Positions 1 to 64,000 of a stretch of 64,000 bases of DNA are shown here, one piece after another. Source of the stretch: an uncultured Bacilli bacterium (GTDB taxonomy: Bacteria > Bacillota_I > Bacilli_A > RF39 > UBA660). The notes beneath the pieces were generated by a model that worked only from the letters and a program-made list of their open reading frames with translations, ran no database searches and had not been told where the DNA came from. The stretch spans positions 2,928 to 66,927 of the forward strand of contig CALVUX010000008.1 of assembly GCA_944363715.1 (NCBI GenBank), written 5' to 3'. Made by a program: the position numbers and the translations under genes. The number at the start of each line of letters is the position of its first letter. Within the stretch, counting starts at the first letter, position 1.

Positions 1-392
1 AGTCTTGTAAAAAGGCAGATATTTATGATGTAATTATGGATCTTGATGATAAATTTAATACTTTTGTTGGTGAAGGGGGAGTGATGTTAAGTGGTGGTGA
101 AAAACAAAGACTTGCTATTGCTAGAACATTACTTACGAAAAGTAATATAATTTTATTTGATGAAGCGACAAGTGCATTAGATAATGTTACTCAAGATAAA
201 GTTCAGAAAGCTATATATGGATTAGATAAAGATAAAACAATACTAATTATTGCTCATAGATTATCTACTGTTAATAAATGTGATAGAATAGTAGTTGTAG
301 ATGATGGGAATATTGTTGATATTGGTACACATAAGGAATTATATAAAAGATGTAGTAAATATAGAGAGTTATATGACTGTGAGGCAGTTTAA
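1..392 (+). CDS. ABC transporter ATP-binding/permease protein, C-terminal fragment (5' end lies outside the window)
   Basis: Frame is open from the window edge. ABC signature LSGGEKQRLAIARTLL, Walker B ILFDEATSALD and H-loop IIAHRL are present. Confidence 0.8.
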   Translation, partial: SCKKADIYDVIMDLDDKFNTFVGEGGVMLSGGEKQRLAIARTLLTKSNIILFDEATSALDNVTQDKVQKAIYGLDKDKTILIIAHRLSTVNKCDRIVVVDDGNIVDIGTHKELYKRCSKYRELYDCEAV

Positions 393-404
393 ATTTTTAT
401 CATA

Positions 405-758
405 AGTGTTTGCATAAATGTAATAATTATGATAAGATGTATATGTAAGAAAAATTTTCATACACTATAAAAGGAACACTTAATATTGTCGTGTTGAGTG
501 TACCTCTAATTATATTTTTGTTAGAGACACCTAATTCAATAGTTGTGAGTTAGGTGACTTTTTCTATATTAAGACTAAAAGTAGTAGCAAATTCTGAAAA
601 AGGATAATAATTACTAAAGATAAAATTAAAAAATCTTTCTTGTTCATTATTTCGACCTCCTTTCTGAGGCCACACCCAACTATTAAATGTTCCTTATAAA
701 TATAGTATCAAATTAATTTCTGTATAGCAAGAGAAAATGTAATAAATTAGTTACAAAT
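405..758 (-). repeat. Copy A of the ~355-bp type I TA-like module (reverse orientation)
   Basis: Near-identical stretches shared with 43237..43590 and 44463..44819, e.g. aaatgtaataaattagtt, ccaactattaaatgttcc, aaaaggaacacttaatatt. Hairpin cacctaa(N15)ttaggtg at 528..556. Confidence 0.8.
564..647 (-). CDS. Small hydrophobic peptide (27 aa, MNKKDFLILSLVIIILFQNLLLLLVLI); candidate type I toxin
   Basis: ATG preceded by the SD aaaggagg. Paralogous to the peptides at 43343 and 44567. Too short for the ORF track. Confidence 0.4.
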   Translation of the reverse strand: MNKKDFLILSLVIIILFQNLLLLLVLI

Positions 759-785
759 TTTCGTAATATTAGATGTGTTAAGGTA

Positions 786-1685
786 GTGATATTTATGATT
801 CTTTTTGTGAGTGGTAGATGTGATATAGTAGCTTTCTATACTCCTTGGTTTATTAATAGATTAAAAGAAGGGTATGTGGATGTTAGAAATCCTTTTTATA
901 AGAAGCAGGTGAGTAGAATATATTTTAATGATGTGGATTTAATTTACTTTTGTACTAAGAATCCTAGACCTATTGTTCCTTACTTAAAAGAGATAGATAA
1001 GCCTATACTATTTAATGTTACGATTACTCCTTATAAAAGAGATATTGAACCTAATGTATTAGATAAAGATAAGATAATTGAAAGTGTTATAGAAATATCT
1101 AAGATTATTGGTAGTGATAATATTTATGTTAGATATGATCCTATATTTTTAAGTGATAAATATAATTTAGATTATCATATTAAAGCATTTGATAGACTTT
1201 GTAGTTTACTTAATGGATATGTTAAACATATTATAGTATCTTTTATAGATGATTATAAAAATGTAAGGAAGAATATGAAAGTTTTAAGAGTCAAACCTTT
1301 TGACTTTAATGACTATAAAACAATTGGAACATCTTTTAGTTCTATTGCAAGTAAATATAATATGACAGTACAAACTTGTTTTGAAAAAGAAAATCTTGTA
1401 GAGTATGGTTTTATTAAAGGTGATTGTTTAGGAGTAGAACTTGCTAAAAGACTTACTGGTAAAGATAGGTTTAAAAAGAGTAAAGTTAGAAAAGGTGGGC
1501 TATGTAATTGTGTAGAAATGGTTGATATAGGGTATTATAATTCTTGTAAACATTTTTGTAAGTATTGTTATGCTAATTATAGTGAGAGTGAAGTTGTTAG
1601 TAACTTTATGAAACATAATGTAAATTCATCTTTACTTATTGGAGAGTTAGAAAAAGATGATATAATAAAGGTAAGAAAAAGTTAA
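786..1685 (+). CDS. DUF1848 family protein
   Basis: N-terminal DIVAFYTPWFINRLKEGYV and a C-terminal Cys cluster CNCVEMVDIGYYNSCKHFCKYCYA, matching the DUF1848 layout as recalled. Confidence 0.5.
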   Translation: MIFMILFVSGRCDIVAFYTPWFINRLKEGYVDVRNPFYKKQVSRIYFNDVDLIYFCTKNPRPIVPYLKEIDKPILFNVTITPYKRDIEPNVLDKDKIIESVIEISKIIGSDNIYVRYDPIFLSDKYNLDYHIKAFDRLCSLLNGYVKHIIVSFIDDYKNVRKNMKVLRVKPFDFNDYKTIGTSFSSIASKYNMTVQTCFEKENLVEYGFIKGDCLGVELAKRLTGKDRFKKSKVRKGGLCNCVEMVDIGYYNSCKHFCKYCYANYSESEVVSNFMKHNVNSSLLIGELEKDDIIKVRKS

Positions 1686-1689
1686 TGAG

Positions 1690-2901
1690 GTGATGCTTCC
1701 TGTGAAGAAGAAAATAATTATAATATCTTCTATTGTTATTGTTGCTATCTTAATTATTTCTTTAATAATTTATTTTAATGTAAGAATAGTTGTTGATAAT
1801 AGTGGCTTTACTTTAAAAGATGATTTGACTGTTAATGTATATAGTAATGTTAAAGTAAAAGATTTTATTAAAGATATAGATGGTAAAATAGTTGATAATA
1901 ATAAAATTAAAACTAATGAGTTAGGTAAAGTAGAAGTAGAGTTTATTTATTTAAATAGTGATGAGAAAAAGAGAAAAGGTGTTTTTGAAGTTGAAGTTAA
2001 AGATTTAGAAGAGCCATTGATATGGTTATCTAATAGTTATAGTGTTAGAGTTGGTGATGATGTTAATTTAGAAGATGAAATACTCTGTGCCGATAATTAT
2101 GATAGTAATCCTAATTGTAAAATTACAGGTGATTATGATTTAAATACAGCAGGGAACTATTCTTTAGTTTATGAAGCAGAAGATAGTAGTGGAAATAAAG
2201 AGAGTGTTGACTTTACTTTATATGTTTATGAACCAAGAGAGGTAACTGGTGGTGGTAGTAATAGTGAAGTTACTTATACTGATTTTAAGGAGATAGTTAC
2301 TAGTCATAAAACTGATGATACTTTAGTTGGTATTGATGTTTCTAAGTGGCAAGGAGCGATAGATTTTTCTAAAGTAAAGGAAGCAGGTGCTGAATTTGTT
2401 ATTATTAGAGTTGGCTCACAAAATGGGGTAGGGGGAGAATATGTTCTTGATCCTTACTTTAAAAGAAATATTAGTGATGCGATAGAGAATGATTTAGATG
2501 TTGGTATATACTTTTATTCCTATGCAGATAGCAAGAAAGAAGCTAGAAAACAAGCAGAATGGGTAATTAAACAGATAAAAGACTATGATATTACTTTACC
2601 TATTGCCTTTGATTTTGAGTCATTTACTTCTTTTAATAGTATGAATCTTAGTTTATATCAGTTAAATGAAGTGGCTGAGTCTTACTTTTCTACTTTAGAA
2701 GATGCTGGTTATGATACTATGCTTTATGGTAGTAAAAATTATTTAAATGCTATTTGGAAATATAATACTAATAAAGTATGGCTTGCTCATTATACAGATA
2801 AAACTGATTATGATAAAGACTATATGATGTGGCAATTATGTCAAGATGGGGTTATTGATGGTATTAATGGTTTTGTTGATATAGATATTTTATATAAATA
2901 G
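1690..2901 (+). CDS. Membrane-anchored GH25 muramidase (lysozyme) with an Ig-like domain
   Basis: N-terminal TM helix. GH25 motifs GIDVSKWQGAIDFSKVKEAGAEFVIIRVG and DPYF...VGIYFYSYA. Confidence 0.8.
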   Translation: MMLPVKKKIIIISSIVIVAILIISLIIYFNVRIVVDNSGFTLKDDLTVNVYSNVKVKDFIKDIDGKIVDNNKIKTNELGKVEVEFIYLNSDEKKRKGVFEVEVKDLEEPLIWLSNSYSVRVGDDVNLEDEILCADNYDSNPNCKITGDYDLNTAGNYSLVYEAEDSSGNKESVDFTLYVYEPREVTGGGSNSEVTYTDFKEIVTSHKTDDTLVGIDVSKWQGAIDFSKVKEAGAEFVIIRVGSQNGVGGEYVLDPYFKRNISDAIENDLDVGIYFYSYADSKKEARKQAEWVIKQIKDYDITLPIAFDFESFTSFNSMNLSLYQLNEVAESYFSTLEDAGYDTMLYGSKNYLNAIWKYNTNKVWLAHYTDKTDYDKDYMMWQLCQDGVIDGINGFVDIDILYK

Positions 2902-3033
2902 TGATATGAGTAAAAAAAGAGGTGATATGTTATGAAAATTGTTGATAATCCATATAAAAAGGAATTTGTATTTGACTTATATAGTTGAATTTATCCTAAA
3001 TTTAAAGAATATGATAAGATAACTAGGAAGAAA

Positions 3034-4476
3034 ATGCTTGAAAAGATTATAGAGTTTTATAGTGACTATAATAATATTATTGATATGTGTACTTATAGAG
3101 ATATTAAGTTTTTAAAAAGAATGGCTAATAGAGAAGAGATTAATTATGATGATGAAAGGTTTAAATTTGAGAAAGCCAGTTTAATTAAAAAAATGTTAGT
3201 TGGTTATAATGAAAAATATGAGTATGATTTTTATGATGAATTAAAAGAGCCTATTTTACTTGCATTATCTAAAGTAAAAATGAGTGAAGTTAAGAAGAAA
3301 ACAGAACTTAATGAATTTTTAATTGGCTTTTATAAAGTAATGGGAAACTTTTTGATTTATCCTTTAATAAATATAACATCATCTTTATTAAAATTAGATG
3401 ATAGAGTAGTATTTGATCATGTATTTAATAATAAATTATTTAACTATTATGTAATGATATATGATAAATATATGGAAGTTTATGATAAAGAAGTTCCTAT
3501 TGGTTTATATATTGGTTATTTTCATTATGAGGAAGAGCTTGATGAGGCGAGAAAAGAATATGCTATTGGTGGTACACAAACTTTTGATTTAGGGGAGTAT
3601 ATAAATATATTTTATGATGATTTTAACTTTGATAATAAAATAGTTAAAAAATTTTATAAAGAATTAATGGACTTACCTTTCTTCGGTTTTACAGTATTAA
3701 AACCAATTAGAATATTTGCATTATTAAATAAAGATAGAGAGTCTTTAAAGGATTCTATTAGGAATGTTCCTGCTTTGAAAAATTATCCTTTAGGTGATTT
3801 CTTTAAATTAATGGATCAAGCGATGGATGAGATGCCTTCAGGGGCTTTAAATGGAATGTGTCCTAGAGAATATAAAGAGAAACTTAAAGAACAAGAAGAA
3901 TATGAATTTAAAAGAGAAATGGAATATACAGGTCAAAAGGATGCTTGCTTAGGTGATGATGTTGCTAAAGGTTTTTACAACTTATATTTTTCATTGTTAG
4001 AGTATGTTAATAATAAGTATCATGTTAATACTAGTGTTAAAAAAATATATAAACAGGAACAGTTAGATCCTAATCAATTAATGCCAATTATAGAGTATCT
4101 ATTTAAAGATAAAGAAAAGATTATAGATGCTTATTTGAAAGATAATCCTCATAATTTTGATAGTGAAGACTTAGAGAAAGTAAGTAAATTTAAACAAGGT
4201 ATTAGAGAAATGTTTACTATTGCTAAATATGAAGAAGATTATACGGCAGTTCTTTCTAGTGATCGTGTTTATATGATTAAGGGGTTAAATTCTAATATAG
4301 ATGAAGTTATTCCTTACCATGATATACCATGTATTGTTACTACTTCTTTATTTCCGTATGATGGGGTAATTGTTTATGATGGGTTACTTTCTACTTATCC
4401 TATTAGTATGGGTACATCTTTTGTTAAGATGGTAGAAAAAGAATATAATGAAGATATGAAATATTATCATTTATAA
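3034..4476 (+). CDS. Hypothetical protein (480 aa)
   Basis: Long ORF with typical codon usage. No motif recognised. Confidence 0.5.
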   Translation: MLEKIIEFYSDYNNIIDMCTYRDIKFLKRMANREEINYDDERFKFEKASLIKKMLVGYNEKYEYDFYDELKEPILLALSKVKMSEVKKKTELNEFLIGFYKVMGNFLIYPLINITSSLLKLDDRVVFDHVFNNKLFNYYVMIYDKYMEVYDKEVPIGLYIGYFHYEEELDEARKEYAIGGTQTFDLGEYINIFYDDFNFDNKIVKKFYKELMDLPFFGFTVLKPIRIFALLNKDRESLKDSIRNVPALKNYPLGDFFKLMDQAMDEMPSGALNGMCPREYKEKLKEQEEYEFKREMEYTGQKDACLGDDVAKGFYNLYFSLLEYVNNKYHVNTSVKKIYKQEQLDPNQLMPIIEYLFKDKEKIIDAYLKDNPHNFDSEDLEKVSKFKQGIREMFTIAKYEEDYTAVLSSDRVYMIKGLNSNIDEVIPYHDIPCIVTTSLFPYDGVIVYDGLLSTYPISMGTSFVKMVEKEYNEDMKYYHL

Positions 4477-4516
4477 ATATAATTGTTTGTTTTGTGTTAT
4501 ACTAAAATAGGAAAGG

Positions 4517-5902
4517 ATGATTATGTTGAAAGAGAATATTTGGAAGAAGTATAATGCAGTAGAAGTTTCTAAAGTGTTTGAGATGGGTGAAGATTATAAG
4601 AAGTTTTTAACTGTTTCAAAGACAGAAAGAGAATGTAATAAAGAGATTATTAGACGTGCTGAAGAGAAAGGATTCCACAATATTGTGGATTATATTAAAG
4701 AAGAGAGATCATTAAAACCAGGAGATAAGATTTATGCTGATAATAGAGGGAAAGCAGTTATATTATTTATAATAGGGAATGACTCTATTACTAATGGTAT
4801 GAATATATTAGGAGCTCATATTGATTCTCCTAGACTTGATTTAAAAGCTAATCCTTTATATGAGGATACTGACTTTGCTTATTTTGATACTCATTATTAT
4901 GGTGGTATTAAGAAGTATCAATGGACTACTATTCCTTTAGCTTTGCACGGTGTTATTGTTAAGAGGGATGGTACTAAGATAGATGTTAATATTGGGGAAA
5001 GTGAAGATGATCCTGTATTTTGTATAACTGATTTACTTCCTCATTTAGCAGGTGAACAGATGAAGAAGGATGCTTCTAAACTAATAGAAGGTGAAGCTTT
5101 AGATATTTTGATTGGTAATATGCCTTTAAAAGGTGAAGATAAAGAAGGAGTTAAAGCTAATGTACTTTCTATATTAAAAGAGAAATATGATATATCTGAA
5201 GATGATTTTTTATCTAGTGAAATAGAAGTTGTTCCTGCAGGTTCTGCTCGTGATATGGGACTTGATAAGAGTATGGTTTTATCTTATGGTCAAGATGATA
5301 GAAGTTGTGCTTATTCATCATTAATGGCTTTTTTAGATGCAGATATTACTGATAAGACTTTATGTTGTATTTTAGTTGATAAGGAAGAAATTGGTAGTGT
5401 TGGTTCTACTGGTATGGGATCTCGTTTCTATGAAAATACTATAGCAGAGGTTTGTCATTTATTAGGTGAAGATAGTTTTGTTAGTGTTAGAAGAGTTTTA
5501 TCTAATTCTCGGATGTTAAGTAGTGATGTTAATGCAGCATATGATCCTTTATATGCTAGTGTTATGGATAAGCGTAATTCATCATATTTAGCTCGTGGTT
5601 TAGTTTTCTGTAAATATACAGGTGCTCGTGGTAAGAGTGGTAGTAATGATGCTGATGCTGAATTTATTGCAGAACTTAGAAATATCTTAGATAGTGATAA
5701 TGTTAGTTATCAAATATCAGAGCTTGGTAAAGTAGATGCCGGTGGTGGTGGTACTATTGCCTATATCCTTGCTAATTATGATGTAAAAGTAATTGATGCT
5801 GGGGTTGGAGTTTTAAATATGCATGCACCTTATGAAGTTACTAGTAAAGTAGATATTTATGAAGCATATAGAGGTTATTTAACATTTTTAATGAAAGCAT
5901 AG
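4517..5902 (+). CDS. M18-family aminopeptidase
   Basis: HIDSPRLDLKANP and NMHAPYE motifs. Length ~460 aa. Confidence 0.8.
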   Translation: MIMLKENIWKKYNAVEVSKVFEMGEDYKKFLTVSKTERECNKEIIRRAEEKGFHNIVDYIKEERSLKPGDKIYADNRGKAVILFIIGNDSITNGMNILGAHIDSPRLDLKANPLYEDTDFAYFDTHYYGGIKKYQWTTIPLALHGVIVKRDGTKIDVNIGESEDDPVFCITDLLPHLAGEQMKKDASKLIEGEALDILIGNMPLKGEDKEGVKANVLSILKEKYDISEDDFLSSEIEVVPAGSARDMGLDKSMVLSYGQDDRSCAYSSLMAFLDADITDKTLCCILVDKEEIGSVGSTGMGSRFYENTIAEVCHLLGEDSFVSVRRVLSNSRMLSSDVNAAYDPLYASVMDKRNSSYLARGLVFCKYTGARGKSGSNDADAEFIAELRNILDSDNVSYQISELGKVDAGGGGTIAYILANYDVKVIDAGVGVLNMHAPYEVTSKVDIYEAYRGYLTFLMKA

Positions 5903-5989
5903 GTAAATAAACTTATGCTTTTTTTAAACTCTACTATTAGTGGGTGTAAATTTTAGATATTATTTTATATTCTTTATGTAAGAAAGAGA

Positions 5990-6778
5990 GTGAAGAATAT
6001 GAATCAAGAAAAAATTGGAAAACTAATTAAGAAAGTAAGAAAGGATAAAGGTCTTACCCAACAAGATTTAGCAGATTTACTTAATCTTAGTCCTAAGACT
6101 ATATCAAAATGGGAATGTGGAAAGGGATGCCCTGATATAAGTATTCTTAATGAATTATGTAATATTTTAGGTATTAGTGTTACAGAATTACTTAATGGAG
6201 AGTTAGGCTTAAAAGATGATAATAATGCTACTATAACTGAATCTATTAAGTACTATAATAATAGATTTAAACGTAAGTTAATTGTTATACTTCTAATTAC
6301 ATTATTAATTTTGTCTCCATTTATTATTTTATCTATTGGAGAGTTAGGAAGATTTAAAAATTTACCATCTTATACGACTATTATTATAGATAATAAGACT
6401 AAGAATTTGTTTTCTCTTTTAGAAAGTTATGATTATAAAGAGATAGAGACTTTATTAAATGACAATGTAGATATTTCTAATAGAGAGTTAGAAAAATATT
6501 CTATTAAAGAATTTATTAAGAGATTAAAAGCATTAGAGGATATAGGTGTTGTATTTGAAGATATTAATTATAATAATTCTAGTTATGGTGATACTGTTTA
6601 TTATAATATTTCTATTTCTTATAAAGATGCTAGTTATGAGATGTATTATAATATGAGATATGATAAAGAAATAGGAAAATATACTTTTTTGATATATGCT
6701 CCTAGTCATGACAGTGATAAAGAAATTTATAAATTAATTGAGAATGTTTTTTGTCCTGGTTCAGAATATTTTAATTGA
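5990..6778 (+). CDS. XRE-family HTH transcriptional regulator with a TM segment
   Basis: N-terminal HTH_3 domain LTQQDLADLLNLSPKTISKWECGK, then a hydrophobic helix. Confidence 0.7.
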   Translation: MKNMNQEKIGKLIKKVRKDKGLTQQDLADLLNLSPKTISKWECGKGCPDISILNELCNILGISVTELLNGELGLKDDNNATITESIKYYNNRFKRKLIVILLITLLILSPFIILSIGELGRFKNLPSYTTIIIDNKTKNLFSLLESYDYKEIETLLNDNVDISNRELEKYSIKEFIKRLKALEDIGVVFEDINYNNSSYGDTVYYNISISYKDASYEMYYNMRYDKEIGKYTFLIYAPSHDSDKEIYKLIENVFCPGSEYFN

Positions 6779-6811
6779 TAAGATAACTTTAATATGTTAT
6801 CTTATTTTTAG

Positions 6812-7318
6812 GTGATGTGTATGAATAAGATATATTTAATAGCAGATACACACTTTAATCATGGTAATATAATTAAATACTGTAATAGACCTTTTAGTGA
6901 TATAGAAGAGATGAATAATACTATTATTAATAATTGGAATAGTGTTGTGGATAAAGGTGATATCGTTTATCATTTAGGAGATTTTATTTTAGGTGATAAT
7001 ATAAGTGACTTTGTTAGTAAACTTAATGGAAAAATCTATTTAGTAAGAGGTAATCATGATGGTAAATCAATAAATTTTTATAATAATATTGGTTTAGAAG
7101 TTGTTCCTACTAAGACTAAGCTAGAAGAATATAAAATTATATTATCTCATAGACCTTTAGAAAATAATCAGATACCTGATGGTTATATTAATATACATGG
7201 ACATATTCATAATGCTAAGTTGGATGATTCTTTTGATTCTAATAAACATAAGTGTGTATCAGTAGAAGTTATTGATTATATGCCAATAGAAATTGAAAAG
7301 GTTAGGAAAGAGGTATAG
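6812..7318 (+). CDS. Metallophosphoesterase (calcineurin-like, YfcE/MJ0936 type)
   Basis: IADTHFNHGN, GDF and GNHD motifs. Confidence 0.75.
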   Translation: MMCMNKIYLIADTHFNHGNIIKYCNRPFSDIEEMNNTIINNWNSVVDKGDIVYHLGDFILGDNISDFVSKLNGKIYLVRGNHDGKSINFYNNIGLEVVPTKTKLEEYKIILSHRPLENNQIPDGYINIHGHIHNAKLDDSFDSNKHKCVSVEVIDYMPIEIEKVRKEV

Positions 7319-7320
7319 TT

Positions 7321-8064
7321 ATGAGTGAAGATGAATTATTTGCAGAAGATATGAGAAATGCAATGCTTAATATGAGGAGATATATTTTAAATAGCAAACC
7401 TCATATTAAGAAATATAATCATTATAGAAAGGTTCATGCTGATATTTTAGAGAGTATGGCTTCATATGTTTTTAATGGTAAATATGATTTTGGTAAATAT
7501 ATAGATGAATTAAATAAGGATAGAGAAGATAGTAGTTTTGAAAATTTAAAGGGCTTTGATCTATCTTCTGATAATCCTGATGATGTATCTATAATTGCTG
7601 AACTATTTGTGTATAAGAATTTAAAAGAAGTGCCTTCAGTTACAGAGATATATTTAGAAAAAAATAAATTTAAAAATGCAGATAAAGTTAAATTGTTAAA
7701 GGCAATGAATGAGTCTTATGTAGGATTATTTAAAGTAACTGACATAGATTTTGATAATGCTTATGTTACTTATGAAGATGTATTTACTCATAAAAAGTTT
7801 AAAGTAATTGATATTTCTATGAGTGCATTTTCTAAAGTTGATGATGATAATCCTATTTACATGTATAATAGAGTTATTACAGTAGATGGGATATCTTTTG
7901 GTACTGGTATTCATTGTAATCTTAGTTATAAGAATAAAGAGTTTAGAAAATTTCTTAAAGAACATGATTATAATGAGAGTACAGATTTTTTTAGATGTCT
8001 TACATTATATGAAATATCTAAAAAAACAAAAGATAAAGGAGTCCGTTATAATACTCAGTTTTAA
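7321..8064 (+). CDS. Hypothetical protein; intact paralogue of the interrupted gene at 9715..10485
   Basis: ~50-60% identity with the two halves of 9715..10485 along its full length. Confidence 0.6.
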   Translation: MSEDELFAEDMRNAMLNMRRYILNSKPHIKKYNHYRKVHADILESMASYVFNGKYDFGKYIDELNKDREDSSFENLKGFDLSSDNPDDVSIIAELFVYKNLKEVPSVTEIYLEKNKFKNADKVKLLKAMNESYVGLFKVTDIDFDNAYVTYEDVFTHKKFKVIDISMSAFSKVDDDNPIYMYNRVITVDGISFGTGIHCNLSYKNKEFRKFLKEHDYNESTDFFRCLTLYEISKKTKDKGVRYNTQF

Positions 8065-8098
8065 TTTTTAATATATATGAAAGTATAGAGGGTTATGC

Positions 8099-8965
8099 AT
8101 GAAAAGAGAATTTAAGGTATTTGTATTTAGTATGATTATAAATTTCTTTATATCTATTTTAAAAATAGGTGGAGGACTTTATTTTAATTTTGCATCTTTA
8201 ATATCAGATGGAATGCAAACATTAAGTGATTTTATTACTGATATTGTTTCTTTTGTTGGAATAAAAGTATCTAAAAAACGTCCTACTAAAAGTCATCCTT
8301 TTGGTTTTGGTAAGATGGAGTATATTATAAATTTAGTAATAGGAGTTATATTATTACTATTATCTATTTTCATAGTAGTTAATGGTTTTATTAGTAAATG
8401 GCATATTCCTTCGCTTTTAGTACTATTTATTTTATTTGTAGCTTTAATACTTAAGATAATAACTTTGTTTTTTCTTTATTCAGTTGGGAAAAAGATAAAT
8501 AGTCAGTTGTTGATTACATCTTATAAAGAATCAAAGATGGATTTATATTCTTCTATAGGAGTTATTGTGGCGACTATTTCATTACAATTTTCAGATGATA
8601 TTGTTATATTTAGATATGTTGATATAGTAGTTGCACTTGTAATGGGATTTATTGTATTTAAAACAGCTTTTAATATTTTAAAAGATAATTCTATGAATTT
8701 AATAGGTAAAGTTGAAGATAATTTAGAGCTTTATAAGAAAATAGAAGAGTTTTTATTAGATATAAAAGGAGTAGAGAAAGTTAAATTCTATTTAATACGT
8801 TATGGTAAATATTATAAGATTCAATTAATGGTAGAGATGGATGCTAATCTTACGCTTAGACAAGTTACAAGATTAGAAGAGAAAATTAAAAAAGAATTAG
8901 TTTCTCATAGAAGCTTTGGAGTTAAGTATCCTACTATATATGTTACATCTAATCTTGATGATTAG
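8099..8965 (+). CDS. Cation diffusion facilitator (CDF) family metal efflux transporter
   Basis: Six TM helices, signature HPFGFGKMEY and a C-terminal cytoplasmic domain. Confidence 0.8.
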   Translation: MKREFKVFVFSMIINFFISILKIGGGLYFNFASLISDGMQTLSDFITDIVSFVGIKVSKKRPTKSHPFGFGKMEYIINLVIGVILLLLSIFIVVNGFISKWHIPSLLVLFILFVALILKIITLFFLYSVGKKINSQLLITSYKESKMDLYSSIGVIVATISLQFSDDIVIFRYVDIVVALVMGFIVFKTAFNILKDNSMNLIGKVEDNLELYKKIEEFLLDIKGVEKVKFYLIRYGKYYKIQLMVEMDANLTLRQVTRLEEKIKKELVSHRSFGVKYPTIYVTSNLDD

Positions 8966-9069
8966 AAATATATAATGATGAGATAAGCTATTTTAAATAC
9001 AATAGTGGAGAAATTTGTTCTATGTCTATTGAATAATTTATTAAAGAAAAATAAGGAGAAGATAGATTT

Positions 9070-9612
9070 ATGAATTATGTTATTGAAAAGTTAAATTTAA
9101 ATAATGTGGAATTTTATGCTAGAGTGAATGCTTTGGCTTGGAAACAATCATATAAGGGAATTGTAGATAATGATTTTTTAGAATTGATAAATCAAGAAGA
9201 TGAAATAGGAAAAGCAATTCAAAATTTAAAAGAAGGATTAAACGATGACAGTAGAAGGTTTTTACTTAAAGTTGATAATGAATATGTAGGAATTTTAAGA
9301 GTTAGAAAAACTAAATATGAAAAATATTTTAGTTGTGGAGAATTGGGTGCCTTATATTTATTAGATAATGTAAAAAATAAAGGTTTCGGAAAAATTCTTT
9401 TTAATAAAGCAATAAAAGAACTAATTGATATGGGGTATAAAGATATGATAATTGGGTGTTTAGTTGATAATCCTTCTAATGGCTTTTACAAACATGTAGG
9501 AGGAAAACTTGTAGATAATAGTCCTTTAAAATTGCCAAATAATCAATGCTTAATTGAAAATATTTATTACTATTCTAATATCAAAGAATTATTAGACAAG
9601 CTACAAGATTAG
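9070..9612 (+). CDS. GNAT family N-acetyltransferase
   Basis: Acetyl-CoA-binding-like motif KGFGKILFNKAI. Confidence 0.65.
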   Translation: MNYVIEKLNLNNVEFYARVNALAWKQSYKGIVDNDFLELINQEDEIGKAIQNLKEGLNDDSRRFLLKVDNEYVGILRVRKTKYEKYFSCGELGALYLLDNVKNKGFGKILFNKAIKELIDMGYKDMIIGCLVDNPSNGFYKHVGGKLVDNSPLKLPNNQCLIENIYYYSNIKELLDKLQD

Positions 9613-9714
9613 AAATAAATAATGGTTTTGAAAAATTTATTTGATAATAAGTTTATTGTATTTTACAATAGTATAAGTATTAGATGAATATAAATAGGAA
9701 AGAGGTAAAAAATT

Positions 9715-10485
9715 ATGGATGATGTTTTAGAAAGAATACTTGCTAATTTTAGTGAAGAAGATAGAGCTAGACTTTTCTTTAATGCAAGACAGTATCAATT
9801 AAATAGAAAGGCTCATATTAAAAAGTATAATAAATTTAGAAAATTACAGAGTGAAGTTATTGATAGTATGGAAAACTATATTTTAGATGGTAAATATGAT
9901 ATAAATAAATATCTTAAAGATATGACTAGTAAAGTTAATTTTGATAAATTAAAAGATAAGAGATTTTTTAATTTCGATTATGATGATCCTGATGATAGAA
10001 CAATATTAGACGAACTATTTATCTATAAAAATATTGAAGGTATACCTTCAGTAACTGAGATATATTTAGAGAAGAATAAACTTAGAAATGAGGATAAAGT
10101 TAAGATGTTAAATGCTATGAATAATTCTTATGTAAGTTTATTTTAAATAGTTGGTGTTGATAGAGAAGATGCTTATGTAATATATGAAGATGTTTTTACT
10201 AAAAAGAGATATAAGATTATAGATATTGCTATGAGTGGATCTGTTATAATAGATAAGAAAAGACCAATATATTATTATAATAGAATAATTACTATTGATG
10301 GTATATCTTATGGTACTGGTATTCATTGTATTATGACTGGTGATAATAAAGAGTTAATTAATTTTATTAAGAAACATGATTATAAAAAGAGTCCTGATTT
10401 TTATAGATGTTTAATGTTATATGCTATATCTAAAAAAGAAGAAAATATGGAAGTTAGTTATAATAATAGGTATGGTTATAGATAG
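9715..10485 (+). pseudogene. Paralogue of 7321..8064 interrupted by a single in-frame TAA at 10144..10146 (or stop read-through)
   Basis: ORFs 9715..10146 and 10231..10485 share one frame. Homology to the intact paralogue runs across the stop (YVGLFKVTDIDFDNAY versus YVSLF*IVGVDREDAY). Confidence 0.6.
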
Positions 10486-10517
10486 AAAGATACATTTTGA
10501 TAAAGTATCTTTTTTTA
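10486..10517 (+). terminator. Rho-independent terminator
   Basis: aaagatac / gtatcttt stem followed by T7. Confidence 0.6.
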
Positions 10518-10742
10518 AAATTTTATAAATAAAAAACCATTGCTTACTGGTGCAACAGTTAAAACCTCTATAAGTCCCAGACTATAAGTAAAGGACTAAG
10601 TTGATAAATATGATATAAGATAAAATTTAGCTTGTCAAGATATTCATAATTATGATATGTTTTCTTTAATAAAAATATACTATATAATAAAAAATGGGTA
10701 ATATTAATATATTAAAATAATACAAGATAGGAGTTGTTATTA

Positions 10743-11819
10743 ATGGCACATTATAATTCTTATGAAAGTTTTAAAACTAAAAAGAGTATGGATAAAAAGA
10801 AAAGAGCAAAGGGAAAAACATTAGGAAAGAAAAATAATAAAACAGATGATTTTGTTATTAAAAGTAGTGATAAATATGGAATAGTAATTGAGGTTAGATA
10901 TAAAGATGCATATGTTTTATATGATGAAGAAGTAGTTTTAGCAAAGCTTAGAAATGATATAAATATGGTATGTAATCAAGTCATTTTTCCTGGTGATAAG
11001 GTTGTATTAAATAAAAATGGTAATACTTATTTTATAATTAATATGTTAGAAAGAACATCTTTATTGTCTCGAGTTAAAAAGGATAGTACAAGACTTGATG
11101 ATGTCGGTTTAATAAAAAATATAGCTGCTAATGTTGATATAGCAGTAATTGTTGTTGCAGCTAAGGAACCACCTCTTCATCCAAAATTTATAGATAGGTA
11201 TTTAATGATTTTACAAAATAGTAATATTAAAGCTTTAATTTGTTTAAATAAATGTGATTTTAAAACTAATAAAGAAGAAAAAATTCTAAATACTTATAGA
11301 GAACTTAATATTCCTGTTATTTATACTTCAACATATCAAAATATTGGTATTGATGATTTAAAAAAATATTTATTTGGTAAGCAAGCTATAATGGTTGGTA
11401 ATAGTGGTGTTGGGAAATCATCACTTACTAATGCAATTATGAATGATGATGAAATTAAAACTGGTCATATTAGTGGTAAAAGTAAACGTGGTCGTCATAC
11501 TACTACATCTTCTAAATATTATATATGGGAGGGAAACTCATCTATTATAGATACTCCAGGTATAAGAAGTCTTGATGTTTCGTCATTTAGTCCAATAGAA
11601 ATTCAAGATTATTTTCCTGAATTTAATAATTTTAAAGAGAAATGTAAGTATCGTGACTGTTTACATTATAATGAACCATATGATTCTTGCATTGTTAAAC
11701 AAGATGTTGCTAGTGGATTAATTAATATTAATAGGTATGAAAGTTATTTGAGAATTATGAGTGATGTTTTAAATGATAATAATTATGAAGATATTTTAGA
11801 TGATATTAAAAGCAGGTAG
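10743..11819 (+). CDS. rsgA: Ribosome small-subunit-dependent GTPase A
   Basis: Circularly permuted GTPase motifs, GNSGVGKSSLTNAI and DTPG, plus a C-terminal Zn finger CKYRDCLH...C. The N-terminal region is K-rich. Confidence 0.85.
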   Translation: MAHYNSYESFKTKKSMDKKKRAKGKTLGKKNNKTDDFVIKSSDKYGIVIEVRYKDAYVLYDEEVVLAKLRNDINMVCNQVIFPGDKVVLNKNGNTYFIINMLERTSLLSRVKKDSTRLDDVGLIKNIAANVDIAVIVVAAKEPPLHPKFIDRYLMILQNSNIKALICLNKCDFKTNKEEKILNTYRELNIPVIYTSTYQNIGIDDLKKYLFGKQAIMVGNSGVGKSSLTNAIMNDDEIKTGHISGKSKRGRHTTTSSKYYIWEGNSSIIDTPGIRSLDVSSFSPIEIQDYFPEFNNFKEKCKYRDCLHYNEPYDSCIVKQDVASGLININRYESYLRIMSDVLNDNNYEDILDDIKSR

Positions 11820-11952
11820 TAGTTCATAATAGACTTTTATTGATGATAGTGTGCTTATTTATAATAGTGATTCTAGTGAATTAGAAATATTTGGTAATGT
11901 TTTAACTTTTGCTCCTAAAGATAAATGATTATGTTTGATATATGGAGGTTAA

Positions 11953-12378
11953 TTGATGGAAAAAAGAGTTAGTGTTAGAGGTATTATTATTGATGGTGAT
12001 AAAGTATATGCTATATTTAGAAGAAGAGTTAATGATGATGGAATTTTTAAAGAATATTATGTTATACCTGGTGGAGGATTAGAAAAAGGGGAAACTTTAG
12101 AAGAAACATTAATACGAGAATTGAAGGAAGAACTATCGATAGATGTTGATATTATTGGTTATTTAGGATTTGATGAGGATGATACTTCTATTGCTCATTT
12201 TTTTAAATGTAAAATACTTAATGGTATTCCTATTCTTGGAGGAGAAGAATTAGAAAGATGTTCTAGTGATAATTATTATGAAATTAGAAAAGTAAATATT
12301 TGTGACTTATATAGTATTGATATACTGGCTAAAGATATGATAATGAAAGCTTATAATGATGAGTTTATAGAATTATAA
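11953..12378 (+). CDS. NUDIX hydrolase
   Basis: Nudix box GGGLEKGETLEETLIRELKEELSI. Confidence 0.75.
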   Translation: MMEKRVSVRGIIIDGDKVYAIFRRRVNDDGIFKEYYVIPGGGLEKGETLEETLIRELKEELSIDVDIIGYLGFDEDDTSIAHFFKCKILNGIPILGGEELERCSSDNYYEIRKVNICDLYSIDILAKDMIMKAYNDEFIEL

Positions 12379-12427
12379 TAGTAGCAAAAAAGGGCTTTTT
12401 ACATATTTTAATGTAGAGGTGAATATT

Positions 12428-14062
12428 ATGAATGAGCGAATAGTGACAGGTGTTGTTGTAGATGCTGGACATGGAGGTGCTGATCCTGGTGCTGTTTCTT
12501 CTGGTTTACAAGAGAAAGATTTTACATTAGATGCATCTTTATATATGTATGAAAGGTTACAACAGTTAGGGATACCTGCTGTTTTAACAAGAGATTCTGA
12601 TGAAAACTTAAGTAGAACGGAAAGACTTAGACGGGCTAATGAGGCTTTTGGAGGTAGTAGTAATGCTATACTTATATCTAATCATATAAATGCTGGAGGT
12701 GGAGAAGGAGCAGAGGTTATTTATGCTTTACGTAATAATTCTACTTTAGCCCAGTCTATCTTAGAAGAGATAGGTAGTGAAGGACAAATTATGCGTAAGT
12801 ATTATCAAAGAAGACTTCCTGAAGATCCATCTAAAGATTATTATTACATCATTAGAGAGACTGCTCCTATGCAATCTTTACTTGTTGAATATGGTTTTAT
12901 TGATAATGCTAATGATAGGGTTAAGTTGCAAAATGATTTATTAAATTATGTAGAAGCAGTTGTTAGAGCGATTGCAGGGTATGCTGGTGTTCCTTATACT
13001 CCTCCCGAAGGAAGTGGTACTAATTTTTATACTGTAGTTAAAGGTGATAGTCTATGGACTATAGCTCGTAAATTCGGTGTTACAGTACAACAGTTAAGAG
13101 ATGCTAATAATTTAACAAGTGATACTCTTACTGTTGGTCAACTTCTTAGAATTCCTACTAGTGGTGGTACTGATAATGGAACTGGAGGAAATGTTACTTA
13201 TACTGTGCAAAGAGGAGATAGTCTTTGGAGTATTGCAAGTCGTTATGGAATAAGTGTTAATGATTTAAGACGTGCAAATAATCTTACAAGTGATACTCTT
13301 AGTATAGGACAAGTTTTAATTATTCCTGGTGTTGGTAATGGTAATGATGATAATGATAATATAACAGGGCCTTCTACTACTTATACAGTACAAAGAGGAG
13401 ATAGTTTATGGAGTATTGCTAACCGTTTTGGAGTTACTGTACAACAATTAAGAGATGCTAATAACTTAACAAGTGATACTTTAAGTATAGGGCAAGTCTT
13501 AACTATACCTGGTGTTAGTGGAGAAGATGATGGTGAGAGTGATAATGATGGTGCAGTGTTCTATTACACAGTTGAACGAGGTGATAGTCTTTGGAGTATA
13601 GCTCGTAAATTTGGTATTACTGTACAAGAGATAAGAGATGCTAATGATTTAGTTAGTGATACTTTAAGTGTAGGACAATCTTTAATAATACCTGGTCTTA
13701 GTGCAGGCGATGATTTAGAAGATGATAATAATAATGAAACTAATCCTTCTACTTATACAGTTCAATCAGGTGACAGTTTATGGAGTATTGCTAATAAATT
13801 TGGTGTTACTGTCAATGATTTAAAGAATGCTAATGGATTAACATCTAATCTTCTTTCTATAGGACAAGTATTAATTATTCCTAGTTCTAGTACTAATAAT
13901 CCAACTAATCCTAGTTATACAACATACACAGTACAAAGAGGAGATAGTCTTTGGAGTATAGCTAATAACTTTGGTGTTACTGTTGATGCTATTAAGACGT
14001 TAAACAATTTGACATCTAATTTACTTTCTGTTGGTCAAGTATTACAAATACCTAATAATTGA
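12428..14062 (+). CDS. N-acetylmuramoyl-L-alanine amidase (Amidase_3) with six C-terminal LysM repeats
   Basis: VVVDAGHGGADPGAVS amidase_3 N-terminus. Six LysM units of the form YTVQRGDSLWSIA...VGQVL.IP. Confidence 0.85.
   Translation: MNERIVTGVVVDAGHGGADPGAVSSGLQEKDFTLDASLYMYERLQQLGIPAVLTRDSDENLSRTERLRRANEAFGGSSNAILISNHINAGGGEGAEVIYALRNNSTLAQSILEEIGSEGQIMRKYYQRRLPEDPSKDYYYIIRETAPMQSLLVEYGFIDNANDRVKLQNDLLNYVEAVVRAIAGYAGVPYTPPEGSGTNFYTVVKGDSLWTIARKFGVTVQQLRDANNLTSDTLTVGQLLRIPTSGGTDNGTGGNVTYTVQRGDSLWSIASRYGISVNDLRRANNLTSDTLSIGQVLIIPGVGNGNDDNDNITGPSTTYTVQRGDSLWSIANRFGVTVQQLRDANNLTSDTLSIGQVLTIPGVSGEDDGESDNDGAVFYYTVERGDSLWSIARKFGITVQEIRDANDLVSDTLSVGQSLIIPGLSAGDDLEDDNNNETNPSTYTVQSGDSLWSIANKFGVTVNDLKNANGLTSNLLSIGQVLIIPSSSTNNPTNPSYTTYTVQRGDSLWSIANNFGVTVDAIKTLNNLTSNLLSVGQVLQIPNN
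13020..14050 (+). repeat. Intragenic tandem LysM-encoding DNA repeats (~6 units)
   Basis: Repeated nucleotide blocks, e.g. caaagaggagatagtctttggagtat... . Local GC is higher than the surroundings. Confidence 0.7.
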
Positions 14063-14159
14063 TGTAAAAATCAGTAAAAACCATTGATTTAGAAAGGCTT
14101 TCATGCTATCCTTAATATGTAAGCAAGATAAATGCTTAATTATATAGGAGGTTTTATAA

Positions 14160-14432
14160 ATGAAAAAAGTAGAATTAGTAGAAGCTGTTGCAGAAAAAGC
14201 TGGATTAACTAAAGCTGATGCAACTCGTGCTATTGATGCATTTTGCGAAACTGTTACTGAAACATTAGCTAAAGGAGATAAAATCCCACTAGTTGGATTT
14301 GGTACATTTAGTGTTTCTAAAAGAGCTGCTCGTGAAGGACGTAATCCTAGAACTGGTGCAACTGTTCAAATCGCAGCAAGAAACGCTGTTTCATTTAAAG
14401 CAGGATCTGCTCTTAAAGATGCAGTAAACTAA
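14160..14432 (+). CDS. hup: DNA-binding protein HU
   Basis: Full-length match to the HU family (GFGTFSVSKRAAREGRNPRTG). A strong terminator follows. Confidence 0.9.
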   Translation: MKKVELVEAVAEKAGLTKADATRAIDAFCETVTETLAKGDKIPLVGFGTFSVSKRAAREGRNPRTGATVQIAARNAVSFKAGSALKDAVN

Positions 14433-14435
14433 AAT

Positions 14436-14457
14436 AAGCCAGCGATGGCTTTTTTTC
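14436..14457 (+). terminator. Rho-independent terminator of hup
   Basis: aagcca / tggctt stem followed by T7. Confidence 0.7.
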
Positions 14458-14460
14458 TTT

Positions 14461-14712
14461 ATGTTAATTTATTTAATTATAATTAATACTCTTACCTTTA
14501 TTATTTATGGAGTAGATAAATTCCTTGCTGTTAAACACTATTATAGGATTAGTGAAAAACTACTATATCTGTTTGGTGTTATTGGAGGAGCGTTAGGAGC
14601 ACTTTTTGGAATGTTTTGTTTTAGACATAAGACCTTAAAATTAAGATTTTATCTTGTTAATAGTATATCTTTGATACTATGGATTATAATATTATTTATA
14701 GATTCTATATAG
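14461..14712 (+). CDS. DUF1294 small membrane protein
   Basis: YGVDKFLAVKHYYRISEKLL motif and two TM helices. Confidence 0.5.
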   Translation: MLIYLIIINTLTFIIYGVDKFLAVKHYYRISEKLLYLFGVIGGALGALFGMFCFRHKTLKLRFYLVNSISLILWIIILFIDSI

Positions 14713-14799
14713 TAAATGAACTTTATGGAGTAATATCATTTACTTTAAAAAAGATTGATTAAATGGTACAATATATGTAGAAAAGGTTGGGATAAAACA

Positions 14800-15939
14800 A
14801 TGTTAGAAACTGCTTTAAAAGTTTTAAATATAATAGAAGATAATTCTTATGAAGCATATATTGTAGGGGGATTTGTTCGGGATTATGTAATGGGTATTAA
14901 ATCTAATGATGTTGATATTACTACTAATGCTAGGCCTAAAGATTTAATTAAAATATTTCCTAATGCTAATATAGATAATGAGGTTTATGGTAGTGTTACT
15001 GTTTATTTAAATAATATTAGATTTGAAATAACTACTTATAGAGACGATGGTAATTATTTAGATAATAGGCATCCTGATACTATTAACTATGTTAATGATT
15101 TAAAGACTGATTTAAAAAGAAGAGATTTTACTATAAATACTATTTGTATGGGTAAAGCTGGTAATATAGTTGATTTACTTAGTTGTAGAAGTGATATAGA
15201 TAATAAAATAATTAAGACTGTTATTAATCCATTAGAGTCTTTTAAAATAGATTGTCTTAGAATATTAAGAGCGATTAGATTTGCAACTACACTTGATTTT
15301 GAACTTGCTAAAGAGGTAAAAGAAGCGATTATACAGTCTAGATATTTACTTAAGGATTTATCTATTAATAGAAAAAAAGAAGAGTTAGATAAGATATTTA
15401 GTAGTCCTAATATAGAAAAGGGAATTATGTTAATAAAAGAGTTAGGATTAATAGATGTGTTATTTTTAGAAAATATTAATAAAGTAATACCATGTAGTCA
15501 AGTAATTGGTATATGGACTATGTTAGAAGTAGATGATATTTATCCTTTTACTAGAAATGAGTTAAATTTAATGAAAGATATAAGAAATGCTATTAAAAAT
15601 AATCCTTTAGCATATACTACTCTTTATTACTATGATTTATATCCATGTATAGTAGCAGGAGAGATTATAGGTATTTCTAAAAAAGAGATTATGGATAACT
15701 ATAATTCTATGCCTATTCATAAGAGAGGTGATATAGTAGTTGATAGTTATGATTTAATTGATTACTTAAATATAGAAGATGGTCCTATTATGAGTAAATT
15801 ATGGAAGGAGTTAGAACTTAATATATTAAATTTAGAAGTCAGTAATACTAAAGAAGACCTTTTAAATCTTGCTAAAAAGATATATACTAGTATTAATTTA
15901 GTTAAGGAGGAGTGTAATGAAACAGAAACAACTGGTTAG
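14800..15939 (+). CDS. cca: CCA tRNA nucleotidyltransferase
   Basis: GGFVRDYVMG...NDVDITT and RRDFTINT motifs. The alternative upstream start is at 14755. Confidence 0.8.
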   Translation: MLETALKVLNIIEDNSYEAYIVGGFVRDYVMGIKSNDVDITTNARPKDLIKIFPNANIDNEVYGSVTVYLNNIRFEITTYRDDGNYLDNRHPDTINYVNDLKTDLKRRDFTINTICMGKAGNIVDLLSCRSDIDNKIIKTVINPLESFKIDCLRILRAIRFATTLDFELAKEVKEAIIQSRYLLKDLSINRKKEELDKIFSSPNIEKGIMLIKELGLIDVLFLENINKVIPCSQVIGIWTMLEVDDIYPFTRNELNLMKDIRNAIKNNPLAYTTLYYYDLYPCIVAGEIIGISKKEIMDNYNSMPIHKRGDIVVDSYDLIDYLNIEDGPIMSKLWKELELNILNLEVSNTKEDLLNLAKKIYTSINLVKEECNETETTG

Positions 15940-16579
15940 GTTATTAGAAAATAAAAGTATAGTAGTACCTCTTCTTTTTTTTAAAGAGTATAAGAAGTTA
16001 AATATAAGTTTAGAAGAGTTTATGTTTTTAATGTATTTAAAAGATAAGGGGAATACTTTTACCTTTGATCCTAAGGAAATGAGTGAAGAGTTAGGTCTTA
16101 GTGTTAAAGATATATTAGTGTTAATTTCTTCTCTTACTGATAAGAAATTACTTATGATAGATACATATAAAAACGATAAAGGAATAGGGGAGGAGAAGGT
16201 AGATATATCTTTATTCTATGAAAAAATAGCTTCTATTATTAGTGATGAGGTTATTAAAGATAATGAAGATGTGCTTGATACTAGTATCTTTTCTACTATT
16301 GAAAAAGAGTTTGGTAGGACTCTTAATTCTAGTGAGATAGAGTTTATTAAAGCTTGGGCTAGTACATTTGATAATGGTGTTATTATTGAGGCTGTTAAGG
16401 AAGCAGTACTTAATGGGGTATCTAGTATTAGATATATAGATAAGATTTTATATGAATGGGATAAGAAGGGAATAAAGACTAGTGAAGATGTTAGACATTT
16501 TCTTAATAGTAAAAATAAAGAGAATAAAGAACCTGTAGAGGTTTTTGATTATGATTGGTTTGATGATGAAGATGAGTAA
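15917..16579 (+). CDS. dnaD: DnaD-domain replication initiation/membrane attachment protein
   Basis: C-terminal DnaD-like domain (FIKAWASTFDNGVIIEAVKEAV...YIDKILYEW). Conserved dnaD-nth adjacency. Confidence 0.7.
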   Translation: MKQKQLVRLLENKSIVVPLLFFKEYKKLNISLEEFMFLMYLKDKGNTFTFDPKEMSEELGLSVKDILVLISSLTDKKLLMIDTYKNDKGIGEEKVDISLFYEKIASIISDEVIKDNEDVLDTSIFSTIEKEFGRTLNSSEIEFIKAWASTFDNGVIIEAVKEAVLNGVSSIRYIDKILYEWDKKGIKTSEDVRHFLNSKNKENKEPVEVFDYDWFDDEDE

Positions 16580-17198
16580 AGTAGAAGTTATAGAAGACTA
16601 TTTAGATGAGTTATTTAAAGAACCTAAATGTGAACTTAATTATAATAATGATTATGAACTTTTAATTGCTATTGTCCTTAGTGCTCAGACTACTGATAAA
16701 AGGGTTAATAGTGTTACTCCTATGTTATTTGGTAAGTATGATAGTATAGAGAAGTTAATGAATGCAGATATTAAAGATATAGAAGATATTTTAAGACCTC
16801 TTGGCTCTTTTAGAAAAAAGGCTCTTTATGTTAAAGAGATTGCAAGAATATTATTCTTAGATTATGGTGGTAAAGTTCCTATTAAAAGGAAAGAATTAGA
16901 GGCAATGCCTGGAGTTGGAAGAAAGACTGTTAATGTGTTTTTAGGTGAGTTTTATAATATTCCTACTATTGCTGTTGATACTCATGTAGAAAGAGTTTCT
17001 AAGAGGCTTGGGCTTGCTAAAGATGAGGATAGTGTTAGGGAAGTAGAAGAGAAGTTAAAAAGAAAGTTTAAAAGAGAGAATTGGGCTAAAAGACATTTAC
17101 AACTTGTTTTATTTGGTAGATATCATTGTAAAGCGATTAGTCCTAATTGTGATGGGTGTAAGTTAAATAGTATTTGTAAGTATAAGAAAAGAAGCTAG
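16563..17198 (+). CDS. nth: Endonuclease III
   Basis: HhH-GPD motif LPGVGRKTVNVFL and the 4Fe-4S cluster C-x6-C-x2-C-x5-C. Confidence 0.9.
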   Translation: MMKMSKVEVIEDYLDELFKEPKCELNYNNDYELLIAIVLSAQTTDKRVNSVTPMLFGKYDSIEKLMNADIKDIEDILRPLGSFRKKALYVKEIARILFLDYGGKVPIKRKELEAMPGVGRKTVNVFLGEFYNIPTIAVDTHVERVSKRLGLAKDEDSVREVEEKLKRKFKRENWAKRHLQLVLFGRYHCKAISPNCDGCKLNSICKYKKRS

Positions 17199-17216
17199 GA
17201 TTTAGCTTCTTTTTAG
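17185..17216. terminator. Bidirectional terminator between convergent nth and ponA
   Basis: agaagcta / tagcttct stem flanked by an A-run and a T-run. Confidence 0.6.
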
Positions 17217-17218
17217 GT

Positions 17219-20089
17219 TTATGGAGTAGGTGTAGTTTCGTTACCACTATCTCCTCCATCTCCATCACCACCTGTATTAGTTCCAGTGACAGTTACGGTA
17301 ATACTACCTGTTTCTTTTGTTTCTCCATCATAGGTAAATCGATATCGTAAGGTGTAAGTTCCTGCTTCTGTTAGAGTGGAGACCGATGTACTAGTAACTG
17401 GTCCTGATATACTTGATAAGGTCCAATTGCTAGTTTTACTTGTTACATCTGTTGAACCACTATAGACGGTTACATAATTTGTTATATCACTTATATTAAA
17501 TGTTGGTACATTAATAGTACTTGCTGTTATTCTTAGATTAGCACTTTGTTTTTCTAATGTGTAAGTAGCAGTTTCACTATTTAAGCCATCATATTTTTTA
17601 AATGTAGCAACAACTTTATAAGTACCATAAGGATTACTTGGATTATTTATCGTATAACTTGTATTAGTTGTGAATCCTAATAAGGTATTGTTAAAATATA
17701 CATTATATCCAAATTCTCCATATGATGAATCTGTATTACCTGGATTAACTGCATTCCATGAAAGTTTAACATTACCATTAGAATATGTAGCGGTTAAGCC
17801 GGTTGGTGTTGCTAAATTACTTGTTTCAGCATTACCTGTTGGTTCATGATCTTTTTTGAAGTATTCGTAAAGTATACTTCCTGAGTATCCTGTTCCAGCA
17901 ACTCTTGCAGTTGAACTTCCAGATACTAATGGTACTCTAACAACACTCTCTGGCATTTTAAATTCTTCTTTATTATCTTCAAAAACTTCATTAGCAATGG
18001 CTGTAAATAATCTATCACGTTGTACTGTTCCAGCTAGGTTGTGACAGTAGTAACCTTGAGCAACAGATTCAGCATTGGTATCTTTATATCCATACCACAT
18101 AGCTATTGTTGTTTTTGTTGTATATCCTACAACCCAAGAGTCTCTAATTGCATCATCAGCCATACCTAATTTTTTACGGTAATTTTCATCAAAGTTAGTA
18201 GTACCAGTTTTCATAGCAACATTATCCATAGCACCACCACCAGTTATACTAGTGTCATCTAACATACTTGTAATCATGTATGCAGTTGAATCTTCCATAG
18301 CTTTAGTTTTTTCACTTTCATGGGTATATTCTTCACCTGTATTAGTAATAATTATTTTATTAACGGAGTATGGTTCATTGTAATATCCTCCATTAGAGAA
18401 AGCAGAGTATGCAGCAGCCATTTGTAAAGGATTTACACCGTCGAATGCTCCTAAAGCATGAGCTTCATGTATTTTTCCGTTATTTATTTCTGGTTCTATA
18501 CCTATTTTTTGAACGAACTCTAATATTTTAGAATTATCTACTTGTTGGAATGCCTTTAATGCTGGAATATTTCTTGATAATGATAATGCTCTTCTTGTTG
18601 TCATATTACCCATAAATTTACCATCCCAGTTATTTATTTCTTGACCTGTGCTATATGAGTAAGGTTCATCTACAAACATTTTGTAATTATCATTACCATC
18701 ATTATATCCAAATGTAGAAGCATTATTATATTCAATTAGTGGTCCATAATCAAATAATGGTTTAGCGGTTGAACCAGGTTGTCTTACCATATCTGTAGCA
18801 TAGTTGAATTGATTAACTCCAGTTTTATTTCTACCTGCACCAATTGCTAGTATTTTTCCTGTTTCACTATCTAGGACAGCTACTCCGCTTTGAATTACAT
18901 CATTAATCCAACTGTAACTTTCTCCATTCATTACTCTATTTAGTCCATCTTGTTTTTCAGTATCTAGATTAGTATATATTTTCATTGGTGTTGTATATGG
19001 GTTTTTTCCTACTTTTTCTTGTACTTCTGCAACAACTGTATCAATATATCCTTGATATTCACTATTTCCACTTGTATCAGCAGAAGCATTGTAATTAACA
19101 AGGCTTTCAATACTGATTGAACTAGCTAGTTCTTTTTCCTCTTCTGTAATATAACCATGACGTTCCATTAGATATAAAACAGTATCACGTCTTTTAGTAA
19201 CAGCTTCTAAGTTTTCTTCTTCTACTGGTCGATAGGCATTAGGTGCTTGGAACATTCCTGCTATGATACTAGCTTCTGCTAAGTTTAAATCTTCTACATC
19301 TTTGTTAAAGTAAACTCTAGCAGCTTGACTAACACCATAGACATTACCACCTAAGTTATGGTTATTAACATAAAACTCTATAATTTGTTCTTTTGTATAA
19401 TTTTTTTCTAGTTTAAATATTGATAAATAAATGTCTTGGAACTTTCTAATAACTCCATCAAGTCCAGTAGCGATACTAGATGTTAAACTATTCTTAACAA
19501 CTTGCATTGATAGAGTAGAAGCTCCACCAGCATCTGAGTTACCAAATACTTGACCAATTGAGGCTCTTAAAAATCTTGGAGCATCAAAACCATTATGTTG
19601 GAAGAATCTTGAATCTTCTGTAGCGATTATAGCATCTACAAGTACTTCTGGTAATTCATCATAAGTTACTTTATCACGCATTTCACTACCTAGTTTAGCG
19701 AATTCTTCACCATTTGCATCATATAAAACAGTTGGTTCACTACTATCTAGCTTTTCGGCATCAAATTTAGGATTAGATGATATTGCTATATAAATCATAA
19801 AGACAATACCTGCTAGCATTACTAATATACCAAGTGATAGTATAATAATTAAAATTGTATTGACTACCTTTTTCTGTTTTGGTTTATTTTTTACACTATC
19901 TACTAATTTAGCAATTCCTGCAATTATTAGGATACCTACTCCCATAAAGACTGTGAATAATAATCCTAGGACAAAATATCCTATAATCATTAAAATAATA
20001 AATAAGCCTGCAAAGATCATAAATAACTTTTTATCTTGTTTGCTTCTTTTTGTCTTTGCTCTAGTTTTTTTAGATTTAGTTTTTGCCAT
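17219..20089 (-). CDS. ponA: Class A penicillin-binding protein 1A (transglycosylase/transpeptidase) with a C-terminal Ig/FN3-like T/S-rich region
   Basis: GT51 motif EDSRFFQHNGFD, transpeptidase S-x-x-K region, N-terminal TM helix. The recU-ponA arrangement is conserved. Confidence 0.9.
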   Translation of the reverse strand: MAKTKSKKTRAKTKRSKQDKKLFMIFAGLFIILMIIGYFVLGLLFTVFMGVGILIIAGIAKLVDSVKNKPKQKKVVNTILIIILSLGILVMLAGIVFMIYIAISSNPKFDAEKLDSSEPTVLYDANGEEFAKLGSEMRDKVTYDELPEVLVDAIIATEDSRFFQHNGFDAPRFLRASIGQVFGNSDAGGASTLSMQVVKNSLTSSIATGLDGVIRKFQDIYLSIFKLEKNYTKEQIIEFYVNNHNLGGNVYGVSQAARVYFNKDVEDLNLAEASIIAGMFQAPNAYRPVEEENLEAVTKRRDTVLYLMERHGYITEEEKELASSISIESLVNYNASADTSGNSEYQGYIDTVVAEVQEKVGKNPYTTPMKIYTNLDTEKQDGLNRVMNGESYSWINDVIQSGVAVLDSETGKILAIGAGRNKTGVNQFNYATDMVRQPGSTAKPLFDYGPLIEYNNASTFGYNDGNDNYKMFVDEPYSYSTGQEINNWDGKFMGNMTTRRALSLSRNIPALKAFQQVDNSKILEFVQKIGIEPEINNGKIHEAHALGAFDGVNPLQMAAAYSAFSNGGYYNEPYSVNKIIITNTGEEYTHESEKTKAMEDSTAYMITSMLDDTSITGGGAMDNVAMKTGTTNFDENYRKKLGMADDAIRDSWVVGYTTKTTIAMWYGYKDTNAESVAQGYYCHNLAGTVQRDRLFTAIANEVFEDNKEEFKMPESVVRVPLVSGSSTARVAGTGYSGSILYEYFKKDHEPTGNAETSNLATPTGLTATYSNGNVKLSWNAVNPGNTDSSYGEFGYNVYFNNTLLGFTTNTSYTINNPSNPYGTYKVVATFKKYDGLNSETATYTLEKQSANLRITASTINVPTFNISDITNYVTVYSGSTDVTSKTSNWTLSSISGPVTSTSVSTLTEAGTYTLRYRFTYDGETKETGSITVTVTGTNTGGDGDGGDSGNETTPTP

Positions 20090-20666
20090 TATCTTTTACC
20101 TCCAAAAATTCATCTACTACGGTTAAGTAGTCAAGCCTAGGACGATACTTTTCTTTTAATAAATATCCTTTCTTATTAAAGAAATCTAAAGGAATAGATT
20201 TTCTTTCATTAGTTTTAGTAAAAGAAAAAAGGTCCTCTGCTTTTAATAGATATGTTTTATTAAGTACACTAAAACGTACAATTATAAAGCCGATTCCCCC
20301 ATGATTTGTAATATTTTCTAAGTGTTTTATTTGGTGTTTATGAATATTAGCTAGTGGGAATGAAGTTTTATTTTTAGTTTCTTTAGCTTCAAAGTCAATA
20401 TAATAACCTTTATAGATACCATTATAGTCTGTTGTTGATGGTTCCATATAGAAAGCTTCTTTAATAGTAGAAGTTCTATCTTTTCTAAAATCAACTTTAG
20501 TGACTTTAATTGGTGTTGGTTTTTTATATATATATGCAATATCTTTATCTCTATAATAACTATTTGTTTCGTTTATATCATCCTCAAGTGTCATACCACG
20601 ATGTGAATAGTTAATTACTTGTTCATGACTTTTTTTTATCCCAGTAGGATAATTCATCTTTATCAC
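20076..20666 (-). CDS. recU: Holliday junction resolvase RecU
   Basis: RecU family length and motifs. It overlaps the ponA start, as in the Bacillus recU-ponA operon. Confidence 0.8.
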   Translation of the reverse strand: MIKMNYPTGIKKSHEQVINYSHRGMTLEDDINETNSYYRDKDIAYIYKKPTPIKVTKVDFRKDRTSTIKEAFYMEPSTTDYNGIYKGYYIDFEAKETKNKTSFPLANIHKHQIKHLENITNHGGIGFIIVRFSVLNKTYLLKAEDLFSFTKTNERKSIPLDFFNKKGYLLKEKYRPRLDYLTVVDEFLEVKDNGKN

Positions 20667-20707
20667 CTATAAACAATTATACTATATCTTTTTAGAAATA
20701 TCTATAA

Positions 20708-21499
20708 TTATTGATTATTTTTCTTTTTAGTGAATTGATATATTTTAGTATCATCTATAGCAGCCTTTTCATAAGGTTTTGTTGTGCTTGTTTTTCTTTT
20801 TATTTCGTATAGTTTTACATTGTCATTAGCTTTTTCATTAATACATGTACTTAAGAATGGAATTCTCTTTGCTATAAAAGATGTTATGCTTATATATGAG
20901 TTTTCTAGTATTACAAATTCTTGTTTGCAAGCATCTTGATATTCTTTACTGTAATCAAGTAATGCTGGTTTATTATCTTTACCTTTAAAGTAAAAGAATT
21001 CTTCAATTATCTTATCATTTTTATTAGATTGTTTTTCTATAAATTTATTATCTTTATTGTTTTTATTATATTCAAATTCTTTAGGTGGTAATGTTTCTTT
21101 TGTTATATGGATACAGTCATCTTTGATGTGATATATGTGTTTTATGTTTTTATTATCAACAAGTTTTACTATAAATTCATTATTGTTATTTTCATCGATA
21201 TTATGTCTCATTATAAAAGTGTATTCATTTTTTTCAACATCACCAATTAATAGGTGGTCTAAGTAAAGTTTATCATTATTATCTCTATTAAGGGAAAAAG
21301 CCCAGTTTTTACCTTTGAAACGAATACGTTTTTCATTATTAATATCTTTAAAGACTCCCATTCTTTCAATTGTGTTGTTTTTAATATTTAATAGTCTAAA
21401 CCATCCTTTTTCTGCTAATGGTCTATAACCTTTTATTTCAAAAAAACTTATTAGTTCTTCACTTTCTAAAAATTCTTTAATATTTTCCATTAAATCCAT
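20708..21499 (-). CDS. Hypothetical protein (263 aa)
   Basis: ORF only. Confidence 0.45.
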   Translation of the reverse strand: MDLMENIKEFLESEELISFFEIKGYRPLAEKGWFRLLNIKNNTIERMGVFKDINNEKRIRFKGKNWAFSLNRDNNDKLYLDHLLIGDVEKNEYTFIMRHNIDENNNNEFIVKLVDNKNIKHIYHIKDDCIHITKETLPPKEFEYNKNNKDNKFIEKQSNKNDKIIEEFFYFKGKDNKPALLDYSKEYQDACKQEFVILENSYISITSFIAKRIPFLSTCINEKANDNVKLYEIKRKTSTTKPYEKAAIDDTKIYQFTKKKNNQ

Positions 21500-21728
21500 A
21501 ATGTGTTCCTCCTCAAAATTAGATATTATTATACTACAATATATTATATTGTCAAAGAAAAACTTGTTTTGTCGAATTTGTTGTTATTTTTTCTTTTTTT
21601 AATTACTATGTAAATAAGGATGGTGATTCTTATGAATAATAATGATGTAATACTTATATTATCTGGTCTTAGTAATAAAATAAGGGAGGCTTTAATGATA
21701 AGAGATGCAGAAGTTCTTCTAGAAAAGA

Positions 21729-21757
21729 TTGACAAAAAGTGATATATTTTCTAAAAT
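21729..21757 (+). promoter_or_regulatory. Sigma-A-type promoter for gpsB (TTGACA-17-TAAAAT)
   Basis: Consensus -35, exact 17-nt spacer, and a near-consensus -10. Confidence 0.55.
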
Positions 21758-21784
21758 AAGAGTGTAAAGGGATTGGTGATTTAG

Positions 21785-22117
21785 ATGTATCAGAATAAAA
21801 TAACTTTAACACCACAGGAAATTTTAGAAAAAGATTTTAAAATTGATACAAGAGGATATCGTCTTAAAGAAGTTGATCAGTTTCTTGATGTTATCATTGG
21901 TGATTATGAGCAGTTTTTTGCAATTATTGATAGTTTAGAAAAAGAAAAAGCTGAATTATTAAGAGAAATTATGGCTTTAAAACAAGATTTAAGAAATGCT
22001 AAGATGAATGTAGAAATTGCTAGAAAGAATACTGATACAACTGAAGTTAGTAATCTTGATATTCTAAGAAGACTTAGTCAACTTGAAAAAGAAGTTTACG
22101 GTAGAGATGATAATTAG
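21785..22117 (+). CDS. gpsB: Cell-cycle protein GpsB (DivIVA domain)
   Basis: LTPQEILEKDFKIDTRGYRLKEVDQFLD DivIVA-domain N-terminus. ~110 aa. Confidence 0.85.
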   Translation: MYQNKITLTPQEILEKDFKIDTRGYRLKEVDQFLDVIIGDYEQFFAIIDSLEKEKAELLREIMALKQDLRNAKMNVEIARKNTDTTEVSNLDILRRLSQLEKEVYGRDDN

Positions 22118-22119
22118 TA

Positions 22120-22458
22120 TTTTAGACAAGTGCTGGGATTAATTCCTAGAGGAAAGTCCATGCTCACACAGTCTGAGATGATTGTAGTGTTCGTGCTTAA
22201 GGAAAAAATAACTTAAGGTAGTGTTTAACACTAACGGCTTAGTCTTTACCTAAGGGTTTTCTATGGTAAAGGCTTATAAAGTGCCACAGAGACGAGTGTC
22301 TAGGAAACTAGATGAGTGAAACGCGGTAAACCCCACGAGTGAGAAACCCAAATTATGGTAGGGGAGCTTTAAGAAAAGAAATGAATTTTCTTAAGGACTA
22401 GAAATAGTAGATAAATACTTGTCACCTAGAAATAGGTACAGAACATGGCTTATTAAAT
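22120..22458 (+). ncRNA. rnpB: RNase P RNA, bacterial type B
   Basis: Conserved blocks GAGGAAAGTCCATGCTCACAC, AGTGCCACAG-GACG, AACGCGGTAAACCCC-CGAG-GAGAAACCCAAAT, GGTAGGGGA and ACAGAACATGGCTTA, all collinear with B. subtilis rnpB. It sits downstream of gpsB as in Bacillus. Confidence 0.85.
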
Positions 22459-22489
22459 ATTAATTATAAGATAGGAGATAGATAAGTCT

Positions 22490-22987
22490 ATGAAAGAGTT
22501 AGGATATTATCTAGAGGATACAAGAAGAAGTAATGGTGTTAGTTTAGAAGAAGCAGCGAGTGATTTAAATGTTGATGTTTCTTATCTTGAAAATATAGAG
22601 AGTGCTAATGTAAGGGCATTTAAAGATGTTTATTATATGAGAGAACTTGTTAGGGAATATGCTAAATATTTAGGACTTAGTGAGGAAAAGATTCAAGATG
22701 AGTTTAATGACTTTTTATTTGAACATACCTCTAAGATTTCTTTAGATGATATTATGGAAGCAAAGAAGAAAAAAGAAGAGGAAGAAAGATTAGAAAATAC
22801 AAAGAAGATTCAGTCCCCTTATACAAAAGAGTATAAAAGAAAAATAAAAAAGTTGCCATTTGTACTAGCTGGTGTTATTTTTTTACTGGCAATTATTATT
22901 TCAATAGTTGTTATTAAAACTATAAATAGAGAGCCTGCTTCTACAAGTGAATTGAAAGGAATAGAAGTTTATGAATACACCTACTAA
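22490..22987 (+). CDS. RodZ-like HTH-domain membrane protein (YmfM-like)
   Basis: N-terminal HTH LEDTRRSNGVSLEEAASDLNVDVSYLENIE plus a TM helix. It lies directly upstream of pgsA as in B. subtilis. Confidence 0.55.
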   Translation: MKELGYYLEDTRRSNGVSLEEAASDLNVDVSYLENIESANVRAFKDVYYMRELVREYAKYLGLSEEKIQDEFNDFLFEHTSKISLDDIMEAKKKKEEEERLENTKKIQSPYTKEYKRKIKKLPFVLAGVIFLLAIIISIVVIKTINREPASTSELKGIEVYEYTY

Positions 22988-23570
22988 ATTAACTGTTTTA
23001 AGAATTATATTATCTATTGTAATGATTATTATTTTAATCTTTCCATTTTATCTTGTAGGATTTAGTTTTCCACAGATTGAAGTTAGCGGTATCTATATAA
23101 AGACAGAATATATAATTGCAGGAGTTATTTTTGTAATAGCAAGTTTAACTGATTTCTTGGATGGGCATTTGGCTAGAAAAAATAATCAAGTTACTGACCT
23201 TGGAAAAATGTTAGATGCTATAGCTGATAAAGTTTTAGTAAATAGTGCTTTAATTATATTAGCTTATAAGGGATTTATTCCTGTTGCTATTCCTGTTATT
23301 ATTATATTTAGAGATACTGTTGTAGATGCTATTAAAATGCAAGCTTCTAGTAAGGGTAAAGTAGTTGCAGCGATTAAATCTGGTAAGATTAAAACTGCTT
23401 CAATGATGGTGGGATTAGTTTTAGTATTCTTTTATAATTTACCATTTGAACTTTGGAATATTAGAGTTGCTGATTTTCTAGTTTATTTTGCGACTATTAT
23501 GTCTATAATTTCTATGATAGAGTACTTTAATCTTAATAAAAAACTTATTTTAGAACCAAAAAATGATTAA
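22971..23570 (+). CDS. pgsA: CDP-diacylglycerol--glycerol-3-phosphate 3-phosphatidyltransferase
   Basis: CDP-alcohol phosphatidyltransferase motif DFLDGHLARKNNQVTDLGKMLDAIADK. Confidence 0.85.
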   Translation: MNTPTKLTVLRIILSIVMIIILIFPFYLVGFSFPQIEVSGIYIKTEYIIAGVIFVIASLTDFLDGHLARKNNQVTDLGKMLDAIADKVLVNSALIILAYKGFIPVAIPVIIIFRDTVVDAIKMQASSKGKVVAAIKSGKIKTASMMVGLVLVFFYNLPFELWNIRVADFLVYFATIMSIISMIEYFNLNKKLILEPKND

Positions 23571-23585
23571 TTTGGTTCTTTTTTT
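23552..23585 (+). terminator. Terminator of pgsA
   Basis: agaaccaaa / tttggttct stem followed by T6. Confidence 0.6.
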
Positions 23586-23634
23586 ATGTGAATTTTGAAA
23601 ATTTGGCCTAAAAATCAACTGAATTTTTAAAATT

Positions 23635-23647
23635 GAACTTTTGTTCG
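23635..23647 (+). promoter_or_regulatory. LexA/DinR SOS (Cheo) box GAACTTTTGTTCG upstream of recA
   Basis: Matches the Bacillota SOS-box consensus CGAAC-N4-GTTCG. It lies 9 bp upstream of the recA -35. Confidence 0.7.
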
Positions 23648-23655
23648 AAAAAAGC

Positions 23656-23684
23656 TTGACAATTTAAATTTTACTTTATACAAT
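23656..23684 (+). promoter_or_regulatory. recA promoter TTGACA-17-TACAAT
   Basis: Consensus -35, 17-nt spacer, good -10. Confidence 0.6.
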
Positions 23685-23715
23685 GGTATTGTAATTATTT
23701 TTTGAGGAGGACATT

Positions 23716-24738
23716 ATGAGTAAAATGACTAGTAAAGTTAATAAAGATAAAAATTTGGAGGCTGTTTTAGCTGATATAGAGAAGCAGTTTGGTAAGGGTG
23801 CTGTTATGAGACTTGGGGATAATCCTCATATGAAGTTAGATGTTGTATCTAGTGGTTGTTTAAGTCTTGATATTGCTTTAGGAATAGGTGGTTATCCTAA
23901 GGGACGTATTATTGAAATATATGGACCTGAATCTAGTGGTAAAACTACTTTTGCTCTTCAAGCGATTGCAGAAGTACAAAAGGCTGGAGGAAGAGCAGCA
24001 TTTATTGATGCAGAACATGCTCTTGATCCTGTTTATGCGAAAAGATTAGGTGTTAATACTAATGAACTTATCTTATCTCAACCTGATACTGGAGAACAAG
24101 CTTTAGAAATATGTGAGGCTTTGGTTAGAAGTGAAGCGGTTAGTATAATTGTAATAGATTCAGTAGCAGCACTTGTTCCTCAAGCAGAGATTGATGGTGA
24201 GATGGGGGATTCTCATGTTGGATTACAGGCTAGACTTATGTCACAGGCTTTACGTAAATTAAGTGGAACTATTAATAAGACTAATACAATTGCAATCTTT
24301 ATTAACCAATTAAGAGAAAAAGTAGGGGTTATGTTTGGTAATCCTGAGACTACTCCTGGTGGTAGAGCTTTAAAGTTCTATTCTACTATTAGACTTGATA
24401 TTAGACGTAATGAACAGTTAAAAATTGGGGATAAAGTTATGGGTAATAAAACGACAGTTAAGGTTGTTAAAAATAAAGTAGCACCTCCATTTAAAACTGC
24501 TGTTGTTGATATTATGTATGGAGAAGGTATATCTAAAGAAGGTGAACTTATTGATTTAGGTAGTGAAGCAGGTATTCTTGAGAAAACTGGTTCTTGGTAT
24601 TCTTATAATGGTGAGAAACTTGGTCAAGGTAAAGAGAATGTTAAGTTATTACTTAAAGATAAACCAGAGTTAAAAGAAGAGATAGAAGAAAAAGTAAGAG
24701 AGTATTATGGTATTAGTTTAGAAAAAACTAATGAATAA
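23716..24738 (+). CDS. recA: Recombinase RecA
   Basis: Walker [10 protein letters not shown], the L1/L2 loops, and full-length RecA similarity. Confidence 0.95.
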
Positions 24739-24835
24739 TTCTTGAATAATGGTGGATTATAAGATATAATTAATAATGATAAAGATAAGAAAGAAGGTAA
24801 AAGTATGAGAAAAATCTGTTTACAATGTGTTACCT

Positions 24836-24846
24836 GGGGGGGGGGG
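24836..24846 (+). repeat. G11 homopolymeric tract
   Basis: Eleven consecutive G in an AT-rich intergenic region. It lies within a 20-codon mini-ORF and is followed by a terminator hairpin (24902..24930). It is 110 bp upstream of the 24956 start codon. Confidence 0.9.
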
Positions 24847-24955
24847 CTTAAATTACCAAAATGGTAGTTTAAACAATACTTTCTTTCATTATGACTTGAA
24901 AGAATAGAGGCAAGTTCTATTCTTTTTATAGTGTAATAATGGAAGGAGTAAGAAA

Positions 24956-26464
24956 ATGAAAAAATTATTATTAGAAACAAGTTTTAGTAAGATATATATG
25001 ATAGTAATGATTATAATAACTCTATTAATATTAGGAGGCTATTTTTCATATGCTATGTTTACAGTGACAAAAGAGAAGAGTAATGCTATAAGTATAGTAA
25101 CAGGGAACTTAGAATATAAAATGACGATAGATGATGAAGAGTCTAATATAATAACAATACCTAAAGGAACTATAAGTGATTATGAAGTAGTTCTAACTAA
25201 CCCAAACAATAGAATAGCAAGATTTAATATAGCATATAAAGAAACAGAAGGAGTAATATTGGGTTATTTAGCAGATAGTGAAAATATACCTCCAACTTCT
25301 GTTGGGATAAATTTAGAGAAAGATGGAACTATAGGCTCTAGTAATATATATAATTTAAGAGTAAGAAATGAAACAAGTGAAGATGTAGAGATAGAACTAG
25401 TAGTAAAAGTAGGACTAGATTATAATGATTTAACTATAGATGAAGATAAAAGAACAATAGGGAAATATGAAGATATATCATTAAAAGATTATATTATGAA
25501 ATTAAGTAATGATGTAGATAATAGAGATTACAGTACAAGTAGTGAGTTCGAAAAGAGTCAGATGTATACCTTTAATCATACTGCTGGTTTACAACAATCT
25601 GGTTGGACTGATTCTGAGTTAATAGATTATAGATATATAGGAAATAACCCTAATAATTATATAAAGTTTAATGATGAGTTATGGTTAATAATCGGAATAT
25701 TTACAGTAGAAAAAAGTGATGGTAGTAAGGAATCACTTATTAAGTTAGTAAGAGATGATGTGATAGGTAATTTTGCATATGATAATAGAAATGAAAGTAC
25801 AGGTGCCACTACTTTTCAAGGTTCAAACGATTGGCCAACTTCTAGATTAATGAAACTACTTAATCCTGGTTATACTGGTGTAGGTGGTAGTCTTTATTAT
25901 AATAGTGGTAATGGTAGATGTTATTCTGGTCAAAATAATGCTACTGTACCTTGTGATTTTACTAATACTGGTATAAAAGATAAATATAAAGATTATATAG
26001 TGGATGTTAAATATTATTTAGCTGGTACAAATCCCAATAGTAATTCTGAATATGCAGATTATGACGGAAATGATTTTTATGAACTAGAAAGAAATAGTGA
26101 AATATATGGAAATAATAGTATATATTGGTATGGAAAGATAGGACTTATTTATCCAAGCGATTATGTTTATACTTTTGCTTATGGAGTTAATGATGAGTGT
26201 TTTAATAGAAATTTCTCTTGTAGTGGTAAAAATAGCTATACTTATTTTTTTAGAATGCCTTATAATTCTTCTGATTGGTATTGGACTTTAACACCTGCAA
26301 CTAATGTTTCTTATTCTAATATTTATGTTCACAGTTATGGTTATTTATATGGAGCGTATTATTCATGGGGAGAAGGTTCGGTTTGGCCAACTTTATATAT
26401 TGATTCCTCTCTTCTTGTTTTAAATGGTAATGGTAGTTATAATAATCCATATATTTTATCATAG
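24956..26464 (+). CDS. Secreted or membrane-anchored aromatic/Asn/Gly-rich protein (502 aa), function unknown
   Basis: N-terminal signal-anchor and a Y/W/N/G-rich C-terminal half. Confidence 0.5.
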   Translation: MKKLLLETSFSKIYMIVMIIITLLILGGYFSYAMFTVTKEKSNAISIVTGNLEYKMTIDDEESNIITIPKGTISDYEVVLTNPNNRIARFNIAYKETEGVILGYLADSENIPPTSVGINLEKDGTIGSSNIYNLRVRNETSEDVEIELVVKVGLDYNDLTIDEDKRTIGKYEDISLKDYIMKLSNDVDNRDYSTSSEFEKSQMYTFNHTAGLQQSGWTDSELIDYRYIGNNPNNYIKFNDELWLIIGIFTVEKSDGSKESLIKLVRDDVIGNFAYDNRNESTGATTFQGSNDWPTSRLMKLLNPGYTGVGGSLYYNSGNGRCYSGQNNATVPCDFTNTGIKDKYKDYIVDVKYYLAGTNPNSNSEYADYDGNDFYELERNSEIYGNNSIYWYGKIGLIYPSDYVYTFAYGVNDECFNRNFSCSGKNSYTYFFRMPYNSSDWYWTLTPATNVSYSNIYVHSYGYLYGAYYSWGEGSVWPTLYIDSSLLVLNGNGSYNNPYILS

Positions 26465-26628
26465 AAGAAATATTATCATAGAAAAAGAGAGTTTTCTTTG
26501 TAAATAAAGGAAATCTCTTTTTATTTTCTATGATAATACTTATAATACTTTCTACTGGCAAAGTGCTAGTAAAGAAAGGAGCGTGTATGAATGAATACAC
26601 TAGATTTTAAAACACAAATAAAAAATAT

Positions 26629-27809
26629 AAATCACTATTTGCACAGTGTGGCTAATTATACTATTAGCCATCTTTTTCTTTAGTTTCAAATAAATCTCTA
26701 TACTTCAAAGTGACTTTAGTATTTAATGCTAACTCTAATAATATGTTTACTTTTTCAAGTTTATTTCTAGGTTTACTATTCATAAAACAATACAAATTTA
26801 AATAGTCTTGTAAATTATCTCTATCAAAACCACTATGTGTATTTAAAAATTGTCTTATTAAATCACATTGATGATTTATAGGTCTAAGAGGATTCTCTTT
26901 GTCCGTTTTTGTCTTTAGCCATGCAGAACTATAACTTTCATCAACAAGTTTAAGTTCTTTAACAAGCTTACGATGAGCTTTTTCATCATCATGTATTAGT
27001 CTTGAATTTTCTTCAATATGATTTATAAAAGTTAATTTAGTTAGGTCGCTTGAAGTTTTTCCAAATCCTTCAACTATGGCTATAATATTAGTACCATCAT
27101 AACCAATACCAATACAATATTGATTACGTGATAATCCCCTTAATTTTTTACCATTTTTCTTTTCTATATCACACTTAATTACTGAGTAAAACATTTCATC
27201 TATATAAACTTTCCCTTTTAATACTATCCCATTTTGATATTCTCTTAAAAGTAAGAAAACTTTATTCAGCCAATAAGTAGAAGTATTAATACTATTTTTG
27301 TTTACTTTTGAAGTTAATGTTGTACTCCCATAATTGAATATATCTAATAGAAATTCTACCCATTCTGTTATAGATATTTTATGGTTTTCAAATATTGTAC
27401 CTGTAGTAGGAGAAAAACTTCTTTTACACTCATAACAGTAATATCTTTGTACTCCGTTTTTAGTAAAGCCATTTTTCTTTATTCTATCGCTATCACAATG
27501 TCTACAATTATTAATAGTAATGCTATTAATAACTTTTACTTCATCTGTATCAATTAATTTAGGATGTTTTAAATTGTAATTATCTTTATATTTATCTTGT
27601 ATAAAGTTTTCGATGATAGTAGTATCTTCTTTATTATCCCAAGGCGTACGTTGCCTTGAAGAATCAATTCTATTTTTCATTTCGGTGTCCTCTCTACATT
27701 AGTGAGTAACTGTATAGAGGACACCACATCACAATTACACAGTTACTCACTAATGTACAATTGTAATATAATTATACATTACTTAGCCGGACTGTGCAAA
27801 TAGTGATTT
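26629..27809 (-). mobile_element. IS1595-family insertion sequence (~1.18 kb)
   Basis: Terminal inverted repeats AAATCACTATTTGCACAGT[GT/CC]GGCTAA at 26629..26655 and 27783..27809. It contains a single transposase ORF. Confidence 0.75.
26664..27680 (-). CDS. IS1595-family transposase (N-terminal Zn-ribbon plus DDE domain)
   Basis: Zn ribbon CRHCDSDRIKKNGFTKNGVQRYYCYECKRSF, and a DDE-type core with YIDEM...HDDEKAH. Confidence 0.75.
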   Translation of the reverse strand: MKNRIDSSRQRTPWDNKEDTTIIENFIQDKYKDNYNLKHPKLIDTDEVKVINSITINNCRHCDSDRIKKNGFTKNGVQRYYCYECKRSFSPTTGTIFENHKISITEWVEFLLDIFNYGSTTLTSKVNKNSINTSTYWLNKVFLLLREYQNGIVLKGKVYIDEMFYSVIKCDIEKKNGKKLRGLSRNQYCIGIGYDGTNIIAIVEGFGKTSSDLTKLTFINHIEENSRLIHDDEKAHRKLVKELKLVDESYSSAWLKTKTDKENPLRPINHQCDLIRQFLNTHSGFDRDNLQDYLNLYCFMNSKPRNKLEKVNILLELALNTKVTLKYRDLFETKEKDG

Positions 27810-27953
27810 TTTTGTTTTAATAGTTCTTCAATATTTACCTTAATCATATATCTTTGTCTCCCATTAATAAAATTTTATATAAAAAGATAAATATAAATAA
27901 GATACTTGCATTACCCTTATATATTTTGTATACTGTGTTTAAGGTGAGTAGTT

Positions 27954-29021
27954 ATGTTTGAAAAGTATAAAGAGTTAGAGTTAAATTATTTAATTAGTAA
28001 AACTGATTTAGAAAATTGTATTAATACATTAGAAAAAAACTTGGTTATGAGTGATGTTGAAAAGAAAAAGGAGATAGATCTTAGAAGAGAACAATTTAAT
28101 CTTGCTAAAACTTCTTTTTTAGAATTTTACAGGATTAATAAGCAACAAATAATTAAGCAAGTGTTAGAAGAAAATATTCCTTTTTCGATTGATATAAAGA
28201 CTAGTAAATTAGAAAAAAATAATGTTTCTACTTTATATAAGAATGATGAAGAGCTAGATAAGATGTTTAATGATACAAAGAAAATTATTGATAACTTAAA
28301 TAATAGTAATAAAATTACTTCTGAATTGTATGAAGATATTATTGCATTTATGGATAATTATAAGAAAAAGTTAAGAGAGGAACGTGATATTGCCATAAAA
28401 GATAATCCAGAATTACTTTCTTCTAATAATGTTAGTGATAATATTATTTCTATTAATGATAAAATGAGTGAATTTAATAATGTTTTCTTTTCTTTGAGTT
28501 TAAAGATTATTTTGATAGATTTGCTTATTATGTTAATCGCTTATTTTGTTAATGGTGGTTCTTTGGCGGCTCTTATTTATAGTCTAAATCTATCATTTAT
28601 TATTTATCTTTTGATAATATTATTGATTTTTTATGCTTTTGAATTTCCTTTTATTTTGTTTTTAACATATAGATTATTATTTTCTAATTCTTTAGTAGAA
28701 GTTTCACAATTAAATAGTTTTTCTCAAAAAATAATTGATAGAAGTATGAAATTTACTAAAATTTGGTTTTTAGTTTTAGCTTTTATTTCAGTTAATTCCT
28801 TTTCTATAAATGTTTTATTTTTAAAATGGTTTGACTATTTAATCAATGAATTTGATATTGATTTGCCATATTTTTTTGTTAGATATATTTTTTATCCTTT
28901 GTCTTATGTTATACCGGTAGCATTAGTATTTGTTATTTTTTACTTGATATTTGGCAGTATTTTAAAAAAGTTTGTACTTAAACATTTATTCTTTTATTTT
29001 GCTAATAAAAGTTATAAATAA
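27954..29021 (+). CDS. Hypothetical membrane protein (coiled-coil N-terminus, polytopic C-terminus)
   Basis: ORF with multiple hydrophobic helices. Confidence 0.45.
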   Translation: MFEKYKELELNYLISKTDLENCINTLEKNLVMSDVEKKKEIDLRREQFNLAKTSFLEFYRINKQQIIKQVLEENIPFSIDIKTSKLEKNNVSTLYKNDEELDKMFNDTKKIIDNLNNSNKITSELYEDIIAFMDNYKKKLREERDIAIKDNPELLSSNNVSDNIISINDKMSEFNNVFFSLSLKIILIDLLIMLIAYFVNGGSLAALIYSLNLSFIIYLLIILLIFYAFEFPFILFLTYRLLFSNSLVEVSQLNSFSQKIIDRSMKFTKIWFLVLAFISVNSFSINVLFLKWFDYLINEFDIDLPYFFVRYIFYPLSYVIPVALVFVIFYLIFGSILKKFVLKHLFFYFANKSYK

Positions 29022-29115
29022 ATTATTCATTGACAACATTAAATTTAAAACTTACAATAGAATTAGATTATAGTTTAGATTTTTATTTAAAGTATATATC
29101 TAATGGAGGTATAAT

Positions 29116-30669
29116 ATGAATGAAATGTTACTCTCCATTTTACTTATAATTTTTGGATTAGTTTGTGGTTTTGGATTAACTTTTTTAGTTGCTTATATAA
29201 GAGAAGGGACAACTTCTAAAAAAATAGATAAAATGTTAAGTGATGCAGAGAAAAATGCTGATAAGATAAAACGCGATGCTGTTATGGAAGCGAAAGAGAA
29301 GAGTTATCAGTTAAAACTTGAAGTAGATAAAGATATTAAAGAGAAGAAATCAGAACTTAAAGATAGTGAGAATAAGCTTTTACAAAGAGAAGCTAGTCTA
29401 GATAAAAGAGATGAACTTTGTCAAAGACGTGAATCTACTTTAGATGAGAGAGAAGAAAAGTTAATTCAAAGACAGAAAGATATTCAAGAAAAAGAAGCAA
29501 AAGTGGAGAAAATTAAGAAAGAACAAATTAATTTGCTTGAAGAAATTTCAGGTTATAGTAAAGAGAAAGCTCATGACTTGATTATGAAAAATGTTAAAGA
29601 GTCTATGAAAAGAGAAATTGCTATTTATATTAGTGAACAAGAAAATGATGCTAAGATGACTGCTGATAAGAAAGCACAGGAAATGATTGTTAGTTCTATG
29701 CAGAAATATGCAGCAGATATTGCTAGTGATCAAACAGTTACTGTTGTTAGTTTGCCTAATGATGAGATGAAAGGTAGATTAATTGGTAGAGAAGGAAGAA
29801 ATATTAGAACTATAGAGGCAGTTACTGGTGTTGATCTTATTATTGATGATACACCTGAGGCTGTTGTATTGTCTAGTTTTGATCCTTTAAGAAGAGAGAT
29901 GGCTAGATTAACTCTTGAAACTTTAATAAAAGATGGAAGAGTTCATCCTACAAGAATTGAAGAAGTTTATGATAAAGTATGTAAGGAGACTAAAGAGAAG
30001 ATACTTGAGTATGGAAATAGTGCTTTGTTTGAACTTGGTATTACTAAGATGGCTCCTGAATTAATAGAAATAATTGGTAGACTTCATTTTAGGACTAGTT
30101 ATGGACAAAATGCTTTACAACATTCAATTGAAGTTGCTAATTTAGCAGGTCTTATGGCAGGGGAGATTGGTGAAGATGTATCTCTTGCTAAAAGAGCTGG
30201 ACTTTTACATGATATTGGTAAAGCAGTTGATCATGAGATTGAAGGAAGTCATGTTAGTATAGGTGTTGAACTTGCTAAAAAATATGGAGAAAATGATGTT
30301 GTAATTAATGCTATAGCATCTCATCATGGAGATAGTGAAGCAACATCTGTTATTTCTACTTTAGTTGCTGTTGCTGATGCTCTTTCTGCTAGTAGGCCTG
30401 GGGCAAGAAATGATTCGTTAGAGAATTATGTTAAGAGATTAACTCAACTAGAAGCAGTTGCTAATGATATAGATGGTGTTTCTAAAGCATATGCTATGCA
30501 AGCAGGAAGAGAGTTAAGAGTTATAGTAGAACCAGATGAGATTGATGACTTAGAAGCTCATAGAGTAGCTCGTGATATTAAAGAAAAAATTGAATCTACT
30601 TTAAACTATCCTGGTACTATTAAGATAACAGTAGTAAGAGAGACTAGGGCAGTTGAAGAAGCAAAATAA
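29116..30669 (+). CDS. rny: Ribonuclease Y
   Basis: N-terminal TM helix, coiled coil, KH domain ([22 protein letters not shown]) and HD domain ([13 protein letters not shown]...LHDIGK). Confidence 0.9.
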
Positions 30670-30690
30670 AAATAGAGTTTTGGTTGAACT

Positions 30691-32364
30691 CTATTTTTTT
30701 ATGTCTAGAATTATTGGTAATATTAATGGTCTTCTTCCAGTTAGATTCATAATAAATGGTATTAAATCTAAACTTAGTTGATTTTTAATATCAGTAAATG
30801 TAGCTTTTTTATCTTTTAATTTCTCATTAATAACATTAGTAGCTTCTTTTTCAATCCTTTTTATTAATTCTTCATTTTCATTTACTAAAACAAATCCTCT
30901 TGTTGTAATATTAGGTTTAGTTAGGAGTGTTCTTTCTTTAGAATTAAGATTGGCAATTACTACCAAAATACCATCGCTAGCCATTATTTTTCTATCTCTT
31001 ATAACGGCACTACCAACTTCACCAATTCTAGAACCATCTACATAAATATCATTGTTAGGATAACTTTCACCTTTAGTTATTTTATGATTCTTTAAGATTA
31101 GACTATCACCATTTTTCAATATGAAAGTATTTTCTTTAGGAATACCACAGTCAATTCCAAGATTAGCATGTTGTTTTAACATTCTATAATCTCCATGGAA
31201 TGGCATTAAGTATTTAGGTTTTAGTAATCTAATCATTAGTTTTAATTCTTCCTGGTTAGCATGACCTGATGTATGTAAGTTATTCATAGTCATGTTTGTA
31301 AAGACTTTAACACCTTTTAAATATAACTTATTAATAGTCTTATGAATACTTAAAGCATTACCAGGAATGGCACTTGATGAAAATATAACAATATCATCTG
31401 GTCTTAATTTAATTTGTTTATGAGTTCCATCTGCTATTCTTGATAGAGCGGCAAGTGGTTCTCCTTGGGAACCAGTACAAAGGATTGTTACTTCTCCAGG
31501 TTTTAAGGTATTGGCAACTTCTGGTGTTACTAATAGTTCTTTATGGTCAATATATCCACCTTTAATAGAGATATCAATATTATTTTCCATACTTCGACCA
31601 AAGACACATATTTTTCTACCATGTTGATAACAAGATTCAAATATATGCTTTATTCTATAAATATTAGAGGCAAAAGTTGCAATTATAATACGATTATATT
31701 TGTATTTATCAAAGATATCAATAATAGCATCATCAACACGTGATTCACTAATTGACATTCCTTCGTTTAGAGCATTAGTACTATCACTTATCAATAAATC
31801 TACTCCTTCTTCACCCATTTTAGCCATTTTATATAAATCTGCCATTGGTCCAATAGGAGTTAGGTCAAATTTAAAATCTCCTGTTGTTACGATTCTTCCA
31901 TTTGGAGTATTTATAGCAATACCGTGAGAATCAGGAATAGAGTGAGTTGTTCTAATAAACTCTACTTCCATATGTTTAAATTTTAATTTTGTATTTTCAT
32001 CGTATGCAAATAAATTATCAAATCTAATATTTTTGTCTTCTAATTTTAATTTAATTAATTCTTTAGCTTGATTAGGTGCATAGATAGCAGGAATATTAAC
32101 ACTTCTTAATAAAAAGGGAATAGCCCCTATGTGGTCTTCATGACCATGAGTAATAAGTAGTGCTTTAATTTTATCTTCGTTTTCTTGTAAAAATGAGTAA
32201 TCTGGAAGGACATAATCTATACCTAAAAGTTCTCCTTCTGCAAAAGATACTCCCGCGTCTATAACAATAATTTCATCTTCATGCATTACACAATACATGT
32301 TTTTTCCTACTTCTCCTAAGCCACCTAAAACAATTATTTTTGTTTCGTCTGACTTTTTATTCAT
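30691..32364 (-). CDS. rnjA: Ribonuclease J
   Basis: MBL motif HGHEDHIGA, beta-CASP fold, ~555 aa. Confidence 0.9.
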   Translation of the reverse strand: MNKKSDETKIIVLGGLGEVGKNMYCVMHEDEIIVIDAGVSFAEGELLGIDYVLPDYSFLQENEDKIKALLITHGHEDHIGAIPFLLRSVNIPAIYAPNQAKELIKLKLEDKNIRFDNLFAYDENTKLKFKHMEVEFIRTTHSIPDSHGIAINTPNGRIVTTGDFKFDLTPIGPMADLYKMAKMGEEGVDLLISDSTNALNEGMSISESRVDDAIIDIFDKYKYNRIIIATFASNIYRIKHIFESCYQHGRKICVFGRSMENNIDISIKGGYIDHKELLVTPEVANTLKPGEVTILCTGSQGEPLAALSRIADGTHKQIKLRPDDIVIFSSSAIPGNALSIHKTINKLYLKGVKVFTNMTMNNLHTSGHANQEELKLMIRLLKPKYLMPFHGDYRMLKQHANLGIDCGIPKENTFILKNGDSLILKNHKITKGESYPNNDIYVDGSRIGEVGSAVIRDRKIMASDGILVVIANLNSKERTLLTKPNITTRGFVLVNENEELIKRIEKEATNVINEKLKDKKATFTDIKNQLSLDLIPFIMNLTGRRPLILPIILDIKK

Positions 32365-32485
32365 TATTTCTCCTTTCTTTTAACCCGAAGAACTAACCGA
32401 TTTAGATTATACACTATTTTTTTTGTTTTGTCTATTGCAATTATTTTAGTATTATTCTATAATATTTAAAAAATGAGGTGAGATT

Positions 32486-33460
32486 ATGAGTTTGTATGAA
32501 GAATTATTTAGGGTGTGTGATGAATATAATAGATTTCAAAAATTAGGGCAAGATTATTCTTTAAGACAAATTGTTGTGATATTTAAAACTTTATTAGAAA
32601 GTTATGAGGATGAAGAATATGATGTTTCTATAAATGAAATTAATAGTTTGATAGCATTACCTAAGGATGAAAAATCTAAATCTTTGAAATTAGAAATAAA
32701 TGATCTTTATAATGGAGATACATTTTATAAGGGTATTAATCGTGTTTTAATATTTCCATATAAAATAGATAAATATATAAAAGCTTCTTCTTTTCAAAAT
32801 GATATGAATGTTAATTATTTAAAAGATTTTTTTATTAGTCTTGTTGTATATAGATATTCTAATAATTTAAAATCTATGGAAGATAATCAATTATTTGATT
32901 TTCTTGATTGCTATTTAGATTTAAAAAAAGATGATATTATAATATATCAAGAACAAAAGAAAAAATGTTTAGATGAGTATATTTTAAGAGAAAAAGAAAG
33001 AAAAATTGAGGCAGGGTTTATGGTTGATAAGTATAATATTATTAATAATGTTAAAGATTTTATTAATGAAAACTATGATACTAACTTAGATATTTTTTGT
33101 GAAGTTAATGAGTCACCTGATGGTCCTTCATGTGATTCTTCACACTATTATCTTGATTATTATAGGACTATAGGTTTAAAAGATAATGATGATATAGTTT
33201 TTAAGATAAAAGAATTATCATATGAAGCAGAAGATGATATAGATGCTTATAGGCCTTGTTTTTCTTATGACGAAAGTAAATGTTTAGATAAAGTTATTAA
33301 TGTATATAGATTAAGAAATAAAATGCAAGATTTAGTAGGGAAATATCCTAAGTTAAATGATTATTTTGATGATCTTAATCAAAAATATAGGATGTTATTA
33401 AAAGATAATGATATTGTTGATAATAAGAAAATAAAAAAATTAGTTGGTAATACCATCTAA
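32486..33460 (+). CDS. Hypothetical protein (324 aa)
   Basis: ORF only. Confidence 0.4.
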   Translation: MSLYEELFRVCDEYNRFQKLGQDYSLRQIVVIFKTLLESYEDEEYDVSINEINSLIALPKDEKSKSLKLEINDLYNGDTFYKGINRVLIFPYKIDKYIKASSFQNDMNVNYLKDFFISLVVYRYSNNLKSMEDNQLFDFLDCYLDLKKDDIIIYQEQKKKCLDEYILREKERKIEAGFMVDKYNIINNVKDFINENYDTNLDIFCEVNESPDGPSCDSSHYYLDYYRTIGLKDNDDIVFKIKELSYEAEDDIDAYRPCFSYDESKCLDKVINVYRLRNKMQDLVGKYPKLNDYFDDLNQKYRMLLKDNDIVDNKKIKKLVGNTI

Positions 33461-33515
33461 TTTTTTACATAGATTTTAAACTTGTGAAATTGACCTATTG
33501 AACCATAATTTTTAG

Positions 33516-34778
33516 TTATGTAATCATATATTTTTTTACTTGATTGATTTTTTGAACCATCTTCTGTTTTTCATAATAAGCATTATTAATAACGATAATA
33601 CTACCATCTTTTATTTCTTTAATCTTTTTAATTAATTCTTCTTCGCCATTATAGCCTAGATTACCTTTTAATGGTAAATCAAATTCATTAATAGGAATAT
33701 TTAATGATAATTTATATAGATAAGAATTCATTAAGATGAAATAGACATTGCTATAATCATCATGAAAATAATTCTTTATGGCTTCTATATCAGACATATA
33801 TTCATTTTGAAGATATCTATACTTAAATAAATTATTATCATATTTTGGATTACAAGTTATATAGTTTATTACTAATGCTAAGATTGGAAGACAGATAAAA
33901 ATAGGCGCTGTTTTGATGATGAGATTATTTATTTTTCTATATTTTTTTAGTAAATAATAAACTAAAGGAATTATTGCCGTTAGAAAATGACTTGGATTAA
34001 ATAAAGGATATGCCATTATCATGAAGACTAGTATATATAAAAGTTCAAAGTTTTTTGTCTTTAGATATTCTCTTATAATATATATTATAATTAATATTGT
34101 AAGGAGTGTTATTATATTGTAGTTACCATTACCATTTCTAAAGTCTAATAATCCTAGGAAGGCAAAGTTTATATAATCAAATAGAGCATTGTTAAGATAG
34201 AAGTATGCTATTACTAGTAGATTTGTTATGATAACTGGTAATATTCTTTTTAATATCTTTTTAGGTTTCTTTATATAATAAAGAGTAGGTAAGGCTAAAA
34301 ATATTCCTATACTTGATTTAGTTAGAAAAGCTAGACTTATTATTAGTCCTATTAAGTAATCACTTTTATTATGTTTTTCTAAATATATTAATAAAAATAT
34401 ATAAAATACTGATAGAGTATTATAACTTGGGGCAGTATCAAAGATAAAGTAAATAAAAAAGGGAAAAATTATTCTTTTATCTAGTTTATATACTATTATT
34501 AATGTAAATAGGGCATAAAGAGCATTTATTAGATAAAATACTATTAAATTATCACTTAATACTTTCATTAATAGTCCTGTTATGGCAGGGTATAATGGTG
34601 TTATTACCATATTAAAATCTTTATACATAATTAGACCATCACTAATGTTTTTACTGAAACCATAATTCCACATTAGGTCCATATCTATTGGTCTTAAAAA
34701 ATTAAAAATGAAAATCATAATGTAGCAAAAGATAAAAAATAATATTGCTTTTTTGTTTCTTTTAATTACTTCTATCAT
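33516..34778 (-). CDS. Polytopic integral membrane protein (possibly a glycosyltransferase/polymerase-like)
   Basis: More than ten predicted TM helices. Confidence 0.45.
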   Translation of the reverse strand: MIEVIKRNKKAILFFIFCYIMIFIFNFLRPIDMDLMWNYGFSKNISDGLIMYKDFNMVITPLYPAITGLLMKVLSDNLIVFYLINALYALFTLIIVYKLDKRIIFPFFIYFIFDTAPSYNTLSVFYIFLLIYLEKHNKSDYLIGLIISLAFLTKSSIGIFLALPTLYYIKKPKKILKRILPVIITNLLVIAYFYLNNALFDYINFAFLGLLDFRNGNGNYNIITLLTILIIIYIIREYLKTKNFELLYILVFMIMAYPLFNPSHFLTAIIPLVYYLLKKYRKINNLIIKTAPIFICLPILALVINYITCNPKYDNNLFKYRYLQNEYMSDIEAIKNYFHDDYSNVYFILMNSYLYKLSLNIPINEFDLPLKGNLGYNGEEELIKKIKEIKDGSIIVINNAYYEKQKMVQKINQVKKYMIT

Positions 34779-34830
34779 AAGTTTAACTCCTTTTTATTAT
34801 TATAATCATAATTTGATGATAAAAAAAGGA

Positions 34831-34859
34831 TTGACTTCTTAAGGGAACACTGCTATAAT
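34831..34859 (+). promoter_or_regulatory. rplM-rpsI promoter TTGACT-17-TATAAT, followed by a structured leader (possible L13-leader-type autoregulatory element)
   Basis: Consensus promoter. The leader 34860..34925 contains a cccac/gtggg hairpin. Confidence 0.5.
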
Positions 34860-34936
34860 TTTAATCGGTACATTTTATATCCCCACTAGAACTTAGGCTG
34901 TGGGAAAGCTTAGGTTATTTAGTAAAGGAGAATATT

Positions 34937-35365
34937 ATGAAAAGTTATATGCAAAAGAAAGAAACAGTAGAGAGAAAATGGTACGTAATTGATGCTGAAG
35001 GTAAACCTTTAGGTCGTGTGGCTAGTAAGGCTGCTCATATCTTACGTGGTAAGCATAAAGCTACTTATACACCTCATATTGATTGTGGTGACTATGTAAT
35101 TATTATTAATGCTTCTAAAGTTTTACTTACTGGTAATAAGTTAGAAGATAAGAAATATTATAGTCATTCTCAGTATCCAGGTGGATTAAGAACTAGAACT
35201 GCAAAAGAAATGATTGAGAAGTATCCTGAAGAAATGGCCCGTAAAGCTGTTAAAGGAATGTTACCAAAGAATCGTTTAGGTAGAGCGATGTATAAGAAAC
35301 TATTTGTTTATGCAGGTAGTGATCATAAACATATGGCTCAAAAACCTAGCGAGATGGATGTATAG
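34937..35365 (+). CDS. rplM: 50S ribosomal protein L13
   Basis: Full-length L13 similarity. Confidence 0.95.
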
Positions 35366-35377
35366 GGAGGTTAAATT

Positions 35378-35800
35378 ATGGCAGATAAGAAAAAAGTATA
35401 TACTGGAACTGGTAGAAGAAAAACTAGTGTTGCAAGAGTAAGACTTACAGCAGGAACTGGTAAGATTACTATCAATGGTCGTGATGTTAATGAATATTTC
35501 CCATATCCAACTTTAGTTATGGATTTAACTCAACCACTTGATGTTACTAATACTCGTGATATGTTTGATGTTGATGCAGATGTAACTGGTGGTGGATTTT
35601 CTGGTCAAACTGGTGCAGTTAGATTAGGAATTACTAGAGCATTATTACAATATGATGCATCTACTCCAGCAGATTCTGAGAATAGTTTCCGTAAAGTATT
35701 AAAAGCTGAAGGATTTATTACTCGTGATGCACGTAAGAAAGAACGTAAAAAACCAGGTCTTAAGAAAGCTAGACGTGCTCCACAATTTAGTAAACGTTAA
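35378..35800 (+). CDS. rpsI: 30S ribosomal protein S9
   Basis: Full-length S9 similarity, ending in the canonical ...KR. Confidence 0.95.
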
Positions 35801-35811
35801 TCTATTGTTTC

Positions 35812-35845
35812 TAAAGAGCATCTTTATAAGATGTTCTTTTTTTGA
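35812..35845 (+). terminator. Terminator of the rplM-rpsI operon
   Basis: agagcatc / gatgttct stem followed by T7. Confidence 0.6.
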
Positions 35846-35858
35846 AAGGAGAAATGAA

Positions 35859-36458
35859 ATGAGATTATTAACTACAGAGAAGATGGATGAATTTGTTCAA
35901 AATGAGTTTATTTATAAATATAAATTAGAACCTGGATTTGATATAAAAAAATTTTGGGATGAAAAATTAGATTTTGAGCTTAGACCAGTTCAAACTTTAA
36001 AAAAAACACCAAATAATAATGAATTTGGTTTTGCTTTTGATTTTGATGATGAAAGAGGTATTTTATATTATCTAGATGAAAGTTTAGGGAAAAATAATTT
36101 AGATAAAAATGATATTATAATGGAAGACAGATATATTAGAGTTAGATTAGCTTCTGCTATTAGTACTTTAATGTGTTATTATTCTAAAATAGAGCAGGAA
36201 AAGAATAATTTAGATTATATTATTTATACTAGTGAAGATTTTAAATATATATATCCTGATAAAAAATTGTATACTACTAATTTGGTACAATATGAAGAAG
36301 ACTTGTTATTTGCAGAGTCTTTGTTATTACCAAGAGATTATTTAGAAGAAGCAGTTTTTTATTATTCAGATTGTCTTTTTGAAGAATTAGAAAATGAGTT
36401 TGATGTTCCTTTTAGTTTTGTTTATAATAGATGTAAAAAGTTGAAACTAATAAAGTGA
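35859..36458 (+). CDS. Hypothetical protein with a degenerate ImmA/IrrE-like C-terminal region (no HExxH)
   Basis: Start is the ATG after the SD aaaggag; the track ORF overlapping rpsI was trimmed. The C-terminal EEDLLFAESLLLPRDYL resembles the ImmA E..AN.FA.ELLMP block. Confidence 0.4.
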   Translation: MRLLTTEKMDEFVQNEFIYKYKLEPGFDIKKFWDEKLDFELRPVQTLKKTPNNNEFGFAFDFDDERGILYYLDESLGKNNLDKNDIIMEDRYIRVRLASAISTLMCYYSKIEQEKNNLDYIIYTSEDFKYIYPDKKLYTTNLVQYEEDLLFAESLLLPRDYLEEAVFYYSDCLFEELENEFDVPFSFVYNRCKKLKLIK

Positions 36459-36667
36459 TAATAATTTTATATTAATATGTTATTACAAAACTTTAGGTTG
36501 TAGAGTTTATACAAACAAGAGTCTAGTTTATAGTTCTTGTTTCTTTTTGGTATAGATTTAGATATTTGTTTGTGATATTATATATACAAGACCTGAGGTA
36601 GGTAGCTAAATGCTAAGCGTATGTTAAGTACGTTGCCCCTCAGGCATTTTTTTGTTATACTTTATTT

Positions 36668-37366
36668 ATGAAAAAGTGTTTGAGTAATTTTGATTTAAAA
36701 CTGATTGCAATTATTACCATGACAATAGATCATATTGGCGTTGTTTTTGGTACACCTTTTTATAATTTGTTGAGAGCAGTGGGGAGACTTTCTTTTCCTA
36801 TCTTTGCCTTTTTATTAACAGAAGGATATGTTCATACTAAAAGCTTTAGTAAATATTTCTTAAGACTTCTAGTACTTGCTTTAATTTCAGAAGTTATTTA
36901 TGATTATGTTTTCTTTGGTAGTTTTATTTATAGAGGTGCAAATAATATTTTCTTTACTCTTGCTTTAGGTCTTTTAACTTTGTTTTTATTAGATAAAAGT
37001 AAAGGTTTAATTAAGAGATATTTTAAAGATAAGGTGGATTTATTTATTATATTACCTATTACATATTTATTAATTATTGTTATTATGGGATTAATGGGAG
37101 AATTTTTAAATTTTAGTTATGGAATGTTAGGTATTCTTGTTATTAGTTTTTTCTACTTATTTAAAGATAATTTTCCTCTTGTTGTTATATCAGTTAGTTT
37201 ATCAACATTAATACTTGGAGAAGGGATGCAATACTTTTTGTTATTTTCTTTAATCTTAATTTATTTTTATAATAAGAAACTTGGTAAAAAGTGTAAGTTA
37301 TTTTTCTATTTATATTATCCATTACATATATTAGTTTTAGGATTTATAAAAATGCTTATGGGCTAA
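36668..37366 (+). CDS. TraX family membrane protein
   Basis: N-terminus FDLKLIAIITMTIDHIG and polytopic topology typical of TraX. Confidence 0.65.
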   Translation: MKKCLSNFDLKLIAIITMTIDHIGVVFGTPFYNLLRAVGRLSFPIFAFLLTEGYVHTKSFSKYFLRLLVLALISEVIYDYVFFGSFIYRGANNIFFTLALGLLTLFLLDKSKGLIKRYFKDKVDLFIILPITYLLIIVIMGLMGEFLNFSYGMLGILVISFFYLFKDNFPLVVISVSLSTLILGEGMQYFLLFSLILIYFYNKKLGKKCKLFFYLYYPLHILVLGFIKMLMG

Positions 37367-37408
37367 CAATGTTTCTTTATTTTTTTTTTCTCATAGACTA
37401 TTTTAGAG

Positions 37409-37759
37409 GTGAAGGAAATGTTAAATTTAACACTATTACAACAGATGTTAGTTGTTGCAATCGCTCTTAGTGTTATAACTTGTGCTTTTATTCAGAAGAC
37501 AAAGAAATATTTTCCATGTTCTAGCTGTTTAGTTATTTATAATTTAGTAGTTAATTTTGTAGTGGGGACACTTTTTTGTATTACTTTTACGAGTGTAGAT
37601 TTTCCTAATAGTCTATGGGTATCTTTCTTTAGTTTTATAGGTGCTGATACACTTTATAAGTCTTTAGATGGTAAACTTAAAGATTATTCTTCTTTAGTTA
37701 ATACTGATTATATTACAGTAAAGAAGTCTAATATTATAAGTACGGAGAGTGATAAGTAA
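37409..37759 (+). CDS. Holin-like small membrane protein
   Basis: ~115 aa with 2-3 TM helices and a charged C-terminus. Its stop overlaps the start of the downstream peptidoglycan hydrolase (taATGg). Confidence 0.5.
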   Translation: MKEMLNLTLLQQMLVVAIALSVITCAFIQKTKKYFPCSSCLVIYNLVVNFVVGTLFCITFTSVDFPNSLWVSFFSFIGADTLYKSLDGKLKDYSSLVNTDYITVKKSNIISTESDK

Positions 37760-38490
37760 TGGAAAAACCAATATATCCTAGTCCTTATATGAGAATAACA
37801 CAAGGGTATATGACTGGTACTCATGCTGATAGTTATGCGATTGATGATGCTGGGAGTGATAGTGGAATTGACTTTATAGTCGCTCCTTTTACTGGTGTTA
37901 TTAGAAAAATTTATACTGGGGATGCTAATGAAGTGTGGCTTGAGAGTAGTGAACCTGTAATTTATCCTGATGGAACAGTTGATTATATGACGATGATGTT
38001 CGCTCATGATAATGATGTTTCAAATCTTTTTGTGGGGAAAGTAATAAATCGTGGAGAAAGGTTTTATGAAGAAGGTACAAAAGGTAATGCTAGTGGTAAT
38101 CATGTTCATATGGAATGTGGTAGAGGTAAGTTTACTGGTAGTGGGTGGCATCAAAATAGTGCTAATTACTGGTCTATTAATAATGGAAAGAATCCTACAG
38201 AGTGTTTATGGATAGATGATAGTATTACAGTTTTGAATAATAATGGTTATACTTTTAAGAAAATAGAGCCTGAGGTTAGTGTTCCAGATACTCCTGTTAC
38301 AGAAGAACCTATAGTTGAAGATCCAGTAGAAGATAATAATTCTTCTGATAATACGACTGATACTGATACAACTGTTGATGATAATAACAGTAATACTGAA
38401 GTAGTTAAACCTAAACTTATATTTACTTGTAAGAGTGATGATATTTATGCAATAGAATTAAAAGCAGGGCAGAAACTTTACTTAGAGTAA
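37759..38490 (+). CDS. M23-family peptidoglycan endopeptidase (lysin-like) with a T/D-rich linker and a small C-terminal domain
   Basis: M23 metal ligands HADSYAIDD (HxxxD) and GNHVHME (HxH). Confidence 0.7.
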   Translation: MEKPIYPSPYMRITQGYMTGTHADSYAIDDAGSDSGIDFIVAPFTGVIRKIYTGDANEVWLESSEPVIYPDGTVDYMTMMFAHDNDVSNLFVGKVINRGERFYEEGTKGNASGNHVHMECGRGKFTGSGWHQNSANYWSINNGKNPTECLWIDDSITVLNNNGYTFKKIEPEVSVPDTPVTEEPIVEDPVEDNNSSDNTTDTDTTVDDNNSNTEVVKPKLIFTCKSDDIYAIELKAGQKLYLE

Positions 38491-38509
38491 AAAAAGAGTC
38501 AAGTGACTC

Positions 38510-39310
38510 TTAACCTAGGGCAACATCTAATATCATCATTACCATAAATCCTAGAATTGTAAATAAGGCCATTAGGTCTTTTTTCTTATTAGTTTGACTT
38601 TCTGGGATTAGTTCTTCTACAACAACATAAATCATGGCTCCTGCTGCGAATGCTAATAAGAATGGTAGTATTAATTGTATTTTTAAGACTAGTAGGGCAC
38701 CTATAACGGCTGCAATTGGTTCTACTACTCCTGATAGTTGTCCATAAAAGAAAGCTTTACCTCTTGTGTAACCTTCCCTTCTTAATGGTAGAGATACAGC
38801 ACTACCTTCTGGAAAGTTTTGTAATCCTATACCAAGGGCAAGAGTTAAAGCACTTGCTAGAGTAGAACCTGTTAGAGAGTAGGCAAGAGAACCAAAGGCT
38901 ACTCCTACTGCCATTCCTTCGGGGATATTATGAAGTGTAATTGATGATATTAACATAAAGCATCTTTTAGCTTTTGAACTATTTTCATCCTTTCTTAATT
39001 TACTCAAATAATCATAGACTTTATCACCGATAAATAGTAAAACTCCTCCTGATAAGAAACCTAGTGATATTACTATCCAACTAGTCATATTTAACTCATT
39101 AGCCATTTCAATCGCAGGAGAAATTAAACTAAAGAAACTAGCTGCTATCATGACACCTGCTGCAAAACCTAATAGAGCATCCATTAGAGTCTTATTCACT
39201 TTCTTAAAAAAGAAAACTATACTTGCGCCTAGTGCCGTTATACTCCAAGTAAAGAGACAGGCAATAAATGCTTGTAAAACTGGTGATAAATTATTAAATG
39301 AATCTAACAT
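38510..39310 (-). CDS. zupT: ZIP family zinc transporter
   Basis: Conserved LHNIPEGMAVG and LQNFPEG motifs in eight TM helices. Confidence 0.85.
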   Translation of the reverse strand: MLDSFNNLSPVLQAFIACLFTWSITALGASIVFFFKKVNKTLMDALLGFAAGVMIAASFFSLISPAIEMANELNMTSWIVISLGFLSGGVLLFIGDKVYDYLSKLRKDENSSKAKRCFMLISSITLHNIPEGMAVGVAFGSLAYSLTGSTLASALTLALGIGLQNFPEGSAVSLPLRREGYTRGKAFFYGQLSGVVEPIAAVIGALLVLKIQLILPFLLAFAAGAMIYVVVEELIPESQTNKKKDLMALFTILGFMVMMILDVALG

Positions 39311-39483
39311 TATAACACCTCTAGTTGTAAGTTATGCAAAATGTGTTAATAGTAGTGGGCTAAAAGTAAAATTTTATTTGCTGTATATAATATAATGAAC
39401 ACTAATTTAATATATAGGGGGTCGTTATGAAAAAAGATATCATTGAAACAGAAATAGTTGTTCAATAGAATAAGATAAGGGTT

Positions 39484-40278
39484 ATGAGTGTGGGGGATAC
39501 TGATTATATTTCTTTAACTGATCTAGCTAGATATGCTAATCCAAGTGAACCTAAAATTCCTATTTATGCTTGGATGAGAAATAAAGATGTTTTAGCTTAT
39601 TTAGGTTTGTGGGAAAAATTAAATAATAAAAATTTCAAAGGTCACGAATTCGAGACCTTTATGAATGAAGCTGGTAAAAATAGTTTTTATATGTCACCAC
39701 AGAAATGGATTAAAGAGACTAATGCAGTTTGAATCATTTCAAAGTCTGGTAATAATGGAGGAACTTATGCTTCTAGTGATATTGCTTTAGAATTTGCTAG
39801 TTGGTTAAGTCCCGAATTTAAACTTTATGTTATTCAGGAATTTCAACATTTAAAAAGAGATGTTGCTTATCAGGAAAAAGTGGAATGGCATGTTAATAGA
39901 ATACTTTAAAAAGTTAATTATTTAGTTCATACTAATGCTGTTAAGAACTATATTGTACCTAATTTAACCGATAAACAAAAAAGATTTGCTTATGCAAATG
40001 AAGCGGACGTTTTAAATGTAGCATTGTTCGGAATGACTGCTAAAGAGTGGAGAGATAAAAATCCTTCACTTGCTCTTGAAGGCAATATTCGAGATTATAC
40101 TGATTTGTTACATTTAGTTATTTTAAGTAATTTGGAAAGTATTAATGCAGAATTTATCGCTAGTAATATTCCTCAAAGCGAAAGACTTGTAAAACTAAAT
40201 AGTATTGCTAGAAAACAAATGGATATTTTAGTTAATAATAAAGGAATTAAAGATTTAGAATTATTAGAAGAAAAATGA
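39484..40278 (+). pseudogene. KilA-N domain protein disrupted by two in-frame stops (TGA at 39730, TAA at ~39907)
   Basis: Three collinear same-frame segments. The middle segment IISKSGNNGGTYASSDIALEFASWLSPEFKLYVIQEF is a KilA-N core. Confidence 0.55.
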
Positions 40279-40321
40279 TATAGATAATATTTTATGCTAT
40301 TAAAAACATATAATTTAATGG

Positions 40322-41005
40322 GTGCTTATAATGATAAGAAAATATAAAGTTCTTTTTTTAATTATGTTTATAGTTTTACTGATGTCTTTACAGTTTGTTG
40401 ATGCTAAGATTAAGCCTAAAAAGACTTTAAATGGAAAAGTGATAACGATAGATAGTGGTCATGGAGGTAGGGACTCAGGTACTAGTTATGGTAAACTTTA
40501 TGAAAAGGATCTTAATTTAGAGATATCTAAAGTGTTAAAGAAAGTGTTGAAGGAAAAAGGTGCGACTGTCTATATGATAAGGGAAGATGATAGTGATTTA
40601 TCTAGTAAATGGGATAGTGCTAAGAAAAGGGGAGATTTATATAGAAGAATATTAAAGATACAAGAGAATAAGAGTGATTTGTATTTATCTATTCATATAA
40701 ATTATCATTATCATAGTAGTGTTAGTGGGGCTGAGGTTTTATATCATCCAATTAATCCTAATAATTTAGTACTTGCTGAATCTATTATGAATGAATTTAA
40801 AAATGATTTAAATACTGATAGAGAAGTTATTAAGACCAATTTATATCTTTATTCTAATACAAGAGTACCTGGTGTTTTAATAGAGTGTGGCTTTATATCT
40901 AATCCTAATGAAAGGTATTTATTACAAAAAGAAAGTTATCAAGAAAAACTTGCTAATTCTATTACTAAAGGGGTAGAAAATTATTTTAAAGAGATAGAGA
41001 TATAA
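40322..41005 (+). CDS. N-acetylmuramoyl-L-alanine amidase (CwlD-like, Amidase_3)
   Basis: ITIDSGHGGRDSGT and the ECGFISNP motif. Signal peptide/TM at the N-terminus. Confidence 0.8.
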   Translation: MLIMIRKYKVLFLIMFIVLLMSLQFVDAKIKPKKTLNGKVITIDSGHGGRDSGTSYGKLYEKDLNLEISKVLKKVLKEKGATVYMIREDDSDLSSKWDSAKKRGDLYRRILKIQENKSDLYLSIHINYHYHSSVSGAEVLYHPINPNNLVLAESIMNEFKNDLNTDREVIKTNLYLYSNTRVPGVLIECGFISNPNERYLLQKESYQEKLANSITKGVENYFKEIEI

Positions 41006-41093
41006 TTTTGTATTTTTTGGAGTTGTACTCCAAATTTGTATAAATAATTTACTTCTTAAGATACGTATGATATACTTTTAGTAGAGGTAGATT

Positions 41094-42266
41094 ATGAGAA
41101 AGATAAGAATTGTATTTTTAACCTGTTTATGTTTATTAGTAGTAGGATGTGCTAATCCTTTTGTAGAAAGTAATGATATGACAAGTGTTTCTACTTTTAG
41201 TGGAGACACTTTAAGAGTTAATTATATTGATGTAGGACAGGGAGATTCTATATTTATACAACTTCCTAATAATGAAACTATGTTAATTGATGCAGGGGAA
41301 GTTTATAAGAGCGAAAATGTTATTAACTATCTTAATAATTTAGGTATTAAAAAGATAGATTATGTTGTTGGTACTCATCCTCATACTGATCATATTGGAG
41401 GATTAGAAGAAGTTATTAATACTTTTGATATAGGTTCTATTTATATGCCTAGAGCTAGTTCTACTAGTAAGACTTATCTTGATTTACTTACTGCTATTAG
41501 TAATAAAGGCCTTAAAGTTAAGACTGCTAAGAGTGGAGTAGTTGTTCTTGATGATGATAATTTAAAACTAGAGTTTATCGCTCCTAATAGTGATAATTAT
41601 AGTGAGTTAAATAATTATTCTGCTGTTTTAAAACTTACTTATTTAGATAATACTTTTCTATTTATGGGTGATGCAGAAACTTTAAGTGAAAACGAAGTAA
41701 CTTGTAATGTTGATGCAGACGTTATTAAAGTAGGTCATCATGGAAGTGATTCTTCATCAGGAATAGAATTTGTTAAGAAGGTAAGTCCAGAGTATGCTAT
41801 TATTATGGTGGGAGAGGGTAACTCTTATAATCATCCTTATCAGTCTATTATAGATAGATATGAAAATGTTGGAGCGAAGGTACTTAGAACTGATTTAGAT
41901 GGTAACATTGTTTGTGATAGTGATGGTGTGGATGTTACTTGTAAAGGCGATAAAGATTCTAGTAGTAATAGTAGTTCTAGTGCTGCTGCTAGTAATATAA
42001 ATCTTGTTAGTTTAACATCTCCTATTAGTAGAGGAAGTGATGTTACTGTTAGTATTAAAGGGCTTCCTAATACTACTTATGATATAGATGTAATCTATTC
42101 TAGTGGAGAGAGTAAAGCAAGTGGCCTTGAAGATAAAACTAGTGATAGTGAAGGTAATGTTAGTTGGACTTTTAAAGTTAGTAGTAATGTTAAGCCTGGT
42201 ACTTATGAAGTTAAAATTACTGATGGAGAAGATAGTGCTAGTTATAGTTTAGAGGTGACTGATTAA
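41094..42266 (+). CDS. ComEC/Rec2-related MBL-fold hydrolase lipoprotein with a C-terminal beta-sandwich domain
   Basis: Lipobox LLVVGC, then YIDVGQGDSIFIQ, HPHTDHIGG and VGHHGSDSSS. Confidence 0.75.
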   Translation: MRKIRIVFLTCLCLLVVGCANPFVESNDMTSVSTFSGDTLRVNYIDVGQGDSIFIQLPNNETMLIDAGEVYKSENVINYLNNLGIKKIDYVVGTHPHTDHIGGLEEVINTFDIGSIYMPRASSTSKTYLDLLTAISNKGLKVKTAKSGVVVLDDDNLKLEFIAPNSDNYSELNNYSAVLKLTYLDNTFLFMGDAETLSENEVTCNVDADVIKVGHHGSDSSSGIEFVKKVSPEYAIIMVGEGNSYNHPYQSIIDRYENVGAKVLRTDLDGNIVCDSDGVDVTCKGDKDSSSNSSSSAAASNINLVSLTSPISRGSDVTVSIKGLPNTTYDIDVIYSSGESKASGLEDKTSDSEGNVSWTFKVSSNVKPGTYEVKITDGEDSASYSLEVTD

Positions 42267-42460
42267 TGGAAGTAATTGTTGATAGAATTGAAGGAGATTA
42301 TGCAGTTGTGGAAATAGATAAAGGTAAGATGTGTAATTTACCAATAGAGGTAGTTCCTAATGTTAAAGAAGGGGACATTGTTACTATAATTATTAATAAA
42401 GATAAAACTGAAGAGAGAAAAAAGACTATAGAAGAGCTTATGAATAGCGTTTTTGAATAA
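42266..42460 (+). CDS. DUF3006 protein
   Basis: VDRIEGDYAVVEID...EGDIV motif. Typically paired with the preceding MBL gene. Confidence 0.6.
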   Translation: MEVIVDRIEGDYAVVEIDKGKMCNLPIEVVPNVKEGDIVTIIINKDKTEERKKTIEELMNSVFE

Positions 42461-42496
42461 AAATGTGTATAATTATAAAAAGAGAGGAGATAGGAA

Positions 42497-43145
42497 ATGG
42501 AATTATATTTATCATCATATAGATTAGGAAATAGTCAAGATAAATTACAGGAATTGGTTATTAAATAATGGTAATAAAATACTTGTTATTCCTAATGCTT
42601 TAGATATGTTTGAAGACAATGAAAGAAAAATGCAGGGAATATTGAATAAGTGTAGTGATTTGCAAAAAATTGGTTTTGAAACTGAAATATTTGATTTAAG
42701 AAAATATTTTGGTAAAAGTGAAGATTTATATAGTGATATAAAAGATTATAAAGCGTTTTATGCATTGGGTGGTAATACTTTTGTACTAAGAACTGCGATG
42801 AAATTGAGTGGCTTTGATGAATATTTGAAAAAGATTTCTACTTTACCTGATTATTTATATTCAGGGTTTAGTGCAGGTATTTGTGTTTTAGCAAAAGATT
42901 TACATGGTATAGACTTTGTTGATGATCCTCATAAAGATCCATATAATTATGGAGAAATAATATGGGATGGAGTTGGTCTTATAGATTATATGCCTGTTCC
43001 ACATTTTGATACACCAAGTCATCCTGAATCATATTTAATGTATGATGTTGTTTCTTATTTAAAAGAAAATAATTTGCCATATATTACTATGAAAGATGGA
43101 GATGTTATTACCGTGAAAATTGATACTAAAGTTAAAAGAGTCTAG
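42497..43145 (+). pseudogene. Peptidase S51 (peptidase E-like), frameshifted near 42545..42555
   Basis: The N-terminal 23 codons (MELYLSSYRLGNSQDKLQELVIK*) are in one frame. The rest (NWLLNNGNKILVIPNA...YSGFSAG) is in another. Both parts match the peptidase E N-terminus/core. Confidence 0.6.
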
Positions 43146-43236
43146 GTATTTAGGCTCTTTTATAATAAAGTTTATATATAACATGATTATTTTCAATAAT
43201 ATAATTAGAAACTATTTTCTATTTGCGGGAATTCGC

Positions 43237-43590
43237 AACTAATTTATTACATTTTTCTTGATATATAGAAATTAATATGATACTATATTTGTAGGAACAT
43301 TTAATAGTTGGGTGGATATCTCCTAGAAAGGAGATTGATATTATGAATAGAAAAGATTTATTAATAGTCTCTTTAATCATAATTATCCTTTTACTTATAA
43401 AGTTATTATTTTTAGCGATATAAATAAAAGCCACCTAACTCACAACTGTTGAATTAGGGGCTAATCCATAATATAAAAATTTGGAGGTCCACTCAACATG
43501 GGAATATTAAGTGTTCCTTTTCATATTGTATGAATTTTTCTTACAAATATACTATATCATAGTTATTACATTTATGCAAATTTATTTTTA
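43237..43590 (+). repeat. Copy B of the ~355-bp type I TA-like module
   Basis: Collinear with copy C (44463..44819) and, as reverse complement, with copy A (405..758). Confidence 0.85.
43343..43423 (+). CDS. Small hydrophobic peptide (26 aa, MNRKDLLIVSLIIIILLLIKLLFLAI); candidate type I toxin
   Basis: SD aaaggag sits in the 3' arm of the hairpin atctcc/ggagat. Two paralogues exist in the window. Confidence 0.4.
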   Translation: MNRKDLLIVSLIIIILLLIKLLFLAI

Positions 43591-43621
43591 CTTACATGAT
43601 ATTATTTAAATAAATATAATG

Positions 43622-44344
43622 TTATGATAGACTTCTATTTGTAATATCTGCTCTTTCTCTTTGATTTAGACCATAACAACTAACTGGTGTTAAATTATTA
43701 TTCTTATCTTTTACAAAAACATCAGTAAATCTATAAAAGTTATCACTTGTATTATCGTAGAATACAAAGTTAATGTCGCCTGTACTTGTAACTAGACATG
43801 CTGTAAGTTCTGCCTGTTTAGTCTTAAACACTTGATTATCTTGATTCATTTAAATATAGCTAGTGAAATCGTCTAGAGAAAAGTTTTCACTAAAACTTCC
43901 TCTTGGGTGGGAATGTCCGTGACAGACAACAAAACCATTATATCGGTTATTATTAAGTTTATTTACTAAATCATTTCTCATATTTTCATCATAATTTGCT
44001 TCTGCTCTTTGTCTATTATCTCTTGAGCTTGATGCAATAAAACTATCAAATTCTATTACATTGTTTTCAACTTCTTTTCCATATAGGAAAAATGGTACTT
44101 CTTTTTTCTCTATATTGGTAACATCTTGTACTCCTAACAAAGATCCATATACTTCTTCACTTAATATTATTTTTGAGTTTGGCATATTATTTATAATATC
44201 AGAATTAATTGGAGTCATTTCTCCATAAGCACTATATGTATTGAAGTTTTGTTGATGGTAAGCTCCGTAAGGATTTTTATGAATCATAATGTCTTTTACT
44301 TTTTGTGAGTATTGTTCTCTAGTCATAATTATTTTTCCTTTCAA
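43622..44344 (-). pseudogene. RadC-like JAB/MPN-domain protein interrupted by an in-frame TAA (ORFs 43850..44344 and 43622..43849 abut as ...TSYI*MNQ...)
   Basis: HGHSHPRGSFSENFSLDD resembles the RadC JAMM motif HNHPSG...S..D. The two ORFs are contiguous in one frame. Confidence 0.4.
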
Positions 44345-44462
44345 TGTTTTATTAATAGTTATATTGTCAATAATTCTATCTAATAATTATTTTAGCATAA
44401 TTCTTTCATTTTCGGTATTGTATATTTAATAATAAAAAAATGATATATTTACGAAAACCTGT

Positions 44463-44819
44463 AACTAATTTATTACATTTTTCCTTGTTATCTAGAAATT
44501 AATATGATACTCTATATGTAGGAACATTTAATAGTTGGGTGGGACCTCAGAAAGGAGGTCTAGCTAATGAACAAGAAAGATTATTTGATTTTTTCTTTAG
44601 TAGTTATGTTGTTTCTTCAAGATATCTTGTTGCTATTTGCCATACTTGCTTTAAAATGAAAGAAACCGCCTAACTTACAACTGTTGGATTAGGTGGCTCT
44701 CGAAAAATAATTAGGGGTCCACTCAACATGCGAATATTAAGTGTTCCTTTTAATATTGTATGAATTTTTCTTACAAATATACTATATCATAATTATTACA
44801 TTTATGCAAATTTATTTTT
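44463..44819 (+). repeat. Copy C of the ~355-bp type I TA-like module
   Basis: See copy B. Confidence 0.85.
44567..44659 (+). CDS. Small hydrophobic peptide (30 aa, MNKKDYLIFSLVVMLFLQDILLLFAILALK); candidate type I toxin
   Basis: SD aaaggagg sits in the 3' arm of the hairpin gacctc/gaggtc. Confidence 0.4.
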   Translation: MNKKDYLIFSLVVMLFLQDILLLFAILALK

Positions 44820-45807
44820 GTATAACTAGTGATACATCTTTAAAGTAATAATTTAATATCTGTTTATAGTTATAACCTAACTCTGATAGATTATCTGCCC
44901 CTATAATACTTAGACCTAGTCCACTACCTATTCCTCTTGTTATGAAAGTAAGATAATCTTTCTTGATAATTATAGTAATGTCTGTTGAAGGTAAATCTAA
45001 ATAGACTGCTAGACTTCTGGCATCTATTTTTCTTTCTCCTAAGTCTAATTCTTTTATTCTGTTAGAGTTACTGATACTAGTAATCTTTATATTAAAATTA
45101 TCACTTTTTAGATTTAATTTTTCTTTAAAATCTTTAATACTGTAGTCTTTTCTTTGTAAATAATTAGGGTATGCTAAATCCCAGAGACTTTCTTTTTTTA
45201 CAGTATAAGGAATACTTTTATCTTCTTCGGTGTAGCCATTACTAACTAAGTGGGTAAAACATTTAATGGGTTTATTATTATTAATTAAATACTCGCCATT
45301 AGTTTCATCTATTACTTTATTAAAAATAGTAAATTTAGATTTATAAGTTTCAGGATAAGTAACTTTATAATAATTATAGTTATGATATGATAAAGATAAT
45401 TTATTTAAGTCTAAATAATTATTCTTTAGATTATAGATTATTTCTCCTCTGTATAAAACTGTTAAAGCTTTTAGAGTTTCTTCTTTTAAAGAGATATTTA
45501 TATTACATAATAATAAACTTAATAGTAGGTCTTTCATAGTCATTTTTTCTTTAGTATTAAGAGTAATTAAATAATCATTTAAGTAAGTCTTGTTATTTTC
45601 GATAGTAATCATTTTAGTACTAATACCATTTACAATAAAAACAATTTTATTACCATTAAATTTAATATCATGAGTAACTAAATAACTTCTAGCTTTCTTT
45701 TCTAAGTCATCTTCCTCTAAATCTTCACCAAATTCATAATCAACATTTAAATATAAGTATAATACTTCTTCATTATTACTTCTTGCAATTTTATAACTTT
45801 CTAACAT
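44812..45807 (-). CDS. SpoIID/LytB-domain protein (putative)
   Basis: The C-terminal RGIGSGLGLSIIGADNLSELGYNYKQILNYYFKDV resembles the SpoIID C-terminal block GHGVGMSQ.GA..MA..G..Y..IL..YY. Confidence 0.45.
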   Translation of the reverse strand: MLESYKIARSNNEEVLYLYLNVDYEFGEDLEEDDLEKKARSYLVTHDIKFNGNKIVFIVNGISTKMITIENNKTYLNDYLITLNTKEKMTMKDLLLSLLLCNINISLKEETLKALTVLYRGEIIYNLKNNYLDLNKLSLSYHNYNYYKVTYPETYKSKFTIFNKVIDETNGEYLINNNKPIKCFTHLVSNGYTEEDKSIPYTVKKESLWDLAYPNYLQRKDYSIKDFKEKLNLKSDNFNIKITSISNSNRIKELDLGERKIDARSLAVYLDLPSTDITIIIKKDYLTFITRGIGSGLGLSIIGADNLSELGYNYKQILNYYFKDVSLVIQK

Positions 45808-45846
45808 ATTATCACCTATTTATATAGTGATATGTTAGATTTAATT

Positions 45847-46821
45847 TTATTCAAAATATTTTAATTTATTTTTGTTATCACAGTTTTTTCCTGTTAGGTA
45901 TGAGTAATTTTTAAAGACATTCTTTAAATTAATCTTTTTAGTGTCTTTTAAATAACTATTAACATCAGTTATCATTTTTTTTGCATCTTTTAGAGCGATA
46001 GAATATAGTTCAATAAAAGATTCATTATGTTTTTCACGTTTTAGACTAGGGTGAGTCCAAGTACTATGATTAGCATTTAAATAGTTAAATTCATCTTTTA
46101 ATGGGGTATGATATGATACTGCTTGTAACTTAAAAGTCTTATCACTAGTAAATTTATCTATAGTTTTATAACAGAACATTTTTATTCCATATTTATCATA
46201 TCTTAAATATTTTAAAGCTTTGTACATATCTTTTAATGATTTGTAATAATATTTAGAAAAGTCATTAAAATTAAAAGTCTCTTTAAAAGCATAATCTATT
46301 ACTTCTATTAACTCTTTTGAGAATGGTTTTAAGTCAAAAGTAAAATCATAGAACTTAAAACTATATGGTGTTATGAATTCTTTTTGTTTAATCATGTAAT
46401 TATCTAGAAAGTTTTCCATATATTCATGTTTATTTCTATATTTGTAAGTATTAGGATTACTTTCGTCTACTATACCTGTTTTATAAATTATATATGGATG
46501 AAGCTTAGAGTCTAGACAGTAATGAGCGATGAAGCCATATAGAAAAGCCATTACTTCACTATTTTGATAATAATTATTATACTTTATATAATTAACTAAA
46601 TTAATAAAAAAATCTCTTGATTTATTTGTATGAAAATATCCTTGAAAGTCTCTTATATGTTTATCTTTCTTCTTAAGTAGATTATAAAAAATAAAAGAAT
46701 CTGTACTTTGGGAGAACATTCTTAATCTCTTTTTTTCATCCATTAATAACTTTTTTAGACCAATAGGAAGTATGTCATAAAGGTCATTTGCAAAGTAAGC
46801 ATGAGTAACAGTTGCAGGCAT
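45847..46821 (-). CDS. Zinc-dependent phospholipase C-like family protein (putative)
   Basis: N-terminus TVTHAYFANDLYDIL and conserved H/D positions recalled for the PF00882-like family. Confidence 0.45.
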   Translation of the reverse strand: MPATVTHAYFANDLYDILPIGLKKLLMDEKKRLRMFSQSTDSFIFYNLLKKKDKHIRDFQGYFHTNKSRDFFINLVNYIKYNNYYQNSEVMAFLYGFIAHYCLDSKLHPYIIYKTGIVDESNPNTYKYRNKHEYMENFLDNYMIKQKEFITPYSFKFYDFTFDLKPFSKELIEVIDYAFKETFNFNDFSKYYYKSLKDMYKALKYLRYDKYGIKMFCYKTIDKFTSDKTFKLQAVSYHTPLKDEFNYLNANHSTWTHPSLKREKHNESFIELYSIALKDAKKMITDVNSYLKDTKKINLKNVFKNYSYLTGKNCDNKNKLKYFE

Positions 46822-46931
46822 AGTCTAAAATCAATCCTTTCTACTTTTTAAAGTATAACATAATTTTTCATTAAATTATCATATTTTTTACATAATTTTT
46901 GTGATATAATCTATTCTAGGTGAGGAAGAAG

Positions 46932-47900
46932 ATGATAGATAAGCAGTTTAAGAATCTTGAAGAACAAATAGAAATACTTAAATATAAGGGTATGACTATT
47001 ACAGATGAAAAATATACTAAGAAGATATTACTAAGAGAAAATTACTTCTTTATATCTGGTTATAGATATCCTTTTATGAGAAGTATGACTGATAAACATT
47101 TCTTAGAAGGGGTTACTTTTGAAGAGATGTATAGTTTGTTTCTATTTGATAGAGCGATTAGAAATGTGTTCTTTAAGTATTTACTTGTTATTGAAAATAA
47201 CTTAAAATCTATATTTTCATATCAGTTATCTAAGAAATATGGATATAAAGAGAAATATTATTTGCGTAATAAAAACTTTACTAATGATAAGAATAAACAA
47301 AAACAAGTAAATGATTTGATTAAAAAGATGAAAAGACAAATTAGGATTAATGGAAGTCAACATACAGCGACTGCACATTATATGTCTAATTATGGTTATG
47401 TTCCACTTTGGATTTTAGTTAAAGTTTTATCTTTTGGAATAGTTGGAGAATTATTTTCAATAATGAAATATGATGATCAAGTAAATATTTGTAAGATTTA
47501 TAATATACCATTAGATGATTTTAGTAATTATTTACCAATACTTTCTAATTATCGTAATTTGTGTGCTCATGAAGATATTTTATATGAAAATAGAACTCAG
47601 AAGAAAATTAAAGGAACGAAGTTTCATGAGTTACTTGGTTTAGAAAAAGATGATGAAGGGTACTATACTAAAGGAACTAATGATTTATTTGCCCTTCTTA
47701 TTATAATGAAGAGAATGTTAAGTTATGATGAATTTAAAGATATGTGTTTAGAGCTTGATAAAAGAATAGATAATCTTGAATATAATTTGCATAGTATTAA
47801 AATAGATAAAATATTAGAAAAAATGGGGTTTCCTAAAAATTATATGGAACTTGCTAATATTGAGAGGAGAGATGTAGATAATGAAGTCAGAGAGAATTAA
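46932..47900 (+). CDS. Abortive-infection protein, Abi_2 (AbiD/AbiF/AbiD1) family
   Basis: Family hallmarks: EQIEILKYKGMTI, YFFISGY, FLFDRAIRN, IENNLKS, YVPLWILVKVLSFG and the invariant YRNLCAHED. An extended -10 TGaTATAAT lies upstream at 46903..46910. Confidence 0.75.
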   Translation: MIDKQFKNLEEQIEILKYKGMTITDEKYTKKILLRENYFFISGYRYPFMRSMTDKHFLEGVTFEEMYSLFLFDRAIRNVFFKYLLVIENNLKSIFSYQLSKKYGYKEKYYLRNKNFTNDKNKQKQVNDLIKKMKRQIRINGSQHTATAHYMSNYGYVPLWILVKVLSFGIVGELFSIMKYDDQVNICKIYNIPLDDFSNYLPILSNYRNLCAHEDILYENRTQKKIKGTKFHELLGLEKDDEGYYTKGTNDLFALLIIMKRMLSYDEFKDMCLELDKRIDNLEYNLHSIKIDKILEKMGFPKNYMELANIERRDVDNEVREN

Positions 47901-49008
47901 AGAAGCGGTACTTATAATTGTATCATTTGTTATAGGTGGAGTTTTGACTTTTGTAATTATAGGGGGAGAAGATTTAATTAATAATAATAGTAGTAGTTCT
48001 TCTACAAATAGTGGCTTAACTTGTAGTGCAGCTGATTGTACAAAAGTAGTTGTAGATGAGTCTGGTATTAGTGAAGCGGTTGAGAAAGTTTATGATGGAG
48101 TTTTGATGGTTAGAAATTATCAAAATGATGAAGTAGCTTCTACAGGTACTGGGTTTGTTTATAAAATAGATGGGGATAATGCTTATGTTATGACTAATCA
48201 ACATGTTGTAGAAGGTGCTGATAGGGTAACTTTAATTACTTCTAATGATGAAGAGGTTGAAGGAGAAGTATTAGGTGGAGATACTTATGTTGATATTGCA
48301 ATTGTTAGAATTAAGAAAGTTGATAGTCTAGTTGCTTTACAACTTGGTAATAGTGAAAATGCTAGTCTAGGAGATTTAGTATTTACAGTTGGTAGTCCTT
48401 TAGGTTATGAATATAGAGGTAGTGTTTCTACTGGCCATTTAGCAGGTAAAGATAGATTAGTTAGTGTTAGTACTGGAAATACTTCTAGTAGTGATTGGGT
48501 TATGAAAGTATTACAAACTGATGCAGCGATTAATCCTGGTAACAGTGGTGGACCTTTAATGAATACTAATGGTGAAGTTATTGGCGTTATTTCTATGAAA
48601 CTTGTTCAAACAGAAGTTGAAGGTATGGGATTTGCTATTCCTATAGAATATATTAATAGTAAGATTGAAACTCTAGAAAAAGGTGAATTTATAGAGTGGC
48701 CATTACTTGGTGTATCTATGATTAATGTTAGTGATGCTAAGGGGTCTTATAGATATAATTTTGATATTCCTAATGATATAGATAGTGGAGTTGTAGTTGC
48801 AGGAATAGAAAGTGGAAGCGGAGCGGCTGATTCTGACCTTAAAGAAGGAGATATTATTACTAAACTTAATGGAGAAGAAGTAGCAGATTCTGCATATTTA
48901 AGATATGAGCTTTACAAATATTCTGTAGGTGATACAATAGAGATAACTTATATAAGAGATGGTAAAGAACATACAACTAAAGTTACTTTAAGTAGTAGTA
49001 ATGATTAG
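47881..49008 (+). CDS. htrA: HtrA/DegP-family serine protease with PDZ domain
   Basis: N-terminal TM helix, catalytic triad regions TNQHVV, D..IAIV and GNSGGPL, C-terminal PDZ. Confidence 0.85.
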   Translation: MKSERIKEAVLIIVSFVIGGVLTFVIIGGEDLINNNSSSSSTNSGLTCSAADCTKVVVDESGISEAVEKVYDGVLMVRNYQNDEVASTGTGFVYKIDGDNAYVMTNQHVVEGADRVTLITSNDEEVEGEVLGGDTYVDIAIVRIKKVDSLVALQLGNSENASLGDLVFTVGSPLGYEYRGSVSTGHLAGKDRLVSVSTGNTSSSDWVMKVLQTDAAINPGNSGGPLMNTNGEVIGVISMKLVQTEVEGMGFAIPIEYINSKIETLEKGEFIEWPLLGVSMINVSDAKGSYRYNFDIPNDIDSGVVVAGIESGSGAADSDLKEGDIITKLNGEEVADSAYLRYELYKYSVGDTIEITYIRDGKEHTTKVTLSSSND

Positions 49009-49031
49009 AAAATAGTAAAGGACGTGTAGTT

Positions 49032-49751
49032 ATGGCAAAATTATTACCTAATATGGTTATTTTAGATAAAGAAGAGAGGGCTTCTATGTCCTCTTTTTGT
49101 GGTTTTATTAATGAGAATAAAGATAGTTTAAGTGATGATCAAAAGGGTATTATTGCAGATTATATTATTAGAAAGGGTTGCAAAGTTAAGAAAGATAAAA
49201 CTAATGAAGGTATTTATAACTTCTTAAAAAGTTATTTAATAGCTAATATAGGCGATATTAGTTTTAGTCTTTATGGTAATTCTATTAAAGAGATAAGTTT
49301 AGGTAATATTACTGCAGGGCCTTTATTTAGTAGTAATTTTAATAATCAAGAGTTATCTGATAGATTTTTAAGTAGTAAAAATAGTAATAGTGTTTTACCT
49401 ACTAAAAGTAATATGAAAAAACTATTTATTGGTTATGGTGATAAGAATTTATTTAGTGATGATATAGGACATGGTGATAGAGATATTAAAAATGTACATA
49501 TAGGTGAATATTACTTTAATAAAGATGATATTTTAAAAGAGAATGATAATCCTTATATATTTAGATTTACTAATCCTTATAAAGATGAATTACAAATAGA
49601 TGTATTAAATTTTGATAAAGATGGTAATTTTATAGATAGTGATATTTATATTGATTATTTGGAAAGTTCTGATGGTATTAATTATAAAGTAGTTAGACAA
49701 ATTCATAATGAGTTGGAAGATATTAATAGTTTACATGGTAGAGGAAAATAA
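49032..49751 (+). CDS. Hypothetical protein (239 aa)
   Basis: ORF only. Confidence 0.4.
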   Translation: MAKLLPNMVILDKEERASMSSFCGFINENKDSLSDDQKGIIADYIIRKGCKVKKDKTNEGIYNFLKSYLIANIGDISFSLYGNSIKEISLGNITAGPLFSSNFNNQELSDRFLSSKNSNSVLPTKSNMKKLFIGYGDKNLFSDDIGHGDRDIKNVHIGEYYFNKDDILKENDNPYIFRFTNPYKDELQIDVLNFDKDGNFIDSDIYIDYLESSDGINYKVVRQIHNELEDINSLHGRGK

Positions 49752-49761
49752 TATTAAGCAA

Positions 49762-50448
49762 TTAGGAGTTAATCTTAATTGTTTTTTCATATCTTTCAAT
49801 TAATCCTTTTTCTTCCATCTTTTTTAATTCTCTCATTAAATTTGCTCTATCTACAAAGAGATATTCTGCAATTGCTTTATAAGATGTTGTGACTTTAAAA
49901 ATATTATTTTCATTCATTCTTTGTTTTAGGAAAAATAATATCTTTTCTTCAACAGTACGTTTTGATAGTAGTTCAATCTTCTCATTTTGTTGTTTGTTAT
50001 CTTCTATTAATAAATCAAATAATGTTAAAACTATGCTGTTATGAAAAGGACAGTTCTGATTACAGTTTTTTATGATATTATAATAATCTATAAAGATAAC
50101 TTTTGTTTCGCCGTTACTAATTATATATATTTCATCTTCTGTGTTTTGAAAGAAAAGATTAGAGAAAATGTCATTTTCTTTTAAATCTCTCATAATAGTA
50201 GTATTTCCTTCTTTATCAGTTTTTACTATGTTTGCTTTTCCTTCTGTAATAAATCCTATTTTCTTTTTGATAGGAGAATAACTTAATATTAATTCTTTAT
50301 TGTAAAATATTTTACTTTTAATGTTGACACAGCTTGACAAATTTTTTTTGAATTGTAAAAGTCTTGTTTCATCTAAAGTTTTCATGGAAAATAACACCTC
50401 TTTAATTTTTATTTTAACAAATTTTTGTAATTGTTGCAAATGCAACAA
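49762..50448 (-). CDS. Crp/Fnr-family transcriptional regulator
   Basis: cNMP-binding beta-barrel and a C-terminal HTH (TSYKAIAEYLFVDRANLMRELKKMEEKGLI). Divergent from nrdD1. Confidence 0.75.
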   Translation of the reverse strand: MLHLQQLQKFVKIKIKEVLFSMKTLDETRLLQFKKNLSSCVNIKSKIFYNKELILSYSPIKKKIGFITEGKANIVKTDKEGNTTIMRDLKENDIFSNLFFQNTEDEIYIISNGETKVIFIDYYNIIKNCNQNCPFHNSIVLTLFDLLIEDNKQQNEKIELLSKRTVEEKILFFLKQRMNENNIFKVTTSYKAIAEYLFVDRANLMRELKKMEEKGLIERYEKTIKINS

Positions 50449-50499
50449 TAATATTTTTAGTTTGTGAGTTAGAATATTTTTTGTAAGATAGAGAGGTAG

Positions 50500-52638
50500 T
50501 TGATGTACATGAAGGATATTATGATTGTAAAAAGAAATGGTAATTTGGAAAAGTTTGATCCTGAACGAGTTAGGAAAGCAGTTAGAAGTAGTGCTGAACG
50601 TGTTATGGTTGATTTAACTGATGATGCTATGAATAAAATTGTTAATAAAGTAGTGGAGCTTTTAGAAACACAGACAAGTAATCCTACTGTTGAACAAGTA
50701 CATAGTTGTTGTGAAGTAGCACTTGAATCTATTAATCCTTTGGTTGCAAAGAGTTATAGAGAGTATAGAGATTATAAGAAAGATATTGTTCATATATTAG
50801 ATGAAGTCTATAAAAAGAGCCAGGTTATTACTTATATAGGTGATAAAGATTGTGCTAATATGGATAGTGCTTTGGTTACGACGCAGAGATGTTTAATATA
50901 TAATAGTCTTAATAAAGAATTATATAAGAAATTCTTTTTAACTAGTGCTGAAATAGAGGCTTGTAAAGATGGTTATATCTATATTCATGATATGAGTGCA
51001 AGACGTGATACGATGAATTGTTGTTTGTTTGATATTGCTAATGTCTTAAAAGATGGGTTTGAGATGAGTAATATTTGGTATACAGAGCCTAAAACATTAC
51101 AAACAGCTTTTAATGTTATAGGGGATGTTACTATTAATACTACTGCAATGCAGTATGGTGGGTTTACTCTTCCAGAGATTGATACTGTATTAAAGAAATA
51201 TGCTAAGAAAAGTTATGATATGTATTATAAAGAGTATTTAAATATTAAAGGTAAAGATTATGCTTCTGAAGCGGAGGATTATGCTTGGAAGAAGACAGTT
51301 AGAGAATGTGAACAGGGTTATCAGGGATTTGAATATAAACTAAATACTGTTTCATCTAGTAGAGGAGATTATCCTTTTGTTACTCTTACTTTTGGAGTAG
51401 ATAAAGATAAGTTTGCAGTTATGATTACTAAGACTATATTAGATGTACATAGAGAAGGTCAAGGTAAGAAAGGGTTTAAGAGACCTACTGTATTTCCTAA
51501 GTTAGTATTTTTATATGATAAGAAAGTGCATGGTGAAGGGGGAGAGTTAAGAGATAGTTTTCTTACTGCTATTAAATGTAGTGAGAAGACAATGTATCCT
51601 GATTATTTATCATTATCAGGAGAAGGTTATGTTCCAGAAATGTATAAGAAATATAAGAGAATTGTTAGTCCTATGGGGTGTCGTGCATTTCTTTCTCCTT
51701 GGTATGAACGTGGGGGAATGGAACCTGTTGATAAAGATGATAAACCTGTTTTTATTGGAAGGTTTAATATAGGGGCAATATCTTTACATTTACCTATGAT
51801 ACTTGCTAAAGCTCGTGAAGAACAGAAAGACTTTTATGAAGTGCTTGATTATTACTTAGAGATGATTCGTAGGATTCATATTCGTACTTATCGATATCTA
51901 TCTAAACGTAAAGCTTCTACTAATCCTTTAGCTTACTGTCAAGGAGGTTTTTATGGAGGTAATTTGAAGCCAGAAGAGCCTATTGAACCTATTTTGAAAA
52001 GTTCTACAGCATCTTTTGGTATTACGGCTTTAAATGAATTACAAGTTCTATATAATGGTAAGAGTATTGTTGAAGATGGATCTTTTGCTCTTGAAGTTAT
52101 GAAATATATTAATAAGAAGACTACTGAGTTTAAAAAAGAAGATAATATTCTTTATGCTATATATGGAACACCAGCTGAGAGTTTATGTGGTCTTCAAATA
52201 AAACAATTCCGTAAAAAATATGGTATTATTCCTGGAGTTAGTTCCCGTGAATATGTTTCTAACAGCTTTCATTGTGGTGTTTGGGAAGATATTAGTGGTA
52301 TAGAAAAACAAGACTTGGAAGATAGATTTTGGGAACTATTTAAAGGGGGTAGAATACAGTATGTTCGTTATAATTTAAGTTATAATACTAAAGCAATGCT
52401 TACTTATGTAGAAAGAGCGATGGACAAAGGCTTTTATGAAGGTGTTAATCTTTCACTTGCTTACTGTAATAACTGTGGCCATGAAGAATTAGATATGGAT
52501 GTTTGTCCTAAGTGTGGAAGTAGTGATTTAACAAAGATAGATAGAATGAATGGATACCTTTCTTACTCAAGAGTTCATGGTGATACAATGCTTGGTAATG
52601 CAAAGATGGTAGAAATTTCAGAAAGGAAATCTATGTGA
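50500..52638 (+). CDS. nrdD: Anaerobic ribonucleoside-triphosphate reductase (class III), copy 1, with fused glycyl-radical C-terminus
   Basis: ATP-cone N-terminus, C-terminal Zn ribbon CNNCG...CPKCG, then RMNGYLS...NAK. Confidence 0.85.
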   Translation: MMYMKDIMIVKRNGNLEKFDPERVRKAVRSSAERVMVDLTDDAMNKIVNKVVELLETQTSNPTVEQVHSCCEVALESINPLVAKSYREYRDYKKDIVHILDEVYKKSQVITYIGDKDCANMDSALVTTQRCLIYNSLNKELYKKFFLTSAEIEACKDGYIYIHDMSARRDTMNCCLFDIANVLKDGFEMSNIWYTEPKTLQTAFNVIGDVTINTTAMQYGGFTLPEIDTVLKKYAKKSYDMYYKEYLNIKGKDYASEAEDYAWKKTVRECEQGYQGFEYKLNTVSSSRGDYPFVTLTFGVDKDKFAVMITKTILDVHREGQGKKGFKRPTVFPKLVFLYDKKVHGEGGELRDSFLTAIKCSEKTMYPDYLSLSGEGYVPEMYKKYKRIVSPMGCRAFLSPWYERGGMEPVDKDDKPVFIGRFNIGAISLHLPMILAKAREEQKDFYEVLDYYLEMIRRIHIRTYRYLSKRKASTNPLAYCQGGFYGGNLKPEEPIEPILKSSTASFGITALNELQVLYNGKSIVEDGSFALEVMKYINKKTTEFKKEDNILYAIYGTPAESLCGLQIKQFRKKYGIIPGVSSREYVSNSFHCGVWEDISGIEKQDLEDRFWELFKGGRIQYVRYNLSYNTKAMLTYVERAMDKGFYEGVNLSLAYCNNCGHEELDMDVCPKCGSSDLTKIDRMNGYLSYSRVHGDTMLGNAKMVEISERKSM

Positions 52639-52639
52639 T

Positions 52640-52909
52640 ATGTATAATTGTGATAAAGTTAAAGATATTTTAGGGGATAAGGTCATAGTTATCGCTATTG
52701 AAGAACTAGCAGAACTTACTCAACAACTTACAAAAGGGTTACGTGGTAAGATGAATAGAGAAGATTTGTTGGAAGAGTATGCTGATTGTTTAATCGTAAT
52801 GGAATGGATTAAGGAGTATTATGATTTAAGTGATGAAGAGATAAAGAGATGGCTTGATAAGAAGAATGAACGTAATAGGAAGAAAATAGAAGAGGGGGTG
52901 TTTAGGTGA
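52640..52909 (+). CDS. MazG-like nucleotide pyrophosphohydrolase (small)
   Basis: EEL.EL...L...R.....EE.aDcLi motif of the MazG/HisE superfamily. Confidence 0.5.
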   Translation: MYNCDKVKDILGDKVIVIAIEELAELTQQLTKGLRGKMNREDLLEEYADCLIVMEWIKEYYDLSDEEIKRWLDKKNERNRKKIEEGVFR

Positions 52910-53451
52910 GATATCATAATATAACAAAAGCAGATATGCTTAATGGAGAAGGACTTAGAGTTGTTTTGTGGGTATCAGGATGTTCTCATCATTGCCATGC
53001 TTGTCAAAATGCTATGACATGGGATCCTAATGATGGGTTAGTCTTTGATGATTCTGCTAAAAAGGAAATCTTTGATGAGTTAGGAAAAGAATGGTGTAGT
53101 GGTATAACTTTATCAGGAGGAGATCCTTTGTTTTTAGGCAATAGATGTGAAATATCTAAATTAGTTAAAGAGATTAGAGAAAAGTTTAGAGATAAAACTA
53201 TCTGGCTTTATACAGGTTATACATGGGAAGAGTTATTAGAACAAAAAGATAATGATAAAAACTTGGATACTATTTTAAATAATATCGATGTATTACTTGA
53301 TGGGAGATTTGTTTTGAAACTAGCTTCAGAGAAAATACATTATGTTGGTAGTAGTAATCAGTGTATTATTGATGTTCCTAAGAGTTTAAAGAAGAATAAA
53401 AAGGTATTATATATAGATAATAGTAAAATATTAGAAGGAGTAGTAGAGTAA
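52906..53451 (+). CDS. nrdG: Anaerobic RNR activating protein (radical SAM), copy 1
   Basis: CSHHCHAC (CxxxCxxC) and LSGGDPL. Confidence 0.85.
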   Translation: MRYHNITKADMLNGEGLRVVLWVSGCSHHCHACQNAMTWDPNDGLVFDDSAKKEIFDELGKEWCSGITLSGGDPLFLGNRCEISKLVKEIREKFRDKTIWLYTGYTWEELLEQKDNDKNLDTILNNIDVLLDGRFVLKLASEKIHYVGSSNQCIIDVPKSLKKNKKVLYIDNSKILEGVVE

Positions 53452-53879
53452 TGGAAGAAAGATTAAGAGAAGGATTTACATTAATTATGAGTGGAGAATA
53501 TGATAGTATTTCTGGAGGATACTTGAAAAAAGGTAAGGATGGTATGATACCAACTTGCTTAATAGGGAATGAGGTAAAAACTTTAGAGGAATTTCCTTTA
53601 GTATTGGAAACTATAGAAAATAGAAAAATATTGCAATTATATTCATCAGGAAATGATGTAGTTGCTATGATTGGGTCTAGGCATTATGATGGTCCTTATA
53701 ATGAATCAGAGTATTTAGAGGTTAAGAACTTTGCTAAAGATGATAATCTTATTTGTGTTTTAAGTGAATTGAATTCGCAACTATCTAAAAACGAGGAAAA
53801 AGAAGATGCTAAGACTTATAGAAAAGCTTATAAATTATATGGTAGTGATAAATATAAATTAAAGGAGGATAATAAATAA
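53451..53879 (+). CDS. Hypothetical protein (142 aa)
   Basis: ORF, translationally coupled within the operon. Confidence 0.4.
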   Translation: MEERLREGFTLIMSGEYDSISGGYLKKGKDGMIPTCLIGNEVKTLEEFPLVLETIENRKILQLYSSGNDVVAMIGSRHYDGPYNESEYLEVKNFAKDDNLICVLSELNSQLSKNEEKEDAKTYRKAYKLYGSDKYKLKEDNK

Positions 53880-54334
53880 TGAGAAAAAGAGGTTTTGAAG
53901 TAGTAAAGGGGTATGAAGATAAGGGGATTAATTTACCAGTTAGGAAGACAAAATATGCAGCGGCATATGATGTAGAAGCAGCGGAGGATATAGTTATTCC
54001 TAAATATTATCCAGGAATTAAACCAACATTAATTCCTACAGGATTAAAAGCATATTGTATGGAGGATGAGTGTTATCTTTTACTTAATAGAAGTAGTGGC
54101 CCTAAAAAAGGTTTTATACTTGCTAATAGTGTAGGATTAGTTGATCATGACTATTATGGAAATGAATCTAATGATGGACATTTTTACTTTGCATATTTTA
54201 ATTGTAGTGATCATGATATTGAAGTTAAAAAGGGAGATGTTATTGGTCAAGTAATGTTTCAAAAATATTTAATAGTTGATAATGATGAAGCAGAAGGAAT
54301 AAGAACTGGAGGATTTGGCTCTACTGATAAATAA
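53879..54334 (+). CDS. dut: dUTP diphosphatase
   Basis: dUTPase motifs RSSGPKKGFILANSVGLVDHDYYG and C-terminal GGFGSTD. ~150 aa. Confidence 0.75.
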   Translation: MRKRGFEVVKGYEDKGINLPVRKTKYAAAYDVEAAEDIVIPKYYPGIKPTLIPTGLKAYCMEDECYLLLNRSSGPKKGFILANSVGLVDHDYYGNESNDGHFYFAYFNCSDHDIEVKKGDVIGQVMFQKYLIVDNDEAEGIRTGGFGSTDK

Positions 54335-54424
54335 TTTGAATAAATATTTCCTCAAAATGTAAAATGAAATTTGCTTTTTTTGTAAAATAATGATATACTT
54401 ATTTTGTAAAAAAAGGAGGATACT

Positions 54425-55684
54425 ATGAAATATTTACCAAGAATTGTGGATAAAGAAATAGATGAACTTATGGAGATTATGGGTGCTATATTAATTGAAG
54501 GTTGTAAATGGTGTGGTAAGTCTACAACTGGTTTATATCATGCTAAGAGTGTTATTGAATTTCAAAATCCAGATAGAAAGCAAGAGTATGATAATATAAG
54601 AAATACTAAACCATCACTATTTCTAAATGGCGAAAAACCAAGGATGTTTGATGAATGGCAAATGTATCCTGTTGTTTGGGATTCTGTTCGTACAGATGTT
54701 GATCATACTGGATTAAAAGGACAATACATACTTACAGGGTCGGCTAAACCTAGTGAAGGAGAAACAATGCATACTGGAACTGGTAGAATTTCAAGAGTAT
54801 TAATGCGTCCTATGAGTTTATTTGAATCAAAAGAATCGACTGGAGAGGTTTCTTTTGGTGATATACTTGCAGGTAAAGATATATCTGGAGTATCAAAATT
54901 ATCACTTGAAGATATAGCAAGTATTATTGTAAGAGGTGGTTGGCCTGCTTCTATTTCCATTAAAAGTGATGCTAAATATAGAATTGCTAAAGAATATGTT
55001 AAATCATTAATACATGAAGAGGTAAGAAGTGTAGATGGTGTAGAAAGAAATACAGAAAAAATGCAGAATGTTTTAAGAAGTCTTGCTAGAAATATATCAA
55101 CACAAGTTTCTAATTCAACTATAGAAGCTGATATTAAAAAAACTAGTGATGATGATATATCTAGGCCTACGTTAACAGATTATTTAAACACTTTAGAGAA
55201 ATTATTTGTTATTGAAGATGTTAATGCTACTAATTTAAATCTTAGAAGTAAGTATGCATTAAGAACAAAACCTAAAAAATATTTTGTAGATCCTTCTATT
55301 GCAACTGCTATTCTTGATTTGAAACCTATGGATTTAATTAATGACTTAAACACATTTGGTTTTATGTTTGAATCACTTTGCATTAGAGATTTAAAAATAT
55401 ATACAGAAAGTTTAGGTGGAGATGTAACATTTTATCGTGATGAAAGAGGGTTTGAAGTGGATGCAATTCTTAGAATGCCTAGTGGTAAGTGGGGAGCAAT
55501 AGAGATAAAACTTGGAGCAGGTTATATTGATGAGGCTGCTAATATTCTTTTAAAATTTAAGGAACATGTTGATATTAAAAAGTGTGGCGAGCCATCTTTC
55601 TTATTGGTATTAACAGGTACTAATTACTCTTATAAACGTGATGATGGTGTTTATGTAGTGTCTATTGGGACTTTAAAAAACTAG
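54425..55684 (+). CDS. AAA-superfamily ATPase with C-terminal DUF4143 (AAA_14/DUF4143 architecture)
   Basis: Walker A GCKWCGKST and the domain order typical of this widespread family. Confidence 0.7.
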   Translation: MKYLPRIVDKEIDELMEIMGAILIEGCKWCGKSTTGLYHAKSVIEFQNPDRKQEYDNIRNTKPSLFLNGEKPRMFDEWQMYPVVWDSVRTDVDHTGLKGQYILTGSAKPSEGETMHTGTGRISRVLMRPMSLFESKESTGEVSFGDILAGKDISGVSKLSLEDIASIIVRGGWPASISIKSDAKYRIAKEYVKSLIHEEVRSVDGVERNTEKMQNVLRSLARNISTQVSNSTIEADIKKTSDDDISRPTLTDYLNTLEKLFVIEDVNATNLNLRSKYALRTKPKKYFVDPSIATAILDLKPMDLINDLNTFGFMFESLCIRDLKIYTESLGGDVTFYRDERGFEVDAILRMPSGKWGAIEIKLGAGYIDEAANILLKFKEHVDIKKCGEPSFLLVLTGTNYSYKRDDGVYVVSIGTLKN

Positions 55685-55703
55685 TTAATTTTTTTGATAT
55701 TTT

Positions 55704-55750
55704 AAATAATCATTTTTTTAAAAAAAATAAAAAATGATTATTTTTTTGTG
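55704..55750. terminator. Perfect 15-bp palindrome aaataatcatttttt/aaaaaatgattattt plus T-run (bidirectional terminator)
   Basis: 15-bp perfect stem, 10-nt loop, T8 downstream. Confidence 0.65.
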
Positions 55751-55999
55751 CATAGTTATTGAAAAATAAGAAAATTGATGCTGTCAAAATTTATATTTTT
55801 TCAAAAAAATCAAAAATGATTTTTAGAAAAAATATAAAAATGTATATAAATGTAAATTGTCGTAAATCGAACAAATTAAATTTTTTTAGGAAAACTATAT
55901 ATATCAATGCTTTTATAAAAAACGTGATTTTTTTCTTAAAATTTCCTATTGATTTTTGAAAATACAGCTCTTACAATTGACTTAAATAGGAGGTAAAAT

Positions 56000-58330
56000 A
56001 TGACAGGAGTAAATGAATTAAATGAAGAATTAGAAGGTGTTACAGTAATTAAAAGAAATGGTAAAAAAGTAGACTTTGATGGAGCGAAAATAGCTTTAGC
56101 CATAAAAAAAGGTTTTGATAGTGTTGAAGTAGATGATGATGAGAGCGAAAAAGAAAAGAAATATAACTTTTCTGATATTCAAAAAGTATATAGTGCAGTT
56201 TTAAAAAAAATAAAGAAAGATGCAGAAGAAAAAAATAATCGCTTTAAAATTGAAGAGATTCAAGACTATATAGAAACAGAATTATCTAGTAAAGGATATG
56301 AAGATGTATATAAATCATTTTCTGAATATAGAGAAAGAAGAAATCAGTCAAGAGAATCTTTCTTTGGAGATAATAAGACTCATAAGTTCTTAAAATCATT
56401 AGAGAATCTTGGGCTTAAGTCTGCTAATGAAGAAGATGCAAAACGTGAAAATGCTAATATTGATGGAAATAGTCCAATGGGTACGATGTTACAATATGGT
56501 GCGACTGTATCTAAAGAATTTTCTAAAGCATACTTAATGAAAAAAGAATATGCAGAAGCTCATGATAATGGAACAATTCATATTCATGATATGGACTTCT
56601 TAGCAATGGGTACTACTACTTGTTGTCAGATAGATTTAGCAAGACTATTTAAAAATGGTTTTGATACAGGACATGGATATGTTAGACCACCTCAAGATAT
56701 TTCAACTTATGCATCACTTGCTTGTATCGTTATTCAAGCTAATCAAAATGATCAACATGGAGGACAAGCAATACCGGCACTTGATTATTATCTTGCACCA
56801 GGTGTACTTAAAACATTTAAAAAACAGTTTAAACAAACAATTTATGATTTTCTTGATTTAGAAGGATTTATTCCAGGTATTAATATAGATAGAATTGTTA
56901 GAGAAATAGATAAACAAGAATCAATTGAATTTGATATTAAAGAATTTAGTGATTATAAGAAAGGCTCTAGTAGAGTTCATGAAATATTTGAAAAGAGTTA
57001 TCTTAAAGCAATGCAAAAAACTGATAGAGCGACTGAACAAGCTATGGAAGCATTTATTCATAATTTAAATACAATGCATTCTAGAGCAGGTGCACAAGTT
57101 CCATTTTCATCAGTTAACTTTGGAACAGATATAACTCCAGAAGGTAGAATGGTAGTTAAGAATTTCTTACTTTCTTTAGATAGAGGTCTTGGAAAAGGAG
57201 AAACACCAATCTTTCCAGTATCAATATTTAAAGTAAAAGAGGGAGTTAATTATAATAAGGAAGATCCTAACTATGATTTATTTAAACTTGCTTGTAAGGT
57301 ATCTGCTAAAAGACTTTTCCCTAACTTTGCTTTTGTAGATGCTCCATTTAATAAGCAATATTATAAAGAAGGAGACTTTAATACAGAGATTGCTTATATG
57401 GGTTGTAGAACAAGAGTAATAGGGGACATTACTAGTCCAGATAATGAGATAGTAACTGGTCGTGGTAATTTATCTTTTACTACTATTAACTTACCAAGAT
57501 TAGGCATTAAATATGGTATAGCTTTAAAAGAAAGAGATAAGGCAGATATGGATGGGTTCTATAAAGAACTTGAGAGTATCATGGATATGGTTAAAGATCA
57601 ATTACTTGAAAGATTTGAAGTTCAGTGTAGTAAACATAGTTATAACTTCCCATTCTTACTTGGACAGGGTATTTGGACTAATGGCGAGAAGTTAAAACCA
57701 ACTGATAGACTTAGAAAAGTATGGAAACATGGTACTTTATCTACAGGATTTATTGGACTTGCAGAATGTTTAAAAGCTTTAACTGGTAAACATCATGGTG
57801 AAAGTGAAGAAAGTGAAAAGTTAGGTTTAGAAATCATTACATTTATGAGAAAACGTTGTGATGAGTATTCTCGTAAATATAACTTAAACTTTACTTGTCT
57901 TGCTACTCCTGCAGAAGGATTAAGTGGTAGATTTACAGGAATTGACAGAGCGATATATGGAAAGATTAAAGGTGTTACTGATAGAGAATATTATACAAAT
58001 TCATTCCATGTACCAGTTTATTATAATATAAGTATTACTGATAAGATTGAGAAAGAGGCACCTTTCCATGGACTTACTAATGGAGGACATATTTCTTATA
58101 TTGAGTTAGATGGTGATGCTGCTTCTAATGTTGAGGCATTTGAGAAAGTAATTCGCGTTATGAAAGAAGCAGGTATTGGATATGGTGCGATTAACCATCC
58201 AGTTGATAGAGATCCTGTTTGTGGATATGTTGGAGTAATTAATGATGTTTGTCCTAAATGTGGACGTCATGAATTTGAAGGGGTTCCAATGGAAGTAATA
58301 ACTTCATTAGATAGTAATTGTTGTGAATAA
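56000..58330 (+). CDS. nrdD: Anaerobic ribonucleoside-triphosphate reductase (class III), copy 2, large subunit lacking the glycyl-radical tail
   Basis: ATP-cone and NrdD core. It ends just after the Zn ribbon (VCGYVGVINDVCPKCG...SNCCE*). Confidence 0.9.
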   Translation: MTGVNELNEELEGVTVIKRNGKKVDFDGAKIALAIKKGFDSVEVDDDESEKEKKYNFSDIQKVYSAVLKKIKKDAEEKNNRFKIEEIQDYIETELSSKGYEDVYKSFSEYRERRNQSRESFFGDNKTHKFLKSLENLGLKSANEEDAKRENANIDGNSPMGTMLQYGATVSKEFSKAYLMKKEYAEAHDNGTIHIHDMDFLAMGTTTCCQIDLARLFKNGFDTGHGYVRPPQDISTYASLACIVIQANQNDQHGGQAIPALDYYLAPGVLKTFKKQFKQTIYDFLDLEGFIPGINIDRIVREIDKQESIEFDIKEFSDYKKGSSRVHEIFEKSYLKAMQKTDRATEQAMEAFIHNLNTMHSRAGAQVPFSSVNFGTDITPEGRMVVKNFLLSLDRGLGKGETPIFPVSIFKVKEGVNYNKEDPNYDLFKLACKVSAKRLFPNFAFVDAPFNKQYYKEGDFNTEIAYMGCRTRVIGDITSPDNEIVTGRGNLSFTTINLPRLGIKYGIALKERDKADMDGFYKELESIMDMVKDQLLERFEVQCSKHSYNFPFLLGQGIWTNGEKLKPTDRLRKVWKHGTLSTGFIGLAECLKALTGKHHGESEESEKLGLEIITFMRKRCDEYSRKYNLNFTCLATPAEGLSGRFTGIDRAIYGKIKGVTDREYYTNSFHVPVYYNISITDKIEKEAPFHGLTNGGHISYIELDGDAASNVEAFEKVIRVMKEAGIGYGAINHPVDRDPVCGYVGVINDVCPKCGRHEFEGVPMEVITSLDSNCCE

Positions 58331-58356
58331 TAAAAAATAAGAAGGAGGAATTATAT

Positions 58357-58527
58357 ATGAAAAAAATAGTTGGAGAAGGACAAAAATTTGAAAGGATTAG
58401 ACGTATTACAGGTTATTTAGTAGGTGATGTTGATAGATTTAATAATGGTAAACGTGCTGAAGAGGCTGACCGTGTTAAACATAGTGGTTTAAATGATGTT
58501 GTAAAAAATAAAAAAGAAGGTAAGTAG
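58357..58527 (+). CDS. Stand-alone NrdD glycyl-radical domain protein (56 aa)
   Basis: Own SD aaggagg 8 nt upstream of the ATG. RRITGYLVGDVDRFNNGKRAEEADRVKH aligns with the NrdD C-terminal RR(V/I)(C/T)GYL...N.GK.EE...RVKH. Different frame from nrdD2. Confidence 0.65.
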   Translation: MKKIVGEGQKFERIRRITGYLVGDVDRFNNGKRAEEADRVKHSGLNDVVKNKKEGK

Positions 58528-58528
58528 G

Positions 58529-59080
58529 ATGAAAATAAGACTAGCGGCATCATTACAACCTGATTCTATTGTAGATGGAGAAGGGGTAAGAACTGTTATT
58601 TGGACACAAGGGTGTCCTCATGCTTGTCCAGGATGTCAAAATCCAGGAACTCATGACTTTGATGGTGGGGCTTTGTTTGATGTTAGTGAAGTAATAGATG
58701 AGTTAAAGACTATTAAAAATCAAGATGGTATTACCTTATCTGGAGGAGATCCTGTATGTCAAGCAGAAGCTTGCTATGAGATTAGTAAAGCTGCACATGA
58801 GATGGGACTTAACGTATGGTGTTATACAGGATATACTTACGAAACGATGTTTAAAAATCCTAAGATGAAGAAGTTACTAAGTGAAGTAGATGTCTTAGTA
58901 GATGGTAAATTTATCTTAGAAGAGAAAAGTTTAAATATTTATTATAGAGGCTCAAGAAATCAAAGAGTTATAGATGTTCCTAAAAGTCTAAAACAAGAAA
59001 GAGTAGTTCTTATAGATAGATATATGAAAGATAAGAGTTATGAGGAAACTTATAAAAAGCCAGATTATATGTTTATATAG
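58529..59080 (+). CDS. nrdG: Anaerobic RNR activating protein (radical SAM), copy 2
   Basis: CPHACPGC (CxxxCxxC) and LSGGDPV. Confidence 0.85.
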   Translation: MKIRLAASLQPDSIVDGEGVRTVIWTQGCPHACPGCQNPGTHDFDGGALFDVSEVIDELKTIKNQDGITLSGGDPVCQAEACYEISKAAHEMGLNVWCYTGYTYETMFKNPKMKKLLSEVDVLVDGKFILEEKSLNIYYRGSRNQRVIDVPKSLKQERVVLIDRYMKDKSYEETYKKPDYMFI

Positions 59081-59140
59081 TCTCGCTTTTTTTCTTTCTT
59101 TATGATAATATATTTATATAAGATAAAAGGAGTTGAAACT

Positions 59141-59383
59141 ATGGAAGAAACTAAATTTAAAATTGAAGTTGATGGTGAAGTTAAGGAAGCAGAAATGTTA
59201 AAGGTTGTTAGTCTTGATGGTAATAACTATGCTATTTATGCAATTGATAAAGGTGATGAGACTAGTGATATCTTAGCTTCTCGTATAATTAAAGATGATG
59301 AAGGTAAAGATACTTTAGTTGATTTAGAGACTGATGAAGAAAGAGCTAAGATAAGAGATATAGTAAATGCAATGTTTTCATAA
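59141..59383 (+). CDS. DUF1292 family small acidic protein
   Basis: SD aaaaggag precedes the ATG at 59141. The E/D-rich YAIYAIDKGDE pattern fits DUF1292. The track ORF starts at 59102. Confidence 0.45.
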   Translation: MEETKFKIEVDGEVKEAEMLKVVSLDGNNYAIYAIDKGDETSDILASRIIKDDEGKDTLVDLETDEERAKIRDIVNAMFS

Positions 59384-59388
59384 GGTGA

Positions 59389-60570
59389 GTGATAAAAATG
59401 GTTATGTCATTAAAAGAGTTAGATGAACAACTTAAGTCTGCTGAAGAGGAAGTAGTTTCTAGCTTAGAGGAGTATAAGAATGCAAAGGCAACGCTTAGAA
59501 AAGCTAGAATTACTTCTATTTCTACTAAACTTCTTGCTCCGTTTAGACGTTTTAGAATAGAACAGGCAATTGCAAAATATGATGCAATGATAGAGAAAAT
59601 AGAGAAGAAACGTGAAAAAGAGATTAGAAGAGCAGAGAAGTTACAAGAGAAAGAAGAAAGATTAGAAAGAAAACAAGCAAAAGCAGACTTTAAGGCTGCT
59701 ATTAGAGATAAAAGAAAAGAAGATATAGTTAACTTTGTTAATGATAAGAAAGATGATATTATTAGTTTTGGTGAAGAAATTGGTAAAGAAGTTAGTGATA
59801 CTTTTTCCTATATAAAAGAAACGAGTATTAGTAGAGTTAGTAGTGTAGCATCATTTGTTATTAATGTTAAGAATTCTGCTATTAAAAAAGTAAAAGAAAA
59901 TACTACTATAGATTTAACTATTAAGAATGCTATAGAAGAAGTTAGGTTAAAGTATGCTACTAATAAACTTAATAGAGCAGTAGAGCAAAAGAGAAAAGAA
60001 GAAGAGAAAGCTAGAGAACAAGAATTAAGCGATGCTATAAAATTTGATGAAGAGATTAAAGCAGATTACAAAGAAAGAGATATTCCTTTTGCTAATATAC
60101 AAGAAAAAATAGATAAAGCACGTAAAGATAAATCTTATATGGGAAAAGCTACTAATAGAGCGATAGATTATTTTAGAAAAAAGAAAGATAGTCTAGATGA
60201 TAAAGTTTTTAATGCTAGAGCTAATATGGCATATGCTAGTTTTGTAGTTGATGGTAAAGTTTCTAGGGCTAAAAGTAAAGTTGTAACAATGTTTAATATT
60301 CAATTAGATCATTTTAAAGATAAATATGATACTATTATGCAAGAAAGGAATATTAAAAAATCTGAAAAAATACAGCTAGCTTCTGATAAAGAACGTCTTA
60401 AACAAAGAAAAAAAGATATGATAGCAGCATTAAGAGAACAAGAAGAAAAAAATATTTCTATTAAAAGAGCTCAGTTAGATAGTATGAGAGAAGCAATTGG
60501 GGCTGTTAATAGTACTGGAGATATTTTTGCAAATGCTCCTGGTCTTGATGTTGGTAGAGCTATGAAGTAA
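59389..60570 (+). CDS. Coiled-coil K/E-rich hypothetical protein
   Basis: ORF with low-complexity KE-rich repeats. Confidence 0.4.
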   Translation: MIKMVMSLKELDEQLKSAEEEVVSSLEEYKNAKATLRKARITSISTKLLAPFRRFRIEQAIAKYDAMIEKIEKKREKEIRRAEKLQEKEERLERKQAKADFKAAIRDKRKEDIVNFVNDKKDDIISFGEEIGKEVSDTFSYIKETSISRVSSVASFVINVKNSAIKKVKENTTIDLTIKNAIEEVRLKYATNKLNRAVEQKRKEEEKAREQELSDAIKFDEEIKADYKERDIPFANIQEKIDKARKDKSYMGKATNRAIDYFRKKKDSLDDKVFNARANMAYASFVVDGKVSRAKSKVVTMFNIQLDHFKDKYDTIMQERNIKKSEKIQLASDKERLKQRKKDMIAALREQEEKNISIKRAQLDSMREAIGAVNSTGDIFANAPGLDVGRAMK

Positions 60571-60699
60571 GAATTAAATTCTTGCTTTTTTCTTTTCTTT
60601 ACCATATAATAGGTCCTAATTGAAGGGAGAAAAGTTTATGATTGCTAGAAATGTTAATTTTGCAGTAGAGAAAGTAAAATTATAGATTGGTATGAGAAT

Positions 60700-61239
60700 G
60701 TGCCTAAAGCTATTGATTATTATGATAGAGGGGATGGAATTACTAGGCTTAATGGTCAGATGGTTTCATTTAGAGATTTTAGGGCTGAATCAGATAGAGA
60801 AGAATTGGAAATAATATTGAGTCAACTTTATTTACTATTAGAAAAGTATCCTAGTGCTTTAGAAAATGAAACTATTTTGAGAAAATCTAGAAATTTGATA
60901 GAGTACGCAAAGAAAAGAAATGTTTCTTTAAATAATTGTTATTCTTATTTTAATAAAGAAACTAGAAATATTGAGTTGCCTGGTCAAGTAAAAACTAAAA
61001 CTTATAGATTAAGAATTTTACCAAGTAATTGGAATAATCGTTATAGTTGCATTACTATTTCTCAGTATGAAAGTATGGCATCTGGAGGAATTTTAAGTAA
61101 AAGTGAATTAAGATTGAAGTTAAATGCGAAAGGATTAGACTATATTAATATGACTTATATGGATGATTCTACTTATCATGTTTATAATTCTGATGCACTA
61201 ACTTATTTAAAACCTAACATTTTAGCAAAACATTTGTAA
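60700..61239 (+). CDS. Hypothetical protein (GTG start?)
   Basis: ORF only. Start codon uncertain. Confidence 0.35.
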   Translation: MPKAIDYYDRGDGITRLNGQMVSFRDFRAESDREELEIILSQLYLLLEKYPSALENETILRKSRNLIEYAKKRNVSLNNCYSYFNKETRNIELPGQVKTKTYRLRILPSNWNNRYSCITISQYESMASGGILSKSELRLKLNAKGLDYINMTYMDDSTYHVYNSDALTYLKPNILAKHL

Positions 61240-61294
61240 AAATAGTTGCATAAACTACATAAACTGTGATATATTTTGTTTAGTTTTATTTAAA

Positions 61295-61510
61295 ACAAGT
61301 GCGAAAGACGGGAATAAGGAAATTTTATAGAGAGTTAATGGTTGGTGGGAATTAACAAATGAACTTATTTCGGATCACTTTCAAGTTGTGCTTTAAGGAT
61401 AAGTTAAAGCCGGGTAAAACCGTTATATTAATAAGATAGATAAAATCTATGAACCAAGGTGGTACAGTGTTATTTTTAACGCCCTTGTGATTCATAGATT
61501 TTTTTGTTTA
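61295..61510 (+). promoter_or_regulatory. T-box riboswitch leader of ileS
   Basis: Stem I AGAGA box (atagagagtt), T-box sequence aaccaaGGTGGtACaGtG at 61452..61469, and a terminator aaatctatgaa...ttcatagattttttttg. Confidence 0.6.
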
Positions 61511-61522
61511 GGAGGAGAGATT

Positions 61523-64000
61523 ATGGCATTTAAAGAACTTGAAAAAGGTAAAACTCATGAAGTCGAGATGAATATTTTAAAGACTTGGGAGAAGATGGAT
61601 ATCTTAAAACAATGTATTGATAATAGAGAAGGTAAGGAAAACTTTGTTTTCTATGATGGACCTGCAACTGCTAACGGTAAACCAGGACTTCATCATATGA
61701 TGGCTAAGTTTTTGAAAGATACTTTCTGTAAATATAAGACTATGCAGGGCTATAGAGTTCTTCGTAAAGTAGGTTGGGATACTCATGGACTTCCTGTAGA
61801 GTTACAAGTAGAAAAGGAACTTGGTTTTAGTAATAAGAAAGATATTGAAGAGTATGGTATAAAAGAGTTTAATCAGAAATGTCGTGAGAGTGTTTGGGAA
61901 AATGAGAAGGCTTTTTCTGATTTAACTAAAGAAATGGGACAGTTTATTGATTTAGAGCATCCTTATGTTACTTATGATAATAACTATATAGAAACAGAAT
62001 GGTGGATTCTTAAAAAATTTTTTGATGAAGGATTATTTTATGAAGGACATAAGATACTTCCATATTGTACTAGATGTGGTACAGGTCTTGCTTCTCATGA
62101 AGTTGCCCAGGGTTATAAAGAAGTAACTGCAAATACAGTTATTGTTCCAATGAAGAAAAAGGATGAAGATGTTTACTTTCTTGTTTGGACTACTACTCCT
62201 TGGACTTTAATTAGTAATGTAGCACTATGTGTTAATCCAAGAGAAGAGTATGTATTAGTAGAATCTCAAGGTAATAAATTTATTGTAGGTAAAAAACTAG
62301 CTTCTAAAGTATTAGGGGATGACTATACAGTATTAGAAGAATATAGTGGTAAGAACTTAGAGTATATGGAATATGAACAGTTAATACCTAGTTTAAAAGT
62401 AGATAAGAAAGCATTTTTCGTTACAGTAGATGACTATGTAACTATGGAAGATGGTACTGGTATTGTTCATATTGCACCTGCTTTTGGACAAGATGATTAT
62501 AATGTAGGAAAGAAATATAATTTACCTGTCTTAAATCCTGTAGGTGAAGATGGTAAATATACTGAAGGATTATGGAAAGGTATGTTTGTTTTCGATGCTG
62601 ATATAGAAGTTATTAAATACTTAAAAGAAAATGGTAAGTTATTTAAGAAAATTAAAATGGCTCATAACTATCCTCATTGTTGGAGATGTGATACACCGCT
62701 TTTATATTATGCTAAACCATCTTATTATTTAGAAGTAACTAAGATAAAAGATGCTGTTGTTAAAAATAATAATGGTGTTAATTGGTATCCTGCTTTTGTT
62801 GGAGAGAAAAGATTTGGTAACTGGTTATTAAATATGAATGACTGGGCTATTTCTCGTAATAGATATTGGGGTACACCACTTCCTCTTTGGAAATGTAGTT
62901 GTGGACATCAGGAGATGATAGGGTCAAGAAAAGAGCTTGTGGAAAAAGCGATTGAAGATATTGATGAGACTATAGAATTACATCGTCCATATGTTGATGA
63001 TATTCATATTAAGTGTCCAGAATGTGGAAAAGAGATGAGTCGTGTTAGTGAAGTAATTGACTGTTGGTTTGATTCTGGTTCTATGCCTTTTGCACAATAT
63101 CATTATCCATTTGAAAATAAAGAGTTATTTGAAGACCAATTTCCTGCAGACTTTATTAGTGAAGGAATTGATCAGACAAGAGGATGGTTCTATACATTAA
63201 TGTTAATTTCTACTTTTGTTACAGGCAAGAGTCCATATAAAAACGTATTAGTTAATGATTTATTACTTGATAAATATGGTAAGAAGATGAGTAAAAGTAA
63301 AGGTAATATCGTTAAACCATTTGATTTAATGAATGAGTTTGGTAGTGATGTTATTAGATTCTATTTACCTTATGTATCTCCTGTATGGACTCCTATTAAG
63401 TTTGATAATGATGGCTTAAAAGAAGTTAATTCTAAGTACTTATCAACTCTTAAGAATGCTTATTCATTCTTTGAGATGTATGCTAATGCTGATAAGATAG
63501 ATCCAAGGGAATATAATGTTCCAGTTAAAGATAGAGATATTACTGATAAGTGGTTACTATCTCGTTTAAATAATACTTTAGATTTAGTTACTAAAGCATA
63601 TGATGAATATGATTTAAATAAAGTAGTTCATTATATTGTAGATTTCTTAAATGATGACTTTTCTAATTGGTATATTAGAAGTAATAGAAAGAGATTCTGG
63701 GATAGTGAACTTACTCTTAGTAAAAAGGCAGTATATCAGACTACTTATGAAGTTTTACTTGCACTTTGTGAGATGGCAGCACCTATTACACCATTTGTTA
63801 CTGAAGAGATTTATCGTAATTTGACTGATGGTAAGAGTGTTCATTTGAGAGATTTCCCTAAAGTAGATGAAACTTTAATATCTAGTGAACTTGAAAATAG
63901 AATGAGTTTAGTTCGTGATATTTGTAGTTTAGGACGTAATGCAAGGGAAGATGTATCTATTAAAGTTAGACAACCTCTTAACTTTATAATAGTTCCTAAA
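61523..64000 (+). CDS. ileS: Isoleucine--tRNA ligase (3' end lies outside the window)
   Basis: WTTTPWTL and KMSKSKGN motifs and an editing domain. Confidence 0.9.
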   Translation, partial: MAFKELEKGKTHEVEMNILKTWEKMDILKQCIDNREGKENFVFYDGPATANGKPGLHHMMAKFLKDTFCKYKTMQGYRVLRKVGWDTHGLPVELQVEKELGFSNKKDIEEYGIKEFNQKCRESVWENEKAFSDLTKEMGQFIDLEHPYVTYDNNYIETEWWILKKFFDEGLFYEGHKILPYCTRCGTGLASHEVAQGYKEVTANTVIVPMKKKDEDVYFLVWTTTPWTLISNVALCVNPREEYVLVESQGNKFIVGKKLASKVLGDDYTVLEEYSGKNLEYMEYEQLIPSLKVDKKAFFVTVDDYVTMEDGTGIVHIAPAFGQDDYNVGKKYNLPVLNPVGEDGKYTEGLWKGMFVFDADIEVIKYLKENGKLFKKIKMAHNYPHCWRCDTPLLYYAKPSYYLEVTKIKDAVVKNNNGVNWYPAFVGEKRFGNWLLNMNDWAISRNRYWGTPLPLWKCSCGHQEMIGSRKELVEKAIEDIDETIELHRPYVDDIHIKCPECGKEMSRVSEVIDCWFDSGSMPFAQYHYPFENKELFEDQFPADFISEGIDQTRGWFYTLMLISTFVTGKSPYKNVLVNDLLLDKYGKKMSKSKGNIVKPFDLMNEFGSDVIRFYLPYVSPVWTPIKFDNDGLKEVNSKYLSTLKNAYSFFEMYANADKIDPREYNVPVKDRDITDKWLLSRLNNTLDLVTKAYDEYDLNKVVHYIVDFLNDDFSNWYIRSNRKRFWDSELTLSKKAVYQTTYEVLLALCEMAAPITPFVTEEIYRNLTDGKSVHLRDFPKVDETLISSELENRMSLVRDICSLGRNAREDVSIKVRQPLNFIIVPK

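Follow-up and report, generated by a model that had tools for sequence, protein, structure and literature searches.

What occupies the short interval between an ABC-transporter gene (ABC_tran, 3..392) and a DUF1848 gene (786..1685) near the beginning of the window, the 64,000-nucleotide stretch of DNA analysed here (27.9% G+C), and how is its recurrence elsewhere in the same stretch to be explained? The first-pass annotation placed a reverse-oriented copy of a repeated module at 405-758 between these two genes, both of which are identified as such by Pfam, and made its reading depend on alignment to two sister copies, B and C, over most of the length. Such an alignment is readily obtained: in a BLASTN comparison of 351..800 with the window, copy A matches copy B (44810..44449) at 80.2% over 368 nt (E=3e-89) and copy C (43580..43230) at 79.6% over 362 nt (E=2e-80), and both matches lie in the orientation opposite to copy A, in agreement with the reversal that had been described. 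The homologous region thus stands as proposed except at its right edge, where homology reaches approximately 766, and copy A is delimited here as 405..766, aligning to its sisters at about 80% over about 360 nt. A three-way MAFFT alignment of copies A, B and C gives 83% mean column identity, with the non-coding blocks more conserved than the peptide open reading frame (ORF).

The features of this module are best accounted for by a type I toxin-antitoxin cassette that the window carries three times, copy A being one instance, a reading to which we assign a probability of about three in four. The same elements recur on the plus strand in copy C (43223..43580; peptide ORF 43343..43423, candidate antisense RNA at about 43553..43419 on the minus strand) and in copy B (44449..44810; peptide ORF 44567..44659, candidate antisense RNA at about 44783..44654 on the minus strand, with its -35 element at 44809..44804). 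The earlier description had the orientation, the ORF, the hairpin and its T-run right, and had overlooked the convergent antisense gene and with it the toxin-antitoxin nature of the module. Read as such cassettes, the three copies account for otherwise puzzling repeats in the host genome and would provide terminators for three adjacent genes. To our knowledge, genome annotations hardly ever include type I toxin-antitoxin loci, and the examples described so far belong to a few cultured lineages; the present family, well defined and abundant, extends them to uncultured gut Bacilli with small genomes.

The wider family was delineated by a pattern search for the inverted blocks in a single genome of each species, which yielded 120 loci, and by searching these with a profile built from the three window copies, which placed about 80 module copies in about 60 of the loci, corresponding to about 60 species-level gut metagenome-assembled genomes (MAGs). 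All hosts are uncultured gut MAGs, labelled as Bacilli, Tenericutes, Mollicutes, Erysipelotrichaceae or Candidatus Onthousia, with a few Muribaculaceae and Clostridium labels among them, and tandem arrays of the module are common. These approximately 80 natural sequence variants already map the RNA structures of the family.

On the minus strand, a putative sigma-70-type promoter (702..730) combines a -35 element TTGCTA (730..725), a 17-nt spacer, and a TGa-extended -10 element TACTAT (707..702), from which transcription would start near 695. A TTG-like -35, a spacer of 16-18 nt and a TAnnnT -10 located 5-12 nt before GGAAC are found in 66 of 72 copies, the hexamers being conserved and the spacer variable. 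Upstream of this promoter (751..766, minus strand), members of the window's subfamily, and no others, have a hairpin (TTACGAAAATTTGTAA) with a T-rich tract behind it; this is probably an insulator terminator against read-through into the toxin gene, its arms covary in close relatives (TTACGA/TCGTAA, TTGCGG/TCGCAA, GCTACG/CGTAGC, TGGTAA/TTACCA), and its counterpart in copy C (43223..43238) scored as terminator-like. Also within this subfamily, the motif TTATTACATTT (outer block AACTAATTTATTACATTTT) lies directly upstream of the toxin -35 in all three window copies and is repeated on the same strand within the antisense-promoter spacer, where it is likewise conserved; it could be a regulator-binding site common to both promoters.

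The predicted transcript carries a 27-aa ORF (564..647, minus strand; MNKKDFLILSLVIIILFQNLLLLLVLI) whose charged N-terminus leads into one hydrophobic helix extending to the C-terminus; as the first-pass annotation had noted, the frame is present at 647..564, and it is preceded by the Shine-Dalgarno (SD) sequence AGGAGG (662..657). The counterpart peptides of copies B and C, MNKKDYLIFSLVVMLFLQDILLLFAILALK and MNRKDLLIVSLIIIILLLIKLLFLAI, comprise 30 and 26 aa, respectively, and across the family the peptide spans 26-30 aa, its initial MxKKD preceding about 22 hydrophobic residues (consensus M-N/S-K-K-D-F-L-I-F/L-S-L-V/I-I-I-I-F-L-L-L-F-L-L-F-I-V-L-I; invariant residues K3, K4, D5, L7, I8, I15, L21 and L22). 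A small hydrophobic protein of under 60 aa on a short mRNA, as is characteristic of the type I class, is thus encoded. The ORF is intact, with a GGAGG-type SD, in 64 of 72 non-redundant copies and is under purifying selection: pN/pS is 0.31 and median dN/dS 0.19 over 38 different coding sequences of 81 nt, and the entropy by codon position is 0.71/0.28/0.87, third positions being the most variable. In four copies (L056 3478..3881, L022 170..553, L066 5296..5679 and L111 3565..3947) the ORF has decayed through frameshift, start-codon loss or duplication and the RNA elements have been kept, which suggests that the toxin was inactivated and the antisense gene retained. The peptides are essentially unannotated; searches of Pfam and NCBIfam with the three window peptides at E up to 10 returned no match beyond one noise hit, and an exact look-up found only the copy B peptide, as one unnamed entry. 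A bacteriocin precursor exported by the ABC transporter was also considered and set aside: the peptide carries no leader motif, other copies and orthologous loci have no ABC neighbour, and an antisense gene is present.

Translation of the peptide would be restrained by the 5' UTR (648..695, minus strand), which consists of the block GGAACATTTAATAGTTGGGTG at 693..673 and a hairpin in which, in copy A, GGCCTC (671..666) pairs with GAGGTC (659..654), thereby covering the SD. Such an SD-sequestering hairpin is predicted in all 54 unique 5' UTR variants (mean z -3.2), with the SD in the 3' arm and about 78% paired, and its arms are diverse in sequence (GACCUC/GAGGUC, AUCUCC/GGAGAU, AUUGCC…/…GGCGAU, ACCUCU/AGAGGU and others).

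Equally important is the opposite strand, on which a candidate antisense gene converges on the toxin gene. Its promoter (410..438, plus strand) comprises a -35 element TTGCAT (410..415), a 17-nt spacer, and a TGa-extended -10 element TAAGAT (433..438). The promoter motif occurs in 71 of 72 copies, with the -10 extended by TGn in 65 of them, and keeps a constant spacing of about 34-35 nt from GGAAC; its spacers vary among copies and its hexamers are conserved. The antisense (antitoxin) RNA that it would produce, approximately 120 nt long (445..563), is predicted to consist of a 5' hairpin (445..463), an A-rich linker, a middle hairpin (476..500), and an intrinsic terminator (528..563). The hairpin of this terminator, at 528..556, is the one singled out in the first-pass annotation, and both it (11 pairs, loop of 7) and the TTTTT on the plus strand (559..563) are as described there. 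Followed by ACTTTTTC, it is the sole terminator-like site in 300..900, in shuffled versions of which an average of 0.1 is found. With a T-run defined as at least 6 T in 9 nt, the central hairpin is followed by one on the antisense strand in 64 of 69 copies, including copies B and C, where that strand is the minus strand, versus 1 of 69 on the toxin strand. Since the antisense-strand T-run is so widely kept and a conserved antisense promoter lies 5' of it, its primary role is to end the module's own antisense RNA.

The folding of this RNA is strongly supported for two of its three helices. Copy A has a fold z of -4.65, and a covariance model (R1, 125 model positions) scores 99.9 bits on 436..568 and recovers 85 copies in the loci. 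In the resulting alignment 83.6% of cells are paired versus 76.3% in shuffles, 22 of 27 pairs show double changes versus 10.8, and the covariation score is 0.257 versus 0.132; the observed values were reached by none of 500 shuffles, and slid controls gave 0.04-0.08. Helix 3, that of the terminator hairpin, has double changes in all 11 pairs, with 88.9% of cells paired, and it is helices 2 and 3 that are strongly supported, the register of helix 1 being still mixed in this alignment (60.6% paired). RNAalifold on a plain MAFFT alignment returned only 11 pairs because the hairpins are misaligned there, and the covariance-model alignment was used instead. A 20-aa ORF on the same strand (491..553; VLSVPLIIFLLETPNSIVVS) was weighed as a coding alternative and rejected, its length ranging from 5 to 24 aa and its sequence being unconserved across the family; it has a similar form in copy B and is broken in copy C, its NTG start overlaps paired bases of helix 2, and it is probably not coding. 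The antisense gene is accordingly best described as that of a structured non-coding RNA whose transcription we infer from promoter and terminator. The RNA also carries an anti-SD-like stretch, ACCUCU in copy A, which could contact the toxin SD in trans in the manner of SprA1as, the Staphylococcus aureus antitoxin RNA that contacts the SD of its toxin mRNA.

Another key element is the 3' end of the toxin mRNA. Beyond the ORF, the toxin strand holds a region X (513..473) followed by a T-run (472..465), together 465..513, in which X repeats the 5' UTR block in inverted form (…CACTCAAC…ATTAAGTGTTCC) and is hence complementary to it. A T-run after GTTCC, behind X, is present on the toxin strand in 63 of 69 copies and probably marks the end of the toxin mRNA, for which a median length of 229 nt from start site to T-run is inferred. 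As a toxin-strand T-run is absent after the central hairpin (one exception in the 69 copies) and present after X, the toxin mRNA most likely extends past the central hairpin to include X; moreover, complementarity of the antisense RNA to it requires such coverage, because the 5' parts of both RNAs are of the same sense. No canonical stem-loop terminates the toxin mRNA in the window copies, where just the helix between its ends and the T-run are present; several relatives have an extra toxin-strand stem-loop terminator further downstream, overlapping the antisense -35.

Between the 5' end of the toxin mRNA and its own 3' UTR, a pairing of 25–30 bp conserved across copies is predicted. In minimum-free-energy folds of the inferred mRNA, this closing helix reaches at least 15 bp in 62 and at least 10 bp in 68 of 69 copies, counts that carry an ascertainment bias, as the outer helix is partly imposed by the search pattern; the fold z values of the window copies are -3.8, -5.9 and -7.7. 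Cognate duplexes of 5' UTR and X are more stable than non-cognate ones (-31.0 vs -26.7 kcal/mol; median rank 7 of 68), a comparison rendered slightly conservative by a few mis-anchored rows, and for the variable inner segment alone the values are -5.66 vs -4.18, a difference that none of 5000 permutations reached. Compensatory exchanges include a change from G-C to A-U (UUGGGUG:CACUCAA to UUAGGUG:CACUUAA), for which there are 6 variants and 5 G·U intermediates, as well as outer-helix position 13, which is A-U in 39, U-A in 10 and C-G in 3 cases. Pairing on the toxin strand is favoured over that on the other strand in 68 of 69 copies, a preference resting on two family-wide wobble positions, and within the variable segment duplex stability shows no strand asymmetry. 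The complementarity of 5' UTR and X might, with lower probability, reflect an inverted repeat at the DNA level instead of RNA pairing.

This last point is shared by a very improbable alternative, namely that the repeat is a small non-autonomous mobile element of the MITE type whose internal inverted repeat (5' UTR block against X) serves as a transposition signal and not in RNA pairing. Such an element would fit the multiple copies, the sharp left edge of homology in copy A at 409/410, which is the -35 of the antisense promoter and the exact point at which homology with orthologous loci begins, the three different left-flank contexts seen in relatives, and the lack of strand asymmetry in the variable segment. 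However, the inverted repeat is internal, not terminal, neither terminal inverted repeats nor target-site duplications were seen in the alignments of copies and loci, no match to the module was found in phage, plasmid and IMG/VR collections, and mobility leaves the selected ORF, the promoters and the SD hairpin unexplained. Mobility and toxin-antitoxin function are in any case compatible and not mutually exclusive.

Under the toxin-antitoxin reading, the elements can be arranged into a working mechanism. The minus-strand promoter would drive transcription of a toxin mRNA some 230 nt long, from roughly 695 to 466, encoding the 27-aa peptide with its one membrane-spanning helix, its ribosome-binding site hidden in the local hairpin and its extreme 5' end paired with X in its own 3' UTR, giving a closed, translationally inert RNA. 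The convergent extended -10 promoter on the plus strand would give the non-coding antisense RNA, some 120 nt long and running from roughly 445 to 563, which would end at the hairpin 528..556 with its T-run and be complementary to the toxin 3' UTR throughout, X included; on this layout X would be the core target of the antisense RNA. As long as it is abundant, the antisense RNA would form duplexes with the toxin mRNA and lead to its decay, probably by RNase III as in bsrG/SR4 and txpA/RatA, keeping peptide synthesis off; upon its loss, the stable toxin mRNA would be remodelled or otherwise activated and the peptide would damage the membrane. Toxicity, RNase III dependence and the activation step are proposed by analogy with bsrG/SR4, txpA/RatA, hok/Sok and aapA1/IsoA1. 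A simpler switch, in which antisense binding to X would free an anti-SD to close the SD, was discarded: the thermodynamic model gives an SD accessibility of 0.22 with X free and with X blocked, and because the two states do not differ, a direct translational switch is not claimed. Weighing against the type I reading are this unchanged accessibility, the absence of sequence similarity to known type I toxins and antitoxin RNAs in Pfam, NCBIfam and Rfam, the missing stem-loop terminator of the toxin mRNA in the window copies, the dependence of the strand preference on two wobble positions, and the bias that the search pattern imposes on the outer helix.

Much of the same evidence would suit a small membrane protein without toxicity, such as a regulator or an accessory subunit, tuned by a cis-antisense RNA and forming no addiction or defence module. 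A conserved ORF, an antisense gene and RNA structures fit a regulated small-protein gene equally well, and neither Pfam nor NCBIfam relates the peptide to known toxins. What renders this alternative unlikely is, on the one hand, the genomic behaviour of the module, whose multiple copies, tandem arrays and decayed copies are type I-like and unusual for housekeeping small proteins and whose genomic neighbours vary and boundary is sharp, and, on the other hand, its design, in which three layers of translational and transcriptional insulation guard a peptide that is essentially one hydrophobic helix.

Comparison with described systems likewise argues for a type I toxin-antitoxin cassette. In the Bacillus subtilis systems with 3' overlap, duplex formation is followed by RNase III-dependent decay, and the SD is sequestered in the 5' UTR, as it is predicted to be in the module. 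In Gram-positive type I families the antisense RNA lies on the 3' side and partly overlaps the toxin mRNA (T1TAdb paper, PMC8594479), and the matching layout of the module, with a non-coding antisense RNA gene of extended complementarity adjacent to and overlapping the toxin gene, as read from the sequence, supports the type I reading. With bsrG/SR4, txpA/RatA, bsrE/SR5 and yonT/SR6 of B. subtilis the module shares a small hydrophobic toxin, convergent genes and a 3'-complementary antisense RNA (PMC8594479). It differs from them in having no peptide or RNA homology by Pfam, NCBIfam or Rfam, in an antisense RNA that halts at the toxin stop codon and overlaps the ORF by at most that codon, and in an antisense target that also pairs with the mRNA's own 5' end; with respect to TxpA/RatA and BsrG/SR4, therefore, sequence homology is absent and a 3'-side antisense RNA overlapping the mRNA 3' end is present, the layout being deduced from promoters and terminators. 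At gathering thresholds, Rfam identified RNase P alone in the window and no module family (the RNase P RNA, class B, at 22118..22457 on the plus strand, scores 288.7 bits, consistent with a Bacillota host), and in a permissive scan the BsrG model reached 9.6 bits at E = 7.5, which is noise.

Closure of the toxin mRNA by long-distance pairing of its ends is described for hok/Sok of plasmid R1 and aapA1/IsoA1 of Helicobacter pylori (PMC5416894 and PMC6733600). In these systems, as predicted for the module, 5'-3' closure renders the toxin mRNA inert and stable. They are Gram-negative, however, and their antisense RNA is directed at the 5' region of an mRNA processed at its 3' end, whereas that of the module would target the 3' partner of the closing helix, with no sequence homology between them; the likeness would be a mechanistic resemblance only, peptide homology being absent. 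Fst/RNA II (par, Enterococcus pAD1) and SprA1/SprA1as of S. aureus are convergent genes whose antisense RNA does not overlap the ORF (PMC8594479), and with these the module shares Gram-positive hosts, the convergent arrangement and the absence of ORF overlap. Fst systems have a shared bidirectional terminator and direct repeats that provide 5' complementarity; in the module, by contrast, the terminator is unidirectional (64/69 vs 1/69), the repeat is inverted and the 5' parts of both RNAs are of the same sense, and the window peptides gave no Pfam or NCBIfam match of the Fst type (Fst_toxin) at E up to 10. As modelled here, the module would combine a Gram-positive 3'-antisense layout with hok-like closure of the mRNA ends. 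Literature searches on the peptide motifs and on type I systems in Erysipelotrichaceae or Tenericutes retrieved no description of it. Because Pfam, NCBIfam, Rfam and the literature yielded no match, and because the module departs from each known system in its defining sequence or architecture, it looks like a new, undescribed family of type I toxin-antitoxin cassette.

The first-pass annotation had further proposed that the module may terminate the ABC transcript. The ABC stop codon (390..392) lies 17 nt from the antisense -35, with no terminator-like site before 528..556. Since the module begins so close behind the ABC stop and the antisense gene is co-directional, ABC read-through would stop at the 528..563 terminator, carrying the antitoxin sequence. 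Termination of the ABC transcript is plausible on these grounds and would be secondary to the module's own function. The sister copies are similarly placed, a SpoIID-like gene ending 5 nt from copy B and a JAB-like gene pair pointing into copy C. Family-wide, in raw counts that ignore shared ancestry, the gene flanking the antisense promoter is directed into the module 40 times and out of it 10 times, and the gene flanking the toxin promoter faces away 32 times and toward it 20 times; ignoring ancestry likewise, 30 of 76 copies have the antisense -35 no more than 45 nt from the end of a co-directional ORF that is at least 90 aa long. Typically, then, the module appears to sit in the terminator position of a host gene, where read-through would yield RNA of antitoxin and not of toxin sense. 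This family-wide bias supports ABC termination as a by-product or an exploited feature of the cassette, and the strong preference for the spot directly behind host genes bears on how such cassettes are insulated from host transcription or exploit it.

Taken to its extreme, the same bias would make the repeat mainly a terminator or insulator cassette for its neighbours, its ORF and antisense features being incidental, and an ABC gene without a terminator of its own, together with the position behind a co-directional gene in most copies (40 toward vs 10 away; stop within 45 nt in 30/76), would agree with this. Yet about 40 nt suffice for a terminator and the module spans 360, it contains two conserved promoters and an ORF shaped by purifying selection, its 5' UTR structures covary, and ABC adjacency is not conserved in orthologous loci, all of which leave this explanation very improbable. 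Orthologous copies on the DUF1848 side have other left neighbours in L118, L064 and L069, and in L118 and L064 they abut a different, 655-aa gene. On the source scaffold upstream of the window start (L121 1..2598), the ABC gene is full length (579 aa, ABC_membrane and ABC_tran) and has a type IV secretion system coupling-protein gene (PF02534) in front of it. The sequence to the left of copy A may therefore be part of a conjugative element, and this could account for its difference from the orthologous loci.

Within the toxin-antitoxin reading, a more specific joint proposal can be put forward tentatively, and we hold it to be doubtful as a whole: a three-way RNA switch composed of the 5'-3' lock, the SD hairpin and the antisense duplex, together with toxin control coupled to the transcription of a neighbouring gene. 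In the switch, the antisense RNA and the 5' end of the toxin mRNA would compete for one site in the 3' UTR; in the coupling, a cassette in the terminator position of a host gene would receive antitoxin sequence through read-through, as the 3' UTR of that gene. We know of no type I system for which either the three-way switch or the read-through coupling has been described.

Several further observations concern the distribution and surroundings of the module. Muribaculaceae-labelled loci are L006, L044, L057, L073, L114, L115 and L119, and Clostridium-labelled ones L012 and L081; of these, L057, L073, L114, L115, L119, L012 and L081 bear the module. Such module contigs in Bacteroidota or Clostridium MAGs could be mis-binned low-GC Bacilli contigs or the product of horizontal transfer. 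In a close relative (OZ006970.1), L030 1915..2311 contains a third, partial copy between a C-like and a B-like copy, which covers model positions 2-110 only (the upstream hairpin, the toxin promoter and the start of the 5' UTR) and has no equivalent in the window. Between copies C and B, two ORFs of 164 and 75 aa (43622..44344, minus strand) lie contiguously in the same frame, a TAA being directly followed by ATG. In the 164-aa product there is an HxHxHP…S..D motif; PADLOC matches this product weakly to JAB (E=0.003) and Pfam gives no match, and the pair may represent a split or pseudogenised JAB/MPN protease. Approximately 2 kb from copies B and C lies an AbiD/Abi_2 abortive-infection gene (46920..47900, plus strand; PADLOC AbiD E=1e-59, Pfam Abi_2 E=2e-41), so that this part of the window may constitute a small defence island.

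Follow-up and report, generated by a model that had tools for sequence, protein, structure and literature searches.

A widespread, uncatalogued module with type I toxin–antitoxin-like architecture in uncultured gut Bacilli

In txpA/RatA, bsrG/SR4 and related toxin–antitoxin (TA) systems of type I, the overlap between the antisense RNA and the toxin mRNA runs into the toxin open reading frame (ORF) (PMC8594479), and the long duplex formed in the bsrG/SR4 system is cleaved by RNase III (PMC8309996). RNA I of the fst system carries a stem–loop at its Shine–Dalgarno (SD) sequence and a helix that sequesters its 5′ end; its antisense partner lies outside the ORF, and the encoded peptide has Lys/Asp at its N-terminus (PMC7472228). 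For hok/Sok and aapA/IsoA, long-distance pairing of the 5′ end with the 3′ end keeps the full-length toxin mRNA locked, with the SD sequestered, and evidence points to alternative, possibly co-transcriptional pairings in the hok and aapA mRNAs (PMC6733600). Small ORFs for hydrophobic peptides that occur in multiple tandem copies are a recognized hallmark of type I TA loci (PMC8594479).

Here we compare with these systems a module found in a 64,000-nt stretch of DNA from an uncultured Bacilli bacterium (hereafter the window; G+C content 27.9%). The window matches scaffold_397 in ENA metagenome assembly ERZ28614922. Uncultured, genome-reduced gut Bacilli are abundant in humans and livestock, standard annotation is blind to type I TA loci and, to our knowledge, such loci are essentially unknown in this group of bacteria. 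A sequence-only reading of the window had described a repeat of ~355 bases present in three copies, and this is borne out both by blastn and by a hidden Markov model (HMM) of the module family. With positions 43237–43590 as query, blastn matches the window at 44463–44819 (E = 1e-80) and 752–409 (E = 1e-79), the next match having an E-value of only 4e-4, and the HMM finds exactly three copies and no fourth. We refer to these as copy A (405–758, minus strand), copy B (43237–43590, plus strand) and copy C (44463–44819, plus strand). The mean column identity across the three aligned copies is 84%, with the peptide-coding part the least conserved and the 5′UTR and tail the most conserved. Each copy contains, in the expected places, all of the elements that had been listed for it: promoter, 5′UTR, SD-sequestering hairpin, ORF, post-ORF hairpin and tail. 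The 5′UTR, AGGAACATTTAATAGTTGGGTG, is invariant among the three, and the post-ORF hairpin is conserved as C(A/G)CCTAACT..TTAGG(T/G)G.

A search across related genomes, which the initial reading had proposed, shows that the module is not peculiar to the window. Scanning metagenome contigs with a 5′UTR pattern yielded 50 contigs, which derive from gut samples (human, sheep and others) and nearly all contain the complete module. Species-representative genomes were scanned with a pattern anchored on the KKD codons of the peptide and on the hairpin arms, leaving the 5′UTR and tail free, and gave at least 120 loci/genomes. Two independent anchors (the 5′UTR in one case, peptide codons plus hairpin in the other) both recover the module. 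Note that KKD conservation is imposed by the pattern in the genome-derived set; the metagenome set, anchored elsewhere, shows KKD too. Among the matches listed, 77 of 80 record titles are uncultured gut metagenome-assembled genomes labeled as Bacilli, Tenericutes, Mollicutes, Mycoplasma sp., Erysipelotrichaceae, Bacillota/Firmicutes, Candidatus Onthousia, Candidatus Coprosoma or simply ‘bacterium’, and the exceptions carry the labels Muribaculaceae (two) and Clostridia (one). When nhmmer was run over the collected loci, 214 modules were found in 171 loci, 34 of which have 2–4 module copies inside 8 kb, often in tandem. The comparative analyses described below use 143 non-redundant copies with pairwise identities under 93%, in which some of the apparent conservation reflects ascertainment, as each of the two search patterns prescribed one helix arm for a portion of the data.

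The sequence-only reading had recognized neither the peptide family nor the module, and database searches agree. Rfam 15 searched by cmscan on both strands of positions 43200–44850 with E-values up to 10 returned nothing relevant, only noise, and Pfam and NCBIfam searches with six of the peptides, again with E up to 10, gave only sub-threshold noise. Across the whole window, the one Rfam match at gathering score is a class B RNase P RNA located elsewhere. Exact look-up of ten family peptides in a collection of 15 billion proteins found one of them, as an unnamed 30-aa entry. In the literature, we found no described type I TA family for these taxa and no description of this module family. Judged by its sequence, then, the module is real, widespread and previously uncatalogued, with an architecture like that of type I TA loci.

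The hydrophobic peptide ORF of 26–30 aa that had been predicted is present in all three window copies and shows a coding signature throughout the family. Copy B encodes 26 aa (43343–43423; MNRKDLLIVSLIIIILLLIKLLFLAI), copy C 30 aa (44567–44659; MNKKDYLIFSLVVMLFLQDILLLFAILALK) and copy A 27 aa (647–564, minus strand; MNKKDFLILSLVIIILFQNLLLLLVLI); in the family, lengths range from 25 to 31 aa with a mode of 27 aa. In each window copy, an SD sequence AAGGAG(G/A) lies 8 nt upstream of the ATG, within a hairpin. By strict criteria, an SD plus an intact ORF is found in 125 of the 143 non-redundant copies; relaxed criteria recover an ORF in 12 of the remaining 18, mostly with variant SDs missed by the SD pattern. 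The 106 distinct peptides have the consensus MNKKDFLILSLVIIIFLLLFLLFIVLI, in which M-(N/S)-K-K-D is followed by ~21 hydrophobic residues that constitute a predicted single membrane helix, with no polar tail of any kind. For the 88 ORFs of 27 aa, entropies at the three codon positions are 0.77, 0.32 and 0.98, and the synonymous share of differing codon pairs is 43% in frame versus 18% and 3% out of frame. This frame-specific synonymous excess, the codon-position entropies and the stop codons present in the other two frames together indicate that the ORF is translated and under purifying selection. The profile of the same 88 peptides shows no Pro/Gly motif (PXXXG), no Trp and no charged C-terminal tail. 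If toxic, the peptides would rank with the shortest type I toxins known, and with the most purely hydrophobic.

Each module appears to be served by two promoters facing one another. The sense promoters of the window copies follow TTGnnn-17-TGaTACTaT, with an extended −10 as originally described, and lie at 43258–43286 in copy B (TTGATA-17-TG-a-TACTAT), 44485–44513 in copy C (TTGTTA-17-TG-a-TACTCT) and 730–702 on the minus strand in copy A (TTGCTA-17-TG-a-TACTAT). Over the 143 family copies, the TTG is conserved at 97/92/80%, the TG at 87/73% and the TATAAT at 94/92/74/77/84/92%; the 17-nt spacer is variable, and the −10 is followed by 6 variable nucleotides and then by the A (74%) that opens the sequence AGGAACA. 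The promoter that had been noted on the opposite strand of the tail is likewise found in each copy and also has an extended −10, conforming to TTGCAT-17-TGaTA(T/A)(A/G)(G/A)T. It occupies minus-strand positions 43551–43579 in copy B (TTGCAT-17-TG-a-TATAGT) and 44781–44809 in copy C, and plus-strand positions 410–438 in copy A (TTGCAT-17-TG-a-TAAGAT). In copy C, its −35 element is placed 3 nt beyond the stop codon (44812–44814) of a convergent 331-aa gene. Family-wide, the antisense promoter has a −35 TTG conserved at 94–97%, again a variable 17-nt spacer, a TG at 96/91% and a −10 of the form TATnAT (T/A/T/n/A/T at 98/98/72/–/85/97%). That these promoter elements keep fixed positions within otherwise diverged sequence is a good comparative argument for a pair of convergent transcription units.

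The predicted antisense RNA would start 7 nt past the −10, at 43544 in copy B, 44774 in copy C and 445 in copy A, and end just beyond the post-ORF hairpin. In copy B this gives an RNA of ~120 nt (43544 to 43425, minus strand) that would begin with a 5′ hairpin (43528–43544), complement the whole 3′UTR and end at an intrinsic terminator (43424–43460) composed of a hairpin at 43432–43460 and a minus-strand U-run that overlaps the peptide stop codon; its predicted fold has a free energy of −38.4 kcal/mol (z = −5.85). The corresponding RNA of copy C would run on the minus strand from 44774 to about 44658 (the unit with its promoter spans 44658–44809). That of copy A would run on the plus strand from 445 to about 565 (unit 410–566), with its 5′ hairpin at 445–463 and its terminator at 528–556, followed by ACTTTTTCTA. 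The order of elements in the predicted antisense RNA is 5′ hairpin, A-rich stretch, complement of the entire 3′UTR, then hairpin and U-run. Of 139 family members, 132 have the 5′ hairpin with a stem of 4 bp or more; its stem arms come in 42 different sequences, and in 74 members its loop reads GAAA on the antisense strand.

The post-ORF hairpin had been read as a bidirectional terminator shared by the two transcripts, with a T-run on the opposite strand. The T-run is indeed there, but it is found on the antisense side only, and we reject a shared terminator: over the 9 nt past the hairpin, the antisense strand of 136 members has a mean of 6.15 T, with at least six in 74% of them, whereas the sense strand has a mean of 1.95 T and at least six in 0 of 136. 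The hairpin is therefore the terminator of the antisense RNA, and transcription of the peptide mRNA has to continue past it. With a median of 6 nt separating the stop codon from the start of the hairpin, only the U-run reaches that codon, so the antisense overlap covers the 3′UTR and not the ORF.

All three window copies are convergent with the gene next to them, as had been pointed out, and 94 of the 118 modules with a long ORF downstream (80%) are convergent with it. We therefore reject the idea that the module is a leader or attenuator of the downstream gene. Another explanation is that the module punctuates transcription, the hairpin terminating the convergent neighbor, the tail insulating it and the small ORF being a by-product. 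The prevailing orientation fits this, and no other minus-strand terminator lies between the stop codon of the neighboring gene (43622) and the hairpin of copy B. A terminator, however, needs neither two conserved promoters nor a coding ORF of 27 codons nor a covarying helix of at least 20 bp joining the 5′ end to the 3′ end, and the remaining 24 modules are co-directional with their neighbor while 20 are followed by another module; we regard punctuation as extremely improbable.

The 5′UTR sequence AGGAACATTTAATAGTTGGGTG is the reverse complement, with G-U allowed, of CACTCAAC...ATATTAAGTGTTCCT in the tail, which the sequence-only reading had not pointed out. For folding, we took the span from the promoter-predicted +1 to the T-run that follows TGTTCCT, and in all three window copies the first 23–24 nt of this predicted mRNA pair with its 3′ end, forming a closing helix that we call P1. 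For copy B, we infer the mRNA ends from promoter spacing and the U-tract: the ~235-nt RNA (43293–43527) would extend from the A of AGGAACA, the predicted +1 at 43293, to the U-tract past the 3′ arm of the closing helix. The 5′ arm of P1 is located at 43293–43316 (AGGAACAUUUAAUAGUUGGGUGGA) and the 3′ arm at 43488–43518 (UCCACUCAAC..UAUUAAGUGUUCCU), with the U-tract at 43518–43527; between these arms, the SD-sequestering hairpin (AUCUCCU / AGGAGAU) occupies 43317–43336, with the SD at 43328–43334, 8 nt before the AUG. In copy C, the predicted mRNA (44520–44757, +1 at 44520) has its 5′ arm at 44520–44543, SD at 44552–44558, post-ORF hairpin at 44667–44695 and 3′ arm at 44718–44748. On the minus strand of copy A, the sense unit spans 730–466, with an mRNA predicted from 694 to about 466, a 5′ arm at 694–671, SD at 662–656, hairpin at 556–528 and 3′ arm at 501–472. 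The computed folds are more stable than expected, with −70.6 kcal/mol and z-scores of −6.6 to −7.1 for copy B, z = −6.0 for copy A and z = −3.8 for copy C, where 23 of the first 24 nt are paired to the 3′ end.

Covariation supports the same fold across the family. From an alignment of 137 predicted mRNAs, RNAalifold recovers, unprompted, both the long-range helix P1 and the post-ORF hairpin. The cells of the alignment that should pair do so in 93.7% of cases, compared with 36–48% when the 3′ partners are slid by 1–3 columns. Double-sided changes occur in 30 of 37 pairs, amounting to 247 cells versus 67 in shuffles, and 0 of 500 shuffles reach the observed value, with the caveat that cells are not independent and that those showing covariation belong to a restricted set of divergent subfamilies. 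The two segments of P1 (12 + 8 bp) are 96.7% and 98.3% paired over the 137 sequences with compensatory changes in 16 of 20 pairs, and the post-ORF hairpin is 94% paired with double changes in seven of nine pairs. About 10% of the P1 cells are G-U; the opposite strand would have A-C mismatches at these places, and P1 thus belongs to the sense RNA only. We conclude that the mRNA most likely continues for ~100 nt instead of ending at the post-ORF hairpin and closes on itself through P1, with at least 20 bp, just before a U-tract. A local hairpin is predicted to end within 2 nt of this U-tract in 91% of members (mean energy −5 kcal/mol), and it could terminate transcription before P1 forms.

The SD-sequestering hairpin that had been proposed is found in each window copy, and the SD is mostly paired across the family (unpaired probability 0.18). 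Its partner is a local anti-SD 5–15 nt upstream; P1 does not contain the SD. A second potential partner exists for the post-ORF hairpin, whose 5′ arm can pair with the 5′ element AGUUGGGUG (95.5% paired, seven of nine pairs double-changed, 0 of 500 shuffles reaching the observed value). This pairing is suggestive only, but it hints at a transient co-transcriptional interaction of the type known for hok and aapA3. The more than 140 diverged variants, in which covariation is clear for each RNA element, provide a ready comparative set for studying how a clamp, an SD hairpin and a 3′ antisense RNA cooperate.

What would the antisense RNA do to this structure? Rather than complementing the mRNA 5′UTR, it runs in the same sense and contains a near-copy of the 5′ end. 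When the 3′UTR is blocked in silico, the unpaired probability of the mRNA 5′ end rises from 0.08 to 0.45. We also considered an SR4-like effect of antisense binding on the SD, for which we found no support: predicted SD accessibility does not differ significantly with and without the antisense RNA (0.18 versus 0.23, p = 0.12), and a translational switch is therefore not predicted. For pairing of the antisense 5′ segment with the region around the translation start, the computed duplex energy is −5.9 kcal/mol, compared with −4.7 kcal/mol in shuffles, a weak effect, and the only match is the short UAUGAA / UUCAUA.

With these features in hand, the module can be placed relative to the described systems. 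Two features that characterize type I TA loci are found by sequence comparison: (i) a small ORF (<~60 aa) for a hydrophobic, membrane-type peptide and (ii) an antisense gene that has its own promoter and terminator and is complementary to the mRNA. The type I architecture put forward by the sequence-only reading accordingly stands as regards the hydrophobic-peptide mRNA and the convergent cis-antisense RNA, for which promoters, coding ORF and covariation all speak, but not as regards the terminator layout. Of the three layouts it had invoked, the antisense position resembles that of bsrG/SR4, while the likeness to fst/RNAII as described does not hold: the terminator is that of the antisense RNA only, and the mRNA would extend ~100 nt further than in the layout proposed there.

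Like bsrG/SR4, txpA/RatA, bsrE/SR5 and yonT/SR6, the module belongs to Gram-positive bacteria and has convergent promoters and a predicted cis-antisense RNA over the 3′ end of the hydrophobic-peptide mRNA, with which it would form a long perfect duplex. In contrast to that group, the antisense RNA, although also 3′-sided, stops at the stop codon without overlapping the ORF. SR4 also tightens sequestration of the SD in bsrG mRNA, whereas no such tightening is predicted for the module, and mRNAs of the bsrG/SR4 group have not been described as being closed by a 5′–3′ helix whose 3′ strand is the antisense target. No homology to TxpA/RatA, BsrG/SR4, BsrE/SR5 or YonT/SR6 was detected, the negative Rfam result bearing only on those antitoxins that have Rfam models.

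The fst RNA I/RNA II pair (par of pAD1; sprA1/SprA1as) likewise has convergent promoters and an mRNA of ~230 nt, and the module shares with it an SD stem–loop, a buried 5′ end, an antisense RNA free of the ORF and a Lys and an Asp at the peptide N-terminus. Both the SD and the 5′ end are sequestered, as in fst, but in the module the 5′ end pairs with the mRNA's own 3′ end. Further differences are that the module terminator is not bidirectional and that the predicted module antisense RNA is ~120 nt long and fully overlapped, compared with ~40–65 nt in fst. Of repeats of the DRa/DRb type, only the short match and the weak duplex effect given above were seen at the translation start, which is not convincing. 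The PXXXG motif, the conserved Trp and the charged C-terminal tail of Fst/Ldr peptides are absent. Pfam contains an Fst toxin family, and the Pfam search with module peptides gave no match to it.

Resemblance to hok and aapA lies in the 5′–3′ lock (P1, at least 20 bp), the sequestered SD and the signs of alternative pairings. Those systems are proteobacterial, however; the anti-SD comes from their mRNA 3′ end, they cannot be activated unless that end is trimmed and their antisense RNA is directed at the 5′ leader or the ORF, whereas in the module a local hairpin sequesters the SD and the predicted antisense target is the 3′ strand of the clamp. The module shows neither peptide nor RNA homology to hok/Sok or aapA/IsoA. 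It is thus nearest to bsrG/SR4 and txpA/RatA in antisense position, to fst RNA I in its SD and 5′-end helices and to hok/aapA in its 5′–3′ closure. To judge by sequence comparison, it is a member of none of these named families, given the lack of Rfam, Pfam and NCBIfam matches, the terminator that is not bidirectional, the lack of convincing DRa/DRb repeats and the lack of an Fst/Ldr peptide signature.

Our favored reading, which we consider probable, is that the copies are autonomous loci, each with two RNAs and of the type I TA kind, from an uncatalogued family; the diverged tandem copies match the hallmark of such loci (PMC8594479). Speaking against it, the peptide lacks the traits by which Fst/Ldr toxins are defined, and antisense binding is predicted to leave the SD as occluded as before. 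The elements established by comparative sequence analysis can be assembled into a working model: they are the two promoters, the coding ORF, the P1 helix and SD hairpin of the mRNA, and the 5′ hairpin and terminator of the antisense RNA. An extended −10 promoter of the sigma-A type would make an mRNA of ~230 nt for a membrane peptide of 25–31 aa. This mRNA would be compact, with its SD in a local hairpin and its first ~24 nt paired through P1 with the last ~30 nt, just before the U-tract, so that both ends would be buried, as in the 5′ helix of fst RNA I and the 5′–3′ closure of hok/aapA. The tail promoter would make an antisense RNA of ~120 nt consisting of a GNRA-capped, protective 5′ hairpin, an A-rich linker, the 3′UTR complement and a terminator. 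Its duplex with the 3′UTR, ~95–100 bp in length, would displace the mRNA 5′ end from P1, as expected of an antisense RNA that carries a near-copy of that 5′ end in the same sense. The duplex would be a substrate for RNase III, as in bsrG/SR4, the freed 5′ end would be open to 5′-dependent decay and no peptide would be made. Were the supply of antisense RNA to fall, the clamped mRNA would persist and be translated, and the peptide would enter the membrane and arrest growth.

The most specific part of this model, in which antisense strand displacement converts the mRNA from a closed, nuclease-resistant form to an open, degradable one and folding follows a programmed co-transcriptional pathway of the hok/aapA type, is tentative, and on balance we think it rather doubtful. 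If correct, the combination of unclamping and a folding pathway would amount to a mode of regulation that has yet to be described in a type I TA family, and a pathway of the hok/aapA type would be present in a Gram-positive lineage with very small genomes.

The same anatomy could instead serve a non-toxic product, for example a small membrane protein that modulates a transporter or an envelope enzyme and is tuned by the cis-antisense RNA and the mRNA clamp. Strong purifying selection on the peptide is what any functional small protein would show, Pfam and NCBIfam detect no homology to known toxin families, and the loci are chromosomal. The neighboring genes are ordinary chromosomal genes (ABC ATPase, DUF1848, peptidase S51, SpoIID-like, phospholipase C-like and Abi_2), and the module has no match in viral contigs searched with the 5′UTR pattern or in plasmids searched by blastn, and hence no association with plasmids or phages there that would suggest post-segregational killing. 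Among phages, the only match was one of the AT-rich tail to Staphylococcus phages (64 nt, 80%, E = 2e-4), which we judged to be chance similarity between promoter-like sequences. On the other hand, the occurrence of two to four diverged paralogues within a few kilobases, with tandem arrays, in a family spanning at least 120 genomes, is typical of type I TA loci and not what one usually sees for an accessory subunit. No module shares an operon with a partner gene, the prevailing orientation is convergent with the neighbor, and the layering of repression by an SD hairpin, a 5′–3′ clamp and an antisense RNA against the full 3′UTR is a pattern associated with toxic products. We judge a non-toxic role to be unlikely, although it is the alternative to be taken most seriously, and retain the type I TA reading.

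Multiple, intergenic and often tandem copies are also what a selfish or mobile intergenic repeat (MITE, REP or BOX-like) would produce if it spread by recombination or transposition, with the ORF and promoters incidental. In the window copies, conservation does extend into additional flanking sequence, a short direct repeat, TTATTACATTT, lies close to either end, and copies B and C are in direct orientation around a two-gene cassette (43622–44344). Nevertheless, terminal inverted repeats belonging to the module are absent, there is no transposase nearby, and the sequence outside the two promoters is not conserved across the family. A match to a known non-TA intergenic repeat, a possibility raised at the outset, was looked for, and no Rfam repeat family was matched. 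The frame-specific substitutions and strand-specific G-U pairs point instead to selection on an expressed peptide and RNA, and we consider a mobile repeat very unlikely. Because two copies flank a gene cassette in the window, multi-copy modules may also mark recombination hot spots.

The predicted peptide mRNA has a potential alternative pairing that involves its 5′UTR. The 5′UTR element AGUUGGGUG is complementary to both the mRNA 3′ end and the 5′ arm of the post-ORF hairpin. In our alignment of 137 predicted peptide mRNAs of the module family, the complementarity joins columns 28–36 with columns 232–240 (window 43306–43314 with 43432–43440), and the match between AGUUGGGUG and the hairpin arm is maintained across divergent subfamilies. 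The two segments may form a metastable helix during transcription.

The post-ORF hairpin also serves as the predicted terminator of the antisense RNA, and it probably terminates the convergent neighbour gene as well, because there is no minus-strand terminator between that gene's stop codon and the module hairpin (window 43434–43621 (−)). In copy C (44463–44819), the antisense −35 starts 3 nt past the stop codon of the neighbour (44804–44814 (−)). Given this placement and the lack of an intervening terminator, read-through from the neighbour gene would contribute extra antisense transcript.

A direct repeat, TTATTACATTT, is present in all three module copies. In copy B it occupies positions 43244–43254, 5′ of the sense −35, and 43563–43573, within the spacer of the antisense promoter. 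The repeat was observed solely in the module subfamily found in the window. It could be bound by a protein, or it could be left over from a duplication. The AT-rich tail in the same region, comprising the antisense promoter and 5′ hairpin region (43519–43582), resembles a 64-nt stretch, unannotated on the phage side, of 215 Staphylococcus phage genomes with 80% identity (E = 2e-4). We judged this match to be a chance resemblance between promoter-like sequences.

Tandem arrays of three to four diverged modules, spaced by ∼350–450 bp, occur at six family loci: L097 (1246–2186), L075, L052, L101, L117 and L089. Different subfamilies are represented within one array, and the differences in 5′UTR and tail sequence among array members would limit cross-talk between antisense RNAs.

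Within the window, copies B and C are direct repeats ∼1.2 kb apart, and exactly between them lies a minus-strand two-gene operon (43622–44344) encoding proteins of 75 and 164 aa. Neither protein has a Pfam match; judged by visual inspection, the HGHSHP...S..D motif of the 164-aa product resembles JAB/MPN. This gene pair may be a cassette acquired or swapped via recombination between the modules. An Abi_2 (abortive-infection-like) protein is encoded next to this module cluster (46920–47900 (+)), a DUF1848 protein gene (786–1685 (+)) is divergent from copy A (405–758 (−)), and at 22118–22457 (+) the window carries a class B RNase P RNA.

Follow-up and report, generated by a model that had tools for sequence, protein, structure and literature searches.

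Three short genes for hydrophobic, toxin-like peptides lie in the window (the whole stretch of 64,000 nucleotides that was analysed), and the ribosome-binding site of each is enclosed in a small hairpin of its predicted mRNA. The question raised by this locus is whether selection keeps these hairpins, with the Shine-Dalgarno (SD) sequence in one arm, or whether they are chance stems, and, if they are kept, for what function. The window itself is a metagenome scaffold (ENA ERZ28614922) with a G+C content of 27.9%.

Three Modules and Their Hairpins

The window contains three homologous modules of ~330 nt (A, B and C; Table 1). Each has a promoter and a conserved 5' end, followed by the SD hairpin and a hydrophobic open reading frame (ORF), with a predicted convergent antisense RNA and a pairing between the 5' and 3' ends of the mRNA. 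The pattern of the conserved 5' block occurs three times in the window, where none is expected. That the hairpin is present in all three mRNAs with the SD (GGAG or GGAGG) inside its 3' arm, as the preliminary description had stated, is seen directly in the sequence of 3/3 copies; the ATG follows 7-9 nt downstream. Single-sequence folds of the 5' UTRs return the hairpin, with z = -1.2 for copy B and -3.0 for each of copies C and A.

The further assertion that compensatory base changes preserve the hairpin among these three copies holds for one base pair. When the copies are aligned on the SD, the single true double substitution is U43319-A43334 in copy B, which is C-G in copies A and C. Copies A and C differ at one pair that is changed on one side only (G·U in A, A-U in C), and the other differences between the arms amount to a shift of the stem ends by one position. 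Three copies drawn from one genome are by themselves thin evidence of covariation, thinner than the strong evidence of a selected structure that they had been taken for; selection is supported instead by the ~170 homologues described below.

Table 1. Positions of module features in the window; for minus-strand features some ranges are written in the direction of reading.
Module	Feature	Position	Strand	Sequence, structure or basis
A	Module	~400-760	-	
A	Promoter	TTGCTA 730-725; TACTAT 707-702	-	17-nt spacer; sequence
A	Predicted toxin mRNA	469..693	-	Sequence, fold
A	SD hairpin	654..671	-	GGCCUC 671-666, loop AGAAAG 665-660, GAGGUC 659-654; one G·U (G670·U655); ATG 647-645; sequence, folds
A	ORF, 27 aa	564..647	-	MNKKDFLILSLVIIILFQNLLLLLVLI; sequence, family comparison
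A	Predicted antisense RNA	445..565	+	Terminator hairpin 528-556, + strand (terminator scan); ends predicted
A	Antisense promoter	TTGCAT 410-415; TAAGAT 433-438	+	Read from sequence
B	Module	43230-43590	+	
B	Toxin-mRNA promoter	43258..43286	+	TTGATA-17-TACTAT, upstream TG; consensus scan
B	Predicted toxin mRNA	43294..43521	+	Begins at the G of GGAACA, ends at the U-run that follows GUUCC
B	Conserved 5' block	43294..43315	+	GGAACAUUUAAUAGUUGGGUGG; 5' strand of long-range helix; weak local 5' hairpin possible
B	SD hairpin	43318..43335	+	AUCUCC 43318-43323, loop UAGAAA 43324-43329, GGAGAU 43330-43335; ATG 43343; sequence, folds, family covariation
B	ORF, 26 aa	43343..43423	+	MNRKDLLIVSLIIIILLLIKLLFLAI; ORF list, family variants
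B	3' UTR partner of 5' end	43483..43517	+	CACUCAAC ... UAUUAAGUGUUCC; 3' strand of long-range helix
B	Predicted antisense (antitoxin) RNA, ~119 nt	43426..43544	-	Complement of toxin 3' UTR; ends predicted
B	Antisense terminator hairpin	43458-43434	-	Minus-strand terminator
B	Antisense promoter	43580-43551	-	TTTGCA-18-TATAGT with TG; consensus scan
C	Module	44450-44815	+	
C	Promoter	TTGTTA 44485-44490; TACTCT 44508-44513	+	17-nt spacer; sequence
C	Predicted toxin mRNA	44521..44751	+	Sequence
C	SD hairpin	44543..44560	+	GACCUC 44543-44548, loop AGAAAG 44549-44554, GAGGUC 44555-44560; ATG 44567; sequence, fold
C	ORF, 30 aa	44567..44659	+	MNKKDYLIFSLVVMLFLQDILLLFAILALK; ORF list
C	Predicted antisense RNA	44656..44774	-	Promoter 44810-44781; terminator hairpin 44696-44666; family statistics

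Distribution of the Family and Its Peptide

A scan of species-representative genomes for the 5' block AACAYTTAATAGTTGGRTG gave at least 119 loci, and a metagenome scan anchored elsewhere in the module, on the terminator hairpin and CACTCAAC, gave at least 120. The hosts among the genome loci listed are nearly all uncultured gut 'Bacilli', 'Tenericutes' or 'Mollicutes' MAGs, Candidatus Onthousia included, and come from rabbit, goat, reindeer, chicken and human samples; the sources of the two scans together are rabbit, goat, reindeer, chicken, sheep and human. Applied to the listed genome loci, nhmmer finds at least 153 module copies, up to four of them in tandem and 127 near full length; the metagenome scan contributes at least 76 unique full-length modules, of which 74 are new. 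To judge from these matches, the modules are widespread in uncultured gut Bacilli. Several copies per genome, tandem copies among them, occur, and relatives include decayed copies that have lost the start codon or the SD. No plasmid or phage match was found by blastn with module C as the query, and two pattern scans of IMG/VR gave no match there; there is therefore no evidence of plasmid or phage carriage, and the loci are taken to be chromosomal.

The ORF is conserved and hydrophobic and has 26-33 codons (27-aa consensus MNKKDFLILSLVILIFLLVLLLFIVLI; 26-30 aa in the window copies); a conserved M-x-K-K-D start is followed by an all-hydrophobic stretch. The reading frame is kept by 85 distinct family variants, with codon-position entropies of 0.83, 0.37 and 0.99, the second position being the most constrained; this substitution pattern is of the coding type, as expected for a predicted hydrophobic peptide. 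Gene callers do not annotate the peptide gene. Against Pfam and NCBIfam the peptide has no match up to E = 10, bar a spurious one to CD225 at 0.04, and PADLOC and PHROGs profiles gave nothing meaningful; such searches have little power on low-complexity peptides of 27 aa.

Compensatory Change in the SD Hairpin

The hairpin takes several forms in the family. The window copies have simple stems of 6-7 bp; most relatives have a two-tier structure, UUGCC-AAA-CUUC-loop-GAAG-GGA-GGCGA, and others a continuous SD stem of 10-12 bp, ACCUCUAUCU...AGAUUGGAGGU. The anti-SD arm, a few nt upstream, base-pairs with the SD plus the next 2-4 nt. The three middle pairs of the helix (AAA opposite GGA) are unpaired in ~60% of a set of 109 genome-derived sequences and ~75% of a set of 60 metagenome sequences (both described below). 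Most members pair only the final two G of the SD, together with the 3-4 bases that follow, beneath an upper stem that covaries; GGA, the first three bases of the SD, then lies in a 3x3 internal loop, so that occlusion would be partial.

The evidence for compensatory change comes from several sets and from two kinds of test. In 23 diverse 5' UTRs (aligned by MAFFT, not fitted to a structure), standard pairing is seen in 75.8% of the cells of a 13-pair helix, and in 35-58% once the 3' strand has been displaced by 1-3 columns. Both sides have changed in six pairs; the covariation score, 0.279, was reached by 0 of 500 shuffled alignments, which scored 0.166±0.017. A covariance model built from this alignment was used to align 120 genome-derived copies, of which 109 are distinct. 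In these 109 sequences 77.2% of the cells are paired, 11 of the 13 pairs are changed on both sides (145 cells), and the score is 0.312 against 0.144±0.007 when shuffled and ≤0.069 when slid, figures to be read knowing that model-fitted alignments lean towards the structure of their model. The same covariance model aligned 60 distinct metagenome sequences, with 70.7% of the cells paired, 10 of 13 pairs changed on both sides, and a score of 0.200 (0.124±0.006 shuffled, ≤0.073 slid). A test that dispenses with alignment compared 29 hairpin types: 5' arms pair with their own SD arms at -11.35 kcal/mol and with those of other types at -8.80 kcal/mol, a preference equalled in 0 of 20000 permutations.

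RNAalifold predicts the two-tier SD hairpin unaided from the model-fitted alignment; from the raw MAFFT alignment it returns only an invariant 5' hairpin and misses the SD hairpin because hairpin types are mixed and registers shifted there. MAFFT moves the SD by one column between subfamilies, so column-wise counting over the whole mRNA was not used for the SD hairpin, and the covariance-model and alignment-free tests were used in its place. The further homologues to which the preliminary description looked for a verdict thus do covary, and the comparison of ~170 distinct sequences is decisive evidence that, across the family, compensatory changes maintain the predicted SD hairpin.

Predicted Closure of the mRNA and a Predicted Convergent Antisense RNA

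The toxin promoter is of the sigma-70 type, and in 76 of 116 modules 6-7 nt separate the end of its -10 element from the conserved GGAACA; from this spacing before GGAACAUUUAAUAGUUGGGUG the conserved block starts at, or within 1-2 bases of, +1. The other end of the mRNA carries a 3' block, CACUCAAC-(7 nt)-UAUU(G/A)A(A/G)UGUUCC, which is an inverted repeat of the 5' block and is followed (after GTTCC) by a T-run in 118/118 modules. The ends given for the module B mRNA in Table 1 are placed by the promoter spacing and this T-run.

Folded at full length, the three window mRNAs yield -70.1 kcal/mol (z -7.0) for module B, -64.3 (z -4.0) for module C and -59.6 (z -6.2) for module A. In all three folds a helix of 21-23 bp joins the ends of the mRNA, the first 21 nt pairing with the last ~30 nt; the 5' block is also able to form a weak local hairpin. 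The long-range helix is predicted in 106 of 113 family members, and its two halves are 98.7% and 99.4% paired in 111 sequences. It is likewise 97.6% paired in the metagenome set, for which the search pattern did not fix the 5' end, with 12 double-change cells against 1.8±1.2 after shuffling. Its changes pass through G·U intermediates (at one pair, for example, UG 38, UA 22, CG 16).

Directly after the stop codon comes a G+C-rich hairpin, CCACCUAACUCA...UGAAUUAGGUGG, which has a U-run on its antisense side in 111/111 modules and on its ORF side in 1/111; it therefore terminates the convergent RNA and not the mRNA. A promoter on the opposite strand (TTGAYA or TTGCAT, 17-18 nt, TATGAT or TATAGT) scores at least 9/12 in 104 of 117 modules and has an extended TG in 91. 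These elements predict an antisense transcript ~120 nt long, spanning all of the 3' UTR and ending where the toxin ORF stops. Being the complement of the 3' UTR, it would also be a near-copy of the first ~30 nt of the mRNA, anti-SD arm included. A conventional local terminator was considered for the toxin mRNA and set aside on a comparison that is suggestive only: local 3'-end hairpins are weak, at a median of -4.3 kcal/mol, against -32 for the 5'-3' duplex. The 5'-3' helix, with the U-run that follows it in every module, may double as the terminator stem of the toxin mRNA.

A Second Partner for the Anti-SD Arm

The anti-SD arm is formed by the bases just 3' of the 5' block. A second complement to it lies in the 3' UTR immediately ahead of CACUCAAC, which allows the long-range helix to extend into the arm. 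In module B the alternative partner is GGAGGUC, within the 3' UTR segment listed in Table 1. In an unfitted alignment this extension is 79.5% paired, with 5 of 7 pairs changed on both sides, and arms prefer their cognate 3' UTRs (-6.54 vs -5.10 kcal/mol; 0/20000 permutations); no cognate preference is seen when the SD arm is paired, as a control, with the 3' segment. Recorded combinations of arm, SD side and 3' UTR include UGCC/GGCG/GGCA (n=25), UACC/GGUG/GGUA (n=11) and UGCC/GGUG/GGCA (n=10). Since the arm covaries with the 3'-UTR segment through the same bases that pair with the SD, the SD hairpin and the extension of the long helix must be alternatives.

Folding places different members on different sides of this choice. 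The minimum-energy folds of copies A and B stack the SD hairpin on the long helix, and in that of copy C the arm's partner is the 3' UTR and not the SD. Among 113 full-length minimum-energy folds the SD is paired with the 5' arm fully in 25 and partly in 29; in the remainder its partner is often a CU-rich stretch within the coding region. That stretch was rejected as a covarying second anti-SD, having no cognate preference (-8.80 vs -8.92 kcal/mol).

The energy computed for opening the segment from SD to AUG is 7.3-10.1 kcal/mol in every modelled state, so that all of these states count as strongly closed (≥7 kcal/mol). It is 8.7 kcal/mol in the free full-length mRNA and 10.1 kcal/mol with the 3' UTR masked, the free value being the lower in 86 of 113 members; for copy C the two values are 6.6 and 11.4 kcal/mol. 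The mean probability that the SD is unpaired moves in the opposite direction, from 0.16 free to 0.26 masked. The two measures of accessibility thus point opposite ways as to whether the SD is closed or opened by masking of the 3' UTR.

Mechanism and Alternative Readings

We conclude with good confidence that each hairpin acts in cis to block translation of an mRNA encoding a small hydrophobic, toxin-like peptide, and that the modules make up an undescribed family resembling type I toxin-antitoxin (TA) loci. The toxicity of the peptide, the transcripts and the mechanism are predictions from sequence; the peptide is presumed to be membrane-toxic. The anti-SD arm would be made before the SD, and the hairpin would close the ribosome site on the nascent RNA, so that translation would be blocked during transcription, before the 3' UTR, the target of the antisense RNA, exists. 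Once transcription ends, the 5'-3' helix would form and could extend into the anti-SD arm, loosening the SD hairpin. Pairing of the antisense RNA with the 3' UTR would give a duplex of ~120 bp, by analogy with Bacillus subtilis systems a probable substrate for RNase III; the same pairing would free the 5' UTR and return the arm to the SD.

From these steps one may tentatively compose a three-partner RNA switch, a proposal that we rate as possible but rather doubtful: the anti-SD arm would pair either with the SD (site closed) or with the 3'-UTR segment (site loosened), and the antisense RNA, as a mimic of the mRNA's 5' end, would by strand displacement return the arm to the SD as well as form the RNase III duplex.

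Chance formation of 6-bp stems that happen to include a purine-rich SD in AT-rich DNA would fit the modest single-sequence z of copy B (-1.2), but the covariation of ~170 homologues over shuffled and slid controls, together with the cognate test (0/20000), refutes it and leaves it a negligible probability. It is harder to dismiss the thought that the 5' arm is conserved only as an extension of the long-range helix, for the sake of mRNA stability or termination, with complementarity to the SD a by-product of no consequence for translation. The arm's pairing with the 3' UTR does covary, involves five or more arm bases in 63 of the 113 full-length folds, and is more often strictly Watson-Crick than the pairing with the SD (UGCC/GGUG/GGCA, found 10 times, has a G·U on the SD side and G-C on the 3' side). 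Yet the upper stem of the hairpin, which has no 3'-UTR partner, covaries strongly (CG 59, AU 17, UA 14 at one pair; UA 55, CG 22 at another); the cognate preference of the arm for the SD, 2.5 kcal/mol, exceeds that for the 3' UTR, 1.4 kcal/mol; and where the arm base is A the base on the SD side is always U. We consider a role confined to the long-range helix unlikely.

A different kind of doubt attaches to the peptide, which might be an innocuous small membrane protein regulated by antisense RNA, or a regulatory peptide without toxicity, the hairpin then only tuning translation outside any TA system. Its toxicity is read from sequence, it matches no known toxin family, and its loci are chromosomal, with no match in the collections of plasmids, phages and viruses that were searched. 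Against this stands a set of features that fits the type I TA loci of PMC8594479 and PMC6733600, namely a very short all-hydrophobic peptide, several and tandem copies, a convergent antisense RNA, an mRNA closed 5' to 3' and an occluded SD; decayed copies that have lost the start codon or SD are, moreover, what is expected of dispensable selfish modules. A non-toxic peptide is accordingly unlikely, and a translational block on a toxin-like mRNA remains the preferred reading.

The family is of interest beyond the window. It constitutes an unannotated, TA-like RNA module family in at least 119 species-level genomes and at least 120 metagenome contigs, and the covariance model and sequence patterns can be used to annotate such loci in gut metagenomes. 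Its natural variation in the SD hairpin, the 5'-3' clamp and the competing third pairing makes it a good comparative model for the silencing of toxin mRNAs during and after transcription. The three-way covariation of the anti-SD arm is a feature that deserves experiment. The family is large, and unusually informative for comparative RNA folding.

Comparison with Known Systems

In the par locus of pAD1 a 5' stem-loop occludes the ribosome site of fst. [quoted passage not shown] Long-distance interactions between the 5' and 3' ends are likewise counted among the hallmarks of such mRNAs (PMC8594479; PMC6733600). An SD hairpin is therefore in itself expected, SD occlusion being standard for the class. 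By sequence the module has a short hydrophobic ORF, a predicted antisense gene and, in silico, covarying SD/anti-SD pairing, which are criteria of type I TA loci; the type I toxin-like context proposed for the SD-sequestering hairpin in the preliminary description is supported by the covariation and by these hallmarks of the locus, with toxicity and antisense control predicted.

The family itself is apparently undescribed, to judge from database and literature searches, and has the anatomy of a type I TA locus, in the Gram-positive arrangement outlined in PMC8594479. Rfam, which has 13 families of type I antitoxin RNAs (PMC8594479), finds RNase P as its only match in the whole window at gathering thresholds, and a scan of 43150-44900 at a permissive E-value gave nothing relevant. 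A literature search for the peptide and 5'-block strings found them in no paper, and topic searches of the literature found no description of the module family.

In layout the module resembles bsrG/SR4 of Bacillus subtilis and the related txpA/RatA, bsrE/SR5 and yonT/SR6, in which the mRNA for a small hydrophobic toxin is overlapped at its 3' end by a convergent antisense RNA and the SD lies in a short helix. In bsrG/SR4, SR4 binds the 3' end, by which the SD helix grows from 4 bp to 8 bp, and also promotes decay (PMC3834814); the three-partner switch, were it to operate, would resemble this effect on the SD helix. The module shares the 3' overlap of this type; masking of its 3' UTR raises the opening energy in the majority of members noted above (86/113), with the SD unpaired probability moving the other way. 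It departs from the bsrG/SR4 group in that its antisense RNA covers the 3' UTR only and ends at the stop codon; in that its mRNA is closed by a 21-bp 5'-3' helix and its anti-SD arm covaries with a second partner, in the 3' UTR; in that its peptide, of 26-33 aa, has an N-terminal charged patch (KKD) and no charged tail; and in that the module has no Rfam or Pfam match.

With hok/Sok of enterobacterial plasmids and aapA/IsoA of Helicobacter pylori, whose primary transcripts are locked 5' to 3' and have short, covariation-backed SD hairpins proposed to act during transcription as well as a CU-rich anti-SD in the ORF (PMC6733600), the module shares a full-length mRNA closed by a 5'-3' long-distance interaction (21 bp, 97.6-99.4% paired). 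In those systems the antisense RNA pairs near the 5' region or the ORF and activation follows 3' trimming, whereas the module's antisense RNA lies wholly downstream of the stop codon and is predicted to target the 3' UTR, in which the 3' strand of the long-range helix lies; the hosts are Bacilli, not Proteobacteria or Campylobacterota, and the peptides are unrelated. Antisense RNAs without ORF overlap, from convergent genes, are known in Fst/RNAI-RNAII and SprA1/SprA1as (PMC8594479), and in lacking ORF overlap the module is like SprA1/SprA1as and Fst/RNAII. Direct DNA repeats make the two RNAs of par complementary at their 5' ends, whereas the 5' and 3' blocks of the module are inverted repeats, so that the 5' half of its antisense RNA has the same sense as the 5' UTR of the mRNA and would be its mimic, not its complement. 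The terminator of the module, again unlike that of Fst/par, has its U-run on one side only, and there is no match to the Fst family or to Rfam. Given this lack of model and profile matches, the inverted repeats, the 3' antisense RNA and the N-terminal KKD without a charged tail, the module belongs to none of the systems compared and is in practice a new family.

Repeats and hairpins flanking the modules

The window contains six exact copies of the 11-mer TTATTACATTT, against 0.47 expected. Each of the type I toxin-antitoxin-like modules A, B and C is flanked on its two sides by a pair of these copies, which point the same way and are separated by ~320 bp. In each pair, one member precedes the -35 element of the toxin promoter, and the second falls within the spacer of the antisense promoter. 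The 11-mer could be a shared operator, or it could mark the junction of what was once a tandem-repeat unit. Immediately 5' of each module's promoter, inside the conserved flank, is a small hairpin that a scan scores as terminator-like: TTGCGGGAATTCGCAA at module B, with its equivalents TTACGAAAATTTGTAA at module A and TTACGAAAACCTGTAA at module C.

Features of the modules and their surroundings (window coordinates)
Feature	Position	Strand	Basis or remark
11-mer TTATTACATTT, module A	416-426, 735-745	minus	exact match
11-mer TTATTACATTT, module B	43244-43254, 43563-43573	plus	exact match
11-mer TTATTACATTT, module C	44470-44480, 44793-44803	plus	exact match
Small hairpin TTGCGGGAATTCGCAA, module B flank	43223-43238	plus	terminator-like by scan
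Two-gene cassette between modules B and C	43622-44344	minus	opposite strand to B and C
ORF codons 15-17	about 43385-43393 (B), 44609-44617 (C), 605-597 (A)	minus (A)
Predicted post-start hairpin, ORF codons 4-9	about 43352-43369 (B), 44576-44593 (C)		RNAalifold
RNase P RNA, bacterial class B	22118-22457	plus	288.7 bits
Peptidase S51 gene, apparently split	42497-43145	plus	ORF list and domain match
Abi_2 (abortive-infection-like) protein	46920-47900	plus	Pfam match at E = 2e-41; lies ~2 kb away from module C

Tandem copies, apparently decayed copies and neighboring genes

The cassette between modules B and C looks like an insertion separating tandem module copies, because at L100, a family locus from the genome scan (4074-4913), B-type and C-type copies lie ~53 nt apart with nothing in between. 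One cassette product, of 164 aa, has an HGHSHP motif and weak similarity to the JAB domain (PADLOC E = 0.003); for the other, of 75 aa, profile searches returned no match. Some copies of the family look decayed: the start ATG is ATA at L032, CTG stands where ATG is expected at L023, the Shine-Dalgarno (SD) GGAGG has become GAAAG at L087, and the L018 ORF has a 7-nt deletion; the second copy at L034 is placed in the same group.

Elsewhere in the window, the class B RNase P RNA is consistent with a Bacillota host. In the peptidase S51 region, a 23-aa ORF (MELYLSSYRLGN...) stops at 42566-42568 and the main ORF picks up at 42606; this apparent split reflects either a pseudogene or an assembly error.

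Predicted structures within the toxin-like ORF

RNAalifold, given the model-fitted alignment A7, places a 5-bp AU-rich hairpin, (A/G)GAUU-UUUU-AAU(C/U)(U/C), just 3' of the start codon (columns 89-102). Its closing pair is A-U in 35 sequences of the alignment and G-C in 17, a change that could reflect either a genuine structure or linked codon changes between subfamilies.

Farther into the ORF, Ile codon 15 is ATC in 85 of 111 family members, ATT and ATA being usual for Ile elsewhere in the ORF, and CUUCC or UCCUU is found here in 84 of the 111. This stretch pairs with the SD in many predicted full-length folds; on testing, its pairing with the SD displayed no cognate preference. Codons 15-17 may constitute a second, ORF-embedded anti-SD, comparable with those that the Helicobacter pylori type I toxin gene aapA3 carries within its ORF.

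What the first reader, a model, noticed from the sequence alone, without database searches (positions are those of the whole stretch)
43471..43590. Conserved tail of the module is probably a non-coding antisense RNA rather than a second peptide
Copies B and C contain an SD plus an 11-codon ORF (MGILSVPFHIV and MRILSVPFNIV). In copy A the start codon of the same nucleotide block is ACG, while the rest of the block is conserved. So the conservation is at the RNA/DNA level. The opposite-strand promoter TTGCAT-17-TATAGT (plus-strand atgcaa at 43574..43579, actata at 43551..43556) is conserved in all three copies (TAAGAT -10 in copy A). It would produce an antisense RNA of ~130 nt ending at the shared hairpin.
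Basis: partly seen in the sequence, partly recalled or inferred. Interest (0 to 1): 0.6.

Follow-up and report, generated by a model that had tools for sequence, protein, structure and literature searches.

The report
Two-strand RNA tail of toxin module
The conserved tail is not a second peptide gene: one strand appears to be the end of a small-toxin mRNA that folds back onto its own start, and the other encodes the antisense RNA that probably keeps the toxin off, in a previously undescribed toxin-antitoxin family common in uncultured gut Bacilli.

Summary
Three copies of a ~400-nt module (A 380-790 minus; B 43190-43610; C 44416-44840) share a tail that is far better conserved (83-88%) than the 26-30-aa hydrophobic peptide ORF (40%).

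The 11-codon ORF is an accident. Among 136 related modules from uncultured gut Bacilli MAGs, only 31 keep an in-frame ATG and only 8 also have an SD-like motif.

The opposite-strand promoter looks real. TTGnnn-17-TGnTAnnnT is present in 130/136 modules with a variable spacer. The shared hairpin is followed by a T-run on the antisense strand in 136/136 modules, against 7/136 on the sense strand. This predicts a ~105-125-nt antisense RNA.

On the sense strand the tail box 43487-43518 pairs with the extreme 5' end of the toxin mRNA (43293-43317). This 5'-3' helix is kept by compensatory changes across subfamilies with unrelated sequences: 90.5% of cells paired, 17/21 pairs compensatory, and G·U 97 versus A·C 10.

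Best reading: a new type I toxin-antitoxin family with 3'-overlapping antisense control plus a hok/aapA-like 5'-3' lock. No expression data exist, so the mechanism is inferred.

The parts
43258..43286 (+). Toxin mRNA promoter, copy B: TTGATA-17-TACTAT with TG extended -10. Predicted start at about 43293.
   Evidence: TTGnnn-16..18-TAnnnT ending 3-9 nt before GGAAC occurs in 105/136 relatives.
43293..43317 (+). U5 box: the extreme 5' end of the toxin mRNA (AGGAACATTTAATAGTTGGGTGGAT). It is the 5' strand of the long-distance helix.
   Evidence: Invariant in copies A, B and C. The 21-mer is found exactly in more than 119 genome stretches. Predicted 97% paired in the full-length mRNA. Covariation.
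43318..43335 (+). Local hairpin ATCTCC/GGAGAT that sequesters the Shine-Dalgarno sequence (SD 43330-43334).
   Evidence: Probability that the SD core is unpaired is 0.17 across 124 modules.
43343..43423 (+). Toxin ORF, 26 aa: MNRKDLLIVSLIIIILLLIKLLFLAI. Family consensus is MNKKDFLILSLVILIFLLVLLLFIVLI.
   Evidence: 91 distinct peptides with the same pattern. No Pfam or NCBIfam match.
43430..43461 (-). Shared hairpin, acting as the intrinsic terminator of the antisense RNA. The T-run is the complement of plus-strand 43420-43429. There is no T-run on the sense strand.
   Evidence: T-rich tail on the minus strand in 136/136 modules vs 7/136 on the plus strand. The helix holds most of the alignment's 7 both-sides-changed pairs.
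43487..43518 (+). T3 box: the 3' strand of the long-distance helix. H2 strand 43487-43497, 7-nt bulge 43498-43504 (holds the ATG/ACG difference), H1 strand 43505-43518.
43518..43529 (+). U-rich run directly after helix H1. Inferred 3' end of the toxin mRNA. On the other strand it is the A-rich linker of the antisense RNA.
   Evidence: Mean of 7.9 T in the 12 nt after T3; at least 8 T in 88/136 modules. The role is inferred.
43498..43533 (+). Judged spurious.
   Evidence: in-frame ATG in 31/136 modules, with an SD-like motif in 8/136, and the stop position is not conserved.
43425..43545 (-). Predicted antisense RNA (putative antitoxin), about 121 nt. It has a 5' hairpin SL1 (43527-43545), an A-rich linker, hairpin SL2 (the complement of T3, whose loop is complementary to the mRNA bulge), a linker, and terminator SL3.
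   Evidence: -38.4 kcal/mol, z = -5.85.
43551..43579 (-). Antisense RNA promoter: -35 TTGCAT (43579-43574), 17-nt spacer, TG (43559-43558), -10 TATAGT (43556-43551).
   Evidence: 130/136 modules; 17-nt spacer in 124; TG in 122.
44485..44809 (+). Copy C of the whole module: U5 44520-44542, toxin ORF 44567-44659, hairpin 44666-44698, T3 44717-44748, antisense promoter 44781-44809 on the minus strand.
410..730 (-). Copy A of the whole module, on the minus strand: U5 694-672, toxin ORF 647-564, hairpin 556-528, T3 503-472 with ACG in the bulge. Its antisense RNA is on the window + strand, with -35 at 410-415, -10 at 432-437 and terminator at 528-556.

Best explanation
[quoted passage not shown] The tail is used on both strands.

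Sense strand. The toxin mRNA starts at AGGAAC (about 43293). It carries a locally sequestered SD and encodes a 26-30-aa membrane peptide. It reads through the shared hairpin, which has no U-tract on this strand, and ends at the U-run after the T3 box. T3 pairs with the first ~25 nt of the mRNA. The helix has H1 (13-14 bp), a 6-10-nt bulge on the 3' side, and H2 (8-16 bp). It closes the whole mRNA into a compact form with a buried 5' end and a buried SD. That form is probably stable and translationally inert.

Antisense strand. A conserved extended -10 promoter drives a ~105-125-nt RNA. It begins with a small hairpin, contains a copy-like mimic of the mRNA 5' end folded as hairpin SL2, and stops at the shared hairpin. 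It is perfectly complementary to the last ~100-120 nt of the toxin mRNA.

Inferred action. The antisense RNA docks on the exposed bulge and/or the hairpin loop, then displaces the mRNA's own 5' end from T3. This creates a long duplex for RNase III and an unprotected 5' end, so the toxin mRNA is destroyed.

Shown in silico: both promoters, the strand-specific terminator, the peptide ORF, and the 5'-3' helix with covariation.
Inferred: transcript ends, toxicity, and the mode of repression.
For: - Three copies with non-coding parts better conserved than the ORF.
- More than 119 genomic stretches carry the exact 21-nt 5' box.
- 136 modules, including five sequence-divergent subfamilies, were recovered by nhmmer.
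- 5'-3' duplex energy is -31.7 kcal/mol for cognate pairs against -12.3 for shuffled T3. Divergent 5' boxes give -31.8 with their own T3 and -22.4 with canonical T3 (down to -11).
- 90.5% of cells are paired against 38-45% when the partner is slid. 17/21 pairs change on both sides, and 0/500 shuffles reach any observed measure.
- G·U outnumbers A·C by 97 to 10 on the plus strand, so the helix forms in sense RNA.
- The antisense promoter is conserved in 130/136 modules.
- The terminator T-run is on the antisense strand only.
- The antisense RNA folds with z = -5.85. Its SL2, SL3 and SL1 are supported.
- The peptide family is conserved.
[quoted passage not shown] 5'-3' long-distance interactions (LDIs) are known in hok and aapA (PMC6733600).
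Against: - There are no transcript data. All hosts are uncultured MAGs, so the transcript ends, peptide toxicity and antitoxin function are untested.
- A helix closing a ~200-nt domain followed by a U-run is not a canonical terminator, so the mRNA 3' end is uncertain.
- Thermodynamic modelling shows no clear translational switch. The probability that the SD is unpaired is 0.17 when free, 0.25 with the tail blocked and 0.29 with the tail removed. How the toxin is ever translated remains open.
- The strand-specific G·U support for SL2 is partly a by-product of the constraints from the sense helix.
- The antisense RNA has no above-chance complementarity to the translation-initiation region (-19.1 vs -17.1 kcal/mol).
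Confidence: 0.75

Rival explanations
1. Antisense RNA only. The toxin mRNA stops at the shared hairpin as in par, the tail is never transcribed on the sense strand, and its conservation reflects only the antisense RNA's own sequence and structure.
For: Convergent promoters sharing one hairpin resemble par. The antisense RNA folds well by itself.
Against: The hairpin lacks a sense-strand T-run in 129/136 modules. Covariation links the tail to the mRNA 5' end, which is not part of the antisense RNA. The wobble asymmetry (G·U 97 vs A·C 10) places that helix on the sense strand. The antisense RNA resembles the 5' box rather than complementing it, so it could not pair with it.
Confidence: 0.08
2. 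Sense-strand element only. The tail is a 3' UTR lock for the toxin mRNA and the opposite-strand 'promoter' is not used, so there is no antisense antitoxin.
For: In a single sequence, promoter-like matches are at chance level (17 found vs 14 expected). There are no expression data.
Against: TTG, TG and TA...T are nearly invariant while the 17-nt spacer varies freely across 130/136 modules. The T-run after the hairpin is on the antisense strand in 136/136 modules. A covarying hairpin sits exactly at the predicted antisense start. A small hydrophobic toxin with no repressor would be hard to keep in many copies.
Confidence: 0.07
3. The tail encodes a second small peptide (the 11-codon ORF).
For: Copies B and C have an SD-like motif, an ATG and an open frame.
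Against: Copy A has ACG. Only 31/136 relatives have an in-frame ATG and only 8/136 also have an SD-like motif. ORF length varies from 1 to at least 20 codons. The variable columns fall exactly on the start codon.
Confidence: 0.02
4. DNA-level inverted repeat. The 5' box and tail box are terminal inverted repeats of a small mobile element, or paired protein-binding sites, and the covariation reflects that.
For: The modules are multi-copy, sometimes tandem, and 28/136 lie next to tRNA 3' ends. An 11-nt direct repeat brackets the module.
Against: Mismatches are overwhelmingly G·U on one strand (97 vs 10 A·C; H1 alone 50 vs 3), which is a signature of RNA and not of DNA or protein recognition. The conserved asymmetric bulge and the adjacent U-run are also RNA-like. 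No transposase is associated, and there are no hits in the phage, plasmid or viral collections.
Confidence: 0.03

Closest known systems
bsrG/SR4 and txpA/RatA (Bacillus subtilis type I TA with 3'-overlapping antisense RNA)
   Same: Convergent toxin mRNA and antisense RNA overlap at their 3' ends by about 75-120 nt. The toxin is a small hydrophobic peptide. The antisense RNA does not cover the ribosome-binding site. Repression goes through RNase III cleavage of the duplex, and for SR4 also through remote refolding (PMC4147584).
   Different: There is no detectable peptide homology. Here the overlapped region contains the 3' strand of a covarying 5'-3' helix, so the antisense RNA competes with the mRNA's own 5' end. 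No separate sense-strand terminator is visible. The modules are chromosomal and not found on phage records.
par / Fst-RNA I-RNA II (Enterococcus faecalis pAD1)
   Same: Both have convergent promoters, a hairpin shared by both transcripts, an SD-sequestering 5' stem-loop, an intramolecular helix that hides the extreme 5' end of the toxin mRNA, and complementary hairpin loops as a plausible first contact (PMC7472228).
   Different: The hairpin terminates only the antisense strand. There is no DRa/DRb-type complementarity to the initiation region. The peptides lack the PXXXG motif and the charged C-terminal tail. The antisense RNA is ~120 nt rather than ~40-65 nt. The partner of the 5' end lies downstream of the hairpin, inside the antisense gene.
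hok/Sok and aapA/IsoA (Gram-negative type I TA with a 5'-3' long-distance interaction)
   Same: The full-length toxin mRNA is closed by pairing of its 5' and 3' ends into a compact, presumably inert form. That pairing is supported by compensatory changes across many loci (PMC6733600).
   Different: In those systems the 3' strand acts as or controls the anti-SD, 3' trimming activates the mRNA, and the antisense RNA binds the 5' region. Here the SD is held by a local hairpin. Removing the tail opens it only slightly (0.17 to 0.29). The antisense RNA targets the 3' strand itself.

Membership tests
Type I toxin-antitoxin systems (general) | Small (<60 aa) hydrophobic peptide ORF with its own SD | tested here: met
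   A 25-31-aa peptide with a polar N-terminus and one hydrophobic helix, in 91 distinct variants. Family columns for the start codon read A102/T111/G106, and the SD is conserved.
Type I toxin-antitoxin systems (general) | Antisense RNA gene with sequence complementarity to the toxin mRNA | tested here: met
   A conserved promoter (130/136) and a strand-specific terminator (136/136) define a ~120-nt gene inside the toxin 3' region. Expression itself was not testable.
Type I toxin-antitoxin systems (general) | The peptide is toxic and the RNA neutralises it | not testable with these tools
   All hosts are uncultured MAGs and no experiment was possible.
Fst/par family | Fst-type peptide (PXXXG(C) motif, conserved Trp, charged C-terminal tail; Pfam Fst_toxin) | tested here: not met
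   No Pfam or NCBIfam hit at E <= 10. The peptides have no Pro or Gly motif and end hydrophobic, e.g. ...LLFIVLI.
Fst/par family | Bidirectional intrinsic terminator shared by both RNAs | tested here: not met
   A T-rich tail follows the hairpin on the antisense strand in 136/136 modules, but on the sense strand in only 7/136.
Fst/par family | Direct repeats DRa/DRb that give antisense complementarity to the SD and start codon | tested here: not met
   The duplex between antisense RNA and initiation region is -19.1 kcal/mol against -17.1 ± 3.6 for shuffled antisense RNA.
Fst/par family | [quoted passage not shown] | tested here: met
   U5 is 97% paired and the SD core 83% paired in the full-length mRNA. 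The partner of the 5' end differs from par.
3'-overlap type I TA of Bacillus (txpA/RatA, bsrG/SR4, bsrE/SR5, yonT/SR6) | Convergent transcripts overlapping at their 3' ends, with the antisense RNA not covering the RBS | tested here: met
   The predicted overlap runs from about 43425 to about 43529, and the toxin stop codon is at 43421-43423. This rests on predicted transcript ends.
3'-overlap type I TA of Bacillus (txpA/RatA, bsrG/SR4, bsrE/SR5, yonT/SR6) | Toxin homologous to TxpA, BsrG, BsrE or YonT | tested here: not met
   No family hit in Pfam or NCBIfam.
3'-overlap type I TA of Bacillus (txpA/RatA, bsrG/SR4, bsrE/SR5, yonT/SR6) | RNase III-dependent decay of the duplex | not testable with these tools
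   Inferred from the >100-bp perfect duplex only.
hok/Sok - aapA/IsoA type (LDI-controlled toxin mRNA) | 5'-3' long-distance interaction supported by covariation | tested here: met
hok/Sok - aapA/IsoA type (LDI-controlled toxin mRNA) | The LDI sequesters the SD, and 3' trimming activates translation | tested here: inconclusive
   The SD is held by a local hairpin. In silico removal of T3 raises the probability that the SD is unpaired from 0.17 to 0.29, and 37/124 modules open by more than 0.2.
hok/Sok - aapA/IsoA type (LDI-controlled toxin mRNA) | Antisense RNA encoded opposite the 5' UTR or start of the toxin mRNA | tested here: not met
   The antisense gene lies opposite the 3' tail.
Rfam RNA families | Match to any curated covariance model | tested here: not met
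   There was no hit at gathering score in the window apart from RNase P. At E <= 10 in 43150-44900 the only matches were chance-level.

The most novel reading that the evidence does not exclude
The antitoxin RNA is a structural mimic of the toxin mRNA's own 5' end and works by strand exchange. The mRNA's 5'-3' helix, whose GG.../...CC base abuts a U-tract, serves both as the mRNA's unconventional intrinsic terminator and as a cap that protects both ends. The antisense RNA docks on the helix's conserved bulge, which is also the most variable and possibly specificity-setting segment. It then evicts the 5' end, exposing it to 5' exonuclease and creating an RNase III substrate. Every nucleotide of the box would then be read in two or three mutually exclusive pairings. 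These are U5:T3, U5 with the hairpin's 5' arm, and the antisense hairpin SL2. That would explain an exact 21-mer shared by more than 100 species-level genomes.
Probability: 0.3. Interest if true: 0.75.

Novelty: new variant of a known kind. Interest (0 to 1): 0.6.

Why it matters
[quoted passage not shown] Here a whole superfamily appears in uncultured, small-genome gut Bacilli from rabbit, horse, ruminant, mouse, chicken and human MAGs. It has at least five subfamilies, often several copies per genome, and sometimes tandem arrays. It matches no Rfam, Pfam or NCBIfam model.

The module combines two regulatory ideas previously seen in separate lineages. One is the 3'-overlapping antisense RNA of Gram-positive systems. 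The other is the 5'-3' mRNA lock of hok/aapA. Here the antisense target is the lock itself.

This gives a compact, testable model for RNA strand-exchange control. It also provides a ready covariance signature for annotating these loci, and a likely explanation for one of the most conserved non-coding 21-mers in these genomes.

Tried and rejected
- Rfam at gathering score (whole window) and at E <= 10 (43150-44900) gave nothing relevant.
- Pfam and NCBIfam on eight peptides gave nothing.
- blastn of module B in 'distant' mode against the phage and plasmid collections gave no match.
- A viral-contig scan with the tail 19-mer gave 4 hits. On reading they were chance matches inside coding DNA. The 5' box had 0 viral hits.
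- A par-like trans pairing of the antisense RNA with the SD/start region is not above shuffled controls.
- An SR4-like or hok-like SD switch has only weak support. Blocking or deleting the tail changes predicted SD accessibility only from 0.17 to 0.25-0.29.
- The sense-strand local hairpin in T3 is rejected as a selected element, because its wobble positions become A·C on that strand.
- The DNA inverted-repeat or MITE reading is rejected on G·U asymmetry.
- RNAalifold did not recover the antisense 5' hairpin because of register shifts in the alignment. It was therefore assessed by per-sequence folding.
- Shokeen et al. 2009 (PMC2648210), on the par upstream helix, is not held in the library.

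Full report
**What is there.** The window holds three copies of a ~400-nt module: A at 380-790 on the minus strand, B at 43190-43610 and C at 44416-44840.

Each copy has the following parts:
- a sigma-70-type promoter with an extended -10 (B: TTGATA-17-TGaTACTAT, 43258-43286);
- an invariant 5' box, AGGAACATTTAATAGTTGGGTG;
- a short hairpin that buries the Shine-Dalgarno sequence;
- a 26-30-codon ORF for a hydrophobic peptide (B: MNRKDLLIVSLIIIILLLIKLLFLAI);
- a G+C-richer hairpin (43430-43461);
- the 'tail' of the finding.

These are the 11-codon ORFs in B and C, ACG in A, and the opposite-strand TTGCAT-17-TATAGT promoter (TAAGAT in A). Three-way identity is 88% in the 5' box, 88% in the tail box and 83% in the antisense promoter. 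It is only 40% in the peptide ORF and 20% in the flank.

**Relatives.** No Rfam, Pfam or NCBIfam family matches. There is nothing similar in the phage or plasmid collections. Almost all are uncultured gut 'Bacilli', 'Tenericutes' or 'Mollicutes' MAGs, including Candidatus Onthousia and Firmicutes bacterium CAG:582. One is a closed 1.52-Mb chromosome, OZ006970.1, which probably contains this window.

From these loci I extracted 111 full modules. An nhmmer profile then found 36 further hits without the exact anchor, giving 136 full-length modules in all. They include subfamilies whose 5' box, peptide and tail box are quite different in sequence.

**The 11-codon ORF is not a gene.** In the family alignment the ATG columns read T52/C47 and G64/T36, and the family consensus upstream is TTGGCAAC, not an SD. 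Only 31/136 modules have an in-frame ATG and only 8/136 also have an SD-like motif. The 'peptide' ranges from 1 to at least 20 codons.

**The antisense RNA gene is well supported by comparison.**
- On the minus strand, TTG (107-109 of 111), TG at -15/-14 (102 and 108 of 111) and TA...T (111, 111 and 108 of 111) are nearly invariant, while the spacer sequence varies.
- 130/136 modules have TTGnnn-(16-18)-TAnnnT at this place, 124 of them with a 17-nt spacer and 122 with TG.
- The shared hairpin has a T-rich tail on the minus strand in 136/136 modules but on the plus strand in only 7/136 (for B and A). It therefore terminates the antisense transcript and not the toxin mRNA.
- The predicted RNA (43545 to about 43425, about 121 nt) folds at -38.4 kcal/mol with z = -5.85.
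- RNAalifold on 39 diverse members recovers hairpin SL2 and the terminator, with 7 pairs changed on both sides.
- The first 22 nt form a small hairpin with many different stems (ATGAAG/CTTCAT, GCAAG/CTTGC, ATGAGT/ACTCAT and others). Its MFE is -3.8 kcal/mol against -0.4 for shuffles.

RNAfold pairs the first ~25 nt of the toxin mRNA with the tail box in all three copies, with z from -3.7 to -6.1. In copy B, 43293-43306 pairs with 43505-43518 (H1, 14 bp) and 43307-43317 pairs with 43487-43497 (H2). A 7-nt bulge at 43498-43504 separates them.

Evidence across 124 unique 5'/3' pairs:
- Cognate duplex energy is -31.7 ± 3.8 kcal/mol, against -12.3 ± 3.0 for shuffled tails.
- Divergent 5' boxes pair with their own tails at -31.8 kcal/mol, but with canonical tails at only -22.4 (about -11 for one subfamily).
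- Every subfamily keeps the H1-bulge-H2 layout.

Formal counting on 42 mini-constructs:
- 90.5% of cells are paired, against 38-45% when the partner is slid.
- 17 of 21 pairs change on both sides.
- 0 of 500 shuffles reach any observed measure.
- H1 alone is 95.6% paired, with 10/13 pairs compensatory.

An example of a compensatory change is GGAUACAUUUGA/UCAAAUGUAUCC in L022 against GGAUACGUUUGA/UCAAACGUAUCC in L089.

Non-Watson-Crick cells are G·U on the plus strand 97 times and A·C 10 times; in H1 the counts are 50 and 3. The helix therefore forms in plus-strand RNA. This rules out a DNA-level inverted repeat. It also means the toxin mRNA must extend through the hairpin into the tail. A U-rich run follows H1 directly, with a mean of 7.9 T in 12 nt. 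I infer that this marks the mRNA 3' end.

**Consequences.**
- The antisense RNA is perfectly complementary to the last ~100-120 nt of the toxin mRNA.
- Its SL2 segment is sense-like to the mRNA 5' box (GGAACACUUAAUAU...GUUGAGUG against GGAACAUUUAAUAGUUGGGUG). It therefore competes with the 5' end for the tail box.
- The SL2 loop is the complement of the exposed bulge.
- The segment just upstream of H2 covaries with the anti-SD side of the 5' hairpin (ATTGCCAA/TTGGCAA, GTTACCA/TGGTAAC, CTACCT/AGGTAG, AGCCA/TGGCT; read from the sequences). In the window's subfamily this makes it look like an SD (GGAGGTCC), which may explain the false 'SD'.
- In every subfamily the H2 strand of the 5' box is also complementary to the 5' arm of the shared hairpin. 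This suggests alternative or co-transcriptional folds.

**Mechanism.**
- Shown in silico: two convergent conserved promoters, a strand-specific terminator, a conserved peptide ORF (91 variants; consensus MNKKDFLILSLVILIFLLVLLLFIVLI), and a covarying 5'-3' helix.
- Predicted: in the full-length mRNA the 5' box is 97% paired and the SD core 83% paired.
- Inferred, by analogy with txpA/RatA and bsrG/SR4 (PMC4147584): the antisense RNA binds the 3' tail, displaces the 5' end, and the long duplex is cut by RNase III, leading to decay.
- A translational switch is not supported. Blocking or deleting the tail raises SD accessibility only from 0.17 to 0.25-0.29. The antisense RNA also has no above-chance complementarity to the initiation region.

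**Comparison with known systems.**
- Like the Gram-positive type I systems, the module has a 3' overlap.
- It shares convergent promoters, a shared hairpin, a 5' stem-loop and a 5'-end-hiding helix with par/Fst (PMC7472228). It fails three par-defining tests: no bidirectional terminator, no DRa/DRb pairing and no Fst-type peptide.
- It shares the 5'-3' long-distance interaction with hok and aapA (PMC6733600). It differs in placing the antisense gene opposite the 3' strand, and it does not use the interaction as the anti-SD.
- Two literature searches found no description of this family.

**Verdict.** This is a new, widespread family of type I toxin-antitoxin-like modules with a dual-strand RNA element. 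All functional statements await transcript mapping and genetics.

Noticed in passing
window 43223-43238 (copy B); equivalents in A (~765-750, minus strand) and C (~44450-44465): A terminator-like hairpin (TTGCGGGAATTCGCAA, followed by T-rich sequence) lies just upstream of the toxin promoter. It covaries between copies (TTACGAAAATTTGTAA in A) and in same-subfamily relatives (ACGAAAAnnCGTAAC). It may insulate the module from read-through.
   Followed up: partly
window 43244-43254 and 43563-43573 (also in copies A and C): An 11-nt direct repeat, TTATTACATTT, brackets the module. One copy is upstream of the toxin -35 and the other is inside the antisense promoter spacer. It is conserved in all three copies and in same-subfamily relatives. 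It could be a scar of tandem duplication or a protein-binding site.
   Followed up: no
L080 2515-3533 (CALVQV010000004.1); L005, L076, L099: Modules occur as head-to-tail arrays. L080 has four copies with a ~333-nt period, and several other loci have pairs.
   Followed up: no
28 of 136 related modules (e.g. L003 about 1343-1720): About a fifth of family members lie within 200 nt of the 3' end of a tRNA gene (Leu, Thr, Met, Arg, Ala, Cys). The tRNA always faces the antisense-promoter side.
   Followed up: partly
window 43622-44344 (minus strand), between copies B and C: Two small ORFs (75 aa and 164 aa) are bracketed by the two direct-repeat modules. The 164-aa product has an HGHSHP motif that resembles a JAMM/MPN metalloprotease site (my reading, not tested), but it has no Pfam hit. 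Their transcription would run into copy B's antisense gene. An Abi_2 abortive-infection-like gene lies nearby at 46920-47900.
   Followed up: partly
L020 around 2204-2224 (OZ006970.1) and L017 around 189-560: Some copies are decayed. One module is interrupted right after the SD hairpin by unrelated DNA, and another has a frameshifted toxin ORF while its RNA boxes are retained.
   Followed up: no
all subfamilies, e.g. window 43307-43314 vs 43432-43439: The H2 strand of the 5' box (GUUGGGUG) is also complementary to the 5' arm of the shared hairpin (CACCUAAC). The same three-way relation recurs with unrelated sequences in divergent subfamilies, e.g. AUCAGAUGC / GCAUCUGAU / GCAUUUGAU. This suggests alternative or co-transcriptional folds.
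   Followed up: partly
L001 901-1209 and 2618-2922; L022 5137-5472; L044 525-859; L079 3626-3941: Sister subfamilies have different peptides (e.g. MKTKTFILKALKLITIILFLLIIMIVVIKK, MTKREFSQFIIILLLFLVVIILLLK). They share an almost identical antisense promoter and 5' hairpin region, and often sit beside canonical modules in the same genome.
   Followed up: partly
window 22118-22457 (+): Bacterial RNase P RNA class B (288.7 bits), consistent with a Bacillota or Mollicutes-like host.
   Followed up: no
window 12999-13997; 7387-7854 vs 9799-10266: Tandem 171-189-nt repeats of 5-6 units at 61-75% identity, and a 2.4-kb-spaced duplicated segment at about 72% identity. I guess these are repeat domains or paralogous genes.
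   Followed up: no
L007, L054, L060, L076, L089: Several module-bearing contigs belong to MAGs labelled 'uncultured Muribaculaceae' (Bacteroidota). Given their AT-rich, Bacilli-like sequence, these contigs are probably mis-binned.
   Followed up: no
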